The notes under the pieces are model-generated. The model was not told the origin of the DNA. It made no database searches and saw nothing but the letters and a program-made list of their open reading frames with translations. 64,000 bases of DNA, taken from assembly GCA_000004695.1 (NCBI GenBank), contig CM000153.2, positions 2,912,001 through 2,976,000 of the forward strand. Direction: 5' to 3'. Origin of the DNA: Dictyostelium discoideum (lineage: Eukaryota). A program made the translations under genes and the position numbers. Positions 1 to 64,000 of the stretch are shown here, piece after piece. Numbering within the stretch: position 1 is the stretch's first letter; each line of letters starts with the position of its first letter.

Positions 1-969
1 ATTAATATTATTATTAATATTGTTATTTTAAATTATTTTTTATTTGAAAAAAAAAAAAAAAAAAAAATCGCAATGGTTTTATTATTATAATAACAAAAAG
101 AAAACAATATTTTTTATAATGGAAAATTTGTAGTAGTACAAAAAAAAAAAAAAAAAAAATTTATTGGTATTACAAAATTGTGTTGTTGATATTAAAATTG
201 TTCGGTAATAGAATGATGCAATAAAAAAAAAAAAAAAAGAATCCTAGAATATAAAGGCCAAAATTAAAATAAAAAAAAATAAAAATTAAAATAAAATTAA
301 ATTAAAAAAAAAAAACAATTAAATTTCATTTTTTTTTTTTTTCCAATGTCAACATGTCGCGATTTTTTTCTAACTGAAAAAACCAATCGACTTGGTTAGG
401 TTATCAAAGCCAATTAGGATAAATTTTTTTTAAAAAAATAAAAAAAAAAAAAAAAAAAATTAATAAAAAAAAAAAAAAAAATTAAAATAAACAAAAAACA
501 AGTTTTTTTTTTTAAACTTAAAAAAAAACCGTAAAAATAACAATGCAACAATGATTAGATTTTTTTTTTATTTTTAGATATTTTTAAATTTTTTTTTTTT
601 TTTTAAATAAATATGTAAATAAAGCTAAGCTTAGTTTTTTTTATTTTAAGTGTTAAATATTTTATTTTATTTTATTTTTTTTTTTTTTTATTCTAAAAAT
701 AGATTTTTATTTTAATTTATTTGAGTTTAATTTTTAATTTAATGAACGGAGTGCGCTTGTTCTTCTTACTCGTGCTGTCTGAGTATGAAATCAATGGATT
801 CGTACAGCTGTACTCTTTCAGTGGTGTATCTTTTGTTGGTAAATACATGACTAGTATATGACTTCCAAAGGTGGAGTTTGATGATAGTTATTATACAACC
901 AAGTATAATAAACTGGAGGTTAATCATTAAGTGTGATTTTTTTTTTTAAAAAAAATTTTTAATTTTTTT

Positions 970-1000
<31 letters not shown>

Positions 1001-1005
1001 TAAAT

Positions 1006-2361
1006 TTAAAATGGTTCAATTGATAATAATTTTTTACCTAAATCCGATAAATGAGGTGGTGAATAGTTAACGGTTTCTAAATTTGAAAATTTTTTAGCAA
1101 CATAACTTGGATGTTTTCCAGTTTGATACCAAATTTTTTGAGCCTCTGCGTATTGAATATTTATAGGTACCATTGGTAAATGAGCGGCATAAACCACCTC
1201 TCTAATTGATGGACCGATATGAATTGTATCATTACAATGTGGCATTCTCCAATCCCAAAATAAAACATCACCTCTTTCAATTGGAATATACTTTAATTGA
1301 TCAATTATATCTAAATGTTGACCATCTTGAAAATCATATGCATTACCTCTTTTTAAAATTTCTGTTGGTATTGGTGTTGGTATTTGATGGTCAGATGATG
1401 ATGATGATTGTTGTTGTTGCTGTAATTGAGATTTATGTTGATTAAAATATTTTACACATTTCTTATGAAATTTAGGTATTGTCCAAAAACCACCTTGACC
1501 AGGTTTTGGTGTATCAGTGCAACTAATGAATGCTTGAATTGGTTGCCAAAATCTTAAAGGAATATGTTCAATTTGTTTATCTTTATTTAAATGTTCACCT
1601 CTAAATAAATGAAATGGGTTACAATCTAAATGTAAACCTGTACCTTTTTGAAGTTTAATTTGTTGTTCTATAACTTTATTATTATTATTACTATTACAAT
1701 TACTATTACCATTACCATTACTATCTTCAATGATTGTTGGTATTCTAAAACCACATCTATTTACAAACATAAACATATGTTGTGGATCAAATTCACCATA
1801 TTCATTTGGCCATTCATTTTCATCGTTATAGGATAGATCTAAATCATCTTTGGTGATTGGTGTTGTTGAATAAGTTGATTGGAATAGTTGAACAAAACTA
1901 TCGTATAGATTTTTATCTTCTCTAATTTTATATTCATATTTACCATGATAAAAATTAACCATACCTCCGAATCCATTTGAAACATTTCCCATCTTTAACT
2001 CTTGTTTCCATAATAATTCAGACTCTTGAATTGAACCAATTGTTGTATTACCAAAATCAATGGATGCATTATTCTTTAAATATTCTCTAACTTCAATTTG
2101 ATGATTAGTTAATAATCTATCATCAATTAATTTGCTTTTAACTACAACATATCCATTTTCATTGAAATGTTCTATTTCTTCTTTTGTCAATGGTCCTTTA
2201 TATACAGGTTTCATCATACTATTATCTTGAAATTCCATTGTCGATGTTGGTACTATATTAAATGGTTTACTTAATGTTGTCATTGTTGATAAACCTAAAT
2301 TATTATTATTATTGTAACCACCATTAAATAATTTTTTTGTAATATTTTTAATTTTTAACAT
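1006..2361 (-). CDS. 2OG-Fe(II) oxygenase-like protein (PhyH-like or DUF1479-like fold), 451 aa, apparently single exon
   Basis: Uninterrupted minus-strand ORF starting with ATG. Motifs GLHLDCNP (HxD) and a distal His in RGDVLFWDWRMPHCN fit the 2-His-1-carboxylate oxygenase pattern. Low-complexity N/Q inserts are typical of this genome. The family assignment is from memory of motifs, not a search. Confidence 0.45.
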   Translation of the reverse strand: MLKIKNITKKLFNGGYNNNNNLGLSTMTTLSKPFNIVPTSTMEFQDNSMMKPVYKGPLTKEEIEHFNENGYVVVKSKLIDDRLLTNHQIEVREYLKNNASIDFGNTTIGSIQESELLWKQELKMGNVSNGFGGMVNFYHGKYEYKIREDKNLYDSFVQLFQSTYSTTPITKDDLDLSYNDENEWPNEYGEFDPQHMFMFVNRCGFRIPTIIEDSNGNGNSNCNSNNNNKVIEQQIKLQKGTGLHLDCNPFHLFRGEHLNKDKQIEHIPLRFWQPIQAFISCTDTPKPGQGGFWTIPKFHKKCVKYFNQHKSQLQQQQQSSSSSDHQIPTPIPTEILKRGNAYDFQDGQHLDIIDQLKYIPIERGDVLFWDWRMPHCNDTIHIGPSIREVVYAAHLPMVPINIQYAEAQKIWYQTGKHPSYVAKKFSNLETVNYSPPHLSDLGKKLLSIEPF

Positions 2362-2764
2362 TATATATAGATATCATTTGTAAATTAAAAATTATAATAT
2401 TAATATTAGTAATGAAACAATAAAAAATAAATGAAAATATAAAAATTTTTTTTTTTTTTTTTTCTTTTTTTTTTTTGTCTCATTATTAAAATAAAAAAAA
2501 AATTAAATTTTAAAAAAAAAAAAATCTTTTTGAACAAATAGTTTGTTTTAAACTTCTGAAGGAAAATCTTTATTTGATGTTTATGGTGAAAAAATTACGC
2601 ACTTAAGCCAAAATTAAAATAAAAAAAAATTAAAAAAAATAAAAAAAAATTAAAAAATAAAAATAAAATCTTTATTTGGTGTTTATGAAAAAAAAAATTA
2701 AAAAAAATAAAATTAAAATAGTAATAATAATTAAATTGTTTTATTATATATTAATTTTGAAATT

Positions 2765-2971
2765 ATATGTTTCAATGTGTATTTGATGGGTTTTTTTATA
2801 TTTAATGATGGAATATAGGCTTGAGTGAATAGTATCAGACTCTTATTAGGGAAAAGTCAGATGTGGAAACTGCCTAGGTTTTTTCTCTGCAAACGAAATC
2901 TAAACTCACTAAAGATGGAATCCCTAATGAATCGGATTGAAATCCGAATGCAAGATCTTTTCATAACTTTT
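2765..2971. repeat. Copy 1 of a ~207-bp GC-richer non-coding element of unknown nature
   Basis: Direct near-identical repeat of 3381..3589, differing by a single T. It contains the hairpin cggattgaaatccg and an internal T-run (ctaggttttttct). No long ORF. Confidence 0.7.
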
Positions 2972-3340
2972 AAAATTCAATTCAATTACACTTAAATTAT
3001 AGTTACATATAGTGGATATGTTATGGGAATAAAAAAAAAAAATGAAAATTTTTTTTTTTTATTTTTTTTTCGTTTTTTTTTTCGTTTTTTTTTTTTTCAA
3101 AATTAATAATAAATTAAGGGGGTCACATAGAAAATAAAAAAATAAAAAAGATGACAAACCCACCATCACACTGCATAAAATTACTTTTCACTTTAATGCT
3201 GAAATTATTACATCCAACCCTTATGATAGTGTAATAGTATTTTAAAGTTTGGAAAAACAGTGAAGGTTATGAATTTTATTTACAGTTTTTAAAATATTTT
3301 ATAATTTTTTTTTTTTTTTAAATTTAATAAAGAAATATTG

Positions 3341-3589
3341 GCCGTAGTGAATAGTACCTGACTCTTATAAGAGAAAAACCATATGTTTTCAATGTGTATT
3401 TGATGGGTTTTTTTTTATATTTAATGATGGAATATAGGCTTGAGTGAATAGTATCAGACTCTTATTAGGGAAAAGTCAGATGTGGAAACTGCCTAGGTTT
3501 TTTCTCTGCAAACGAAATCTAAACTCACTAAAGATGGAATCCCTAATGAATCGGATTGAAATCCGAATGCAAGATCTTTTCATAACTTT
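3341..3589. repeat. Partial 40-bp module (3341..3380) plus copy 2 of the ~207-bp element
   Basis: 3341..3380 (gccgtagtgaatagtacctgactcttataagagaaaaacc) resembles the internal segment at 2822..2861. 3381..3589 is near-identical to copy 1. Confidence 0.7.
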
Positions 3590-3676
3590 AAAAAATAATT
3601 TCAACTTTTGCTAAACTAATGTTTTGTCCAAACACTTGTTATGGGTTTTACAAAACTTTTCATTTTTTCATTTTTC

Positions 3677-3744
<68 letters not shown>

Positions 3745-3990
3745 CACCCACTTTTTTTTTGTTTTATTTTATTTTTTAAAGAGGTATAAAAAAAAGAGAC
3801 AGGGGTTGATTTTAAAAATTATAAAAAAAAAGACCTTGTAATTTGTGTTTTTTTATAATTAAATTTAATATTTTCAAAATATCTTAATGTTTGGATATTT
3901 TTTTTTTTTTTTTTATTTTTTTTTTATTTTTTTTATTTTTTTTTTTTTATTTTTTTTTTTTTTTTTGTGAATAAGCAATTTGTTTATAAA

Positions 3991-5295
3991 ATGAGTGATA
4001 TATTTATTGGTGTAATGTCAGGTACATCATTGGATGGTATTGATGTTGTAATTGTTGAATTTAATGATAATGATGATGATATAAAAAGAATAAATGTTAA
4101 ACAAAGTTATTCACATCCAATGCCAATTAATATAAAGAATGATATATTATCAATGTGTCAAGGTCAAAAAACTACATTATCAGAAGTTGGTAATTTAAAT
4201 AGAAGATTAGGTATAGTTTATTCAGAAGCAATAAATGAAGCAATAAAGTTATCATCAATTGATCCAAATTCAATTTCAGCAATTGGATGTCATGGTCAAA
4301 CTGTTTGGCATCAACCACCAACCAGAAAACATGGTGATGATGGTGATAATGATGATAATGATGATGATAATGATGGATTTACAATTCAATTAGGTGATTG
4401 TAATAGAATTGCAACATTAACTGGTATAACTACAATTGGTGATTTTAGAAATAGAGATATTTCATATGGTGGACAAGGTGCACCATTAACACCATCATTT
4501 CATAAATATTCATTATCAAGTTTCAATGAAAATAGAATCATTTTAAATATTGGTGGAATTTCTAATATAACTTTATTACCATCATTATCATCATCATCAT
4601 CATCATCAAATAATATTCAAGTTACAGGATTTGATACAGGAGCAGGTAATATTTTATTAGATAGTTGGATTCAATTAAAAAAGGATGGTACACCATATGA
4701 TAAAGATGGTGAATGGGCAAATCAAGGAAATGTAAATGAAAAACTTTTAAAATCATTATATGATCATAGTGATTCATTTTTAAATAAATTACCACCAAAA
4801 TCAACTGGTCGTGAATTGTTTAATATTCAATGGTTATTAAATGTAATTGAATCAATTAAAAATGATGATGATGATAATGATAATGATAATATTATTATAA
4901 AAGATGAAGATGTTCAAGCAACACTATTAGAATTTACATGTAAAACAATAGTTGATGAAATTAAAAAAATTAAAATTTGTAAAATTGATAGAGTTTTAGT
5001 TTGTGGAGGTGGTAGTAAAAATAAATTATTAATGGATAAACTTTCTAGATTATTAAAAAAAGATGAAAATGAAAATGGATGTGGTGGTAGTGTTAGTAGC
5101 GGTAGTAGTGGTAGTTGTAAACTTTCAATAACTGATGAATTTGGTATCAGTAGTCAAGATATGGAGGCAATTGCATTTGCATGGTTTGCAAAAAGAACTT
5201 TAAATAATCAACCTTCAAATTTAATAAGTGTGACTGGTGCTTCAAAAGAAACAATCTTGGGTGCAATTTATTTAAAAAATAATTTTAATAATTGA
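3991..5295 (+). CDS. Anhydro-N-acetylmuramic acid kinase / levoglucosan kinase family (AnmK, UPF0075) protein
   Basis: The first ATG is at 3991; the track start at 3967 is a GTG. The N-terminus IGVMSGTSLDGIDVVIV matches the AnmK signature GxMSGTSxDGID. C-terminal motifs VLVCGGGSKN and EAIAFAWFAKRTL are also present. Acidic D/N low-complexity inserts. Single exon. Confidence 0.8.
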   Translation: MSDIFIGVMSGTSLDGIDVVIVEFNDNDDDIKRINVKQSYSHPMPINIKNDILSMCQGQKTTLSEVGNLNRRLGIVYSEAINEAIKLSSIDPNSISAIGCHGQTVWHQPPTRKHGDDGDNDDNDDDNDGFTIQLGDCNRIATLTGITTIGDFRNRDISYGGQGAPLTPSFHKYSLSSFNENRIILNIGGISNITLLPSLSSSSSSSNNIQVTGFDTGAGNILLDSWIQLKKDGTPYDKDGEWANQGNVNEKLLKSLYDHSDSFLNKLPPKSTGRELFNIQWLLNVIESIKNDDDDNDNDNIIIKDEDVQATLLEFTCKTIVDEIKKIKICKIDRVLVCGGGSKNKLLMDKLSRLLKKDENENGCGGSVSSGSSGSCKLSITDEFGISSQDMEAIAFAWFAKRTLNNQPSNLISVTGASKETILGAIYLKNNFNN

Positions 5296-6326
5296 TTAAA
5301 AAAAAGAAAAAAAAAAAATAATGAAAAAAAAAAAAAAAAAAAGGAAAAGGTTGTGGTGTAAAATTTGTAAATTGTTTAAGTGTTCGATAAAAATAATAAA
5401 AAATAAAAAATTAAAAAATCAAGTAGGGTGTGTGTGTTGTTGTTGTTAATGATCAATCAAATTGAATTTAATTTCGATGGGTGAGTAAACACACACCAAA
5501 AATGTGGGTGAAAGTGTGGAATATTCATAATTTTTAAAAAACTAAGATCATAAACAAAATAAATAAATAAAAAAATAATTAAAAAAAAAAAAAAAAAAAA
5601 AATTATAAAAATGATTGGTTTACTAAGGTATTAAGAATTAAATATCAACATAAATTGTGCTAAAAATAGAATTTCAAAAAAAAAAAAAAAAAAAAAAATG
5701 GTTGTTGAAAATTTTCCATTTACACACACACAAAAAGAAATGATGATTTTTATTTTATTTTTTTTTTAAATTGATTAAGATTTTTTTTTTATTATATACA
5801 TATACATATTTAAAAAATTTTAATTTAAAAAAATAAATTAAAAAATAAAAAGATGATTTTAATAATTGATTTATAAAAAAAAAAAAAAAAATAATAATAA
5901 TAATAATAATAATATAAAATTTTAATTATTATAATGATTAAAAAATAAAAAGAATAAAAAAAAATCAATTTTACTACAATAAAATTCATTTTAATATAGA
6001 GTGAAATAAAAAGCATCGATTCATAATCTAGTGATAATACCATTGGTACAAACTAAGAATTTTATTTTTAAATAATCTCAAAAAGTGAGATTAAAAATCA
6101 CCGAACTTGAGATTAAAAAAATATTTATTTTCCTTTTTATTTTGATTTTACTAATAATTTATTATATTAAATCAACAATAACAACAACAACACAACCACA
6201 ACCACAATAACAAAAACAACAACAACCACAACCACAATAACAAAAAATCACTTCCCCAATAATCAACACACTCAAAAAACTTTACACCCTTCTCTACCCA
6301 CTATTACCATTTGGGTGTTTTTATTA

Positions 6327-6361
<35 letters not shown>

Positions 6362-6762
6362 ATAATAGTAGTATAATATAATATATAGTACACAGTGGTG
6401 CTTTTTTGTGGTGATGTGGTTGTACCAACACTATCAAAACTTTTTTATATGTGTGTGTTAAAATAAAAAATAATAATAATAATAATAATAATAAGTAATA
6501 ATAATAATAATAATTAAATTAAAATTTTTTTTTTTTATTTTTAATTATATTTATTTTTAATTTTTGATTTATTATTTTTAATAAAAATTTACAAATAAAA
6601 AAATAATTATAAATACATTTTTTAAATATTTTTTTTGTAATTGACATATTTAAATCTTTATTAAATATAATCAAACACACTCCAACACACACATTTAAAA
6701 TTTTTACTTAATAAACATACATATAATTTTTAAGAGTAATTATATTTATTAAGATATATAAA

Positions 6763-6806
<44 letters not shown>

Positions 6807-7192
6807 TACCAATAACAACAATAATAACATTTAATAACAAATCTACTCTACATATACTTTTTTTAACTCTCTTTACTACAAATAATTAATATATAATAAA
6901 TTTAATTTTAAAAATTTAAATATATATATTATTATCAAAAATTTTATTTATTTAATTATTTAAAATTAAAATTAATTAATTTTTAATTTAATAATTTTTT
7001 TTTTTTTTCCTTAAAAATAAAAAAAAAAATTTTTTTTTCTTTTCCTTTTTTTTTAATCCATTAAAATTTAATACCCACAATTTAAAAAAAAAAAAATATA
7101 TAATTTCAAAATATACGCAAATATAGGCTAAAAAAACAAAAATAATTTTTTAATTTTTATTTAAAAAAAAAACCTTATTCCTATTTTTTGGT

Positions 7193-7292
7193 NNNNNNNN
7201 NNNNNNNNNNNNNNNNNNNNNNNNNNNNNNNNNNNNNNNNNNNNNNNNNNNNNNNNNNNNNNNNNNNNNNNNNNNNNNNNNNNNNNNNNNNN
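7193..7292. other. Assembly gap (100 N)
   Basis: A run of exactly 100 n characters. The flanking ORFs containing X residues are artifacts. Confidence 0.99.
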
Positions 7293-7304
7293 AAAAAATA
7301 TATA

Positions 7305-7342
<38 letters not shown>

Positions 7343-7388
7343 AAATAATTATAATAATAATAATAATAATATAATATATAAATAAAAA

Positions 7389-8363
<975 letters not shown>

Positions 8364-8712
8364 TCTATTTAATAATTTAATATAATAATAAATATTTAAA
8401 ACTGGTAGCGAAATAAATAAAAGATAAAAATATATTTTTTAATCTATCTTTTAAAAGAAAAACTTGTTTACTTTTTTTTTTTATTTTATTTTTTTTTTTT
8501 TATTATTTTTATTTTTATTATTATTATTATTTTTATTTTTATAATTATAATTATTTTTATTATTATTATTACAGCTAGTTGAAAAATAATCAAAGATAGG
8601 TTTTTGTTTCTCTTGTAATTATTATTATATTATTATTTTTATAATTATTATTTGGATTATTTTATTTATTAATATCGTTATTTTTTGGTTTAATAATAAT
8701 TATTTATTACCC

Positions 8713-8755
<43 letters not shown>

Positions 8756-8796
8756 GTCCAAAGTTACATAAAATATATATATAATATTGAGAGAGG

Positions 8797-8837
<41 letters not shown>

Positions 8838-9849
8838 AAATAAATAAATTAATTAAATAATCAATTAATTTATTTATTTATTTATTTAATAGTTATTTCT
8901 TAATTCCAACAAAACCAATTGACTCAACTTTTTGAATTTTTTTCAATCCAACGGCTAAAAAAAAAAAAAAAATTTAAAAAAAAATAAAAAATGTGTAAAA
9001 AAATTTAAAAAAAATAAAAAATGTGTAAAAAAATTTAAAAAAAAAAAAAAAAAGTGAAGGATAAAAAAAAAAAAAAAAAAAAAAAATTATATAAAATAAA
9101 ATCAATCCCTTTTTTGGAGGTTCCCGAATAGAATATTTTAGAATGTATAACATAAATAAATAAATAAAATAAAAATAAAATAAAATAAAAAATAAAATAA
9201 AATAAATAAAAAAAATTAAAAAGAAAATAGAAAAAAAAAAAAAAAAAATTAAAAAAATAAAAAAAACCAACTCGCCACATAAAAATTTCAAATTTTTTTT
9301 TTTTTTAAATTTTTTTTTTTATAAATTTTTTTTTTTTTTTTTTTACTCATAAAAATTTTTTGTTTGTTATTCAACTAAAAAAAAAAAAAAAAAAAAAAAA
9401 TAAAAAATAAAAAAAACTTTTTTTTAAATTAAAACTACGCGCGATCTATCTCCCCACACTTTTTTCATTAAACAAGTAATTAATTGGTTTAAACCAGGAG
9501 AAAGAACAAACAAAAGTTTATTTCACTCTATTTCAATTTATTTATATATATACATATTTTTTTTTTTTTTTTGTAAATTTTCATTCATTCATTCATCCAT
9601 TCATTCAAACAAATAATAATAAATAATATTATATATGTACTAAAAAAATAAAATAAAAATAAAACAAAAACAAAAACAAAAACAAAAAAGAATCAAATTA
9701 AAGCAAACACAATCAAATTTAGAAAACTAATTTCATTCGATTTGTTTGTTTTTCATTTTTTTTTTTAAAAATTTAATTTATAAAAAAAAAAAAATAAAAA
9801 AAAAGTTCCCACTTCCATCAATTTATTTTTAAAAAAAAAAATCAAAGCA

Positions 9850-10740
9850 ATGACACCACCTAATGTCCCCGATGTTGGTAAGATTTCAATTTAACTATTT
9901 TTACATATTTTTATTTTTTTTATTTTTCTCAAAAAGAAACTAACAACTTTTTTTTTTTTTTTTTTTTTTTTCTATCTCTTTCTGTAAACACAGAAATGGG
10001 TATTGATAGAGTTAATAATGAAGATGATTCATTAAATAATATTTATAATCCATCAAAAGATCCAAATTATATAAAGTTAGTAAATGTAAGCTATTATTAT
10101 TATTATTTTTTTTTATTTTTTTATCATATAGTTTTTTATTATTTTTTATAAAGTATGTTAACAACAACAATAATTAAAAATTAATATTATATCTAGGTTT
10201 TAACTGAACTTAAATCAAATGGAATTAGTGATTCTGATCCAACATTTACTTCAATCTTACAAATTACTAAACTATATTTAATGAATAAAACTAATAGTGG
10301 TATCAATAATAATGGTGTCAATAATAATAATGGTAATAACAATAGTAATAATGATAATATAGTTGAATTATTTAAAGCACAAGTTGAATCATATAAATAT
10401 ATATCTAGAAATTTACCAATACCAGTTGGAGTTTTACAAAAGATGTCACCAATTTTAGAGAATTCACCACATGTACCATCATTTAAAGAGGAATTATTAA
10501 ATTTGAAATATTATCCAAAGGGATTAATTAAATTGGATCAAAATAATAACCCTATCACTACAAACACAATGGCATATCAACAATTGAGTTGTAACCAAAG
10601 AATGATTCAACAACAAAAAGAGAGAATACAACAAGAACAACAACAAGCACAACAACAAGAGCAAATTAGAATTTTACTACAAGAGAAACAATTAAGACAA
10701 ACTGAAACTTTAAATAATACAAATAATAATAACAATAATA

Positions 10741-10829
<89 letters not shown>

Positions 10830-10847
10830 AGCGCAAATGGTAATAAT

Positions 10848-10880
<33 letters not shown>

Positions 10881-13800
10881 ACAAACACAAATGGTAATAA
10901 TAATAATAATAATAATAATGAAATTGAAACATTAACAAAAGAAGAAGAATTAGAAAAAGAAAAAGAAATACAAAGATTAAGAGATTTACAAAAACCAATA
11001 ATTTATAAGAGTTGTATACCAGCAAGTGTTGAAAATATTAAAGGTTTACCAGAGGCTATTCATTCTATAAATGAGAGAGAAATGAAAATTCAAGCAAAAG
11101 TGATAACACGTATTGATGAATTGAAGGAGATACCAACTCATTATTTACCAACTGATGTTAGAATTAGATCAGAGATTGAGAGTAAACAATTGAAACTATT
11201 GGAATTACAAAGAAAACTTCGTAATGATGTATCGTTAGAGATGGAGGATCAAGTATTGATACGTTCAATTCAAAACAATAGCAAGGGATATGATGACAAT
11301 GATTACAATCTCTACGTACGTTCAATTCCACGTTTAATCAATAGACCTATCGATCAAACTAGTTCAATCTACGATACTACTACAACTCAATTACCAGAGA
11401 GTATATTGGTGACAAATAAAAAGAAATTCTTGGAAGCAATTGCAATTCATGCAAGAGATTTCAAAGTGTTTCATAGTAACAATGAGAAATTTCTTCGTCA
11501 AAATGTTATCAAAGCAATACATCGTTATCATAAAGAGAAAGAAAAGAGAGAGATTGAACGTTTATCAAAGGAACGTATTCGTTTACTTAAAGCACGTGAT
11601 ACCGAAGGTTATAGAGATCTTTTAGCAAAAACAAAGAATGAACGTTTAGAAATGCTTTTAGGTGAAACTGATTCCCTCTTAAGTAGTATTCATCAATTAA
11701 TGGAAAAAGAACAAACTGAAAAAAGAGCACGTGAATTAGAAGAAGAATTAAAACAAAATGAAGAACAATTAAATGATCATAATGGTACAAATACTAATAA
11801 CAACAATACCACCACCACTACCACCACTACTTCTACTACAACATCAACATCATTATCAAATGAAGGTCAACCAATTGCAAATATAACTTCACCACTCCAA
11901 TCAACTACAACTATTTTAGCAAAGAAATCAAATAATTTAGTGATTGAACAACCAGATCTTATGACTGGTGGTAAATTAAAAGAATATCAAGTAACTGGTT
12001 TAGAATGGTTAATTTCATTGTATACACGTAATTTAAATGGTATTTTAGCCGATGAAATGGGTCTTGGTAAAACTGTACAAACCATTGCATTCATTTCATT
12101 CCTTTATGAACGTATGAATGTTAGAGAGCCATTCTTGGTAGTAGCACCATTGTCAACCATTAGTAATTGGGTATCAGAGTTTGCACGTTGGTCACCAAAA
12201 CTTCATGTGATCGTTTACAAGGGTAAACAAGATGAGAGAAGAGAGACAGCAAGAACCATACCAAGGAATGCATTTTGTGTAGTTATCACCTCTTTTGAAT
12301 ATATCATAAAGGATAGAAAAACATTGGGTAGGGTTCATTGGATCTATATTATCATTGATGAAGGTCATCGTATCAAAAATAAAAATAGTAAACTCTCTGT
12401 ACAATTACGTCAATATCATAGTAGAAATAGATTACTACTCACAGGTACACCATTACAAAATGATTTGGGTGAGTTGTGGGCATTGTTAAACTTTTTGTTA
12501 CCAACTATTTTCAATTCAGCTGATACTTTCCAAAATTGGTTCAATGCACCATTCCAAGCAAAGGGTAAGAATTTAATCAATGTCAACGAAGAGGAGTCTT
12601 TGATCATTATCAATCGTCTCCATCAAGTTTTAAGATTTTTCTTATTACGTCGTTTGAAATCAGATGTAGAGAGCCAACTTCCAGACAAGAAGGAAAAAGT
12701 TATCAAATGTAATATGAGTGCACTTCAAATTGCAATGTATAGATCATTGGTAGAGTATGGTGTACTCCCAATCGATCCAGATTCAAAGGAGGGTAGAAGT
12801 GGAAGATTGAAAATGAAAGGTTTCAATAATATCGTTAAACAACTTCAAAAGATTTGCAATCATCCTTACCTCTTTAAAGATGAATGGGATATCAATGAGG
12901 ATCTCATTAGAACCAGTGGTAAATTCGATACTATGGACCAAATTCTAACGAAAATGCATGCCTCCAAACATCGTGTTCTCATTTTCACTCAAATGACAGA
13001 GGTTATCAATCTAATGGAGGAGTATTTCTCTTTGAAAGAATGGACTTTTCTTCGTTTGGATGGTTCAACTAAACCAGAGGAACGTGCTCATTTGGTTGTC
13101 GAATGGAATCGTCCTGATTCACCATTTTGGATTTTCGTACTCTCAACTCATGCCGGTGGTTTAGGTATGAATTTACAAACTGCCGATACTGTAATCATTT
13201 TCGATTCCGATTGGAATCCACAAATGGATCTTCAAGCTCAAGATAGATGTCATCGTATTGGTCAAACTAATTCTGTGTCGGTGTTTCGTTTAATCTCTGC
13301 CAACTCTATCGAAGAGAAAATTCTAGGTAGAGCCACCGATAAATTGGAGATCGATGCAAAGATTATTCAAGCCGGTATGTTTAACACTCATTCCAACGAT
13401 CAAGAAAGACGTGCAAAATTGGAACAATTCCTTCATGGTTTCCCCAATAATACTTTGGATGAAGTACCAGTGGATCTAAAGGAAATCAATAAATTGATTG
13501 CTCGTGATGACTTTGAATTCAAACAATTCCAAGAGATGGATAAAGAACGTTTGAAAGTGGATCAAGCAAATTCAAAGAAAACTAGACAACCAATTAAACC
13601 ACGTCTAATGATCGAAAAAGAATTACCTGAATGGGTTTTGGCAACTCCTGTCACCGATAAGGATGAAGATATCGCTGGTAAGAAACGTTCAACCGCCATT
13701 GCTTCTGCCAATAGTTTTGTTCATGATAATTTAACCGATAATCAATATGCTAGAATGATTGAAAAGAATATGACCTTTGAACAGTATAAAGCTCATTTAG

Positions 13801-14921
13801 AGGCAAAGAAATTAAAGAATGGCAAATCTAAAAAAGATGGTGAGAAAAGTAAAAAGAAAAAAGGTAAAAGTAGAGGTAGAAAGAATAAATCTGATGATGA
13901 AGACTCTTCCGATGATGAACTTGATGATGAAGGTATTTCATCTGATGATGATGATAATAATATTAATAATAATAATAATAATAATGATAATAATAATAAA
14001 AACAATAATAATAATGATGATGAAGAAACTGGTGCTATTCAAAAACAAATCGTTGAACGTCGTCGTGCTACCCCTCAACAACGTAAACAACAACGTCAAC
14101 AACAACAAGAAAAACAAAATCATGAAAATAATAGTGATAATGAAAATCAAGATGATATTATTCAAGTTGATGATCATCCAACTAATGGTATTGAAAATAG
14201 TAGTAACAATAATAATAATGATGATAATAATAGTAATGGTAATAGTAATCAACAACAACAACAACAACAATCCAATAATGGTGAAACACCAACACCTGCT
14301 AAAAAAGGTAGAGGTAGACCAAGATTATCAAATAATCCAACTCCAATTAAAAGAAAATTAGATGATCTTAAGGGTAAATCTGATGATAGTCCAAAACCAT
14401 CAAAGAAATCTTTAATGTCTGAAACAGAAACGAGTGACAACGAACAATCAATGGATTCTGGTGATAATAGTAATAATAATAATAATAATAATAACAGTAA
14501 TAATAATAATAATAACAATGAAAAAAATAATAATAGTAATGGTGAACCAAGTGAAAATGGTAGTCAAGAAAATGTAAATGGTAATGGTAATGTGGCTTCT
14601 ACTGCTGCAACAAATGGTACATCAGTTCATACTCCAGGTAAAAGAGGTAGAAAGAAGAAGATTAGACCAAACCCTGAAGATGAAGAAAAGGATAAAGATA
14701 AAGAAAATGAAAATGAAAATGAAAATGAAAAGGAAAAGGGAAATGAAAAAGATAAGGATCCAACTTCAACCACTTCTCCTACCACAACTACCACTTCAAC
14801 TTCAGCAGGCACTTCTTCTGGTTCATCATCATCAGTTTTAAATACCCCACTTTCTCCTGAATCTCCTTTTACAACTAGATCAGGTAGAACAAGATTTCCA
14901 AAAAATTCAACTGAACAATAA
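9850..14921 (+). CDS. SWI2/SNF2 (Brahma/Snf2-like) chromatin-remodeling ATPase, about 1615 aa
   Basis: Main exon 10197..14921. It contains an HSA-like region, the SNF2_N DEAD-like helicase LKEYQVTGLEWLISLY...DEMGLGKTVQTIAF and DEGHRIKN, and the helicase-C motifs [41 protein letters not shown]. A SnAC-like region and AT-hooks (KKGRGRPR, GKRGRKKK) follow; no bromodomain is seen. Proposed 5' exons are 9850..9877 (ATG...GATGTTG|gtaag) and 9994..10085, with phases 1 and 0 fitting. Confidence in the two small 5' exons is lower, about 0.45. Confidence 0.85.
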
Positions 14922-15171
14922 AATAACACCAACCATGTTAATCCAAACAAAAAAACAAAAAAAAAAAAAATATTTAAAAAAAAAAAATAAAAAAAAAAAT
15001 TAAAAATATCTATTTTCGTTCATTTTTTTCATTTCATTCGTTCGTTTTTTCATTTTATTTCGTTTTTTTATTTTTATTTTTATTTTTTTTTATCAAATTT
15101 CATTTTACAATATCCCATAATCTGCAATGAAAATTGGGGTAAAATAAAAGAAATGTTTTATTGAAATTTAA

Positions 15172-15388
15172 AAGTTATGACCAAACTCTTAGGATCATTT
15201 CTAGAGTATCGTCTATTAAAATTATTCATCAATAATTTTTCCTCTTTCACAGCTAGGATGATGATATACACTCACTACACGAAAGCGTGAAACCGTTATT
15301 ATCGAATGATTCATTTATTCTTTATTAATATTGATGACCGTCTAATTCAGGGATGAATTGGTTGTGTGGTGGGATTCGTACTGGCTCT
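15172..15388 (+). ncRNA. U3 small nucleolar RNA gene, copy A
   Basis: The 5' region UAUGACCAAACUCUUAGGAUCAUUUCUAGAGUAUCGUC matches the conserved U3 GAC/A'/A boxes (yeast UAGGAUCAUUUCUAUAGGAAUCGUC, human GGGAUCAUUUCUAUAG). Box C' is GGAUGAUGAUA, box B-like GCGUGAAACCG (human GCGUGAAGCCG), and box C UUGAUGACCGU. The gene ends at a T7 run (15388..15394). A DUSE motif TCCCATAA lies at 15113..15120, about 55 nt upstream. Confidence 0.8.
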
Positions 15389-15540
15389 TTTTTTAATTAA
15401 TTTAACGAAAAAAAAAAAATAAAAATTAGATATTTGTTAATAATTTTTTATTTTTTTTTTTTTATTTTTATTTTTTTTTTTTTTAATTATTATATTTTTT
15501 CTATGATATTAACAATTAGTATAAATTAAAATTAAATAAA

Positions 15541-16150
15541 ATGGGTAATTTTTTTTTTTTAAACAACAAGAAAAGGAAATTTCAATTGTTGTAGTAAACA
15601 AAGAAAGAGAACTTGATGTTTTTTTGGTATGTTTATTTTATTTTTTTCTAAATTTTTTTTTTCATAGCACTATATCGAAACTAATTACCAATTTATTATA
15701 TGTATAATATAGAACGTCTATGCAAATTCAAGTGATCAATTAATTGGTGAGAAAATTTACAAGAAAGGCGATATTGAAGAATTGGTTGGTACCAATAGTG
15801 GTCATTATTCAATTATCATTGATAGCAATGGTGAATCCGATGACGACCAACATCCAGTTGGTATTGAAACCCATTTGGTAATAAAGAGACCAAACATTTC
15901 CAATGAAACTGGTTTTGGTAGTTTCGCACATAGGAACTATAATTCAGATAAATTAATTAAAACAGTAAAAGTTGGTAAAGCACTTTTATTACATACAAAA
16001 GAATATGTTGAGGCTGATAATTGTAACAAATTTTTCATTCTTGTTAAACATTTTAATGATTTATTTTATAAATTCATTCAAGAACAATGTAGTGGTGACA
16101 TTTACTGGGTAGAAAGAATAATTGCCATAACTATGCAAGATTTTGCTTAG
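15541..16150 (+). pseudogene. LRAT/H-rev107 (PLAAT)-like NlpC/P60-superfamily gene, copy 1, apparently disrupted
   Basis: Two exons, 15541..15626 and 15713..16150. Exon 2 encodes GDIEELVGTNSGHYSIIIDSNGESDDDQHPVGIETHLV, resembling H-rev107 [26 protein letters not shown]. Exon 1 has a T12 run that shifts the frame relative to copy 2 (stop after 17 codons), and the internal ATG is ATT here. A 1-bp shorter G-run (tgggt versus tggggt) removes the catalytic NCHNYA motif, giving ...YWVERIIAITMQDFA*. Confidence 0.55.
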
Positions 16151-16528
16151 AATATTTGCATTTATCATGGCCTGATTCTGTTGTATAACCAACCGATGAC
16201 TATCCATTTTTATTGGATGTTTTAAAAATCCAAAAATGTCCATCGATTGCAACAAACCAATCATAAAAATTTCCCTAAAACATTTGAGAAAAAATAAAAA
16301 AAAAAAAAAAAAAAAAAATAATAATAATAATAAATTATATTCTCATAGTAATTAATTAAATTAAAAATTAATTTATAACATGATTTTTAATAAAATTAAT
16401 TTTCATATCTTTTTTGAATAAATTATAGAATTTTTTACAATTAATAAAAAAGGCCAAAAACAGATAATTGTTATTTTGTTTTATTTTATATTATTTTTTT
16501 TTTTTACTTTAATATATTAAAAACCTAT

Positions 16529-18101
16529 TTAGTTGAATTCTTTTCCAAATACTTTTTCAAAGTAAGATATTAATGTATAATTATTAGATGATGATTGGTT
16601 TTTTAAAGTTTCTTCAAATATTTCTAGATTTGGTTTAAAATTTAAGTCTTTAATTATAAAATCAATAAAGTCAATATATCCATATTGAAAAGAAGTCTCG
16701 AATATACCTTCAAAACCGATTGTTGCAATTTCATCTTTATATTTTTTATAAATATTAAGGTTTCCATAAATTCGAGCAGCATTTTTAGTTACTGCAATTA
16801 ATTCAAAGAAAGGTCCATATGGTCGTGTTTGTTCATTTAGTTGTTGTTGTCTTGAATTTATTAAAAATTCAATTGTTGATATATCATTTTTTTTAACGAT
16901 TTCCAAAACTGTTTTAATCTCAACAAAATTTCCATATCTATTATATCCATTGTTTGAAAATATCATTTCTTTCATTTTATCAAATTGACCATTTAAATAA
17001 TAGCAAGTAAATAATCCTTCATTATCATCAGTTTTAATTTTATGGGGATAATTTTTTAAAATATGATATTTGTTTTCAACTTCTAGATAAATATATCTTA
17101 AACTTTCAATTTTACTATTTTCAATACAATCTATTAGTTTGTTTAAAGTTGATACTTGAATTTCTTTATATGGTTTTCTTGTAAATTGTTGGTCAATATA
17201 TTTTTTTAAATTAATATTATTTTTGAAATCATTAAAATTTTCAATCATAAAATTAATATCACATTTTAAAATTGAAATATTTTTTTGACTAGATAATAAT
17301 GTATATTGTTGATAATAATTATTTTTAAAATGGTTTGCAATTTTATAATTTGAAATTATTTGACCAAAACAAAATGATTTTTCAATTACAGTTGGTCCAG
17401 AAAGTTTTTCAAGTTGATTTTTAATATAATCAAACATCAATGGTGATTTAATTGATTCAATCACTGATGTATTACAAATTGGCGGAAGACTCTCAAATGC
17501 CATCTTAACCAACTCGATATCATCTGATAATATGACCTCTTTAATTAAGTCGATTTTAATATTTGGAATTGATTCAGAATAAATAGCTGGAATTTGTTCG
17601 ATTGCATCTTTATAATATTGATGAATTAATTCTTTTTGATTTTTAACAAAACGAAATTTACTATCTGAAAATTTACCAGTTTGTACTTCTTGAAATGGAT
17701 GTTTGTATTCAATTCTACCAAAAGAAGAAAATTTTTCAGGATAAAATATACCAAACATATTTGGATGAAGACATGAACTAGGTTGTGATTTTAAATCTTC
17801 ATTTGATATCATTTTGCTATTGTATTTAAATTTATGAAATAAAAAATTTTCAATTATACTTTCTTTTTTAAAAATGTGTATTATTGCCATTTCATAAATT
17901 GATTTAACTCTTTCATCATTTGGGTTGAATTCACCAATTGTTGTTGATAACTCTTGTTTTGTAAATGATTTTGAAATTTCATTTAGTTCATTTTGATTTT
18001 TAAAACTTTTAAAACTTTTAATTTCATTTATATATTTTATTACTTGGTTTTGATTATTTTTCATTTGATCATTCTTTGAAGGTAATATAAATGGATTGTT
18101 A

Positions 18102-18172
<71 letters not shown>

Positions 18173-18194
18173 TTTATTATCATTATTTTTATTA

Positions 18195-18273
<79 letters not shown>

Positions 18274-19348
18274 CATTATTATTATTATTTTTATTACTAC
18301 TATTGTTGTCGTCATTCAAAATTGACTTTAATTTTGGTTTATATGAATCACTAAAACAATTTAAATTATTTAACCTTAAAATTGTTTTACATAAATCTAT
18401 AATTGAAGATAAAGGATAAGAGAATGCATAAAGTTGAATACAAAGTTTTGTATTTTTTGAATTTAATGATTCATTTGGTGTTTCGTTGATAAATTGTGGT
18501 ATTTTAATCTTTTCAATTAAAAATTCAATCTTTTCATTAAAGTTATTATTATCTTTAGTGAAATAAATATTTTCAGGTGAAAATACAGTTTCAAACCATA
18601 TACTATTTAATTGCGATTCTGTAATATCATCATTTGATTTAAATAATTGATTGAAAATATATTGTGCAACTTTTAATGACCCAATTGCAATAGCATTTTT
18701 AAAAAAGTTAAATGATAATTTTTTACCATTTGAATAATAATAATATTCATTAATTACTTTCATCGATGCAACATTATCATAAACCAATGATAAATATTTA
18801 ATTTCTCTTAATGATTTTAATTTTTTATTTTTAATACCATCATCATTAATTTCTGTTGACAATGGTGGCAATTGAAAATATAATTTATAATTTTTAAATA
18901 AATTTTTAAAAAATTCTTCATCATCTTTGAAAACATTGAAAATTGATGATTTATAATAAACTCTTATTTTTTTAAATTTTTTAGCATCTAATTTATCTCT
19001 TGATAAATTTATAGGTAAATAAGTTTTATTTAAATCACCTCTCGAGTTTGAATCGGTTTGCTGATCATCTTCTGGTGAATTACTACTGAATATTAATTGT
19101 TCACCTCTGATAACTTTACATTTTAATAATTCTGTATAACCATTTTTTATCATCCATCCTACTCTAACAATTTCTTCATATCTATAAATCCCATTTCTAA
19201 ATTCTGATTTTAAACTTGTGAATATTAAATTTTTTATATATTTATTTCTAAAAACAGAAAAAAATAATTTTTCAATGTCATAATTATTATTATGATTATT
19301 ATTATTTTCAATCTTTAATTTTTTTTTATAACGAAATGGATCATCCAT
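16529..19348 (-). CDS. Hypothetical protein of 939 aa with a long poly-N tract; family not recognised; paralog 1
   Basis: ATG-initiated uninterrupted ORF. About 90% identical, with indels, to the 21402..24143 ORF. An (AAT)n tract of about 190 nt at 18108..18300 encodes N/D/K. Confidence 0.6.
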
Positions 19349-19642
19349 TTATGATTTTGATTTCAAAAAAAAAAAAACAAAATTTTTTTTTTTTTTTTAA
19401 GATTTTTTTTTTTTTTTGATCAATAAAAAATAAATAATAAAGAAAAAAAAATCTTTTTAAAAAATAAAAAAAAAATGTAATAAAAACACAAAAAGAAAAT
19501 TTAATTTTAAACTTTTTTCTAAAAATTTTATACTTTTTTCTTTTTATTTTTTCGTTATTTTTTAATTTTTTTTTTAATTTTTAATCCCATAATTGTATTA
19601 ATTAATTGATATAAATAAAAGAAATGATTTATTGAAATTTAA

Positions 19643-19859
19643 AAGTTATGACCAAACTCTTAGGATCATTTCTAGAGTATCGTCTATTAAAATTATTCAT
19701 CAATAATTTTTCCTCTTTCACAGCTAGGATGATGATACACACTCACTACACGAAAGCGTGAAACCGTTATTATCGAATGATTCATTTATTCTTTATTAAT
19801 ATTGATGACCGTCTAATTCAGGGATGAATTGGTTGTGTGGTGGGATTCGTACTGGCTCT
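19643..19859 (+). ncRNA. U3 snoRNA gene, copy B
   Basis: Near-identical to copy A, with one t-to-c change in the box C' region. DUSE TCCCATAA at 19585..19592. T7 terminator at 19859..19865. Confidence 0.8.
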
Positions 19860-20276
19860 TTTTTTAATTAATTTAATGAAACAAAAATAATTTTATAAAA
19901 AAATTGGTAAATCAGATTTCATCCAATAAAGGCAATAATTAATGATGTTATTTTATTAATAAAAATTATTATTTTCATTTTTTTTTTTTAAATTTTAAAT
20001 TAAATATAATAAAAAAAAACTAATTAATTTTTGATGATATTTCTTGATTTTTTTTTTATTTTGTGAAAATAAAATTAAAGGAAGTAAAAAAATAAATAAT
20101 TAAAAAAAAAAAAAAAATTTTTATATATTTTATTTTATTATTTTGACACATTTATATACACTTTTTTTTTTTTATAATATATTTTTTTTTTTTTTTAATA
20201 ATTTTTTTTTTTTTTTTTAGTTATTTTTTTTTTTTTTTCTGATGTTAATAATTAGTAAAAATTAAAATTAAATAAA

Positions 20277-20920
20277 ATGGGTAATTATTTTTTTAAACAA
20301 CAAGAAAAGGAAATGTCAATTGTTGTAGTAAACAAAGAAAGAGAACTTGATGTTTATTTGGTATGTTTATTTTATTTTTCAAAATTTTTTTTTTTTTCAC
20401 AGTACTATATTGAAACTAACTAATAATTTATTAATGTATAATACAGAACGTCTATGCAAATTCAAGTGATCAATTAATTGGTGAGAAAATTTACAAGAGA
20501 GGTGCTATCGAAGAATTAGTTGGTACAAATAGTGGTCATTATTCAATTGTCATTGATAGAAATGGTGAGTAGGATGACGACCAACATCCAGTTGGTATTG
20601 AAATCCATTTGGTAATGAAGAGACCATACATTTCCAATGAAACTGGTTTTGGTAGCGCCCCAAGAAACTATATTTCAGATAAATTAATTAAAACAGTAAA
20701 AGTTGGCAAAGCACTTTTATTACAAACAAAAGAATACGTCGAGGCTGATAATTTTAAAAAAGGTGTCATTCTTGGTCAACATTTCAATAATTTATTTTAT
20801 AAATTCATTCAAGAACAATGTAGTGGTGACATTTACTGGGGTAGAAAGAATAATTGCCATAACTATGCAAGATTTTGCTTAGAATATTTGCATTTATCAT
20901 GGCCTGATTCTGTTGTATAA
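20277..20920 (+). pseudogene. LRAT/H-rev107-like gene, copy 2, carrying an in-frame TAG
   Basis: Two exons, 20277..20360 (MGNYFFKQQEKEMSIVVVNKERELDVYL) and 20447..20920. Exon 2 retains the C-terminal catalytic-type motif GDIYWGRKNNCHNYARFCLEYL (compare NCEHF of H-rev107). It has TAG at 20567..20569 (NGE*DDD) where copy 1 has TCC (Ser). Confidence 0.55.
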
Positions 20921-21239
20921 CCAACCGATGACTATCCATTTTTATTGGATGTTTTAAAAATCCAAAAATGTCCATCAATTGCAACAAACCAAACCTCTAA
21001 TCAAACAAATTAAAAAAACAATAAACTTTTATTCTTTATTATTATTTTTTTTTTTCATAAAATGATATCATTTATCATTAAATATAATAATATTATATTA
21101 TTTAATTTATTTTATTTATTTTAAAATCTTTTAAATGATGTTTAAGGTAGTTTTTCACACATTTTATATATGATTGTTTAAAGTTAAATAAAATTTTATT
21201 GGTATGGTGTTTGTATTTATTGTGTTTTTTTTTGCTTGT

Positions 21240-21300
21240 ATGTGTGGAAACTCTGCCAACTAGGTTGGAACGAAAAATTTGAAATGGATCGAATTGAACA
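21240..21300. repeat. Degenerate fragment related to the 2765/3381 element
   Basis: tgtggaaactctgccaactaggtt...acgaaaaatttgaaatggatcgaattgaacaag resembles tgtggaaactgcctaggtt...acgaaatctaaactcactaaagatggaatcc...gaatgcaag of the tandem element. Confidence 0.4.
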
Positions 21301-21401
21301 AGTTTTTTTAATATTCAAAAAAGGAATTAAAAAGTTTTGCCAGTATTAAAAAAGGCAAAAAACAGATAAATGACATTGTTATTTGTTTATTTAATACTAT
21401 T

Positions 21402-24143
21402 TTATTTTAATATTGAAAAACCTATTTGGTTGGGTTCTTTTCCAAATACTTTTTCAAAGTAAGATGTTAATGTATAATTATTAGATGATGATTGATTTTT
21501 TAAAGTTTCTTCAAATCTAGAAAGATTTGGTTCAAATTTTAAATCTTTAATTATAAAATCAATAATGTCAATATATCCATATTGAAAAGAAATATAGAAA
21601 TCACCTTCAAAATCCATTGTTTCAAAATAATCTTTAAGGTTTTTTAAAATATTAAGGTTTCCATAAATTCGAGCAGCATTTTTAAGTGCCCTAATTAATT
21701 CAATGAAAAGTTCTTTTGGTCTTGTTTGTTGTGTTTGATCATTTTGTTGTTGTAGTTGTTGTCTTGAATTTATTAAAAATTCAATTGTTGATATATCATT
21801 TCTTTTAACGATTTCAAAAATTGTATAAATTTCAACAAATCTAACACATCCATTTTCTGAAAATATCATTTCTTTCATTTTATCAAATTGACCATTTAAA
21901 TAATAGCAAGTAAATAATCCTTCATTATCATCAGTTTTAATTTTATGAGGATAATTTTTTAAAACATGATAATGGCATTCAACTTTTGGACAAATATATC
22001 TTAAACTTTCAATTTTACTATTTTCAATACAATCTATTAATTTATTTAAAGTTGAAACTTGAATTTCTTCATTTGATTTTCTTGTAAATTGTTGACCAAT
22101 GTATGTATTTAAATTAATATTATTTTTGAAATCATTAAAATTTTCAATCATAAAATTAATATCACATTTTGAAATTGAAATATTTTCTTGACCAGAAAAT
22201 AATGAATATTGTTGATAATAATAATTTTTAAAATGGTTTGCAATTTTATAATTTGAAATGATTTGATCGAAACAAAGTGAATTTTCAGTTGGTTTAGAAA
22301 GTTTTTCAAGTTGATTTTTAATATAATCAAACATCAATGGTGATTTAATTGATTCAATCACTGATGTATTAAAATTTAGTGGATGAAGACTCTCAAATAC
22401 CATCTTAACCAACTCAATATCATCTGATAATATGACCTCTTTAATTAAGTCTATTTTAATATTACCAGAAAAGTGAGCTGGAATTTGTTCGATTGCATCT
22501 TTATAATATTGATGAATTAATTCTTTTTGATTTTTAACAAAACAAAATTTACTATCTGGAAATTTACCAATTTGTACTTTTTCAAATGGATTTTTATAAT
22601 CAATTTTAGCAAAAGAAGAAAATTTTTCAATTTGTATTTTTTCATGATTTTTATAATCACTACTAATAAAAGCAAAAGGTGAAGAAATTTTTTCAAGATA
22701 AAATATACCAAACATATTTGGATGAAGACATGAACTAGGTTGTGATTTTAAATCTTCATTTGATATCATTTTGCTATTGTATTTAAATTTATGAAATAAA
22801 AAATTTTCAATTATACTTTCTTTTTTAAAAATGTGTATTATTGCCATTTCATAAATTTTTTTAACTCTTTTATCATTTGACTTGAATTCACCGATTTTTG
22901 TTGATAACTCTTGTTCTGTAAATGATTTTGAAATTTTATTTAATTCATCTAGATTTTTAAAACTTTTAAAACTTTTAATTTCATTTATATATTTTATTAC
23001 TTGGTTTTGATTATTTTTCATTTGATCATTTTTTAAAGATAATGTAAATGGATTGTTATTTTTATTATTATTATTATTACTATTGTTGTCATTCAAAATT
23101 GATTCCAGTTTTGATTTATATGAATCATTATTTAAAATATTTAGTAGTAAAATTGTTTTACATAAACCTATTATTAAAGATAAAGGATAAGAGAATGCAT
23201 AAAGTTGAATACAAAGTTTTGTATTTTTTGAATTTAATGATTCATTTGGTGTTTCGTTGATAAATTGTGGTATTTTAATTTCTTCAATTAAAAATTCAAT
23301 CTTTTCATTAAAATTATTATTATCTTTAGTGAAATAAATATTTTCAGGTACAAATACGGTTTCAGACCATATACTATTTAATTGTGATTCTGTAATTTCA
23401 TCATTTGATTTAAATAATTGATTGAAAATATATTGTGCAACTTTTAATGACCCAATTGCAATAGCATTTTTAAAAAAGTTGAATGATAACTTTTTACCAT
23501 TTGAATAATAATAATATTCATTAATTACTTTAATTGATGCCACATTATCATAAACCAATGACAAATATTTAATTTCTCTTAATGATTTTAATTTTTTATT
23601 TTTAATACCATCATCGTCATCATTGTCATCATCATTAATTTCTTTTTCTTGATTTTTTTGATTTTGTTCTGGTAATTGAAAATATAATTTATAATTTTTA
23701 AATAAATTTTTAAAAAATTCTTCATCATCTTTGAAAACATTGAAAATTGATGATTTATAATAAACTCTTTTTTTTTTAAATTTTTTAACATCTAATTTAT
23801 CTCTTGATAAATTTATAGGTAAATAAGTGTTATCGAAATCACCTCTCAATTTTGAATCATAATAAGTTTGTGGACCATCTTCTGGTGAATTACTACTGAA
23901 TATTAATTGTTCACCTCTGATAACTTTACATTTTAATAATTCTGTATAACCATTTTTTATCATCCATCCCACTCTAACAATTTCTTCATATCTATAAATC
24001 CCATTTCTAAATTCTGATTTTAAACTTGTGAATATTAAATTTTTTATATATTTATTTCTAAAAACAGAAAAAAATAATTTTTCAATATTGTTATTATTAT
24101 TTTCAATTTTTAATTTTTTTTTATAACGAAATGGATCATCCAT
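21402..24143 (-). CDS. Hypothetical protein of 913 aa; paralog 2 of the 16529..19348 gene
   Basis: ATG ORF. It shares the N-terminus MDDPFRYKKKLKIENNNN...IEKLFFSVFRNKYIKNLIFTSLKSEFRNGIYRYEEIVRVGWMIKNGYTELLKCKVIRGEQLIF with paralog 1. The central poly-N is mostly deleted, and there is an extra roughly 30-aa insertion (FAFISSDYKNHEKIQIEKFSSFAKIDYKNP). Confidence 0.6.
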   Translation of the reverse strand: MDDPFRYKKKLKIENNNNNIEKLFFSVFRNKYIKNLIFTSLKSEFRNGIYRYEEIVRVGWMIKNGYTELLKCKVIRGEQLIFSSNSPEDGPQTYYDSKLRGDFDNTYLPINLSRDKLDVKKFKKKRVYYKSSIFNVFKDDEEFFKNLFKNYKLYFQLPEQNQKNQEKEINDDDNDDDDGIKNKKLKSLREIKYLSLVYDNVASIKVINEYYYYSNGKKLSFNFFKNAIAIGSLKVAQYIFNQLFKSNDEITESQLNSIWSETVFVPENIYFTKDNNNFNEKIEFLIEEIKIPQFINETPNESLNSKNTKLCIQLYAFSYPLSLIIGLCKTILLLNILNNDSYKSKLESILNDNNSNNNNNKNNNPFTLSLKNDQMKNNQNQVIKYINEIKSFKSFKNLDELNKISKSFTEQELSTKIGEFKSNDKRVKKIYEMAIIHIFKKESIIENFLFHKFKYNSKMISNEDLKSQPSSCLHPNMFGIFYLEKISSPFAFISSDYKNHEKIQIEKFSSFAKIDYKNPFEKVQIGKFPDSKFCFVKNQKELIHQYYKDAIEQIPAHFSGNIKIDLIKEVILSDDIELVKMVFESLHPLNFNTSVIESIKSPLMFDYIKNQLEKLSKPTENSLCFDQIISNYKIANHFKNYYYQQYSLFSGQENISISKCDINFMIENFNDFKNNINLNTYIGQQFTRKSNEEIQVSTLNKLIDCIENSKIESLRYICPKVECHYHVLKNYPHKIKTDDNEGLFTCYYLNGQFDKMKEMIFSENGCVRFVEIYTIFEIVKRNDISTIEFLINSRQQLQQQNDQTQQTRPKELFIELIRALKNAARIYGNLNILKNLKDYFETMDFEGDFYISFQYGYIDIIDFIIKDLKFEPNLSRFEETLKNQSSSNNYTLTSYFEKVFGKEPNQIGFSILK

Positions 24144-24421
24144 TTATGATTTATTAATAATTTAAAAAAAAAAAAAAAAAAAACAATAAAAAAAAAAAAC
24201 TTTTTTAATAAAAAAAACTTAATTTAATAAAGAAAAAAAAAAATAAAGAAATAATAAAGAAAAAAAACCCTTAATTTGAAAAAAAAAAAAATTTTAAAAA
24301 AAAAAAAAAAAAAATGGAGGGAAAAAAATTAGGTTTTCATTTTTTTTTTTTTTTTTTTTTTAATCCCATAATTTCTTTAATTAATTTATATAAATAAAAC
24401 AAATGTTTTATTGAAATTTAA

Positions 24422-24638
24422 AAGTTATGACCAAACTCTTAGGATCATTTCTAGAGTATCGTCTATTAAAATTATTCATCAATAATTTTTCCTCTTTCAC
24501 AGCTAGGATGATGATACACACTCACTACACGAAAGCGTGAAACCGTTATTATCGAATGATTCATTTATTCTTTATTAACATTGATGACCGTCTAATTCAG
24601 GGATGAATTGGTTGTGTGGTGGGATTCGTACTGGCTCT
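24422..24638 (+). ncRNA. U3 snoRNA gene, copy C
   Basis: Near-identical to copies A and B. DUSE TCCCATAA at 24364..24371. T-run terminator at 24638..24644. No LRAT-like gene follows this copy. Confidence 0.8.
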
Positions 24639-25305
24639 TTTTTTAATTAATTTAATGAAAAAAAAAATGAATTTAAAATTCTTTAACCAATAAACCAGAT
24701 TTTATTCTTTTAAGGCAATAAAAATTTAATTATTTTTTTAAATGGTTCCTGATTAATACATATTAAAAAAAAAAAAAAAAAAAAAAAAATTATAATTATT
24801 ATATCATATAAATAATTTTTTTTTTTTTTTTTTTTTTTAATTTAAATAATTTCAATTATCATGATATTTAATTTTAAATTTTTTTTTTTTATTATTTTAT
24901 TTTTTTACTTCCATTAATTTTAATTTCAACAAAACAAAGCAAAACCAAAAATAGACGAAAAGAAATCACACAAATTTGTGTTTATAAAAAAAAAAAATAA
25001 AAAAAAAAAAATCTTTTTTATTTTTATTTTTTATTTTTTAATTTTTTTTAAAAAAAAATTTTAAATTTTTCAGACGAGCATTTTTGACTCATCTATTTTT
25101 TTTTTATTTTTTTTAAAATTTAATTTTTTTTTTTTTTTCCCTTTTCTTTTTTTTTTCTTTTATTAATTATTTATTGTGTTTCATTGTTTATAACAATACC
25201 AATATAAAATTTAAATAATAATAATAATAATAGTAATATAAATAAAATTAAAATAGAGAATAAGATTAGACTGTAAAATAAAACAATAAAAAAAAAGAAG
25301 AAATC

Positions 25306-26234
25306 ATGGGTAAAAGTAATACGATAGTATTATCCAATGAAAAGGATATACAATTAAGAATTCAACAATTAGAAGAAAGAAAAGAGAAAAGAAAGAATGT
25401 TAAACTTTTATTTAGTCCAATTAAAACAACAAAATACTTTTTATATATTTTAAAAGATACCCTTGTCAGTGGAATTCGATATTTTCAAACTAGACCATTC
25501 TTATTATTCTTTATTGCATTATTTGCATCATTAACTTTTATTGCAGTTTATGTACCAGGTGAACATCAAAAGGTAAATAAATAACAACAATAATAATAAT
25601 AATAATAGTAATGCTATATATATATGTATATTAAAATTTTAATATATTATTTTTTTTATTTTTTTTATCAAAAGTATATGGGTAAATATTCAGATTTAAT
25701 TTCAGATTGTATTTGGTGGGTTGGGTTAGGTGTATTATCATCAATTGGATTAGGAACAGGATTACATACATTTGTATTATATTTAGGACCACATATTGCC
25801 AAGGTAACATTGGCAGCAACCGAGTGGAATAGCGTAAATTTCAATGTTTATGGTGCCAATAGTTTTATTCAACCAGCAACAGCAATGATTGGTGGTGTTT
25901 CATTTTGGATGATTTTACAAAAAGTGCAATGGGCAGCACTATTTTGGGGTGCAGGTACAGCCATTGGTGAATTACCTCCATACTTTGTCGCTCGTACTGC
26001 AAGATTAAAAGGTTTGAAATTAGAACAAGAAAAGAAACTAAAAGAACAACAAGAAAAACCAATCGATGAAAAAGATCAACCAAAGAAAGGTCTTTTAGAA
26101 AGATTATCTGAAAAAGTTCCAGCTTTAATTGGTAATCTTGGTTTCTTTGGTATTTTAGCTTTTGCTTCTGTATGTTTTTTTTACTTTTTTTTTTTTTTTT
26201 CATCACCAATCATCCATTTTATATTAATATTAAT

Positions 26235-26270
<36 letters not shown>

Positions 26271-26857
26271 TATTGTTTTTATTTATTTAGATACCAAATC
26301 CATTATTTGATTTAGCAGGTATTACATGTGGTCACTTTTTAGTACCATTTTGGAAATTCTTTGGTGCAACATTCATTGGTAAAGCAGTTGTTAAAGCACA
26401 TATTCAAGCATGTTTTGTAATTTTAGCTTTTAATATGGAAACACTTACAATGGTTATTTCTTTTATTGAAGATAAAATTCCATTCCTTAAAAATAAAATT
26501 CAACCAATTTTAGAAAAAGAAAGACAAAAATTAAATTCAACTGTATCAGCAAATTCACCAGTAAGTTATTTTTTATTTTTTTATTTTTTTTTTTTGATCA
26601 CTTTAAAATCTAAAAAATATCTACAAATACTAATATATTAATTTTTTTTTTTTTTTTTTTTTTAAAAAAAAATATAGAAAAGTTTAGTAGGACTTGCTTG
26701 GGATTGTGTTTTATTTTTAATGATTTCTTATTTCTTAATGTCAATTGTTGACTCAAGTGTTCAAGAATATCTTATCGAAAAAGATAATAAAAAGATTGAA
26801 TTATTGAAATCAAAACTCGAAAAACAACAACCAAAAGAAACTAAAAAAACAAAATAA
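25306..26857 (+). CDS. vmp1: Vacuole membrane protein 1 (VMP1/TMEM49 ortholog), about 404 aa, 4 exons
   Basis: Exons 25306..25572, 25675..26169, 26291..26560 and 26678..26857, with GTAAAT/GTATGT/GTAAGT donors, AG acceptors and all junctions in phase 0. The protein aligns along its length with human VMP1: GLGVLSSIGLGTGLHTFVLYLGPHIAKVTLAATEWNSVNF, GTAIGELPPYFVARTARL, GFFGILAFAS|IPNPLFDLAGITCGHFLVPFWKFFGATFIGKA. Confidence 0.9.
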
Positions 26858-26886
26858 AGATTTTAAATAAATTATCATTCTTTTTA

Positions 26887-26925
<39 letters not shown>

Positions 26926-26980
26926 AATTTTAAATATCTATTTTTATTTTTTTACTTTTTTTTTTTATTACTATTTTTAC

Positions 26981-27013
<33 letters not shown>

Positions 27014-27039
27014 ATTATTATTTTTATATTACAAAAAAT

Positions 27040-28437
<1,398 letters not shown>

Positions 28438-28746
28438 GATTGCTTTTCTTGATTTTATTAATTTTTTTTTTTAAATTTATGATTATTTTAATTTGATTTT
28501 TGATTGATGATGGATTAATAATTTTTTTTTTTTTTTTTTCTTTTTTTATTTAAGAGATTGATTAAATCAAATATTTGAGTGAATGAATATATGAATTAAA
28601 ACAAAGAAATAATTATTTTTTTTATAATTTTTATTTTTTTTTTTTGTGTGTTGTATGTTTTTTTTTTTATTTTTTTTTAATATTTTTTTTTTGTTTTTTT
28701 TTATTTTTTTATTTTTATAAAAATTAAAAATTTAATTAAAAAAAAA

Positions 28747-28789
<43 letters not shown>

Positions 28790-29520
28790 CCCAAATTCAT
28801 CGAATTTCGAAAATAAAAAAATAAAATTACTCCATTTGAAATAGATATGATCTCAGATAATAAAATAAATATTTTTCATAGGTAAAAATAAAATTTAATC
28901 AAAAAATTTCCACAAAAATAAAATACCAAACTAAATAGAAATTTTAGAATAAAAATAGAAATATTTAATTTGTTTGTAATAAATAAAAATAATCCCTATT
29001 TAAAATTTTTTTATTTTTTTTTTTATTTTTTTAATTTACCCAGCTATTGTTTTTTTTATTTTTGGTATTTAAAAGATATAACCATTTTTTTTTTTTTTTA
29101 ATTTTTTTTATTTATTTAAATAGGAAAGTATATTTAATTTATTTGTATATTATCAATTTTAAAATTTTAAATATTTTCAAATAATATTGTAAAAAGAATT
29201 TTTTTACATGTAAAAGTAAATGAAAAATAAAAAAAATTAATCAATAATTTTTTTTTTTTTGATAACATTAACAAAATTTTGTATACCATTTACCAGATCA
29301 GTTATCTACATTAAAAAAGAAGGGGTGTTTAAAAATACAATCAGTTTTATTAATAGAAAAAAAATAGATATTTGGTGGGTAAATTATTAGAAAATATGGG
29401 TTTTTCAAATTTTTTTTTTTTTTTATTTTTAATTTTTTTTTTTTTTCCATTTTTTTTTTTTAAAAATTATTTTTAAACCTTTTTTTTTTCACTTTTATTT
29501 ATATAATTATTTATTAAAAA

Positions 29521-29856
29521 ATGAAAAAAGTACAAACTGAAAAGTGTGATCAATGTAGCACAACTGTTTATTTTGCCGAGCGTGCAACTACTGATGGTAA
29601 TGAATAAAATCCAGATATTTATGTTAACATTTTTAATTAATTCTAACTAAATCAATTATTTAATAATAGGCAAAATTTTCCATACAAAATGCTTAGGTTT
29701 ATATTTAAAAACTAAAAAAGTTCCATTACTTGGAAGATATCCAGGGTAAGTCATCAATATTAATAATCTCACCACATCTCAAAAAAATAAAAATAAACAA
29801 TCAAGGTTATAACTTTCAGAACTTTTATTTTCATCCAAAAATTAAAAAAACAAAAA

Positions 29857-29898
<42 letters not shown>

Positions 29899-29979
29899 TT
29901 ACTGACACTTTCATACTTTCCTATTTTTTAAATCAGTGACGAAGATAGAATTGCATGTCAATTGACACCAAAAAATTAA
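29521..29979 (+). CDS. Small 3-exon gene encoding a 64-aa CRIP/LIM-like half zinc-finger protein (tentative)
   Basis: Exons 29521..29596, 29670..29745 and 29937..29979, with phases 1/2 consistent and donors GTAATG and GTAAGT. KCDQCSTTVYFAERATTDGKIFHTKCL matches the first zinc finger of CRIP/LIM domains (CxxCxxxVYFAER...GKxWHxxCL). No second finger is present. Confidence 0.35.
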
Positions 29980-30481
29980 TTGTAATATAAAAAAAAAAAA
30001 AACAAAAAAAAAACAAAAAAAAATTTTAAATAAAAATACTTTATTACTTTATTTATTTATTTTTTAAATTTAATTTATTACATCAAAATTTTATTTTATT
30101 TTATTTATTTTTATTTTTTATTTTTTATTTTTTATTTTTTTTTGGTAAAATTAAGAGATATAAAAATTAATTTAATAACTTTGGTTTTTTTTTTTTTTTT
30201 TACCAATAGAGTTCCTAAAAAAAATTGATAAAAAAAAAAAAAAGTTTGGAAATTGTTGTCAACCTAAAAAAAAAAAACTTTTTTTAACTCAAAAAAACAA
30301 AAATATTTTGGTCATTTGTCCCTTGTGTTTGTTACAAAAAAAGTATGAGAAAATTCTCTTAATGTTTTTTGTTTTTACCATTTTTTTTTTTCCTTATTTT
30401 ATAAAAAAAAAAAAAAAAGTTTTTAAATAAAAATCTTTTAAAACAAACAAAATAAAATAAATAATAATAACAAATCAATAC

Positions 30482-34715
<4,234 letters not shown>

Positions 34716-34824
34716 AATTATAAATAAAATAAACAATAAAATTTAAATAACTTTTGTATATACAAACAAAAATATATATTTATATTTATTAATTTTTTAA
34801 TTTATTTAATTTTTTAAAAATTAA

Positions 34825-37800
34825 TTATTTTGGTACATTATTATTATTATTATTATTGTTATAAGCAGAACTTGAAGAACTACCTAAAGATGAGGTTGAC
34901 ATATTAATAGAACTTGGTAAAGTTGGTGATCTTGATCTAGTTAAAAGATCTTTAGTGGTTGATAAACGTTTTGCTTTTGATTTTTCTTTTAAGATGAAAT
35001 AGGTTTCAAGTAAATGAATCTCTTCAATTAATCTTTGATTCTTTTCTTCCTCTCTACGTAATTTATCTTCCAATTCAATATTTTTGATGAATTCATTTGA
35101 GACAACGGTTTCTTTTTGAAGTGATGATCTTAAGTCTTCAACCTCTCTAAGATAATGAGTATAATCTCTAGAGACTCGGTTATCTCTATGTAAATTATTA
35201 ATGGTATCTCTAATTTGATCCAATTTTTGTTCAATAACAGCATTACTATATTGTGGATTTGCTTGGAATGGAATTTGTTGTTGTTGTTGTTGTTGTTGTT
35301 GATATTGTTGATATTGTTGTTGTAGCAATACAAGATTCTCTGGTTCAAAGCAACTTTGAGATCTTTGACGTGTGAATGCAGATGAAGATGATACAGAAAT
35401 TGGTGTTTGATTTGGTTGCTCATTACCAAACATCATTAAATTATTATTTGAATAATAATCATCATCATAAATTTCACGTGAATAACGAAAGTTTGAAGAT
35501 GATTGTGTAAGATCAACTGGTTTATATCTATTTGAAGAGAATCTATTACTACCACTTGATGTAGTTGTAGTTGTAGTGGTTTGTTGTTGTTGTTGCTGTT
35601 GTTGTTGTTGATATTGTAATGGTATTTGAGATTGTTGAGTTTGTTGATATTGTTGTTGTTGGATTTGAAGTTGTTGTAATTGCATTTGTAATTGTTGATT
35701 AATAGTATTACTATATCTTCTATTTGAGGAGGAGGATGAGCCATTACCATAATTTTTACTATTACGATTACTACCTCCACTACCGTCTATTGTAGAGATA
35801 ATATTTGCTGTAGATCTTGTTAATGTTGAATTCACTGATGAAGATGAGGAAGAAAGACCAAATAAATTTAATCTTTCTCTTGGTGATAATCTCTTCTTTT
35901 CAATCTCTCTTTCAATCTCTTTATTAATATCTCTACTTGCTCTCTTCTCTTGTTTATTATTGATGGTTCTATCTTTGTATCTTTCTAAATCGATTGAATA
36001 ACGTAATAGTTTCTCTCTCTCTTTCTCTTCTCTTGTTTTCTTTTCCTTTGAATATCTATCAATCTTTTCTTTAATTTGTTGAATTGCAGCTTTTGTATCT
36101 TCATTGTTTGTATATGCAACACTTCTTCTATAGATTTTAGATTGATCAGTTGTATTATTACCACCACCACCACCACCAACGCCAACACTTGTATTACTAC
36201 CAACGCTAAGAGAACTACCTCCATTACCACCACCACTGCCAACACTAAGAGAACTACCACCATTACCACCATTACCACCACCAATACTAAGAGAACCACC
36301 ATTTGGAGTTGTACCAGTAGTACCACTTGGTCCACCATTATAAAGATAATTTCTATTGACATTATATTGAGTATCTTCTATGTATTGAGTTAAATCCAAA
36401 TTTGGATCAACTCTAAAGGTTCTACGATCAGATTTTGTAGAGTTTGTATCACTAATTGGTTGAATTGATTGTTGTGATTGTGATAAAGATGATGATGATT
36501 GTTTTTCTTGTTGCTGTTGTTGTTGTTGCTGCTGTTGTAACATTTGTTGTTGTTGTTCAGGTGAAAAAGTAGTAGTAACAGTAAAAGTAATTGGAGCAGT
36601 AGAATCATGTGGAGATGTGATTGTAGTTGAAGTGATAGTTGAAGAGGAAGGACTATTATTTTGACCATTTGAGGGTAATAAACCAGAGATAGTAATAGAA
36701 GCAGGTCTACTTGAATATCTTTTCTCACCACCACTTGTTGTCATAATATTGATTGGTTGAGTTGGAGCAGACTCTACTAATTTCTCTTCATATGGTCTCA
36801 TATAGTAAAGATGATGTTGTGGAAAAACTTCATTATAAAAGAAATCGTGCATTTGAATTGAATAGGTAACGATTGCAGGTACACAATTTAGGGTTGGTAC
36901 TAAACAAATGGCAATATTTGAAATTGTCATTTTATTTTGATCGGATCTACTCATAAGTTTACCTAAGAGATTTGTTAATTCTTGCATTACTTCAAAATGT
37001 ACAGTTGGTAATTGATGCACCAATACACGTAAATTGCTAAGTATTTCCATATCGACAGGTTTCTTTTTGCCTTCTTCATCAATGAATAATGATACCACAC
37101 GTTTATTGATTGATTGTGGTACGAATACAGGTAAATCTCTAAAGAATCTTTTCAATAGACCTGCAGCTGTATAGGGTTCTATGGGAGAGACATCAACATC
37201 TTCACCATTATCGAATAGTTTTATATATTGATTGATTGTTAAATCCACACCGGGTATACGAAATAAACCCTCGGAATTCAATGATGTTCTCTCTATATGA
37301 TCAATGAGTTTTTCGATGATTATTGGTACATTTGAACCCGCTCTACATGGTACCTGAGTCAATGGTACTCCAAATATTTTACGTGCATTTGGATTATATA
37401 TAAATGGTATACCATTATTCATAACGATTTGTGTTGTTTCATCATATTGATTGTTTGTATAAATATGTCTTATATAATAATTGTTTGATGCTAAATTTAC
37501 ATGTTGTGTTTGTTGTTGTTGTTGAATTGGTTGTGTTAATTGATGATTGTGATTATGATTATGGTTATGACTATGACTATGATGACTAGTTGCTATATGA
37601 TGATTGGCTGTATATTGAAGGTGCCCTATTTCGTCATGATGATTACGTGATAGAGTTGGTGAATTATCTCCACTATATGATTCATTTTGATGATGTTTAC
37701 TATGTTTTTTATCTTTTTTTGATAAACTTGATGTTGGTGACCTATCTGTTCCACTATTACCACTACTACCACTACTACCTGTATAATCTTGTTTATCACC

Positions 37801-37854
37801 TTCCTTTTTATCTTTATGAAAAATTTGTACAGATCTTCTAAATATATTTTTCAT
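34825..37854 (-). CDS. Rho GTPase-activating protein (RhoGAP domain) with Q-rich and coiled-coil regions, 1009 aa
   Basis: ATG ORF. RhoGAP domain with the arginine finger: GVPLTQVPCRAGSNVPIIIEKLIDHIE...EGLFRIPG...YTAAGLLKRFFRDLP...VHQLP...NKMTISNIAICLVPTL. Flanked by poly-Q/H and G/N-rich tracts and a C-terminal coiled coil. Confidence 0.8.
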   Translation of the reverse strand: MKNIFRRSVQIFHKDKKEGDKQDYTGSSGSSGNSGTDRSPTSSLSKKDKKHSKHHQNESYSGDNSPTLSRNHHDEIGHLQYTANHHIATSHHSHSHNHNHNHNHQLTQPIQQQQQTQHVNLASNNYYIRHIYTNNQYDETTQIVMNNGIPFIYNPNARKIFGVPLTQVPCRAGSNVPIIIEKLIDHIERTSLNSEGLFRIPGVDLTINQYIKLFDNGEDVDVSPIEPYTAAGLLKRFFRDLPVFVPQSINKRVVSLFIDEEGKKKPVDMEILSNLRVLVHQLPTVHFEVMQELTNLLGKLMSRSDQNKMTISNIAICLVPTLNCVPAIVTYSIQMHDFFYNEVFPQHHLYYMRPYEEKLVESAPTQPINIMTTSGGEKRYSSRPASITISGLLPSNGQNNSPSSSTITSTTITSPHDSTAPITFTVTTTFSPEQQQQMLQQQQQQQQQQEKQSSSSLSQSQQSIQPISDTNSTKSDRRTFRVDPNLDLTQYIEDTQYNVNRNYLYNGGPSGTTGTTPNGGSLSIGGGNGGNGGSSLSVGSGGGNGGSSLSVGSNTSVGVGGGGGGNNTTDQSKIYRRSVAYTNNEDTKAAIQQIKEKIDRYSKEKKTREEKEREKLLRYSIDLERYKDRTINNKQEKRASRDINKEIEREIEKKRLSPRERLNLFGLSSSSSSVNSTLTRSTANIISTIDGSGGSNRNSKNYGNGSSSSSNRRYSNTINQQLQMQLQQLQIQQQQYQQTQQSQIPLQYQQQQQQQQQQTTTTTTTSSGSNRFSSNRYKPVDLTQSSSNFRYSREIYDDDYYSNNNLMMFGNEQPNQTPISVSSSSAFTRQRSQSCFEPENLVLLQQQYQQYQQQQQQQQQIPFQANPQYSNAVIEQKLDQIRDTINNLHRDNRVSRDYTHYLREVEDLRSSLQKETVVSNEFIKNIELEDKLRREEEKNQRLIEEIHLLETYFILKEKSKAKRLSTTKDLLTRSRSPTLPSSINMSTSSLGSSSSSAYNNNNNNNNVPK

Positions 37855-38298
37855 TTATTATTTTTATTATTATTATTATTTTTAATTTTTTTTTTTATAA
37901 TAATTCTATTTTTATAATAAACTAAAATTTAAATATATTTGTATTGTATTATTATTATCTAGTATTAAAAATTTATTACTAGTATTAATTTGTAAAAAAA
38001 AAAAACTATTACTAGCAGAAGGAAAATAATATATATATATATATAAAAAAAAGTGTTTTTATTATATTATTATTTTATTATTGTGAAGCTAAAAATTTAA
38101 TATTAAAAATAAAAGTGGTTAGAATAACTTTTTTATTTTTTTTTTTTTATTTTTTTTTTTTTGTATTTGTTTTTCAAAATACATATATTATATTGGTGTT
38201 GATTTAAAAAGTGTGATAATAAATTTAGTGTGTAGTTCTTTATTCGAATTTGTGTTAATGAGGCTTGTATAGTGGGTGTGTGTTGTGTGTGTGTGGTA

Positions 38299-38403
<105 letters not shown>

Positions 38404-38718
38404 TTTTTTTTTTTTTTTTTTTTTAAAATTTAATTTTTTTTTTTTTTTTTTATTTATTTATTTTTATTATTTACAAAAAAATTTATGGTATCAGTGATGG
38501 TGTGATATTCTATATTTGATTTATAGGAAATGTACTATAAAATAAACTTTTAGTTCTTTATTGTCTTTCCTATTTTTTTTTTCTTTTTCTTTTTCTTTTT
38601 TTTTTTTTTTTTTTAATATTTTGGATTGTTATTTTTTTTTTTATTATTTGTAACAAATAATTTGTTATTTTATACAACTCTATTTTTTTTTTTTTTTTTT
38701 TTTTTTTTTTCCTACAGG

Positions 38719-38753
<35 letters not shown>

Positions 38754-39021
38754 GTGTCACTTATGTTTGTTATAACTATAGTTGTTGGAGTGTGTGTGTG
38801 TGTAAATTTAACAAATACTACCACTATATATAATGGCAGTTGTTAATGGGTCAAAATCTACCTTTTTTTTTATTTTTATTTTTTTATTTTTTTTTTTTAG
38901 TGTTGAAAAAAATAAAATAAAATAATAATAATATTATTAATAATATGGGGAAACAAAATAACGGTTGAGTACTTTATTTCCCTTTGCTTCTTCTCCTCCT
39001 TGGTTTCTTTATTTTTTTTTT

Positions 39022-39072
<51 letters not shown>

Positions 39073-39532
39073 CTTATTATTAAAAAAAAAAAAAAAAAAA
39101 AAAAAATTTGAAAAAAAAAAAAATTTAAAAAAGGTTTAGGTTTGCAATCAAAAAAAAAAAAAAAATTAAAAAAATAAAAAATAAAAAAAAAAATTTCAAA
39201 AAATAAAAAAAAATAAAAAATATCTTTTTTTTATTTCAAATAATAAGAAATTTAGTTTAAAAAATGATATTAATAATAATATTTTATTTTATTTTAATTT
39301 TTTTTTTTACCAGTTAAATTAAATACAGATATCAATTTTGTTACTATTATTAGTATTTTTTATTTTTTTTATTTTTTTTTTACCATGCTAATACCATCAC
39401 CTAATACATAATTTTTTTTAATCAGCCTCCATTTTTCAAAAAATTTTTTTTATTTTTTTTTTTTATTTTTTTTTTTTATTTTTTATTTTAAATTTTTTAC
39501 TATTGCTAGATAATTTAATTTTATTAATTGAT

Positions 39533-40479
39533 ATGTTGAAAGATGATAATAATGATATAGGTCAACACCAACCAAGCCAACAACAACAACAAAATAATAA
39601 CGAAGATAATGACGATATGAGTGTGGGGGATTTATTTCTTAATAAATCATATGTCAAAAAAACACTAGAATATTTTGGAGTAAATGTCAATTTAAATGTT
39701 TTAGATTCAGCATCAAGTAAAAATTATATTTATTTATTTTTATTTTTATTTTTATTTTTATTTTTACAAGATTATTTTTTATAATAATAATAATATTAAC
39801 ATATTTTTATTTTATTTTTTTATTTTTTTTATTTTTTTTTAAAAAAAAATCAGCTGATTTTGATTTAACAGGTCAAGTAATTTGGCCATCAGCACAGGTA
39901 TTAACTCAATATATTATAAAGAATCAAGAAGAATATAAGAATAAGAAAATTTTAGAAGTTGGATCAGGAGTTGGTGTATGTGGATTATTTTTAGCAAAAT
40001 TAGGTCAACCATGTACTCTTAGTGATAATAATGAGGTTGTATTAGATTTACTAAGATTAAATGTTGAAGAGTCAACAGCAGATGGTTATAAATGTGATTG
40101 TATTAAATTAGATTGGGGTAATCAAGAAGATATGGATAATTGTTTACTAAAATCAAAAGATAATGATAATAGTGCTGGTGGATTTGATATGATAATTGGA
40201 TCGGATATAGTTTATTGGAAAATTGGAATTGTACCATTATTTAAAACAGTTTCATATTTACTTAAACATAATGATGAAAACTCAAGATTTGTTACATGTT
40301 ATCAATCAAGATCAACTCAAACTGATAATTATCTTTTAGAACAAGCAACTTTACATGGATTCGAATATGAATTCAAACCAATAGAAACATTTTTAGATCG
40401 TTCTCTTTTAACTTTTAATGAAGATTCAACAATTTCAATTATTAATTTAATAATTTTTAAAAGAATAAAAAAAAATTAA
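39533..40479 (+). CDS. Methyltransf_16 (METTL21/FAM86-like) protein-lysine N-methyltransferase, about 270 aa
   Basis: Two exons, 39533..39716 and 39854..40479, phase 1, donor GTAAAA. The first real ATG is at 39533; the track start at 39503 is a TTG. Motifs: GQVIWPSAQVL, the SAM-binding ILEVGSGVGVCGL, LDWG and GSDIVY. Confidence 0.7.
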
Positions 40480-40646
40480 TTCGTTTTTTTATTTTTTATT
40501 TTTTATTTTATTTTTTTTTTTTTCATTCGTTTTTTTATTTTTTTTTTTTTTATTTTTAATTTTTTAAAATTTTTTAATTTTTAATTTATTTATTTTCCAT
40601 ACACACACACAAATATAAATTTTAATAAAATAAATAAAATATAGAA

Positions 40647-41733
40647 ATGGGTAAACATGTACAATTAGTGATGGGTCCAGCTGGAAGTGGAAAGGTATTA
40701 TTTTTTATTTTTTATAAAAATTTAATAATATATATACTAATTCTTTTTATTCATATAAATATAAAGTCAACATATTGTGACACAATGAGAAAATATTGTG
40801 AAGAAATTAAAAGATCAGTACATATTGTAAATTTAGATCCAGCAGCAGAAGTATTTGAATATCCAGTATCGGTTGATATAAAGAATTTAGTTACAGTTGA
40901 TGAAGTTATGGATGAATTACATTATGGACCAAATGGTGGATTGGTTTATGCAATGGAATATTTAATAGAGAATATGGATTGGTTAACAGATGAATTGGGT
41001 GATTATGAAGATGACTATTTAATTATCGATTGTCCAGGTCAAATTGAATTATACTCTCATATACCAGTCATGAGAATACTGGTTGACCATTTACAACAAA
41101 TTGGGTATAGTGTTTGTTCTGTATTTTTAGTAGATTCTCAATTCATTCTAGATAATTGTAAATTTATAAGTGGTGCATTAATGTGTTTATCTGCTATGGT
41201 TCGTTTAGAAGTACCTCATATTAATGTTTTAACTAAAATTGATGTTTTAAAAACTTCTGATCAATATAAAGAAATTGAAAAGTAATTATATTTTAAATTA
41301 AATTTAGGTTAAAATATATATATATATAATATTAATTCATAAATTATATTTAGGTTTTTAGATTTAGAAGTACAAAATTTAGTTGAAGAATTAAATTTAG
41401 AAACTCATGATAGATATCATAGAATGAATAAAGCAATTGGTTCATTAGTAAGTTTTTTCAAAATATTATGGTTATACATATACATATATAGATACTAATT
41501 GTTATTATTATTATTATTATTTTTATTTTTAGTTGGAAGATTTTAGTTTAGTTGGTTTTGTACCATTGGATATTACAGATCAAGAGAGTTTGAATGTTTT
41601 ATTACAACATATTGATAATTCAATTCAATATGGTGAAGATTTAGAACCAAAGGAACCACCATTAGAGAATGATGATGATGATGATGATGACGAAGGTGAT
41701 GAAATCATTAGGATGATGAATGGAAATCTTTAA
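40647..41733 (+). CDS. gpn3: GPN-loop GTPase 3 (GPN3/ATPBD1C ortholog), 285 aa, 4 exons
   Basis: Exons 40647..40694, 40767..41281, 41354..41447 and 41533..41733, with phases 0, 2 and 0. The protein [16 protein letters not shown]|STYCDTM...VNLDPAAE...[12 protein letters not shown]...[15 protein letters not shown]...VFLVDSQF...EIEK|FLD...[21 protein letters not shown] aligns with human GPN3 along its length. Confidence 0.9.
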
Positions 41734-41915
41734 AAATGATTATGATATAAAATAAATAGTAAATAGTAAATAATATAATATTTGAATAGTTGTTATTTTT
41801 ATTTTGTCTATTTATTTTAGAGTTAATTAACCCAAGAAGGATTATTAAATATCTATTTTTTATTTTCTAGTTTTTTTTGATTTCTTTCAATTGTTTATTT
41901 TTACTTTTTTATGTG

Positions 41916-41950
<35 letters not shown>

Positions 41951-42585
41951 AAATCTATATGAGAATTTCCATTTAAAGATTAATTAATGTTATTATTATT
42001 TTTTTAATTTTAACTTTTTATAAACATTTTTTAATAGTTATTATAAAGGTATAATAAAAAAAAAAAAAAAAAAAAAAATTTATTAAAGTGTAAAATCAAA
42101 TTTCAATATATATAAAAAAAATAAAAAAAATAAAAATAAAATAATTAGAGTTTTATTAATGGCCCAAATTATACATTATTTTTATTTTATTTTATTTTAT
42201 TTTTTTTTTTCTCTAAAAACTGGGAAAAAAATATTTTTATAAGGCTTGATCGATTTGAGATTTTTTTTTTATTTTTAATTTTTTAATTCACAAACATTTC
42301 CCACTTTTTTTTTTTTTTTTTTTAGAAATTGACTATTTCCTTTAAATTTTATATTTTTTTTAAATTTTTAAATTTTTTTTGAAAGAGTTTTTTTTTTTTT
42401 GATTATTTAAACTAGAAATCATTTATAAAAATTTAAAAAATAATTAATTAAAAAATAAATTATTAAATAAAAAAATAAATAAATAAAATAAATAAATAAA
42501 AAAATAAATAAAAAAAAATATTTAAATAAATTAATATATAAATAATTTAATTGGTAAATAAAATAATATATATAAATAAATTAAA

Positions 42586-43503
42586 ATGTTTAAACAAGTT
42601 TTTACAATTACTTTTGGAGATTGTGCTGAAAATCACGTAAATATGGAGAAACTTGGATCAATGTCAGATCGAGGTTTTGATTTAGATGATGTTACTAAAT
42701 TTAAAGATTATTTTGAAAAGAAAGGATTAACTACAGAATTTTTTGATTTAAAAGATTTAGTTAAAAAGGATAAAAATAAAAACAAAGTAAATTTATTTAA
42801 AAAGAAAAATGAAGATAAAATGAATGAGGAAGAAAAAGAAGATGATGAAGAAAAAGAAAAAGAAAAAGAAAAAGAAAAAGAAAAAGAAAAAGAAAAAGAA
42901 AAAAAAGATGAAGAAGAAGAAGAATTATTAAATTATAATGATGCATATTTATTAATTGTTAGAAATGGATTATCATCAATTTGTAATGTTAATGATTTTC
43001 ATCAAGAACAAAATAAATTAGAAAAAGATAAAAAGGCATTTATGTATGGTAGAGTTGTAAATAAAACAGCTAGACATAATCTTTGTTTTACAGATGGTGA
43101 GTCACGTGAACCAGAATATGAAAAGGGTAAGGGTAGGTTGGTATCTTTTAACGATTGTCCATTATTGAATAAAGCAAGGGAGACATTTATAGATATCCTT
43201 GGTGATAAAGCTGATGGATTGGTTGCTGAGGGTAATTACTATTATGAACCAAGCAAATGTGGAATTGGCTGGCATGGTGATGCTGAACGTCGTAAAGTGA
43301 TTGCAATCAGAACTGGTCAAAGAATGAATATTTGTTTCAATTGGTTCATAGATTCAAAACCTGTTGGAAATAAATTCATTCAATTTTTAAATCATGGTGA
43401 TATCTATATTATGTCTGAATATACAACTGGTTTCAATTGGAGAAAAAAGAAAATTCCTACTCTTAGACATTCTGCTGGTTGTTCAAAATTCACTTCATTA
43501 TAA
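42586..43503 (+). CDS. AlkB-like 2OG-Fe(II) oxygenase superfamily protein, 305 aa (tentative family)
   Basis: ATG ORF with an N-terminal (EKEK)n acidic repeat. The C-terminal core NYYYEPSKCGIGWHGDAERRKVIAIRTGQRMNICFNWF...LNHGDIYIMSEYTTGF...LRHSAG parallels E. coli AlkB (NRY.PG...LSLHQDKDE...PIVSVSLG...FQF...HGDVVVWGGESR..FYHGI). It has an HxD...H triad and a distal R.S. Confidence 0.5.
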   Translation: MFKQVFTITFGDCAENHVNMEKLGSMSDRGFDLDDVTKFKDYFEKKGLTTEFFDLKDLVKKDKNKNKVNLFKKKNEDKMNEEEKEDDEEKEKEKEKEKEKEKEKEKKDEEEEELLNYNDAYLLIVRNGLSSICNVNDFHQEQNKLEKDKKAFMYGRVVNKTARHNLCFTDGESREPEYEKGKGRLVSFNDCPLLNKARETFIDILGDKADGLVAEGNYYYEPSKCGIGWHGDAERRKVIAIRTGQRMNICFNWFIDSKPVGNKFIQFLNHGDIYIMSEYTTGFNWRKKKIPTLRHSAGCSKFTSL

Positions 43504-43770
43504 TTAAAATTTTTAATTTTTAAATAGTTATTTTTTATTGATTTTTATTACTTTTTTTTTACTAATTTTAAATAAATAAATATAATTTTTTAATTTTTTT
43601 TTCATTTATATATTAAAACTCTTTTTTTTATTTATAATTTTATTTTATTTAAGATATAACATTGTTTATTTACATTTTTGAAACAAATCTATTTTTAATG
43701 AAAAACTTCTCATCACCATTTTGGTAACTTTTTTTTTGGTGATAAATTGCAATGTATTCAATCTATATTA

Positions 43771-44181
43771 TTATTTAGAAAAAAAGAAAAAAAAAAGATA
43801 AATTAAATTAATAAATATATTAAAAATTTTTAAAAAAAAGAAAAATAAAATTATACATACACAGAATTCATTTGAATTAATTTTATCATTTAAATAATTA
43901 AATTTAAAGTCAAAACCTATATTAGAAACATTACATGATAAATATTTTACATTTGAAATGGTTGATTGGCTAATTGATTTAAAATAAATTGCCAACTTTG
44001 GAGTATTGGTGAATGGAATATCAAAAATAATTCTTTGGGTTTGGTCATTGTTTTTTTCATTACAAACAATATCTCCAACATTAATTTCTGTTTTAACATT
44101 TTTAAAATTAAAATTCTTGAAAATATTATTTTCAATATTATTATTATTAATGTTATTTATATTATTTGTTTCTTCTATCAT
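43771..44181 (-). CDS. Small H-type lectin domain protein (tentative); C-terminal boundary uncertain
   Basis: ATG ORF. TEINVGDIVCNEKNNDQTQRIIFDIPFTNTPKLAIYFKSISQSTISNVKYLSCNVSNIGFDFKF fits the H-type lectin pattern (..F..PF..PkV.....s.d.......v...nvt..GF......). The last roughly 27 aa are poly-F/L junk, and a GTATGT lies after NEFC, so the true 3' end may differ. Confidence 0.4.
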   Translation of the reverse strand: MIEETNNINNINNNNIENNIFKNFNFKNVKTEINVGDIVCNEKNNDQTQRIIFDIPFTNTPKLAIYFKSISQSTISNVKYLSCNVSNIGFDFKFNYLNDKINSNEFCVCIILFFFFLKIFNIFINLIYLFFFFFSK

Positions 44182-44220
44182 TCTATTTAATTATTGAAAT
44201 TAATATTAAATATTTTTTAG

Positions 44221-44254
<34 letters not shown>

Positions 44255-45100
44255 AAAAATAATTATAAATTAAAAGTGTTTGGAAACTATTAATTACTAT
44301 AAATAAGTATTTTTAACACCATTTTTACATAACACTATTTTTTATTAACATTATTTTTTAATATTATCAGTAACTTTTTAACCCTCAAACTCAAAAAAAA
44401 AAAAAAATAAATTAATAAAAAAAAAAAAAAAAAAACCAAACGAATTAAAATTTAATTATTTGTTTTAATTTACAAGTATACATATGTAAAAAAGGTGAAC
44501 TTTTGTTTTTTTTTTTTTTATAATTAAAAATGTGTGTAAATTATTTCTATTGTTTGAGGAAGTTGCATTGGTTTGGAGGGAGCAAATTTGGTGCATTTTT
44601 TTTTTAAAATTTTAAAATGAAAAGTATTTACACAAGGTCATAGGTTTCCAGTCATTTTTTGAAAATGGGACTCTCACTGTCAAAATAAAAAACTGAATGC
44701 TAAAATTATCTCTTTTTATATTCACTTGCTAAAAATAATTTAATCTAATAAATTTAAAAAAAAAAAAAAAAACTATATACATTTATATTTATGCAATTAT
44801 TTAAATGTTCATTTAATTGGATGTTTTTTATTAATTGTTTAAATTAATATGTTCACTGAAAAATAGAGTTTTGTAAAAAAATAAACAATTCCCTCTTTTT
44901 TTTTTTTTTTTGGATTTTTTTTTTTCAAACAAATGCGCGCAAAAAAAAATTAAATAAGTGAAAAAGTGAAAAAAAAAAAATAAAAAAAAAAAAAATTTAT
45001 TATTATCTAATATCAATTTAGATAAAGGTATATTGCCACATTGTAATAAAAGGTATCTTTGTCTCAATTTACCACTGTTTTATCTTTCAACTAAGCAATC

Positions 45101-45131
<31 letters not shown>

Positions 45132-45138
45132 CAACAAT

Positions 45139-48755
<3,617 letters not shown>

Positions 48756-48974
48756 AATTTTATGCATTTTCATCATAAGTGTTATTTTTAATAATAAATA
48801 AATAAAATAAAATTATCATTGTTTATAATTTGTTTTTTTTTTTTTTTTTTTTGACAAAATTTCTCCTCAGTAATCGAGTTCTCCAAATTGTTTTTTTTAA
48901 AAAAAAAAAAAAAAAACAAAACACTCTCAAAAACAAAAATATCTTTTTTTTTTAAACAAAAAAAAAAAAAAAAA

Positions 48975-50133
48975 ATGGAAAACGAAGAAGAAATTTTTAA
49001 AAAATTATTAAAGAAAGCGTCAGCTTCATCATTCGAAAAAATTATAAATTTAGATTTAAATAATTGCAGTGTTGATTTTAATAAATATGTAAATAATAAC
49101 TCCTGTATAATAATGTCAATATAAAACAATTAAAATTCTAATTATTTATTTTAAAAAAAAAAAAAAAAAGGTTTTATTATTACCAAAATTAATTAATTTA
49201 AAATGTTTGATTTTAAGTAATAATAATACTAATCAACTACCACCATTTGAAAATTTACAATCATTAGAAGAATTATATTTAAGAAATTTTAGTGTAACAC
49301 CTCAACAAATTAACAAAACATCATTATCAACAGATTCAGATTTAACCAAATCATTTATTACAAAAATTAAGACATTAACAAAATTAAAACATTTGGTTAT
49401 CACTGGAACAAAATTTGATACAAATTCTTCAAAAGATTATATAATTCATTATTTAACAACTTTAGAAACTTTAAATTTCGAAAGTAATATGAACTATATA
49501 TTTATTTATTATTGTTTAAAAAATTAAAATAATCTAATTGAATTTAATTTTATTATTATTTTTATAGGAATAACAAATGAAAAAAGACAGGATGTAAATA
49601 ATAGAATAAAACTTATAAGAGAAAAACATTTAATTAATAAAAGTCCAACCTCTGCAAAAATATTAACTACACCAAATAAAACAGTAGTAAATAGACAACA
49701 ACCACAGGATTTATCAACAAAGAAATTAGTAAATACAACATCATCCATTATAAACATTTCAAAGTCAACACCAAATAAATTACAAAATCAAGTTCAATCA
49801 TCACCAAAGCTTTCAAGTCCAATAACTAAGAATAAAGAACAAATAGTTTCAACAACTTCACCTCAAAAACTTAATAATAAGGTTGATTTTAAATTACCAC
49901 CACAAATTATTGATAGAAACTCTCCAAAACACCAACCAAAAATACAATCAGATGTTTCATCACCATTACCAATTGAAATTATTCCAAATATAATTGAAAA
50001 AACATCTGATAGATTAAATGGCCAAAGTAACCTTATTCAAGCCATTTCCTTATTAATAGGCTCCATCACAACACTCAATGATATTGATTTCATCGAAGAC
50101 ATATTATATGAAAGAAAAAAAATATTAAAATAA
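48975..50133 (+). CDS. Leucine-rich repeat protein, about 331 aa, 3 exons (tentative)
   Basis: Exons 48975..49088 (MENEEEIFKKLLKKASASSFEKIINLDLNNCSVDFNKY), 49171..49483 and 49568..50133, with phases 0 and 1 consistent and donors GTAAAT and GTAATA. LRR units: LKCLILSNNNTNQLPPFENLQSLEELYLRNFSV and LKHLVITGTKF. The C-terminal part is an S/T/K-rich tail. Confidence 0.5.
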
Positions 50134-50384
50134 AATTATAAAAGAATTATTTGTTTGAACTATTTTTTTTTTTTTTTTTTTCAATCTCCGTTTATTATTT
50201 TTTTAAGAACCATTTTATTTATGCATTTAACTAAATAGATAATTTTAAAAAAAAAAAATAAAAATAATAATAAAAATGTCATGAATAGATATTATTTAAG
50301 AGATGGACGGGGCAGATATAGATTTTTTCTGATTAATTTTATTTTGGTAATTTTTTTTATTATGAGGAACATCAATGAAATCAA

Positions 50385-50422
<38 letters not shown>

Positions 50423-50652
50423 TATTTGGTATTAAAAAAGATTAAGGAAAATAAAAAAAATTAAACTGGTTAATTAAAAAAAAAAAAAAAAAAAATTTCT
50501 GATTTATTTTTGAGTAATCTCTTATCTGTATCTATTTTTGGAATTTAAAAAAGGTGAGGAAAAAATTTAAAAAAAATAAAAATAAAAAGTTAAAAAACAA
50601 TGAACAAAGTTTTGGGATTTATTTGATGATCATTTTATTTTAATAAAAATAA

Positions 50653-50790
50653 TATTTATGGTAGCATAACTGATTTTCCTGATAATGATCTGGGTTGTTG
50701 TGGAGTTGGTGAGGTTTTAGAAAAGTCTGATAATTCTTTAAATGGGCCGCCTTTACGAGGACCACTTGATACATCTGGTTTAATTCCGAA
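50653..50790 (-). CDS. Orphan GC-richer terminal exon on the minus strand (IDFGIKPDVSSGPRKGGPFKELSDFSKTSPTPQQPRSLSGKSVMLP*), partner exon unresolved
   Basis: Good acceptor (ttaataatag|at, phase 1), an open frame ending in TAA, and GC content far above the flanking intergenic DNA. The plus strand is also open here but runs into poly-A, so minus is preferred. Confidence 0.3.
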
Positions 50791-51696
50791 ATCTATTATT
50801 AATAAAAAATTAAAAAAAAAAAAAAAAATAATAATAATATAAAATTAATAAAAAAAACCAAAATAAATAAAAAATTTAAAATACAAATAACAAGAATAAA
50901 AAAAAAAATGGAATCCATAATAAAAATAAAAAATTTTACTCATTTTGTTTTATATAAAAAGAAGAATTGTAAATAAATTTGTTTTTGTAAAAAAAAAAAA
51001 ATAAAAAAAAAAACATGGTTTGCTAAAATTTGAAAAAAAAAAAAAATTAAAAAATAAAAATAAAAATATCAAATATTTAGATTTTTATTGAAATTTTTGA
51101 AAATCACTTTATTTATAGGGATTTTTTGGACCATTAACAATTAATAATATAAACTGACAATTTTCCTAACAATACAAGTTATTAAATTAAAATAGTTGAA
51201 TCAATTATTTTAATCTAAATTATATATTTAATTAATGTCAAAGTGCTAGAACAATCATATCATCTTTTTTTTTTTTATTTTTTTGTGGTCTCTCTACATT
51301 TTATAAAAAAAAAATATAAATAAATTTTATTTTTTAATGGGGTTTGTGATGTGGGATTTGGGAAAAGATTGTGTTGTGAAAAAAATACCAGTTAACAAAA
51401 TCAAATTAATTATTATAAAAGTTTTTAAAAAACCAAAAAATAAAGATATGCGCGTCAAAGATTTCAGTAAAAATCTAATTTTTTTTTTTTTTTTTTACAA
51501 AAAAATAATGGTTTTTTTTTTTTTTTTTGTAACCAAAAATATTTGCATTTTTTAAATTTATAATAGCAACATGGGTAATATTTATTTTCAATTTCAATTC
51601 TATTTTTTATTTTATTCTTAAAATAATAAATAAATTGTTTTTTTTTTTTTTTTTTATTAATACCTATTATTTTTATTATTATTAATACATATAATT

Positions 51697-51804
51697 TTAA
51701 TCAACAGTATCAACACGAATAGATGATCGAGGAGGAAGTGGAGGAAAAAATAAACAAGGAATTGTTTTTCCAATAACTCCTAAACCTATCCAAGCCCCAA
51801 CCAT
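51697..51804 (-). CDS. Candidate small ORF/exon: 35-aa hydrophobic peptide MVGAWIGLGVIGKTIPCLFFPPLPPRSSIRVDTVD in a GC-rich island
   Basis: ATG...TAA on the minus strand inside a roughly 45% GC island (51720..51840) surrounded by DNA that is more than 85% AT. It could alternatively be the first exon spliced to the 50790 exon via a weak GTGTTG donor; the phases 1+2 would fit. Confidence 0.25.
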   Translation of the reverse strand: MVGAWIGLGVIGKTIPCLFFPPLPPRSSIRVDTVD

Positions 51805-51876
51805 ACCAATTGGATCAAATAAACCAATTTTTCAACCATAATTTTCATTTAATTTAAAAATAAATTTATTTAAATA

Positions 51877-51921
<45 letters not shown>

Positions 51922-52200
51922 AAATAATTATTGTTATAATATATTATTTATGGTTTCTATTAAAAAAAGTAAAATTAAAAAAATATCTAAAATACAAAAA
52001 AGAGATATCAAACTCCTTTATTGTTTTTTTTTTGAAAACAAATTATTAATAAATCGAAAAAATAAATTTTAATTTGAGTTAAATCGAAAATAAAAAACAA
52101 TTAAATGATAATTCCATTTTTTATTATTACTATTTTTTTATTATTTTTCTTTTTTCTTTTTTTTTTTTTTTTTTTTTTTGTTATGTTTAAAAACAATAGT

Positions 52201-52331
52201 TTAATCTAAATCTATTAATTTTGTTCCATGAACAGAGGGAGGTGAGTTTGGATTTATATTTGTATTTGAAGTTTCAGTTTTAGTGGTTGAAGTCTCTGTT
52301 TTTTTATTTGAAATTAGTTTTGTAATTTTAC

Positions 52332-52362
<31 letters not shown>

Positions 52363-52662
52363 GGGTGGAATAGGTTTTGAAGTTGTGTTTGTTGAATACA
52401 TTGAACTAATTGTAGTAAGAGGAGGTTCGTCTGGTTTTTTATAAACTGAAGAAGGCACCTTTATTTCTTCATTTGAGCCGTCGTCTGTTGGTTTTTCAAC
52501 TTTGTTATCTCCTTTTGAGGTTTTCAATGGTTGAATTATATTATTTTTGGCAAGTGATATATTTGTATCAATTCTATCTAAAATATTTAATATATTTGAA
52601 TCTTCTCCAACATAATTTTCATCATCATCATCTTCTAAATTGTTTACATTTTTAAATCCCAT
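52201..52662 (-). CDS. Hypothetical S/T/N-rich protein of 153 aa
   Basis: ATG ORF with a poly-N tract and no recognisable domain. It could be one exon of a larger gene. Confidence 0.35.
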
Positions 52663-52671
52663 ACTTATGCT

Positions 52672-52731
<60 letters not shown>

Positions 52732-52866
52732 TTAAATTGAAAAATAAAAAAATTAAAAAAAAAAAAAAAATTAAAAAAATTAATTTGTCTAAAAAAAAAA
52801 TAAAAAAAAAAAAAAAAAAAAAAATTATTTTTTAAATTAAATTGCTGAAATAATGAGCCCGAAGGG

Positions 52867-52897
<31 letters not shown>

Positions 52898-53338
52898 TAG
52901 CCTGGTGGAATTGTTTTGTTGTTTTGTGAGTTAAATTAAAAAAGTAAAAGTAAAATAAAAAATAAAAAATAAAAAAAAAATAATAATTATGGTATAAGGA
53001 TTAAAAAAATAGTAATAAAAAAAATAAAAAATGATTTTTTAAGTAAGTTTGAACTAATAAAAAAATAATTAGTATCTTTTTTATTTTTTTTTGGCACTAT
53101 TTTTTTTTTTTTTTTTTTTTTTATTAAAACTCTATTAAATAAAAAATAATTATGGATAGTTTGGAAAAAAAAAAGTAAATTCTTACAGTTGAGATTTTTT
53201 TTTTTTTTTGGAATAATATTAATAATAATTTTTTTTTATTTTATTTTATTTTATTTTTTTTTGTTCTTTTTAATGCGCTATTAAAAAGTTGTCGTTTTGA
53301 TTTATAAAGTGAAGATCACTTGAAAATGATATTTTTCA

Positions 53339-55249
53339 TTATCTAGAGTTATCATTTATCATCTGTAAATCTCTTGAAAATGAGAGACGTTTCCAAAATC
53401 TTGGACTAGCGGAAGTGAAAAGTTTTGGAGGGGTTTTATCTTTCTTTGATTTCTGTAATTGTACATATTCATCATGTTTTTGTTGAAGGTCAGTGATTTT
53501 TGAAACTTCATTCAAATAATTGTCATATTCTTCCTTGGTGACGATGAGATTTGCCTTGAGTTCCTCTTGTTCCTGATAGGAGAAACCAATGTTATCAAGA
53601 TAGCCTGGAACACTACCATACATTTTATCGATCCAAGTCAAAAGACCCTCCATAGTCCAACGATGGGATCTTACAAATTCATCTTTTGCTAAACCTACAC
53701 GAGTAAAGTATTTCTTAATTTGGTCGATGAATTGGGCGATATTTGCTTCAGACTTTGAATAGTCATCGATTACGACTTCTCTTGATACACCCAATGCCGA
53801 TAAGAGCAATGCTGATACCATACCGGTACGATCTTTACCCAATGAACAATAGTACATGATTGGATAGTTATCAGGATTCTTTAAGATTCTAAAGATGGTA
53901 AGGATTTCCTCCTTGGTGTAAATCAATGTCAATTTGTACATCTCTATGATACCCAAATCATTTAGATGATTCATTAACATGTAACCACCGATTTGATCAT
54001 TGAATAAGAGGTAACGAGCTGCATTACATTTTAATTTGGTATCATTTGGTGCAGTTGCGTAAACACCCTCTAAAAAAAATTTATTATTAATTAATGGTAT
54101 ACAAAAACGTTTTCTTAAAACACCACTACTATGTGAACGTAATTTTGTCAATTCTTCTGGTGTCAAATTTCTATTATAAATTCTCCATAAAATACCATTT
54201 CTTTGTTCCTCCATATCTTTTTGTTTTTCATTCTTTCTTTCAATTGCAACTGGGATTCCTCCACCTGATTTTCTTAAACTTACACCACCACCACTACCAT
54301 TACTATTGCTACTTGTCAAATTTGGACTTTTATTACCATTATTATTACTATTACTACTCAAACTACCACCTAAATTATTATTTTCATTAACATTGGTACT
54401 ATTATTAAAACCACTATTATTTAAATTATTATTACCATTATTACCCATTCCGCTGTTACCCAAACCACTATTGTTACCCATGCCACTATTACCCAAATTA
54501 TTATTACCCATGCCACTATTACCCAAACCACTATTACCCAAACCACTATTACCTAAATTACTACCTTTTGAATTTGCTAATTCACTACTAATTTGTGATC
54601 TTTGAGATGGTGGTGACGGTCTACCATCATCTTTTATTGAATATTGTATGAAATTATCTTCAAACTTTCTAACTGGTGATATAGTTTTATTCTCCCATGA
54701 TGTTCTTAAATCTATTAATGTTTTTATATTTAATACTTCTAATAACCAAAATTCATCACTAACTGTTGCATTTGTTGGTCCTGCTGATCTACATACTACT
54801 CCTGGTCTTACAACATTTTGGCCACTAAAGAAATTTTATACATTTTAAATAAATAAAAAAAAAATAAAAAAATTTTATTATTATTATTATTATTAGTATT
54901 GTGTCTATTAAAAAAAAAAAATATGTAAAAATAAAAAATTAAATAATTACTCTCCAATTGGTATACCACCTAACGATCTAAAATTTGATATTGCTTCCAA
55001 ATTGATACCTTTGGTGAAAGAATAAAAAAGTATGGAAAATAAGGGAAAACATAAATAAAAAAATAAGAGAATGGTCAGTATGAGAAAAGTAAAATTATGG
55101 GTTATTATAAATGATATAACAAATGAAATAACAAATAAATTTGTTATATAATGATATGAATGATCCATACTACTTCCTGGTTGATTATCTAATTTAAATG
55201 TTGAGGTCCCAATTACTGGTTCTATTTCCTCAAATTGTGGGGCACTCAT
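53339..55249 (-). CDS. Protein tyrosine/serine phosphatase of the Y_phosphatase3 (PF13350) family, 3 exons
   Basis: Proposed complement(join(53339..54824, 54951..55008, 55171..55249)). The N-terminal family motif NFRSLGGIPIG|D|GQNVVRPGVVCRSAGP (NFRDLGG...G.LYRS) is split over exons 2 and 3, and the splice phases 1 and 2 reproduce it exactly. A DLRTSWE motif follows. The CX5R catalytic loop is YCSLGKDRTGMVSALLL. A G/N-rich GNSG[LM]GNN repeat block is inserted between the N-terminal motif and the catalytic domain. The exon 1 donor is ambiguous between 55171 and 55174. Confidence 0.8.
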
Positions 55250-55260
55250 TTTTTTATGTT

Positions 55261-55316
<56 letters not shown>

Positions 55317-55389
55317 TACTGATACTAATATTACTAATTATTATTACCTAATTATTTTAAATATTAAATATTTTTATTTATTTTTCTTT

Positions 55390-55429
<40 letters not shown>

Positions 55430-56573
55430 TTATTATTATTAATTTGTGGTCGTTTTTTTTGTTAACCCAATTTTTTTTTTTTTTTTTTTTTAAATTTTTT
55501 TAAATTTTTTTTTTTTTAAAAAAAAAAATTTTATTTTAAAAAAAATTAAATATTAAATGTACAAATAGTAATAATAACTGTTTATAAAAAAAAAAAATAT
55601 GGATTTATTTTTTATAAACTATGTCGATGTCTATTATTTGTAAATAAATTTATTATAAATTTATTATCTATGTTTTTTTTTTTTTGGTGTGTGTGTGAGG
55701 CGGGTGTGGGAAAAAAAAAAAAAAAAATAAAAAATAAAATAAAAAAGAAAATAAAACTTTTTTAAAAAAAAAATATTAAAAAATTAAAAAAATTATTAAA
55801 TAATATAAATAGTAATTTAAAGATTAGTTTTAATAAAAACAAATTTTTTATGTAAATTAAAAAAAAAAAAAAAATATTTATAAATATAAAAGGAAAAAAA
55901 AAATAAAAAATTAAAAAAATAAAAAAGATATTTAAATATAAGTTGCTTGTTAAAAAAAAAATAAAAAAAATATAAAATATAAAAAGTCTAAAAGCCTAAA
56001 TACGCTTTCGATTTTTTTTTTGTAAAATTTGAATAAAATATAAAATAAAATTAAAAAAAAAAAAAAAAAAAGTTTAAATATAAAAAAAAATTAAAAAAAA
56101 AAAATAAAAAATAAAAAAAAATAAAAAATTAATTTGAGTCTTGCAACCATCTTGATTGTCAAAAACACAAAAACGTGCAATTTGTTTCAGAACATATTCC
56201 AAACTCAAAATTTTTTCTTTAATTTTATTTGAAATTTGTGTGATAATTTCTCATAATTTGTTTAATTTTTTTTCTATTTTTAAATTGAAAATTAAAAATA
56301 GATTAAATTATTAAAAATAACTATATTTTTGTCATATTGTTATAATAAAAATGATTTGCCAAATAAAAAAAATAAATAAATAAAAAATAAAAAATTTAAA
56401 TATTTGTATTAATAAAATAAATCAATTTAATTTATTTTATTTATTTGTTTTTATTTTTTATTATTTTTTTTTATTATTTTTATTATTATTTTATTTTTAG
56501 AAAAAAAAAAAATAATAAATTTCTATTACTAAATTCTATTATTTGTTGCTATTTTTTATTTATTTATTTAATT

Positions 56574-56605
<32 letters not shown>

Positions 56606-56643
56606 GTTTATTTATTTATTTATTTATATATTTACTTATTTAT

Positions 56644-56868
56644 TTAAAGTTCATACGCATCATCTCTAGTATCGGATGGTAATTGGTATGATTTCTTTTC
56701 ATTACTTATTCCATTTATACTTTCATCATTATTATCATCATTACTTGTTGAAATAATTCCAACAATTTTAGTTGATGATGATTTTGTGGTGGTAGAGGTG
56801 GTAGTAATTGGTGCGATTGTATAGGTCCCATTATTATCATTTGAATTATTGTTATTATTATTACTATT

Positions 56869-56901
<33 letters not shown>

Positions 56902-57773
56902 ATTATCATCATCATTATTATTGTTACTATTGTTATTATTATTATTATGATTATTATTATTATTATTACTATAATAATTTCCAATGAAATCATATTCATT
57001 TGCTTGTGATTCAAATATTGAATTATCTTGATCATTTTGATTTAGTTGAGGAATATCTAAAGAAGGATGTGGAGCAATGTAATTCATTAATTGGTTAGAG
57101 AATTGTCTTGCCATTGTTTTACTCGAACTAACCAATGGTTTGACAGCAGATACAGCTTTGGTTGCAGCAATTATACCATTCTCTTGAACTTTACTCCATG
57201 TAGTATTAGTTGAGTTAATATCATCACCACTACTATAAAATTCTTGACTATAACTACTCTTTAAAATATGTGTATTATAAATTTGTTGTTTTTGTTGTTC
57301 ACCATTATCATCGATATTATCAAAATTATTATTATTATTATTGCTACTATTATTATTATTATTATTAATTTGATTACGTAAAAATGTTGAAGTAAATGAA
57401 AATAATTGAGAGAATTGATTTGTTAATGGTTGTAAATCTTTAATTGAAGTTGTTAATTTATCTTGAAATCTATCCAACATATCAGAAGGTGGACCAGATG
57501 GATGAACTGGATAGTTTAATTGTGGTAATGGTAAATTTTGAAACATTTGTTTTTTCCAAAGATAAAAGTTTTTAGTAGTTGTCCAACGACGTATCCAACT
57601 ATCATTATATTGTGCTAATTGATCCATATTTGTTAAAACATTCTTTCCATCTTCAATCTTTATAAATCTACAAATTGAACTTAATAAACAAACTATATAA
57701 TTTTCAAATTGATCCCTAATCCATTTATCACAACCTTCTTTATAAACTGCATTATCATTATCACTATTATTAC

Positions 57774-57819
<46 letters not shown>

Positions 57820-59150
57820 ATTACTATTATTTCTATTATATAATTCAACTTTATCATAAATATTATCAATAAATCTACGATCTGAAGAAGTTAATTCCAT
57901 AATTCTATTTAATGATTCATCTTTGAATTGAATTTCACCATTTTGTATATCAACTATTGCATGAACGGTTGAAGGTGGGTTCTTTAAGAATAAACTATTA
58001 CTTGTACCAACTAAAAATCCATTAAAAGTTTTACCACTACCTTGTTGGGGTGGTAATAGTAGTGAGATTTGTTGTAATGGTAGATAAGGCTGTAAAATCA
58101 TACCACCACTTCCATAAACTTTCTCACCATCACTATTGGTGGTATTATTATCTTTACCATCATTAAACAATGGTATTGGTAAACCCAATTGATTTAACAC
58201 CATCTCTTCAGAGGTTGATGTGGTCCAATCAATTTGAAAATCATTTGAAATCGATTGATTTGTACTAAATAATAGATCATATGATTTGGAATGTAATGAT
58301 AATACACTCATTATTGCTTCAGACACTGGTGATACAGGTTGTGGACAAAATACCACAACACCTCTCTCTAACATTATCAATTTAAAAAATACTAAACTAT
58401 TTCTACCAAAATGCATTATTAATTTTTTTAATGACATTGATCCAAATAAAAAATCTGAATTAATTGGTATTAATTTCTTATTATTATTATTATTATTTTC
58501 TAAAACTTGGTTCATTTGATAACCAAAACTATTATTAATTACTAATTTTTCATTATTTCTCTCTTTAAATTCATTATTTTGTGCATGAAACCATGTAACT
58601 AATAGGTCTGTATTTTGAAAATCACCTTGATTAAAATAACATATTGTTGCACTTGATAATTGTGTTTTAAATGAATTAAAAATTGGCTTTTTTTTTTATT
58701 TTTCAAAGTAATAAAAAAAATAAAAAAAATAAAATTTTGATTAATAATTTTATATTTTTATTTGATATTTTATTAAAAAAAAAAAAAAAAAAAAAAAAGA
58801 TAATTTACAAATTTACTTAAAATAACAACAGATTTTTGAATACTTGAACGAGTATCTTCAGGTGTAATTGCTTGTTTTGGTAAATCTCTTTTATTTTTTT
58901 GTTTAAAATAACTGAGACCATATAATTTTTTTGAAGGTGATGTTGTTGGATTAATCTCTTCCATTATAAAGAATGTATAATCTTCAAAACTATTATGAAC
59001 GCCATCTGCTATACCATAGAATGGTAATAAATTCCAATTGTATTGTTTTTTACTTTCTTCATCTAAATCTGGATAAAGAAATTCAATTCTATGTCCTAAT
59101 GAATGATGAAATCCAATAACACCAATATATTCAATTAAATTTATTGACAT
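56644..59150 (-). CDS. AVL9 (late secretory pathway protein Avl9, DENN-like) homolog, about 795 aa, 2 exons
   Basis: Proposed complement(join(56644..58686, 58809..59150)); a GTAAAT donor after ...VVILSKF and an acceptor aaaag|CCA, both in phase 0. The protein aligns with human AVL9: IEYIGVIGFHHSLGHRIEFLYPD (HIVVVGFHHKKGCQVEFSYPP), LPFYGIADGVHNSFEDYTFF, SIQKSVVILSKF|PIFNSFKTQL (VQKSVCVLSKLPLYGLLQAKLQ), LIMHFGRNSLVFFKLIMLERGVVVFCP...AIMSVLSL. Confidence 0.85.
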
Positions 59151-59536
59151 TTTTTTTTTTTTTTTTTTTAATTATTGTTTTTGTTACTATTATTATTTAT
59201 AATTTATTATTATTATTATTTACTATTTATTATTATTATTATCTATAAAAGAAGTACTATTATATTATATATTGACTTTTGATACTACTCAAATTATTGG
59301 TAAAATTAAATTAAAAAAAAAAAATTAAAAAAAATAAAAAAAAAATTTTTAAAAAAAAAAAAAAAAAAAAAATTTAAAAAAAAATAAAATAAAATTGAAT
59401 TAATATTTTAATTTACCAAAATCAGATAAATTAAAAATTTTATTACTCCTAATAGAGCATTCAAATAAATAAATAACTTTTTAAAAAAAAAAAATTAAGA
59501 AAATAAAATAAAATAAAAATAATTATTAAAAACAGG

Positions 59537-59576
<40 letters not shown>

Positions 59577-59805
59577 ATAGTTTAAATCTAAATGAAGTTC
59601 AATTAAATAATTGGAATTTCTGATCAACCAAATATTAACAATAATTGTCTCCGTCACAAAAAAAAAAAAATTAAATAATTTGTCGGCTTTTGCACAATTG
59701 AGACAATGATACACTTTAAAAAATAAACAAAAATAAAAGAAAAATAAAAAAAAATCGTTTTTTCGGCAACTCGCTTAATTTTTAATTTTTAATTATTTTT
59801 TTTTA

Positions 59806-59837
<32 letters not shown>

Positions 59838-59988
59838 TTAGTATATTTGTTTTTTTTATTTTTTTTTTTATTTTTTTTATTTAAATTAAATTGTTCACCA
59901 CACACAATTATTTATATAAATAATAGAATATAATTCTATTTGTATTTTTTAGCGTATTTTTATTTAAATTATAGATATATATATAAAC

Positions 59989-60026
<38 letters not shown>

Positions 60027-60048
60027 TCAACAACTGAAATTCACCCAA

Positions 60049-60780
60049 ATGTCAAGAGAAGTTATTTTTACTGAAAAAGAAATTAAAGAAAGAGTTTCAG
60101 AATTAGGTAGACAAATCACTCAAGTAAGTAAAACTCAATTTCCAAATACTCTAACATGTTTTTTTTTTTTTTTTTTCACACAAAAAAAAAAATCCCAACA
60201 TGAAAAAGCGAAAAATAAAAAAAAAAAAAAAATATCTGGCCTGATAAATGATATTTGAATATTTTATTAATTGTTTTTTTTTTATTTTATTTTTTAATTA
60301 TTATTATTTTAGGATTATAAAGATAGTAAAAATTTAGTTTTAGTTGGAATTTTAAAAGGATCATTTGTTTTTATGTCAGATTTAGTTCGTTCAATTCATT
60401 TACCAAATACCAATGTATCATTAGAGTTTATGTCAATTTCATCTTATGGCGCAGAGACATCATCAAGTGGAGTCATTCGTATTATGATGGATTTAAGAAC
60501 CAGTATTGAAGGTAAAGATGTTTTAATCATTGAAGATATCGTTGACTCTGGTTTAACCTTAAAACATTTAATGGAATTATTGAATCATCGTAATCCAAAT
60601 TCACTTCATACCGCCGTTTTACTTCGTAAAAAAGAAGGTCTCAAAGTTGAAGTACCAGTTAAATATATGGGCTTTGATATTCCAATGGTTTTCATCATTG
60701 GTTATGGTTTAGATTTTGCTGAAAATTATAGAGAATTACCATATTTAGGTGAATTAAAAGAAGAATGTTATAAAAAATAA
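60049..60780 (+). CDS. hprT: Hypoxanthine-guanine phosphoribosyltransferase, compact bacterial-type Hpt, 181 aa, 2 exons
   Basis: Exons 60049..60123 and 60313..60780, phase 0, donor GTAAGT. ...VSELGRQITQ|DYKDSKNLVLVGILKGSFVFMSDL...SSYG...GKDVLIIEDIVDSGLTL...GFDIPMVFIIGYGLDFAENYRELPYLG is collinear with my recollection of E. coli Hpt ([35 protein letters not shown]...GKDVLIVEDIIDSGNTL...FVVGYGIDYAQRYRHLPYIG). The PRPP-binding motif VLIIEDIVDSG is present. Confidence 0.9.
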
Positions 60781-60827
60781 ATAAATTTTAAAGAAAAAAA
60801 AAAAAAGAAATTATAATCATTTATTTT

Positions 60828-60838
<11 letters not shown>

Positions 60839-60903
<65 letters not shown>
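60839..60903. repeat. (AAT)n microsatellite of about 65 bp, intergenic
   Basis: Pure aat repeats immediately 3' of hprT. Confidence 0.9.
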
Positions 60904-60905
<2 letters not shown>

Positions 60906-61017
60906 TTATATTTTACAAATATTTATTATATTTATTTGTTTATATTACCATTATTTTTTAATTTTTTTTTTTTTTTTTTTTATCGATATTTACAAGTGTT
61001 TTTTTATTCCAATTATT

Positions 61018-63319
61018 TTATTTACTTGATAAAACTTTTGGACCAAGTGAAAGATGAATTAAAGCATCTTGAATGTATTGAGTCATTGCAATTGTTAAAA
61101 GACAAGCATTTGGAATTGTTAAAGGTGAATCAATTAAAGTTAAGGATGGTTGATGTCTACCTTCAATAATGATTGGAGTGAGAAGATTATCTTTGAATTG
61201 ATAATCAGGATAAAGTGTAGTTGGATGAGATCTTTTAGTAGTGGAAGTTGAGGAAGATGATAAAGATGACATTGAACTTGTTGAAGATTGTAAATTATTG
61301 GTAGATTGTGAGGAAGGGACAGAACCACCACCAGTGGCACCAACTCTAGATTTAAAAGGTATATTTAAAAATGATTGTTTAGTTGGATCCCAAATGTATT
61401 TAATTTTATAACTTGTTCTTGGATGAGACCAACACCAATGTTTACCATTCCATGAAATTGAGCCCATATTCTTACTTTTAAAATAACCACATTGATAAAC
61501 CCATTTCATATCGAAACCACCATTCAATGAAAGTGACATTTTACTTGTGATTGAACTAGTTGACATGTTACTACCCTCATTTCTACCATCTTCAGATGGC
61601 GGTTTAAAGATCATTGAAGTGTTGCAATCGAAATGCCATTTTTCATTGATTGCCTCTTCAGTGACAGCTGTCACACCACCACCACCACTACCACCACCAC
61701 CTTGACCTGAACCAATTGGGTCAACTACATTTGATGGTACTTCACTTGATAGTATTGGTGAAGATAAATTACTAGCACTGGTTAAATCAAAATCACAATT
61801 AATATCAAGATTTGGAAATTCAGAATTACCATCATTAAAATTATTTGATGAAACACTAATATTGAAATCTTTTGAATTTGATACTATTTGATGATGAAGA
61901 TGCTGATGATGTGGTGATGGTGGTGGATGTAATTGTTGTTGTGATTTTGAATGATTTAAATCAATAATATTAAGATTAGTATGATCTAATGAATGAATTA
62001 AATTTGACATATTTGGCATTGAACAGGTTGTAGTGGTGGTTGTGGTGGTGGTGGTGGTTGTGGAGGTGATTGAAATGATATTGGATTGATTAATCAATGT
62101 TTTCTTTATACCACTTGTATTTATAGTTACAATACCATCAGAGCTTTGAATGAGCGATCTGTCATAGAACTGATTTAAACTAACGTCATTACAAGAGGCA
62201 ACTTTTGGAATGAATTTCTCAATGTATTCTTTAAATGTTTGTTTCTCTTCCAAGAATTTCGTATTTGGTTTATTATTATTATACTTTCTACAATGAATCA
62301 TATAGTCATTGTAACAATCGATAAAGGTGGTCATATTCTTAAGATGAACTGCAATATCTTTGAAATCCTCTCTAAAGAATCTATTATCTTGATAGGTGGT
62401 AATCTCTGAACTCGTCTTATTAATATACTCAACCCAATTTGACAATACAGTCTCTTCACAACGAATCATTGCTAAACGTGGTCCCTCTGGTCCACCAAAC
62501 CAATCAATATACTCTTTAACTTCACCTCTACAAAATTCTGAAATTTGTTCAACTTGTTTAATAAATGGATCTGCAAGATTAAATGATGCATTATAATTTT
62601 TCATTTGTTTTACCCATTCTTCTGCCATTTCTGGTGAAACTCTATCTGGTAAAATTACTATTTTTAAAAAAATATATTAGTTATAAATATATATATATAT
62701 ATATTAATAAATAATATATAAATATATATATATATTAATAAATAATATAAATATATTTGTAATACATACATGGATTTGTTAAAACTTCTCTAAACTTTTT
62801 AACTTTAGTTAAAACTACAACTGTACAACCAAGTTTATCAATATCAATTTTTTCAAGTGATCTAATTCTTGCGATGAGTAAAGTTAAGAATTGTTTCATT
62901 GAACTCTCATCTTTTGCTTTTACAATGTATGTTCTATGTTTATGAGAGATTTGAAACATTAAGGGTGCGATCTCTTTGGTGTCATCTGGATTACAATCCA
63001 TTAAATTTATATAACCTTGTGGTTCTTGTTTATCGTCTGGTTTGAGTGATGATTTACCAAGTTTATAATATAATATATAGTTTCTATGAAGTGCAAAATA
63101 ACGATCTAAAAATCCTTTACCATTTCCACCTGCTTTCTTCATTATTGATGAATATGATACATCTCCTTTAATTTTTTCATATTCAAATAATTCCTATTAT
63201 ATAAAAAAAAAAAAAATAAAAAAAAATAAATGTTAATACATAATGCATGTGTATGTATTTTTTTTTTTTATTATTTTTGTACTTACTAAAAGCTCTTTCT
63301 TTCTCTCTGTTTTCCCCAT
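61018..63319 (-). CDS. PH-domain-containing protein, about 699 aa, 3 exons; C-terminal region family unknown
   Basis: Proposed complement(join(61018..62657, 62770..63193, 63287..63319)). Exon 1 is MGKTERKKELL with a GTAAGT donor. Exon 2 encodes a PH-like domain (KGFLDRYFALHRNYILYYK...GYINL...FQISHKHRTYIVKAKDESSMKQFLTLL) and has a GTATGT donor in phase 1. Exon 3 begins LILPDRVSPEMAEEW. The plus-strand ORF 60936..61169 overlapping its 3' end is spurious. Confidence 0.6.
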
Positions 63320-64000
63320 TTTTTTAATTTTAAAAAATATATATATTTATATATATATATTTTATTTATTTACTTAAAAAAGAGTATGTGGGTGTGCGCG
63401 TCTATTTGTATTTTTTTTAAAATTGATTAATATTTATAGTTGAAGAGAAAAAAAAAAAAATACAATCAAATGTAATGCTTTAATTTACAAATAAAATATT
63501 TCTTTCTTTCTTTCTTTCTTTTTTTTTTTTTTTTTTTTGGTATATGTACAATTTTTTGTGTTATTTATTATTAATAAATAAATAAAAAAAAAAAAAAAAT
63601 TTTATAAAGTAAAAAAAAAAAAAAAACTAAATATTACCTTTTTTAAAAGTGGAAAAAAAAAATTAAAAAAAAAAAGGTTTTTAAAAAGAATGGTTGTGAT
63701 TTAACTATATTCGTAAAAATGTGTGATTTATGTAAAATAACCTAAATAGAAAACAACAAAATTTTGTTGTTTTTTTTTATTTTGATTTTTATTATTTTTT
63801 TTTTTTTTAAAAGAAAAAAAGCACCAAGATATTTTTTCGGTGATTTGGTCCGAGCAAAAAATTTTATTTTATTTTATTTTTTTATTTATTTATTAAAAAT
63901 ACAACAATATATTACAAAAATTGAGAATTGAAGATGATTCTTCTCTGTCTCTCTCTTTTTTTTTTTTTTTTTTTTTCTAAAATAATTTTTTTGGTTCGGA

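Follow-up and report, generated by a model that had tools for sequence, protein, structure and literature searches.

Judged from its sequence and structure model, the product of Dictyostelium discoideum gene DDB_G0285145 is a full-length kinase of the AnmK (anhydro-N-acetylmuramic acid kinase) type, predicted to be cytosolic and of ASKHA fold, and not of the levoglucosan kinase (LGK) type. It is encoded by an intact, selectively maintained, resident nuclear gene, and sequence comparison supports an old bacterium-to-amoeba transfer from a gammaproteobacterial donor close to Enterobacterales. Identity as AnmK, residency and bacterial origin, taken jointly, are very likely; when they are averaged with the proposed role in vivo, we consider the explanation as a whole likely.

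Identity, active site and inserts of the protein

In the window, i.e., the whole 64-kb stretch of DNA analyzed, an open reading frame on the forward strand runs without interruption from the ATG at 3991 to the TAA stop at 5293–5295. A GTG start at 3967, upstream of this ATG, was rejected as a product of the mechanical first-start rule in the ORF listing. The encoded 434-residue protein matched D. discoideum AX4 DDB_G0285145 (XP_639894.1, UniProt Q54NM2, UniRef100_Q54NM2) exactly and has no signal peptide. Residues 4–428 aligned with positions 2–366 of the 367 positions in the Pfam AnmK profile PF03702 (E = 4e-122, 408 bits, cut-off 24). Moreover, the NCBIfam AnmK equivalog NF007139 (PRK09585 set) was hit with 427 bits (cut-off 367), and each of the other 13 NCBIfam AnmK subfamily equivalogs scored under its own cut-off. 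E. coli K-12 AnmK (b1640) was 44% identical and collinear over the full length.

A sequence-only reading of this DNA had placed the gene in the AnmK/levoglucosan kinase family, which is right and can be narrowed to the AnmK type. Sequence matches in the PDB had E values of 2e-73 and 1e-66 for AnmK compared with 1e-42 for LGK. The AlphaFold (AF2) model (pLDDT 85, pTM 0.87) was compared with crystal structures in Foldseek, where it matched the two-domain ASKHA fold of the AnmK crystals 3cqy and 3qbx with TM scores of 0.95–0.96 and rmsd values of 1.7–2.2 Å. For fungal LGK, a TM score of 0.81 was obtained at an rmsd of about 4 Å and 25–27% structural identity. Both by sequence and by structure the protein hence lay closer to AnmK than to LGK, the opposite of what defines the LGK subgroup. 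The same reading had described a single-exon gene with N-terminal and CGGG family motifs, and both motifs were located as described (Table 1).

Within loop GVMSGTSLDGIDVV, S13 and D15 aligned with S12 and D14 of the P. aeruginosa enzyme (PaAnmK), which contact Mg2+ and the ATP phosphates; the roles of these phosphate-binding loop residues are taken from bioRxiv 10.64898/2026.03.13.711553. The loop was invariant in all ten dictyostelid sequences and in nearly all of 181 bacterial ones, and these two sets together make up the 191 sequences in which further residues were counted (Table 1). D224 corresponds to PaAnmK D191 by alignment. S13, D15, T104, R153, N192, D215, D224 and E392 were all invariant in the dictyostelids (10/10), i.e., the catalytic Asp residues, whose loss the sequence-only reading had named as a point against the assignment, are in place together with the other key residues. 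LGK also has equivalents of T97, R129 and the catalytic Asp, so these residues alone leave specificity unfixed. We had considered residue rules to tell AnmK from LGK specificity and dropped them because the T97 and R129 equivalents occur in LGK too.

Relative to bacterial AnmKs the protein carries five insertions (Table 1), amounting to ~60 extra residues rich in D, N, S and G. They form surface loops of low model confidence, are encoded by GAT/AAT/TCA/GGT triplet repeats and change in length from one D. discoideum strain to another and also among species. In insert 1, pLDDT values were below 50 at residues 28–30. Insert 2 corresponds to a gap of 15–16 residues in all bacterial homologues, is encoded by a (ATGATGATA)n repeat and varies in length among strains (pLDDT 52–61). 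A (CAT)9.7 repeat at 4580–4608 underlies insert 3 (pLDDT about 60), and an (ATGATA)n repeat at 4862–4890 underlies insert 4 (pLDDT about 61). Insert 5, with a (GTGGTAGTA)n repeat, faces an 18-residue gap in E. coli AnmK and had pLDDT values below 50 at residues 362–373. The Dictyostelium-style acidic inserts seen earlier are thus confirmed as five repeat-encoded loops with gaps in the bacterial sequences.

Table 1. Features of the anmK-type gene, with positions counted from the first nucleotide of the window.
Feature	Position	Strand	Evidence or context
anmK-type kinase gene DDB_G0285145	3991..5295	+	single exon, 434 codons + TAA; ORF, Pfam, NCBIfam, exact protein match
N-terminal phosphate-binding loop GVMSGTSLDGIDVV, residues 7–20	4009..4050	+	aligned to 3qbw/8bre
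Insert 1, residues about 27–31, ~5 residues (NDDDI region)	4069..4083	+	hairpin between strands E17–23/E35–42; bacterial gap
T104 codon (PaAnmK T97, anhMurNAc N-acetyl contact)	4300..4302	+	T in 191/191 sequences
Insert 2, acidic D/N/G-rich loop, residues 111–129	4321..4377	+	between strands E103–108/E130–134
R153 codon (PaAnmK R129, anhMurNAc lactyl carboxylate contact)	4447..4449	+	R in 191/191
N192 codon (PaAnmK N168, E. coli N173)	4564..4566	+	N in 191/191; tick AnmK has Cys
Insert 3, poly-Ser/Asn loop, residues 199–207	4585..4611	+	between strands E191–196/E212–217; bacterial gap
D215 codon (PaAnmK D182, catalytic base activating water toward the anomeric carbon)	4633..4635	+	D in 191/191
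Insert 4, D/N-rich loop, residues 293–303	4867..4899	+	between helices H279–292/H305–326
CGGG motif, residues 338–341, ASKHA adenosine/phosphate-2 region	5002..5013	+	invariant in two alignments (A1, A3)
Insert 5, E/N/G/S-rich loop, residues 360–377	5068..5121	+	between helix H345–361/strand E377–380
E392 codon (PaAnmK E326, gamma-phosphate and sugar contact)	5164..5166	+	E in 191/191

Proposed reaction and role in the amoeba

Residue conservation and homology with the E. coli and P. aeruginosa enzymes suggest how the protein may work. [quoted passage not shown] D215 would act as the base, with water attacking C1 and the anhydro ring opening, and transfer of the gamma-phosphate to O6, aided by E392, would give MurNAc-6-phosphate. 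By analogy, we lean slightly toward capture of anhMurNAc from the cell walls of eaten bacteria as the role in vivo. The enzyme would then take up anhMurNAc from the peptidoglycan of phagocytosed bacteria, and an etherase would convert MurNAc-6-phosphate to GlcNAc-6-P and D-lactate for use as carbon and nitrogen.

As the amoeba has no cell wall, peptidoglycan recycling would be meaningless, which leaves a catabolic or a sensory role. Moreover, due to the missing signal peptide, a phagosome-to-cytosol transporter is required. Eukaryotic lysozymes are hydrolases that yield reducing MurNAc rather than the 1,6-anhydro form, and anhMurNAc is expected to come from glycan-chain ends and the prey's own turnover pool alone. 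Its supply is hence limited, unless the amoeba owns lytic-transglycosylase-type enzymes. No pathway partners (MurQ/GKRP etherase, MupP/AmgK/MurU, NagZ, AmpD, AmpG) were found anywhere in the 64 kb of the window, nor at distances of up to 10 kb from anmK in four other dictyostelids, and the literature searched held nothing relevant on a Dictyostelium MurQ, GKRP or etherase.

A domesticated AnmK may also have changed its job, acting on another 1,6-anhydro-sugar or, at low activity, in sensing or detoxification of anhydromuropeptides; candidate substrates are anhydro-GlcNAc and the levoglucosan that burnt plant material leaves in forest soil. Tick AnmK is a case in point, as it has the catalytic residues yet retains ~1/500 of the bacterial activity and is suspected to have shifted its substrate (bioRxiv 10.64898/2026.03.13.711553). 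Conserved residues are therefore no guarantee of the ancestral role. A changed job would also fit with the residues common to fungal LGK, with the absence of an etherase partner at every dictyostelid locus inspected and with a dN/dS of 0.29 between D. discoideum and D. firmibasis, which is moderate constraint only. However, genuine AnmK is a far better match than LGK to both sequence and model, the AnmK equivalog cut-off is passed, N192, mutated in ticks, is kept, and the whole substrate pocket is invariant through dictyostelid groups 1, 2 and 4. We hence regard a changed job as unlikely, and the same applies to these candidate substrates.

Origin and residency of the gene

The search for relatives covered 185,579 prokaryotic species and a set of representative proteins that numbered 1.84 billion. 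Among the matches listed, the closest non-dictyostelid relatives were gammaproteobacteria, mainly Enterobacterales, with 45–48% identity. Trees were calculated from 365 columns by neighbor joining (NJ) and with home-made Gonnet+gamma maximum likelihood (ML) code in place of a standard package. In the NJ tree the Enterobacterales clade had 97.5% bootstrap support, with the dictyostelids at its base, and Vibrionaceae, Aeromonadaceae, Orbaceae and Pasteurellaceae followed as the next sister groups in an order that agrees with the species tree. ML placed the dictyostelids on the Enterobacterales stem, with lnL differences over the next edge of 6 for the group-4 clade, 5.9 for Cavenderia and 11 for all dictyostelids; Heterostelium with Acytostelium was placed at the same node. 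The gene thus falls within gammaproteobacterial AnmK and not with the fungal LGK clade, the two placements between which the sequence-only reading had proposed to decide. Two of the five metagenomic sequences closest to the node shared by dictyostelids and Enterobacterales, P0269 and P0222, were read in their contigs. We rejected them as eukaryotic candidates, since both lie on bacterial contigs, P0269 next to NagZ, an SSF transporter and AmgK- and MurU-like genes, and P0222 next to a MurU-like gene.

Orthologues were found in Cavenderia (group 1), in Heterostelium and Acytostelium (group 2) and in five Dictyostelium species or isolates (group 4). Neither group 3 nor non-dictyostelid Amoebozoa turned up in the databases searched, and a profile search seeded with groups 1 and 2 and D. 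purpureum gave no additional eukaryotes. Groups 1, 2 and 4 together cover the deepest split of Dictyostelia. As all these groups carry the gene and all lineages join the Enterobacterales stem, the ancient horizontal acquisition suspected from the sequence alone is supported. The transfer probably predates dictyostelid diversification and was probably a single event, in which one gammaproteobacterium at the base of present Enterobacterales would have passed the gene to the ancestor of Dictyostelia. AT-rich codon usage, triplet-repeat loop insertions and a spliceosomal intron in Cavenderia would then have been acquired in the eukaryote; this 88-nt GT..AG intron we read as gained.

At least two independent transfers of gammaproteobacterial anmK to different dictyostelid lineages, e.g., to group 4 apart from groups 1 and 2, would explain why each lineage is as similar, or more so, to Enterobacterales (50–54%) as to other dictyostelid groups (47–58%), and why the dictyostelids form a paraphyletic grade in the NJ tree, where their monophyly had a bootstrap of just 30%. 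Dictyostelid-specific signature residues amounted to just three weak positions and were of no use. Synteny of the D. discoideum window with the D. purpureum, H. album, Cavenderia and Acytostelium loci did not extend beyond anmK; group 4 can therefore not be tied to the other groups through synteny, and the D. purpureum locus, too, lacks synteny to other groups. An ATP_bind_1 gene of the window (40647–41285) was rejected as the GPN neighbor found in Cavenderia and Acytostelium, as it is a 31%-identical paralogue. Against several transfers, all lineages land on one identical branch when placed independently. Moreover, monophyly scored equal to or slightly above the NJ grade, although the four ML topologies compared differed in lnL by at most 3 (SE 3–4), i.e., within 1 SE, and did not separate from one another. 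The gene order DTW-GPN-anmK is common to Cavenderia (group 1) and Acytostelium (group 2), and three events from one unsampled donor lineage would be less parsimonious than one. We hence consider separate transfers improbable.

Far less probable still is vertical inheritance of an ancient eukaryotic or mitochondrial-endosymbiont AnmK that was lost in most eukaryotes. The patchy presence of the family in eukaryotes (fungal LGK, Naegleria, ciliates, ticks, rotifers) would fit with such losses, but the dictyostelids lie deep in crown gammaproteobacteria beside Enterobacterales, in a bacterial topology that tracks the species tree. No other eukaryote appeared in this clade among the best 150 of the 1.84 billion representatives searched or the best 120 named matches, i.e., the broad, vertically inherited eukaryotic clade that had been considered was not found. 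Fungal LGK is far more distant, and the tick and rotifer genes come from Chitinophagaceae.

The gene is at home in the amoeba genome, as the sequence-only reading had held. GC3 was 0.057 (6%), compared with 0.40–0.64 in enterobacterial homologues, and RSCU values correlated with those of neighboring genes (r = 0.96) and not with Yersinia anmK (r = −0.15). The flanking genes are eukaryotic (SNF2/HSA, ABC-B, RhoGAP, Avl9), the gene order at the locus is the same in D. firmibasis, and the chromosome record holding the gene is 5.6 Mb long. The locus recurs in D. firmibasis and in the independently assembled genomes of three D. discoideum strains. Rfam and tRNA scans of the duplicated element upstream gave no match. 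That the gene is a bacterial contaminant, a product of misassembly or a pseudogene in decay would be suggested solely by its bacterial-type family and the intron-free D. discoideum copy, and this reading is effectively refuted by the host-like codon usage, the Dictyostelium-type triplet-repeat inserts, the eukaryotic flanks and agreeing assemblies, the intact ORF with its invariant active-site residues and the dN/dS of 0.29.

AnmK in bacteria and other eukaryotes

The dictyostelid protein has the fold and the catalytic and substrate-contact residues of bacterial AnmK (E. coli b1640, P. aeruginosa 3qbw/8cpb, Shewanella 3cqy; EC 2.7.1.170), which likewise lacks a signal peptide. In contrast to the bacterial genes, DDB_G0285145 is part of a eukaryotic chromosome and eukaryotic in its codon usage, carries five low-complexity loops and has no operon or recycling-pathway neighborhood. 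With fungal LGK (Lipomyces starkeyi, 4zlu/4yh5) it has in common the Pfam family and, as predicted for DDB_G0285145, the chemistry of anhydro-ring opening and 6-phosphorylation. LGK, too, represents eukaryotes in a mostly bacterial family, but the two proteins do not group together.

That fungal LGKs are the sole well-known eukaryotic members, as the sequence-only reading had put it, is outdated in view of Naegleria (PMC9928731), ticks and rotifers (bioRxiv 10.64898/2026.03.13.711553) and ciliates (PMC13198582). The dictyostelid anmK is a solid gene transfer with precedents in these other eukaryotes, although the 2026 tick preprint calls such transfers unreported before (bioRxiv 10.64898/2026.03.13.711553). 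In ticks (Ixodes ricinus) and rotifers, as in dictyostelids, a bacterial gene was fixed, took on host codon usage, kept its catalytic residues, gained introns (in dictyostelids in Cavenderia) and was inherited vertically over a long time, in dictyostelids probably so (bioRxiv 10.64898/2026.03.13.711553). It was a separate event, with a donor from Chitinophagaceae instead of a gammaproteobacterium near Enterobacterales, and the N that dictyostelids keep as N192 is replaced by C in tick AnmK. Compared with ticks, the dictyostelid recipient is a bacterivorous protist, which makes a nutritional role plausible.

Naegleria is likewise a bacterivorous amoeba with AnmK, where the enzyme is read as part of bacterial cell wall digestion (PMC9928731). 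PMC9928731 and bioRxiv 10.64898/2026.05.08.723886, the latter citing Veiga-da-Cunha et al. 2009, describe AnmK together with an active GKRP-type MurNAc-6-P etherase and a D-lactate dehydrogenase. The etherase partner is demonstrated in Naegleria, which sets a precedent for the role proposed in dictyostelids; the Naegleria sequence was left out of our trees. In the literature searched we found no study of DDB_G0285145, or of AnmK in Dictyostelium/amoeba. Sucgang et al. (2011) listed 16–18 D. discoideum candidates for horizontal transfer, including the peptidoglycan-related pscA (Peptidase S13) (Table 2 in PMC3188802). Like these candidates, anmK is a bacterial-type gene with a D. purpureum orthologue and embedded in a bacterial clade. 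It is absent from their Table 2, probably because the screen accepted only Pfam domains that fungi, plants and animals all lack, whereas LGK carries this one in fungi.

The dictyostelid anmK is an old, well-documented addition to a growing list of independent eukaryotic captures of this gene, and with pscA it makes two peptidoglycan-related bacterial genes in a predator of bacteria. In its host, knocking out genes, raising cells on defined prey bacteria and metabolomics all belong to routine work. Activity on anhMurNAc, if the enzyme has it, would raise testable questions on how a phagocyte makes or imports anhydro-muramyl sugars and on the downstream etherase. We tentatively put forward a further possibility, i.e., that a kinase retained from before the radiation serves a cytosolic route capturing or sensing 1,6-anhydro-muropeptide sugars escaped from phagosomes. 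Such a route would parallel, in a eukaryote, the AmpG/NagZ/AnmK branch of bacteria and, should it work without any etherase, its role could be non-nutritional, e.g., in prey sensing or muropeptide detoxification. AnmK would then be a repeatedly domesticated gene (dictyostelids, ticks, rotifers, ciliates, Naegleria), and D. discoideum would offer a genetically tractable system for eukaryotic AnmK function.

The gene and its surroundings

The single-exon gene described by the sequence-only reading is an uninterrupted ORF. Its protein is identical to D. discoideum AX4 DDB_G0285145 (XP_639894.1, UniRef100_Q54NM2), which NCBI names hypothetical and UniRef labels automatically as anhydro-N-acetylmuramic acid kinase (AnmK). 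Starting at ATG 3991, it can be aligned to bacterial homologues from residue 4; the upstream GTG at 3967 was merely picked by the mechanical first-start rule of the ORF listing. G+C content of the window is ~22%, and the gene is surrounded by eukaryotic genes, i.e., for an SNF2/HSA remodeller, ABC-B transporter, RhoGAP, GPN-loop GTPase, Avl9 and tyrosine phosphatase. Homopolymer tracts lie on either side of anmK (3680–3745, ~65 T; 3900–3966, ~67, T-rich; 5298–5342, ~45 A); such very long tracts are usual in Dictyostelium intergenic DNA. The divergent neighbour gave no NCBIfam match; its Gig2-like Pfam family is common to bacteria and eukaryotes.

Features in the window and the Cavenderia fasciculata orthologue
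Feature	Position	Strand	Remarks
Gene divergent from anmK	1006–2361	−	Partial Pfam Gig2-like match (PF07350, formerly DUF1479), E 2e-11
212-nt repeat, two copies	2765–2976; 3381–3594	+	98% identical to each other
Partial copy of 212-nt repeat	3313–3386		80% identical
DDB_G0285145 (anmK)	3991–5295	+	One unbroken 434-codon ORF
U3 snoRNA genes, three	15177–15385; 19648–19856; 24427–24635	+	Rfam RF00012, 86–89 bits
Large paralogous ORFs between U3 genes, two	16529–19348; 21402–24143	−	85% identical over first ~350 residues
Cavenderia fasciculata anmK (GL883026.1)	L085 10001–11372		One 88-nt GT..AG intron

The 212-nt repeat copies are intergenic, upstream of anmK and GC-richer than their surroundings. 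Rfam gave no match up to E ≤ 1, no tRNA was predicted, and the window contains no further copy. They may represent a pair of unannotated ncRNA genes or part of a repeat element. The U3 genes are spaced by 4.5–4.8 kb. Together with the paralogous ORFs, in which no Pfam domain was found, they suggest tandem duplication of a segment that bears U3 genes.

That the gene is resident and not a contaminant was borne out. GC3 was 0.057, compared with 0.09–0.19 in other window ORFs and 0.40–0.64 in enterobacterial anmK genes, and codon usage (RSCU) correlated with pooled neighbouring ORFs (r 0.96) and not with Yersinia anmK (−0.15). Moreover, D. firmibasis has the same local order, i.e., upstream minus-strand gene, anmK, small gene, SNF2/HSA. 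Contamination is hence excluded, as is a pseudogene, with a dN/dS of 0.29 between the D. discoideum and D. firmibasis genes.

Family membership, active site and inserts

AnmK-family membership was confirmed by profile and by structure. Residues 4–428 covered positions 2–366 of the 367 in Pfam AnmK (PF03702, E 4e-122), and the NCBIfam equivalog NF007139 scored 427 bits (cut-off, 367). Among solved structures, sequence search ranked Shewanella AnmK best (2.4e-73), followed by P. aeruginosa AnmK (PaAnmK, ~1e-66) and, much farther, Lipomyces levoglucosan kinase (LGK, 1e-42). E. coli K-12 AnmK, whose biochemistry has been characterised, was 44% identical, with 186/362 ungapped positions. An AlphaFold2 model built from 50 homologues (mean pLDDT 85, pTM 0.87) superimposed on AnmK crystals with a target-normalised TM of 0.95–0.96 and rmsd of 1.7–2.2 Å, compared with TM 0.81 and ~4 Å for LGK.

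Eight residues are critical in PaAnmK, i.e., S12, D14, T97, R129, N168, D182, D191 and E326 (bioRxiv 10.64898/2026.03.13.711553). They map to S13, D15, T104, R153, N192, D215, D224 and E392, and are unchanged in 10/10 dictyostelid and essentially all of 181 bacterial sequences; loss of the catalytic aspartate (D215) was seen in none of the ten. By alignment, these residues show the predicted active site to be intact (outside this set, Cavenderia AnmK has Q at the position of D151), but residues alone leave sugar specificity unproven because the T97 and R129 equivalents are retained in LGK too.

The Dictyostelium-style inserts also held up. Five segments (residues ~27–31, 111–129, 199–207, 293–303 and 360–377) are extra to all bacterial homologues, enriched in D, N, S and G and encoded by imperfect triplet repeats. 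Their lengths vary from strain to strain in D. discoideum and also among sister species; D. purpureum, Heterostelium, Acytostelium and Cavenderia mostly lack them. The low-confidence stretches of the model coincide exactly with the inserts, each in a loop between secondary-structure elements. We conclude that these are repeat expansions of the kind common in Dictyostelium, which the protein surface tolerates.

Origin and inheritance in dictyostelids

Among the matches of a dictyostelid profile in 1.84 billion cluster representatives, the best three were dictyostelid. No eukaryote was found among 27 lower-ranked matches looked up by name; those with names were gammaproteobacterial (e.g., Zobellella, Psychrosphaera, Psychrobacter), and most were unnamed metagenome sequences. 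The best 80 loci, with one genome per prokaryotic species, were nearly all from Enterobacterales at 41–48% identity, and included Photobacterium, Gilliamella, Rodentibacter and Gallibacterium.

In a neighbour-joining (NJ) tree of 191 sequences and 365 columns, the dictyostelid lineages stood at the base of the Enterobacterales clade (97.5% bootstrap; 56% for Dictyostelia plus Enterobacterales). Next came five metagenome sequences, then Vibrionaceae, Aeromonadaceae, Orbaceae and Pasteurellaceae; the bacterial part therefore matches the species tree. Two of the five, the bacterial AnmKs P0269 and P0222, lie beside other recycling genes. On metagenome contig L083 (7462–12640), the genes around P0269 are those for NagZ (Glyco_hydro_3), an SSF transporter, an AmgK-like APH kinase and a MurU-like nucleotidyltransferase; on metagenome contig L084 (10001–11821), the one such neighbour of P0222 is a MurU-like gene 3' of it. 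These neighbours belong to the anabolic, non-MurQ recycling route.

We also placed each dictyostelid lineage separately onto a bacteria-only backbone of 35 taxa by maximum likelihood (ML), using our own small program (Gonnet-derived rate matrix, four gamma categories, alpha ~0.7). Three placements attached to the Enterobacterales stem branch, i.e., those of the group 4 clade, of Cavenderia by itself and of the dictyostelid clade as a whole, with margins over the next edge of 6, 5.9 and 11 lnL units, respectively. Heterostelium plus Acytostelium fell at the same node, with a 0.75-unit tie between two edges meeting there. Placements inside the enterobacterial crown were all worse by ~15 lnL units or more.

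Orthologues were found in group 4 (D. discoideum, three strains; two D. cf. discoideum isolates; D. citrinum, D. firmibasis, D. purpureum), group 2 (Heterostelium album, Acytostelium subglobosum) and group 1 (Cavenderia fasciculata). Matches of dictyostelid-seeded profile searches included none from group 3 or non-dictyostelid Amoebozoa. This distribution and the stem attachment in both trees uphold the proposed ancient horizontal acquisition. We read this as probably one transfer to an ancestor of the dictyostelids, the donor being a gammaproteobacterium that branched near the base of Enterobacterales. Less probably, there were two or three, all from one donor lineage. Fully optimised trees with monophyletic Dictyostelia scored −20122.9 to −20124.5 and the NJ grade −20125.8, differences within one standard error.

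Gene order bears on this choice. Cavenderia (L085 7275–11372) and Acytostelium (L086 7350–11155) share the order DTW-domain gene, GPN-loop GTPase, anmK. Their DTW-domain genes are orthologous, and anmK lies 136–170 bp 3' of an orthologous GTPase gene whose segment is 85% identical. This shared order argues that groups 1 and 2 inherited one insertion vertically. These loci had no synteny with those of group 4 or H. album, where the order is lost. The GPN-loop GTPase (ATP_bind_1) exon in the window (40647–41285, +) resembled the GTPase beside anmK in other dictyostelids but proved to be a 31%-identical paralogue. The gene has one exon in D. purpureum, H. album and Acytostelium, and the Cavenderia intron interrupts the conserved FRQR/DMALGG (DFRxRD motif) at the slash.

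Predicted role and other eukaryotic AnmKs

The protein lacks a signal peptide and begins directly at the first kinase strand; it should therefore be cytosolic. Hydrolytic lysozymes release reducing MurNAc and not the anhydro form, so most 1,6-anhydro-MurNAc would stem from the ends of glycan chains and the turnover pool of the prey itself. Judged from homology, the enzyme would bind ATP-Mg and this sugar, use D215 as the base for opening of the anhydro ring, and produce MurNAc-6-P by phosphorylation at O6. The MurQ etherase of enterobacteria next forms GlcNAc-6-P and D-lactate. Naegleria has a GKRP-type etherase with MurNAc-6-P etherase activity, which has been tied to bacterial-wall digestion (PMC9928731; bioRxiv 10.64898/2026.05.08.723886). 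The domesticated tick AnmK keeps its catalytic residues at ~1/500 of the activity (bioRxiv 10.64898/2026.03.13.711553), which calls for caution about an ancestral role in Dictyostelium.

Fungal LGKs are not the sole well-known eukaryotic members, as had been supposed: AnmK is reported in Naegleria (PMC9928731), in ticks and rotifers with Chitinophagaceae donors (bioRxiv 10.64898/2026.03.13.711553), and along with murQ in anaerobic ciliates (PMC13198582). Eukaryotic AnmK as such is hence no longer new. No study in the literature searched discusses DDB_G0285145, and it is absent from a published D. discoideum list of transfer candidates (PMC3188802), likely because fungi have a member of the AnmK family, LGK. 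In contrast to the tick and rotifer genes, the dictyostelid gene probably had a gammaproteobacterial donor that branched near the base of Enterobacterales; the acquisition is an independent, older one. Its chief interest is that the use of AnmK by a eukaryote can be studied in Dictyostelium, a tractable system.

What the first reader, a model, noticed from the sequence alone, without database searches (positions are those of the whole stretch)
15110..24650. Three U3 snoRNA genes with DUSE promoters punctuate a 4.7-kb tandem segmental duplication and are more conserved than the co-duplicated proteins
Seen in sequence: three roughly 217-nt elements (15172..15388, 19643..19859, 24422..24638) differ by only one or two substitutions. 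The two large genes in the same duplication units are only about 90% identical, with multiple indels. Each element starts about 55 nt downstream of a TCCCATAA motif and ends in a T7 run. Its 5' region matches the universally conserved U3 GAC/A'/A boxes (UAGGAUCAUUUCUAgAG), with C', B-like (GCGUGAAACCG) and C (UUGAUGACCG) boxes downstream. Established knowledge: [AT]CCCA[CT]AA is the Dictyostelium upstream sequence element found about 60 nt upstream of small ncRNA genes, and U3 (the D2 RNA) is multicopy in this organism. Inference: the U3 genes sit at the unit boundaries, U3-[LRAT-like gene]-[large gene]-U3-...-U3, so they may have mediated the unequal crossing-over. Their near-identity implies gene conversion or strong purifying selection. 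The 3' box D is non-canonical here (ACUGG rather than CUGA).
Basis: partly seen in the sequence, partly recalled or inferred. Interest (0 to 1): 0.6.

Follow-up and report, generated by a model that had tools for sequence, protein, structure and literature searches.

The report
Three clustered Dictyostelium U3 snoRNA genes
These are three ordinary, almost certainly functional copies of the long-known Dictyostelium U3 (D2) small nucleolar RNA gene, sitting at the unit boundaries of an old tandem gene array; selection and copy-to-copy correction keep them nearly identical while their neighbours decay.

Summary
Rfam's U3 model hits three full-length + strand copies at 86-89 bits against a cut-off of 34: 15177-15386, 19648-19857 and 24427-24636, 210 nt each. 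They differ at only two positions. Each has TCCCATAA (DUSE) starting 64 nt before the RNA start, a TATA-like box near -38/-28, and a T7 run 2 nt after the 3' end.

They punctuate a tandem array: U3-A-B-U3-A-B-U3, with periods of 4471 and 4779 nt. U3 copies are 99.5% identical. By comparison, promoters are 81-90%, gene A 92%, gene B 93% (dS 0.12), and other spacers 57-71%, some no better than shuffled sequence.

The syntenic locus of the sister species Dictyostelium cf. discoideum holds one intact U3, a truncated U3 next to SNF2, and fragments of A and B. The array therefore predates the species split. Intact U3 genes differ at 3-4 of 210 positions between species. All four variable sites are structure-neutral, and two are species-specific in every copy. 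This points to purifying selection plus concerted evolution.

Not supported: the 'LRAT-like' label, since A is disabled in every copy and has no Pfam hit. Origin by U3-mediated crossing-over remains untested. The box D position reads CGUA.

U3/D2 and DUSE are already known, so interest is low.

The parts
15113..15120 (+). DUSE (TCCCATAA) of U3a, starting 64 nt before the RNA start
   Evidence: The motif is invariant in all three copies and in the sister-species ortholog, while the sequence between it and the TATA-like box has diverged.
15140..15149 (+). TATA-like box of U3a (TAAAATAAAA, about -37 to -28). This is the start of the conserved proximal promoter block, which ends in TTGAAATTTAAAAGTT just before the RNA start.
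15177..15386 (+). U3 snoRNA gene a (210 nt)
   Evidence: Rfam RF00012, 86.1 bits, full model. The fold has the terminal stem AGCUAG/CUGGCU.
15388..15394 (+). T7 run 2 nt after the U3a 3' end, followed by the conserved AATTAATTTAA
   Evidence: A T>=6 run starts within 5 nt of only 3.4% of window positions.
15433..16260 (+). Gene A copy 1: small gene with a frameshift just before the ...GRKNNCHNYARFC... segment (pseudogene)
   Evidence: No Pfam hit.
16529..19348 (-). Gene B copy 1: 939-aa Dictyostelium-only orphan ORF
19585..19592 (+). DUSE (TCCCATAA) of U3b
19648..19857 (+). U3 snoRNA gene b (210 nt). It is the positional ortholog of the single intact U3 in D. cf. discoideum (L002 9493-9702, - strand).
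20167..20992 (+). Gene A copy 2: in-frame stop (..RNGE*DDDQ..), pseudogene
21402..24143 (-). Gene B copy 2: 913 aa, named DDB_G0285173 by NCBI
24364..24371 (+). DUSE (TCCCATAA) of U3c
24427..24636 (+). U3 snoRNA gene c (210 nt)
   Evidence: Rfam, 88.6 bits.
15100..24741 (+). Whole tandem array U3-A-B-U3-A-B-U3. The left edge is at the U3a promoter and the right edge about 105 nt past U3c.
   Evidence: Self-BLAST, unit alignment.

Best explanation
The three elements are independent, functional genes for the Dictyostelium discoideum U3 small nucleolar RNA (the 210-nt 'D2' RNA). From established U3 biology, this RNA base-pairs with pre-rRNA in the small-subunit processome through its 5' GAC/A'/A boxes and assembles a snoRNP on its C'/D and B/C motifs. 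Each gene has its own snRNA-type promoter: DUSE starting at -64, a TATA-like box at about -38/-28, and a conserved TTGAAATTTAAAAGTT block ending at -1. Each ends just before a T7 run. The genes sit at the unit boundaries of a tandem array (U3-A-B)n that already existed in the common ancestor of D. discoideum and its sister species D. cf. discoideum. Two forces keep the U3 copies nearly identical. The first is strong purifying selection: only four structure-neutral sites vary among the four intact genes of the two species. The second is concerted evolution within the array, by gene conversion and/or unequal crossing-over, which also leaves long perfectly identical tracts in the passenger genes. 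Gene A is a pseudogene in every copy. Gene B is a fast-evolving orphan. AT-rich spacers have drifted, in places beyond alignment. Shown here: U3 identity, promoter anatomy, array structure, the conservation contrast, and the presence of the array in the sister species. Inferred: expression and function of all three copies, conversion as the homogenising mechanism, and retention of the array for U3 dosage.
For: U3 identity. There are three full-length RF00012 hits at 86-89 bits against GA 34, with the GAC/A'/A, C', B and C boxes aligned. The 210-nt length matches the published D2 entry. A terminal stem forms and the fold z-score is -2.3. DUSE lies at the literature distance of about 60-63 nt.

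Conservation contrast. Identities are U3 0.995, promoter 0.81-0.905, pseudogene A 0.917, B CDS 0.929, other spacers 0.57-0.71. The A-B paralog spacer comparison is at the shuffled level. B1-B2 dS is 0.118, which predicts about 23 neutral changes in 210 nt; 1 is seen.

Age of the array. The syntenic locus L002 of D. cf. discoideum reads SNF2 - U3 fragment (U3 nt 138-210, 94.5% identity) - B - intact U3 (90.8 bits) - A - B 3' fragment - A fragment - VMP1. The B 3'-end quartet groups by position, (B1,cfB)|(B2,cfBfrag), with 12:2:1 informative sites. The A-B spacer is clearly alignable between positional orthologs but not between paralogs.

Selection. Intact U3 genes differ at 3-4 of 210 positions between species, against dS 0.13-0.16 and 10-12% divergence in pseudogene A. 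Two of the four variable sites (91, 137) are unpaired. The other two (153, 167) are G.U<->G-C changes in stems.

Concerted evolution. Positions 137 and 167 are A/U in all three D. discoideum copies and G/C in both cf. copies, including the truncated one. B1-B2 (92.9%, dS 0.118) and A1-A2 (91.4%) are closer to each other than to their positional orthologs. Identical tracts of 161 nt in B (beyond 99.9% of simulations) and 138 nt in pseudogene A also point this way.
Against: No expression data could be examined, so activity of each copy is inferred from intact promoters and sequence. The concerted-evolution signal within U3 itself rests on only two sites in a ~75-nt overlap with a pseudogene fragment. 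B-U3 spacers are too degraded to confirm positional orthology. Only one other species could be retrieved, so there is no outgroup to root the comparisons, and rate differences between lineages could distort the three-taxon patterns. The box D position reads CGUA rather than CUGA, and I could not confirm here that the published, expressed D2 RNA has this 3' end. The polymerase (II or III) is not determined. The sister-species assembly could contain errors in a repeated region, although its fragments are diverged copies rather than collapsed ones.
Confidence: 0.75

Rival explanations
1. Purifying selection alone explains the near-identity. No gene conversion acts on U3, and the species-specific shared sites are parallel transitions or reflect independent array turnover in each lineage.
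For: U3 is almost as conserved between species (3-4 of 210 differences) as between paralogs (1-2 of 210). All variable sites are structure-neutral transitions, the class most prone to recurrence. Only two sites support conversion within U3.
Against: The neighbouring neutral pseudogene A and gene B also look homogenised. Paralogs are closer than positional orthologs, and there are 138- and 161-nt perfect tracts. This is despite a duplication that predates the split. Conversion therefore operates in the array, and U3 is its best substrate.
Confidence: 0.2
2. The U3 genes caused the duplication: non-allelic recombination between two pre-existing direct U3 copies flanking A-B produced the U3-A-B-U3-A-B-U3 pattern.
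For: In D. discoideum there are n units and n+1 U3 genes. The array starts at the U3a promoter and ends about 105 nt after U3c. U3 provides the longest near-perfect homology, ~250-265 nt with a single mismatch (longest perfect run 172 nt), in the unit.
Against: The sister species retains an A fragment to the right of the U3c position. The ancestral array therefore continued past U3c, and the terminal-U3 pattern is at least partly due to later deletion. Any part of a tandem unit can mediate unequal exchange once a duplication exists. The lesions seen in the sister species (loss of the U3a 5' half, loss of A1) are not U3-to-U3 events.
Confidence: 0.2
3. The near-identity only reflects a very recent duplication, with U3 no more conserved than neutral sequence.
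For: None beyond the identity itself.
Against: Flanks drop to 57-71% identity, pseudogene A to 92%, and dS of B is 0.118. The array is shared with a sister species.
Confidence: 0.02
4. One or more of the three copies is a silent variant or pseudogene, for example because of the non-canonical box D, and expressed U3 comes from other loci.
For: Box D reads CGUA instead of CUGA in all copies. D2/U3 is described as a dispersed multigene family (Wise and Weiner 1980, as cited), so other loci exist.
Against: All three keep DUSE, the TATA-like box, the proximal block, the full-length RNA and the T-run. The same CGUA is kept in the intact sister-species gene, whereas the truly dead copy there is truncated and accumulating changes. 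Variation is limited to structure-neutral sites.
Confidence: 0.08

Closest known systems
Dictyostelium discoideum D2 RNA = U3 snoRNA (Wise and Weiner 1980, Cell 22:109; GenBank V00190)
   Same: It has the same length, 210 nt, and is a full-length U3 covariance-model match. U3 is multi-copy in this organism.
   Different: The family was described as 'dispersed', whereas three copies here lie within 9.5 kb in a tandem array. I could not retrieve V00190 to compare base by base.
DUSE-promoted small ncRNA genes of Dictyostelia (spliceosomal snRNAs, Class I RNAs; PMC3188802, PMC7919456)
   Same: The [AT]CCCA[CT]AA motif lies about 60-63 nt upstream of the RNA start. The motif is conserved while the surrounding sequence drifts.
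   Different: Here there is no TGTG box. Instead there is a conserved TATA-like box and a TTGAAATTTAAAAGTT proximal block, which is shared with a second unidentified RNA gene pair in the window.
Concerted evolution of multi-copy snRNA/snoRNA gene arrays (for example vertebrate U1/U2 tandem arrays, from my own knowledge; Euglena multi-copy U3 loci, PMC2784804)
   Same: RNA-coding segments are kept near-identical within a genome while spacers diverge, and copy number differs between close species.
   Different: The repeat unit here is large (4.5-4.8 kb) and carries two protein-type passenger genes. There are only 2-3 units, not tens. Tandem U3 genes were looked for and not found in Euglena.
Pol III-transcribed U3 genes of plants, trypanosomatids and another protist (PMC2784804, section 12)
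   Same: The genes are independently promoted, with upstream elements plus a TATA-like box and a T-run immediately after the 3' end.
   Different: Polymerase usage in Dictyostelium is not established here, and DUSE serves both Pol II and Pol III genes. From memory, unverified: D2 was reported to carry a trimethylguanosine cap, which would argue for Pol II.

Membership tests
U3 snoRNA (Rfam RF00012) | Covariance-model score above the curated gathering threshold over the full model | tested here: met
   86.1, 85.8 and 88.6 bits against 34, model positions 1-219. The sister-species ortholog scores 90.8 bits.
U3 snoRNA (Rfam RF00012) | 5' domain with GAC, A' and A boxes (pre-rRNA pairing region) | tested here: met
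   AUGACCAAACUCUUAGGAUCAUUUCUAGAGU aligns to the model consensus with high posterior probability.
U3 snoRNA (Rfam RF00012) | Box C' (GAUGAUGA), box B (AGCGUGAA) and box C (UUGAUGA) in the 3' domain, with the B/C hairpin | tested here: met
   All three boxes align exactly, and the variable site 153 changes G.U to G-C in the B/C stem.
U3 snoRNA (Rfam RF00012) | Canonical box D (CUGA) next to the terminal stem, forming the C'/D k-turn | tested here: not met
   The model's UCUGA aligns to UCGUA. CUGGCU after it is the terminal-stem strand. The same sequence is present in the sister species. Only the first sheared G.A pair would be retained, and the MFE fold pairs AUGA with UCGU instead.
U3 snoRNA (Rfam RF00012) | Complementarity of the hinge regions and box A to the 5' ETS and 18S pre-rRNA; nucleolar snoRNP | not testable with these tools
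   The Dictyostelium rDNA sequence is not in the window, and none of the collections I searched returned one.
DUSE-dependent ncRNA gene | [AT]CCCA[CT]AA about 60-63 nt upstream of the transcription start | tested here: met
   TCCCATAA starts at -64 in all three copies and in the ortholog. The distance is as in PMC3188802 and PMC7919456. The motif count alone is not above chance.
DUSE-dependent ncRNA gene | Transcription depends on the element | not testable with these tools
   This needs promoter mutation or expression data.
Concertedly evolving tandem gene family | The duplication predates the species split | tested here: met
   There is a truncated U3 next to SNF2 and fragments of B and A in the sister species. 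The positional quartet is 12:2:1. The A-B spacer aligns between positional orthologs but not between paralogs.
Concertedly evolving tandem gene family | Paralogs within a genome are more alike than positional orthologs, and share derived states | tested here: inconclusive
   The criterion is met for B (92.9% against 89-90%; dS 0.118 against 0.134-0.164) and for A. For U3 it rests on 2 shared sites and 1-2 against 3-4 differences. With only two species and no outgroup the numbers are small.
   The fragments have no Pfam hit at E<=0.1 and a repaired 157-aa sequence has none at E<=1. The only PDB sequence hit is an unrelated acetyltransferase at E=0.46. Only a ...NCHNY... motif resembles the family.

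The most novel reading that the evidence does not exclude
The array is in effect a U3-dosage cassette. Selection for several U3 genes has kept a 4.5-4.8-kb tandem unit since before the D. discoideum / D. cf. discoideum split. Ongoing conversion homogenises U3 and, as a by-product, resurfaces its passengers: a pseudogene that never disappears and a fast-evolving orphan. In addition, dictyostelid U3 would work with a C'/D motif that lacks the canonical CUGA (it reads CGUA), implying a variant or absent k-turn at the site where Snu13 normally nucleates the snoRNP.
Probability: 0.3. Interest if true: 0.35.

Novelty: already known. Interest (0 to 1): 0.2.

Why it matters
It matters little beyond annotation. 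U3 (D2) has been known in Dictyostelium since 1980 and DUSE is an established promoter motif, so standard Rfam annotation would find these genes. Three modest additions come from this work. The first is a worked example of how a functional RNA gene, a pseudogene, an orphan gene and spacers diverge at very different rates inside one tandem array, with a sister-species comparison that separates selection from concerted evolution. The second is that the U3 box D position is non-canonical in two species, which could interest people working on k-turn and Snu13 recognition. The third is a second, unidentified DUSE-driven RNA gene pair in the same window.

Tried and rejected
1. Retrieving more dictyostelid syntenic loci failed. 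The VMP1 query was run with too strict an E-value and returned one unrelated short protein. The SNF2 ATPase query returned only distant eukaryotic SNF2 proteins and no dictyostelid orthologs. An exact look-up of the A2 product found only the source assembly.

2. The metagenome scan for U3-like 5' ends found one contig, which is a chance match in a Bacillaceae sequence.

3. The distant paralogs of gene B in D. dimigraforme and in another D. discoideum assembly (L004, L005) have no U3 nearby, so U3 is not generally linked to this gene family.

4. Rfam does not recognise the truncated sister-species U3 fragment. BLAST does.

5. The published D2 sequence could not be recovered. The alignment in PMC2784804 is an image. 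Aspegren 2004, Hinas 2006, Eichinger 2005 and Boesler 2011 are not held. Searching the literature for the literal sequences found nothing.

6. 'LRAT-like' was rejected for lack of any profile support.

7. A recent duplication as the cause of identity was rejected.

8. The second DUSE RNA (X) as a diverged U3 was rejected: its local alignment score is at the shuffled level.
Full report
**Source and context.** The window has 21.8% G+C. Its 939-aa ORF is encoded on chromosome record CM142510.1 of assembly GCA_054883475.1. The paralogous 913-aa ORF is named DDB_G0285173 of Dictyostelium discoideum AX4 by NCBI. The region lies between an SNF2-type ATPase gene (10281-14921, +) and a VMP1 gene (from about 25306, +).

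**Checking the observation.**
- Reading the three sites and aligning them confirms three almost identical elements.
- A gathering-threshold Rfam scan of the whole window returns exactly three hits. All are U3 (RF00012), all on the + strand, and all cover the full model: 15177-15385 (86.1 bits), 19648-19856 (85.8) and 24427-24635 (88.6), against a cut-off of 34.
- Including the last base of the terminal stem, the RNA is 210 nt (15177-15386, 19648-19857, 24427-24636). This is the length of the published D2/U3 gene entry, V00190 nt 62-271, as listed in PMC2784804.
- The copies differ only at RNA positions 91 and 153.
- TCCCATAA starts 64 nt upstream of each RNA start. This is the distance the literature gives for the Dictyostelium upstream sequence element: about 63 bp in PMC3188802 and about 60 nt in PMC7919456.
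- The 8-mer is not enriched in the window as a whole, with 7 found against 9.3 expected. The evidence lies in its fixed position and in its conservation while the adjacent sequence drifts.
- A TATA-like box (TAAAATAAAA or TATAAATAAAA, about -38 to -28) and a proximal block TTGAAATTTAAAAGTT are also conserved.
- A T7 run begins 2 nt after the 3' end. A run of six or more T starts within 5 nt of only 3.4% of positions in this window.

**Array structure.** Self-comparison and a global alignment of the two units show U3a-A1-B1-U3b-A2-B2-U3c. The U3-to-U3 periods are 4471 and 4779 nt. The array begins at the U3a promoter and ends about 105 nt after U3c.

| Segment | Identity between units |
|---|---|
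| U3 | 0.995 |
| DUSE-to-start promoter | 0.81 (a/b), 0.905 (b/c) |
| Gene A | 0.917 |
| Gene B coding sequence | 0.929, with 348 gapped columns |
| Other spacers | 0.57-0.71 |

For the A-B spacer the paralog comparison is no better than shuffled sequence.

**The passenger genes.**
- Gene B (939 and 913 aa, - strand) has no Pfam family. It has only four database relatives, all from Dictyostelium.
- Nei-Gojobori estimates for B1/B2 give dS 0.118 and dN/dS 0.58, at 86.8% amino-acid identity.
- Gene A (+ strand) is disabled in each copy: a frameshift in A1 and an in-frame stop in A2.
It has no meaningful PDB sequence hit. The 'LRAT-like' label therefore rests on a short NCHNY-type motif only.

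**Comparison with a sister species.** The closest relative of B (P0002, 71% identity, full coverage) comes from 'Dictyostelium cf. discoideum', assembly GCA_054859235.1. Its locus L002 is syntenic, lying between VMP1 and SNF2.
- Rfam finds one intact U3 there, at 90.8 bits.
- BLAST of the window against L002 and of U3 against L002 gives this order, in window orientation: SNF2 - a truncated U3 (U3 nt 138-210, 94.5% identity) - B - intact U3 - A - a 3' fragment of a second B - a fragment of a further A - VMP1.
- A multi-unit array therefore existed before the two species split and has since decayed differently in each.
- Two further results support this. At the 3' end of B, informative sites group by position, (B1,cfB)|(B2,cfBfrag), at 12:2:1. 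The A-B spacer aligns between positional orthologs well above the shuffled level but not between paralogs.
- The B-U3 spacers are too degraded to be informative.
- The sister-species A copy has two further, different in-frame stops. A is thus a pseudogene everywhere and serves as a roughly neutral yardstick.

**Selection versus concerted evolution.**
- Between species, the intact U3 genes differ at 3-4 of 210 positions (1.4-1.9%). The comparison values are dS of 0.134-0.164 for B and 10-12% divergence for pseudogene A.
- The four variable sites among the four intact genes are all transitions, and all are structurally neutral. Positions 91 and 137 are unpaired. Positions 153 and 167 switch G.U to G-C in stems.
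- The truncated copy is accumulating other changes. This is the signature of strong purifying selection on a functional RNA.
- There are also signs of homogenisation. Positions 137 and 167 are A and U in all three D. discoideum copies but G and C in both sister-species copies, including the truncated one at the U3a position.
- B1 and B2 (92.9%, dS 0.118) and A1 and A2 (91.4%) are more alike than either is to its positional ortholog.
- The alignment contains perfectly identical tracts of 161 nt inside B, longer than in 99.9% of simulations, and 138 nt inside pseudogene A. These are comparable to the 172-nt tract over U3b/c.
- The simplest reading is that gene conversion or unequal exchange operates across the array, and that U3 is additionally held by selection.
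- The U3-specific part of this argument rests on two sites and one comparison species, so I rate it as probable, not proven.

**Did U3 cause the duplication?** The n units with n+1 U3 genes fit recombination between flanking U3 copies. However, the sister species keeps an A fragment to the right of where U3c would be. The ancestral array therefore did not end with a U3 on that side. The lesions seen in the sister species are not U3-to-U3 events. This inference remains untested.

**Box D and the polymerase.** The Rfam alignment places the model's UCUGA opposite UCGUA. The following CUGGCU pairs with AGCUAG as the terminal stem. It is identical in the sister species. In the minimum-free-energy fold, AUGA of box C' pairs with UCGU. 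I could not retrieve the published D2 sequence to confirm that the expressed RNA has this end.

U3 is a Pol III transcript in plants, trypanosomatids and another protist (PMC2784804), and DUSE serves both polymerases. The T7 run is compatible with Pol III. My recollection that D2 carries a trimethylguanosine cap, unverified here, would argue for Pol II. The polymerase remains open.

**What is known.** U3/D2 of Dictyostelium was described in 1980 as a multigene family (citation confirmed). DUSE is an established motif. Near-identity of multi-copy small-RNA genes with divergent spacers is a classic pattern. The genes are caught by routine Rfam annotation. I therefore class the finding as already known. 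The small additions are the tandem arrangement, its age, the decay of its passengers and the odd box D.

**Verdict.** Novelty: already known. Interest: 0.2.

Noticed in passing
window 2765-2964 (-) and 3387-3583 (-); DUSE at 3021-3028 (-) and 3639-3646 (-): This is a second duplicated, DUSE-driven, RNA-like gene pair ('X'). TCCCATAA or ACCCATAA starts about 63-64 nt upstream of AUGAAAAGAUCUUGCAUUCGGAUUUCAAUCCGA... The two copies are 100% identical for about 170 nt and 99% over about 197 nt, while the stretch between DUSE and the start has diverged. They share the U3 proximal promoter block TTGAAWTTTAAAAGTT|ATGA, but the RNA body is unrelated to U3. There is no Rfam match even at E<=1 and no T-run at the 3' end. 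The fold gives two hairpins separated by AGAGAA (H-box-like), with z = -2.3. The sequence also contains CCCUAA. Its identity is unknown; it could be an H/ACA-like or other lineage-specific small RNA.
   Followed up: partly
window 15433-16260 and 20167-20992 (+); L002 8356-9202 (-): The small gene A is disabled differently in every copy: a frameshift in A1, one stop in A2, and two stops in the sister species. It has nevertheless persisted in the array since before the species split. The source assembly still-aa and 101-aa products from it.
   Followed up: yes
window 16107-16244 / 20839-20976 and 17740-17900 / 22697-22857: There are perfectly identical tracts of 138 nt (in pseudogene A) and 161 nt (in gene B) between units that are otherwise 7-8% diverged. 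These are candidate recent gene-conversion tracts outside U3.
   Followed up: partly
L002 12864-12936 (-) (D. cf. discoideum): A truncated U3 pseudogene (3' 73-85 nt, plus the T-run and conserved 3' flank) lies directly after the SNF2 gene. It marks the U3a position in the sister species. The promoter and the 5' 130 nt are deleted.
   Followed up: yes
window 7073-7080 (+) and 7193-7292: An ACCCACAA DUSE-like motif lies about 110 nt before a 100-N assembly gap, so any RNA gene it might drive would be at or in the gap. A further match at 55095-55102 (-) has no obvious RNA downstream.
   Followed up: partly
window 3320-3370 (-): A degenerate partial repeat of the 3' part of X (AAGAGTCAGGTACTATTCACTACGGCC...) follows copy X2. 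It suggests local duplication and decay around that RNA gene as well.
   Followed up: no

What the first reader, a model, noticed from the sequence alone, without database searches (positions are those of the whole stretch)
15541..20920. Both tandem copies of an LRAT/H-rev107-like (NlpC/P60) gene carry different disabling lesions while the neighbouring large paralogs stay intact
Seen in sequence. Copy 1 has a T12 run in exon 1 that shifts the frame relative to copy 2 and ATT where copy 2 has its internal ATG. It also has a 1-bp shorter G-run (15 nt upstream of 16120) that replaces the conserved C-terminal NCHNYARFC catalytic-type motif with ...VERIIAITMQDFA*. Copy 2 keeps NCHNYA but has TAG (20567..20569) where copy 1 has TCC. 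Established knowledge: the LRAT/PLAAT family uses the Cys of the NCEHF motif as its nucleophile, together with the His of the N-terminal HWAIY segment. Inference: either both copies are decaying after duplication, or there are homopolymer sequencing errors and/or stop-codon readthrough. Two independent substitutions are needed to go from TCC to TAG, which argues against simple error for copy 2.
Basis: partly seen in the sequence, partly recalled or inferred. Interest (0 to 1): 0.5.

Follow-up and report, generated by a model that had tools for sequence, protein, structure and literature searches.

The report
Two decayed tandem hydrolase-like pseudogenes
Two neighbouring copies of a small Dictyostelium gene for a papain-like Cys/His enzyme are real, recently decayed pseudogenes in the laboratory strain, although other wild strains keep one working copy at this site; this is ordinary gene-family turnover, but it shows that three reference gene models are artefacts.

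Summary
Copy 1 (15541-16266) has +2 nt in a T12 run just after codon 3, a -1 frameshift in a G-run (GGG, 16107-16109), and ATT for Met13.

Both copies carry TAA (16186-16188 and 20918-20920) where all six intact or near-intact copies I aligned from other strains have TCA. The full-length product is 216 aa.

A second AX4-like assembly differs from the window only at four intergenic sites (three homopolymer lengths, one substitution) and reproduces every lesion. Sequencing error is therefore very unlikely.

At the same chromosomal site, two other D. discoideum strains each keep one intact copy and one broken by different lesions. AX4 keeps two intact paralogues elsewhere.

The shared TAA lies in a 148-nt tract where the two copies differ at 1 site, against 33/391 upstream. 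This indicates gene conversion.

Verdict: ordinary unprocessed pseudogenes in a fast-turnover family, which the reference annotates as three protein-coding genes.

The parts
15177..15385 (+). U3 snoRNA gene heading repeat unit 1
   Evidence: Rfam RF00012, 86.1 bits (gathering score 34), full-length match. Nearly identical to the other two copies.
15541..15626 (+). Copy 1, exon 1 (86 nt rather than 84). It contains the T12 run at 15549-15560 (+2 frameshift) and ATT at 15579-15581 in place of Met13.
   Evidence: Frame 0 stops after 17 codons. The correct frame is closed upstream by TAA at 15546-15548.
15627..15712 (+). Copy 1 intron (GTATGT...TAG), splice sites intact
   Evidence: Alignment with intact copies.
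15713..16266 (+). Copy 1, exon 2. Lesions: -1 frameshift at GGG 16107-16109, the resulting stop at 16148-16150, and the shared TAA at 16186-16188. The 3' end has diverged.
   Evidence: The AX4 model DDB_G0285207 (165 aa, P0009) ends at 16150.
16529..19348 (-). Large paralogue 1: an intact 939-aa ORF with long poly-Asn tracts, known only from Dictyostelium
19648..19856 (+). U3 snoRNA gene heading repeat unit 2
   Evidence: Rfam RF00012, 85.8 bits.
20277..20360 (+). Copy 2, exon 1 (84 nt, intact, MGNYFFKQQEKEMS...)
20447..21013 (+). Copy 2, exon 2. Lesions: in-frame TAG at 20570-20572 and the shared TAA at 20918-20920. The ancestral stop is at 21011-21013. The catalytic-type NNCHNYARFC motif is retained.
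   Evidence: AX4 splits this copy into DDB_G0285171 (69 aa, P0020) and DDB_G0285195 (101 aa, P0014).
16110..16260 (+). Copy 1 side of the probable gene-conversion tract. The copy 2 partner is about 20842-20992. The tract contains the shared TAA.
   Evidence: 1/148 differences in the tract against 33/391 in the rest of exon 2 (Fisher p = 2.5e-4). Three derived states, including TAA, are shared only by the two AX4 copies.
21402..24143 (-). Large paralogue 2: an intact 913-aa ORF (DDB_G0285173)
24427..24635 (+). Third U3 snoRNA gene (start of a truncated third unit). No small gene follows it; vmp1 lies downstream.
   Evidence: Rfam RF00012, 88.6 bits. tblastn finds no third copy in the window.

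Best explanation
Both copies are genuine unprocessed pseudogenes in the AX4/NC4 lineage of Dictyostelium discoideum. They belong to a small, fast-evolving family known only from dictyostelids. The full-length product is about 216 aa, starts MGNYFF, and has invariant His59, His82 and an NNC165H motif. The predicted fold is a circularly permuted papain-like (NlpC/P60 / LRAT / PPPDE) Cys-His enzyme.

The genes sit in a tandem unit of about 4.7-4.9 kb, in the order U3 snoRNA gene, small gene, large orphan gene. I infer this sequence of events:
1. The tandem arrangement predates the divergence of the strains.
2. In the AX4 lineage a TCA->TAA nonsense mutation arose in one copy. Gene conversion of the last ~150 nt of coding sequence copied it into the other.
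3. Copy 2 also acquired a TAG. Copy 1 also acquired two homopolymer frameshifts.

No ATG-initiated ORF in either copy now joins the His residues to the Cys, so neither can make an active enzyme. The loss is probably tolerated because AX4 keeps two intact paralogues in another cluster.

Shown here: the lesions, their reproduction in a second assembly, intact alleles in other strains, the conversion-like tract, and the fold match. Inferred: the order of events, the enzymatic activity, and the tolerance through redundancy.
For: - Lesions mapped against six other copies, five of them intact.
- A second AX4-like assembly is identical at all lesion sites and differs at four intergenic sites (three homopolymer lengths, one substitution), so it is not a copy of the same record.
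- At the same site (between the SNF2-type gene and vmp1), strain ACTFIR has an intact first copy (P0018, 216 aa) and a second copy with a +1 A frameshift. Strain ACTFIW has a rearranged first copy (an inverted segment, and NIF in place of NNC) and an intact second copy (P0001).
- D. cf. discoideum ACTFIZ has three intact tandem copies.
- AX4 paralogues DDB_G0292844 (212 aa) and DDB_G0292962 (213 aa) are intact. A third copy beside them carries stops and a frameshift.
- Conversion tract: 1/148 differences against 33/391, p = 2.5e-4, with AX4-only shared derived states including the TAA.
- dN/dS between the two AX4 copies is 0.44. This suggests constraint over much of their divergence and hence recent decay.
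- His59, His82, Asn164 and Trp159 are at least 90% conserved across 40 family members.
Against: - No transcript or protein data were available, so residual expression, or function as RNA or as fragments, is untested.
- I could not establish how independent the second assembly is (method and strain are unknown).
- Matching 'copy 1' and 'copy 2' between strains is positional only. The single full-length large gene of ACTFIR and ACTFIW is closer to AX4 large paralogue 2 than to paralogue 1, which implies unequal exchange.
- dN/dS is high (0.4-1.7) even among intact copies, so it does not separate live from dead copies.
- The enzymatic assignment rests on a predicted model and a motif. There is no significant match to Pfam or to PDB sequences. 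Foldseek found nothing significant.
Confidence: 0.88

Rival explanations
1. The lesions are sequencing or assembly errors in the reference (homopolymer miscalls at the T-run and G-run, base-call errors at the stops), and both genes are really intact.
For: Two of the lesions lie in homopolymers within a genome of about 22% GC. The two assemblies do disagree on the length of three other, intergenic homopolymer runs.
Against: A second assembly has a different chromosome length (5,576,411 bp against 5,450,249 bp) and differs at four other sites. It agrees exactly at T12, GGG, TAG and both TAA codons. Three of the five lesion sites are substitutions outside homopolymers. The TAG codon differs from the consensus at more than one base. 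Other copies in other strains also carry independent lesions.
Confidence: 0.04
2. The genes are still functional through recoding: stop-codon readthrough at TAG/TAA in copy 2, and programmed frameshifting or an unusual intron in copy 1.
For: The reading frame downstream of each lesion is still recognisable and has not degenerated much. The splice sites are intact. The AX4 annotation bridges the T12 shift with an intron.
Against: Copy 1 would need two frameshifts of opposite sign plus one readthrough. Copy 2 would need two readthroughs. The bridging 'intron' (15545-15570) is only 26 nt, inferred from gene span = CDS + 86 + 26 nt. From my own knowledge, that is far shorter than normal Dictyostelium introns. 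Intact homologues have ordinary sense codons at these sites and no recoding signal is conserved. The GTGAGT created at the TAG has no AT-rich intron behind it, and any splice of normal length would remove the invariant His75/His82 segment.
Confidence: 0.03
3. The truncated products annotated in AX4 (165 aa, 69 aa, 101 aa) are themselves functional, for example as non-catalytic or split proteins.
For: They are annotated as protein-coding in two assemblies. dN/dS between the copies is below 1.
Against: The 165-aa model lacks the NNCH motif and depends on a 26-nt pseudo-intron. The 69-aa and 101-aa models put His59 in one polypeptide and His82/Cys165 in the other, and the 101-aa model has no conserved start. 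The fragments correspond to no natural isoform in any other strain.
Confidence: 0.05

Closest known systems
PPPDE / DeSI (Peptidase_C97; PPPDE2 structure 2wp7)
   Different: No match to the Pfam model at E<=1. hhalign against a DeSI-1 sequence that I recalled from memory aligns only the 15-residue NC motif, with probability 1.3%. There is a second invariant His (His82 in xHLV) and a conserved MG N-terminus. The family is known only from dictyostelids.
LRAT / PLAAT (H-rev107) family and picornavirus 2A H-box/NC proteins
   Different: No PF04970 match. The spacing from the first to the second His is 23 residues; in PLAAT3 it is about 12, by my recollection of that sequence. There is no C-terminal hydrophobic anchor. 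Structural scores are lower than for PPPDE.
Unprocessed (duplicated) pseudogenes in tandem gene families undergoing birth-and-death evolution with gene conversion
   Same: Tandem duplicates retain intron and flanks. Each carries independent nonsense or frameshift lesions. One lesion is shared through a conversion-like tract. Functional alleles are present in some strains and absent in others.
   Different: Nothing unusual for this class. The only particular feature is that each repeat unit also carries a U3 snoRNA gene, which stays conserved.

Membership tests
LRAT/PLAAT (Pfam PF04970; PROSITE LRAT domain) | Significant match to the family's sequence profile | tested here: not met
   No Pfam family at E<=1 for the repaired copy 2 protein, and none of 40 relatives hits PF04970. 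hhalign against PLAAT3 (sequence recalled from memory) aligns 11 residues, probability 0.35%. UniProt's 'LRAT domain-containing protein' label on the paralogues is a source name, not tested here.
LRAT/PLAAT (Pfam PF04970; PROSITE LRAT domain) | Conserved His (H-box), second His or polar residue, and nucleophile Cys in an NC-x-x-F motif, in the order His...Cys | tested here: met
   His59 (GHYSIII), His82 (EIHLV) and Asn164 are at least 90% conserved in 40 sequences. Cys165 (NNCHNY/F) is invariant among close relatives and is replaced by Ser in a few distant ones.
LRAT/PLAAT (Pfam PF04970; PROSITE LRAT domain) | C-terminal hydrophobic membrane anchor (PLAAT1-4, LRAT) | tested here: not met
   The C-terminus ...DDYPFLLDVLKIQKCPSIATNQTSNQTN is polar. 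By my reading of the sequence there is no hydrophobic stretch.
Permuted papain-like NlpC/P60 superfamily (LRAT-like, YaeF/YiiX-like, PPPDE) | Papain-like alpha+beta core with the catalytic Cys on a helix C-terminal to the His-bearing beta-strands | tested here: met
Permuted papain-like NlpC/P60 superfamily (LRAT-like, YaeF/YiiX-like, PPPDE) | Thiol hydrolase or acyltransferase activity | not testable with these tools
   No biochemical data. No paper in the searched library mentions these gene IDs.
PPPDE/DeSI (Pfam PF05903) | Significant match to the family profile | tested here: not met
   No hit at E<=1. hhalign probability 1.3%.
Unprocessed pseudogene | Homology over the whole length to an intact gene with intron and flanks retained, plus disabling lesions relative to intact relatives | tested here: met
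   The intron is retained. Copy 1 has two frameshifts and one nonsense codon, and copy 2 has two nonsense codons. Intact 216-aa relatives exist.
Unprocessed pseudogene | Lesions are real rather than sequencing artefacts | tested here: met
   They are reproduced in a second assembly that differs at other sites. Raw reads were not available.
Unprocessed pseudogene | No functional product (no transcription or translation of a full-length protein) | not testable with these tools
   No RNA-seq or proteomics access.

The most novel reading that the evidence does not exclude
This family is restricted to dictyostelids and is not covered by Pfam. It varies in copy number between strains, has dN/dS near or above 1 among intact tandem copies, and has working alleles in some strains but not others at the same site. 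It could therefore be a conflict-type gene family (antibacterial, anti-cheater or self/non-self) of N-terminally lipidated Cys hydrolases. Under that reading, the complete loss of the chr4 pair in the laboratory lineage would be a strain-specific functional difference rather than neutral decay.
Probability: 0.1. Interest if true: 0.55.

Novelty: new member of a known kind. Interest (0 to 1): 0.25.

Why it matters
1. Annotation. Three AX4 protein-coding models are fragments of two pseudogenes: DDB_G0285207, DDB_G0285171 and DDB_G0285195. One of them depends on a 26-nt pseudo-intron. These models propagate into UniProt, EukProt and newer assemblies and should be re-typed as pseudogenes.

2. Family definition. 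The work defines the true full-length form (216 aa) and the conserved His/His/Cys residues of a small, uncharacterised dictyostelid family with a permuted papain-like fold that Pfam does not cover.

3. Evolution. It is a clean small example of a nonsense mutation apparently copied between tandem paralogues by gene conversion, and of a functional allele that is present in some strains of a model organism and absent in others.

None of this changes a general concept.

Tried and rejected
- Pfam scans of the repaired protein and of 40 relatives gave no relevant family. The only recurring hit was DUF6540, in 2 of 40 members at E 9e-4, which I did not pursue.
- Profile searches against PDB sequences gave nothing with the 9-sequence profile. 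The 40-sequence profile gave only non-significant 2A H/NC hits.
- The first AlphaFold2 run, with 9 close sequences, was too poor to use (pLDDT 50.9). Only the 40-sequence run was used.
- Foldseek against PDB and BFVD gave no significant match. The afdb50 library was unavailable.
- hhalign against single PLAAT3 and DeSI-1 sequences, recalled from memory, aligned only the NC motif.
- A search for a third copy in the window found none after the third U3 gene.
- There are no tRNA genes in the window.
- A literature search for the five gene IDs returned no paper. I could not find a paper describing the GCA_0548xxxxx assemblies, so their sequencing method is unknown.
- I considered whether the GTGAGT created at the TAG could be a new splice donor. 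I rejected this because no AT-rich intron follows it and any splice of normal length would remove the invariant His residues.
- dN/dS does not discriminate dead from live copies in this family.
Full report
**Context**

The window is Dictyostelium discoideum DNA of the AX4 type, with about 22% GC. The region lies between an SNF2-type ATPase gene (10281-14921) and vmp1 (25307-26858). The proteins annotated in AX4 as DDB_G0285207, DDB_G0285171, DDB_G0285195 and DDB_G0285173 are encoded exactly here.

The finding lies inside a tandem repeat of about 4.7-4.9 kb. Each unit carries, in this order:
- a U3 snoRNA gene on the + strand (Rfam RF00012, 86-89 bits; 15177-15385, 19648-19856, and a third at 24427-24635);
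- the small two-exon gene on the + strand;
- a large orphan ORF on the - strand (939 aa and 913 aa).

**Check of the observation**

I aligned the two copies with each other and with six copies from other genomes, and took exact coordinates.

Copy 1:
- Its T12 run (15549-15560) stands where all seven other copies have TTATTTTTTT. That adds 2 nt directly after codon 3.
- Frame 0 stops after 17 codons. The frame that continues the protein is closed immediately upstream by TAA (15546-15548).
- That frame has no ATG anywhere before the C-terminal tail.
- ATT replaces Met13 (15579-15581).
- GGG (16107-16109) replaces GGGG. This -1 shift swaps ...YWGRKNNCHNYARFC for ...YWVERIIAITMQDFA*, with the stop at 16148-16150.

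Copy 2:
- It keeps the NNCHNYARFC motif.

The intron splice sites are intact in both copies. The two large ORFs are uninterrupted.

Homologues in other Dictyostelium genomes are 216 aa long and continue ...WPDSVV-S-PADDYPFLLDVLKIQKCPSIATNQTSNQTN. Both window copies have TAA (16186-16188 and 20918-20920) where all six other aligned copies have TCA. The old frame is still readable downstream, to 21011-21013 in copy 2. The apparent normal stop after WPDSVV is therefore itself a nonsense mutation, present in both copies.

**Real lesions or errors?**

Locus L002 comes from a different assembly, GCA_054883475.1. Its chromosome is 5,576,411 bp, against 5,450,249 bp for the record that carries the AX4 RefSeq proteins.
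- It matches window 10615-30941 at 99.89%.
- The only differences are one substitution and three homopolymer length changes, all intergenic (24269-24296, 28749-28758, 29858-29866).
- All five lesion sites are identical.

The two records are therefore not copies of one another, yet they agree on every lesion. I could not find out how that assembly was made, so its independence is probable rather than proven. Three of the five lesion sites are substitutions outside homopolymers.

**Comparison with other strains**

At the same site (SNF2 gene ... vmp1):
- Strain ACTFIR (L003) has an intact first copy (P0018, 216 aa). Its second copy has a +1 A frameshift and a late TAA. The annotators hid the frameshift with an extra intron (P0007, 201 aa).
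- Strain ACTFIW (L001) has a rearranged first copy, with an inverted segment at L001 5346-5666 and NIF in place of NNC (P0017). Its second copy is intact (P0001).
- In both of these strains the second large ORF is reduced to a remnant (gene models of 122 and 132 aa). The remaining large gene is closer to AX4 paralogue 2 than to paralogue 1 (dS 0.09 against 0.13). The units have therefore been reshuffled, and orthology between copies is positional only.
- D. cf. discoideum ACTFIZ has three intact tandem copies at another site.

AX4 itself keeps intact paralogues DDB_G0292844 (212 aa) and DDB_G0292962 (213 aa) in a separate cluster. A third copy in that cluster is also riddled with stops and has a frameshift.

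Lesions are thus frequent, independent and strain-specific in this family. That is the pattern of birth-and-death evolution.

This depends on the ancestral codon. The other copies have TCA or TCG, and from TCG (ACTFIR copy 1) one C->A change suffices.

**Gene conversion**

Within exon 2 the two AX4 copies differ at 33 of 391 sites upstream of the G-run. They differ at only 1 of 148 sites from the G-run to near the end (Fisher p = 2.5e-4). The repeat finder reports the same contrast: 99% identity for 16107-16260 against 20839-20992, and 90% just upstream.

In that tract the two copies share three derived states found in none of the six other copies, and one of them is the TAA. The simplest reading is that the nonsense mutation arose once and was copied to the other paralogue by gene conversion. 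The alternative, two identical independent mutations plus two other identical changes, is much less likely.

**What the gene encodes**

Sequence evidence:
- Pfam gives nothing at E<=1 for the repaired protein or for 40 relatives.
- A profile search of 1.84 billion representative proteins finds only 36 at E<=1e-3.
- Of the ten I looked up, nine are dictyostelid proteins (Polysphondylium, Heterostelium, Cavenderia, Synstelium, Acytostelium, Dictyostelium) and one is an unnamed JGI metagenome protein. All are named 'hypothetical' or 'uncharacterized'.
- Across 40 members, His59 (GHYSIII), Gly78, His82 (xHLV), Trp159, Asn164 and Pro181 are at least 90% conserved. Cys165 (NC[HQ]xF) is conserved except for Ser in a few distant members. 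Most members start with Met-Gly.

Structure evidence:
- An AlphaFold2 model built on this alignment has pLDDT 75.6 and pTM 0.73.
- Foldseek gave no significant hit.
- The PDB sequence profile gave only non-significant 2A H/NC matches at the NC motif.

UniProt labels the intact AX4 paralogues 'LRAT domain-containing protein'.

Conclusion: the superfamily assignment is supported. Membership of LRAT/PLAAT proper is not, because there is no profile match, no C-terminal anchor, and PPPDE is the closer fold.

The mechanism is inferred, not shown: a Cys165 nucleophile activated by His59, acting as a thiol hydrolase or acyltransferase, possibly attached to membrane through N-myristoylation of Gly2.

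**Consequences of the lesions**

In copy 1 no ATG-initiated ORF covers the domain, and the NC motif is out of frame. In copy 2 the TAG separates His59 from His82 and Cys165. Neither copy can give the full enzyme.

The AX4 models are artefacts of forcing ORFs onto pseudogenes:
- DDB_G0285207 spans 610 nt for 165 codons plus a stop codon. That requires the real 86-nt intron plus a 26-nt 'intron' (15545-15570) that skips the T12 run.
- DDB_G0285171 (69 aa) and DDB_G0285195 (101 aa) are the two halves of copy 2 on either side of the TAG.

**Selection**

dN/dS is 0.44 between the two AX4 copies and 0.4-1.7 among other pairs. The three intact ACTFIZ copies give 1.3-1.7, though from few substitutions. 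The family evolves quickly even when intact. The large ORFs give 0.4-0.6. These values fit recent decay but do not prove it.

**Verdict**

The finding is real and the decay interpretation is right. Sequencing error and recoding are unlikely. This is ordinary pseudogenisation in a fast-turnover tandem family. Its value lies mainly in correcting the annotation and in defining an uncharacterised dictyostelid family of permuted papain-like proteins.

Noticed in passing
window 15177-15385, 19648-19856, 24427-24635 (+): Three near-identical, full-length U3 snoRNA genes (Rfam RF00012, 86-89 bits), one at the head of each tandem unit. They are the best-conserved part of the repeat. U3 genes sit in the same positions in strains ACTFIR and ACTFIW, and one lies upstream of the ACTFIZ triple cluster. 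There is none at the chr6-type cluster.
   Followed up: partly
window 15545-15570: The AX4 model DDB_G0285207 (MEKEISIVV...) can only be obtained by splicing out a 26-nt 'intron' that removes the T12 frameshift. I inferred this from the gene span (610 nt = 498 + 86 + 26). It is almost certainly a gene-prediction artefact.
   Followed up: yes
window 16529-19348 and 21402-24143 (-): The large paralogues (939 and 913 aa) are orphan proteins with very long poly-Asn tracts. They have no Pfam domain, and homologues were found only in Dictyostelium. In strains ACTFIR and ACTFIW the second one is reduced to a remnant of about 450 bp.
   Followed up: partly
L001 4962-6013: In strain ACTFIW the first small-gene copy is rearranged: the 5' half runs forward, a segment of about 320 nt is inverted (5346-5666), and then the 3' half runs forward. 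The catalytic NNC is changed to NIF.
   Followed up: partly
L005 6957-9694: In the AX4-like assembly the chr6-type cluster has three tandem family copies. Two are intact (DDB_G0292962 and DDB_G0292844). The third (8978-9694, annotated as 162 aa) has two in-frame stops, a frameshift and NKC in place of NNC.
   Followed up: yes
window 24269-24296, 28749-28758, 29858-29866: These are the only differences between the window and the second AX4-like assembly over 20 kb: one C/A substitution and homopolymer length differences of 1, 1, 10 and 9 nt, all intergenic.
   Followed up: yes
window 46892-47329: A long array with 9-nt periodicity (35 overlapping copies, 70-91% identity) lies in a region of strong negative GC skew (-0.50) and higher GC (0.29). 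It is probably a three-residue repeat in a minus-strand coding region. I did not examine it.
   Followed up: no
window 2791-3004 and 3410-3623: A direct repeat of 214 nt at 94% identity, 619 nt apart. I did not examine it.
   Followed up: no
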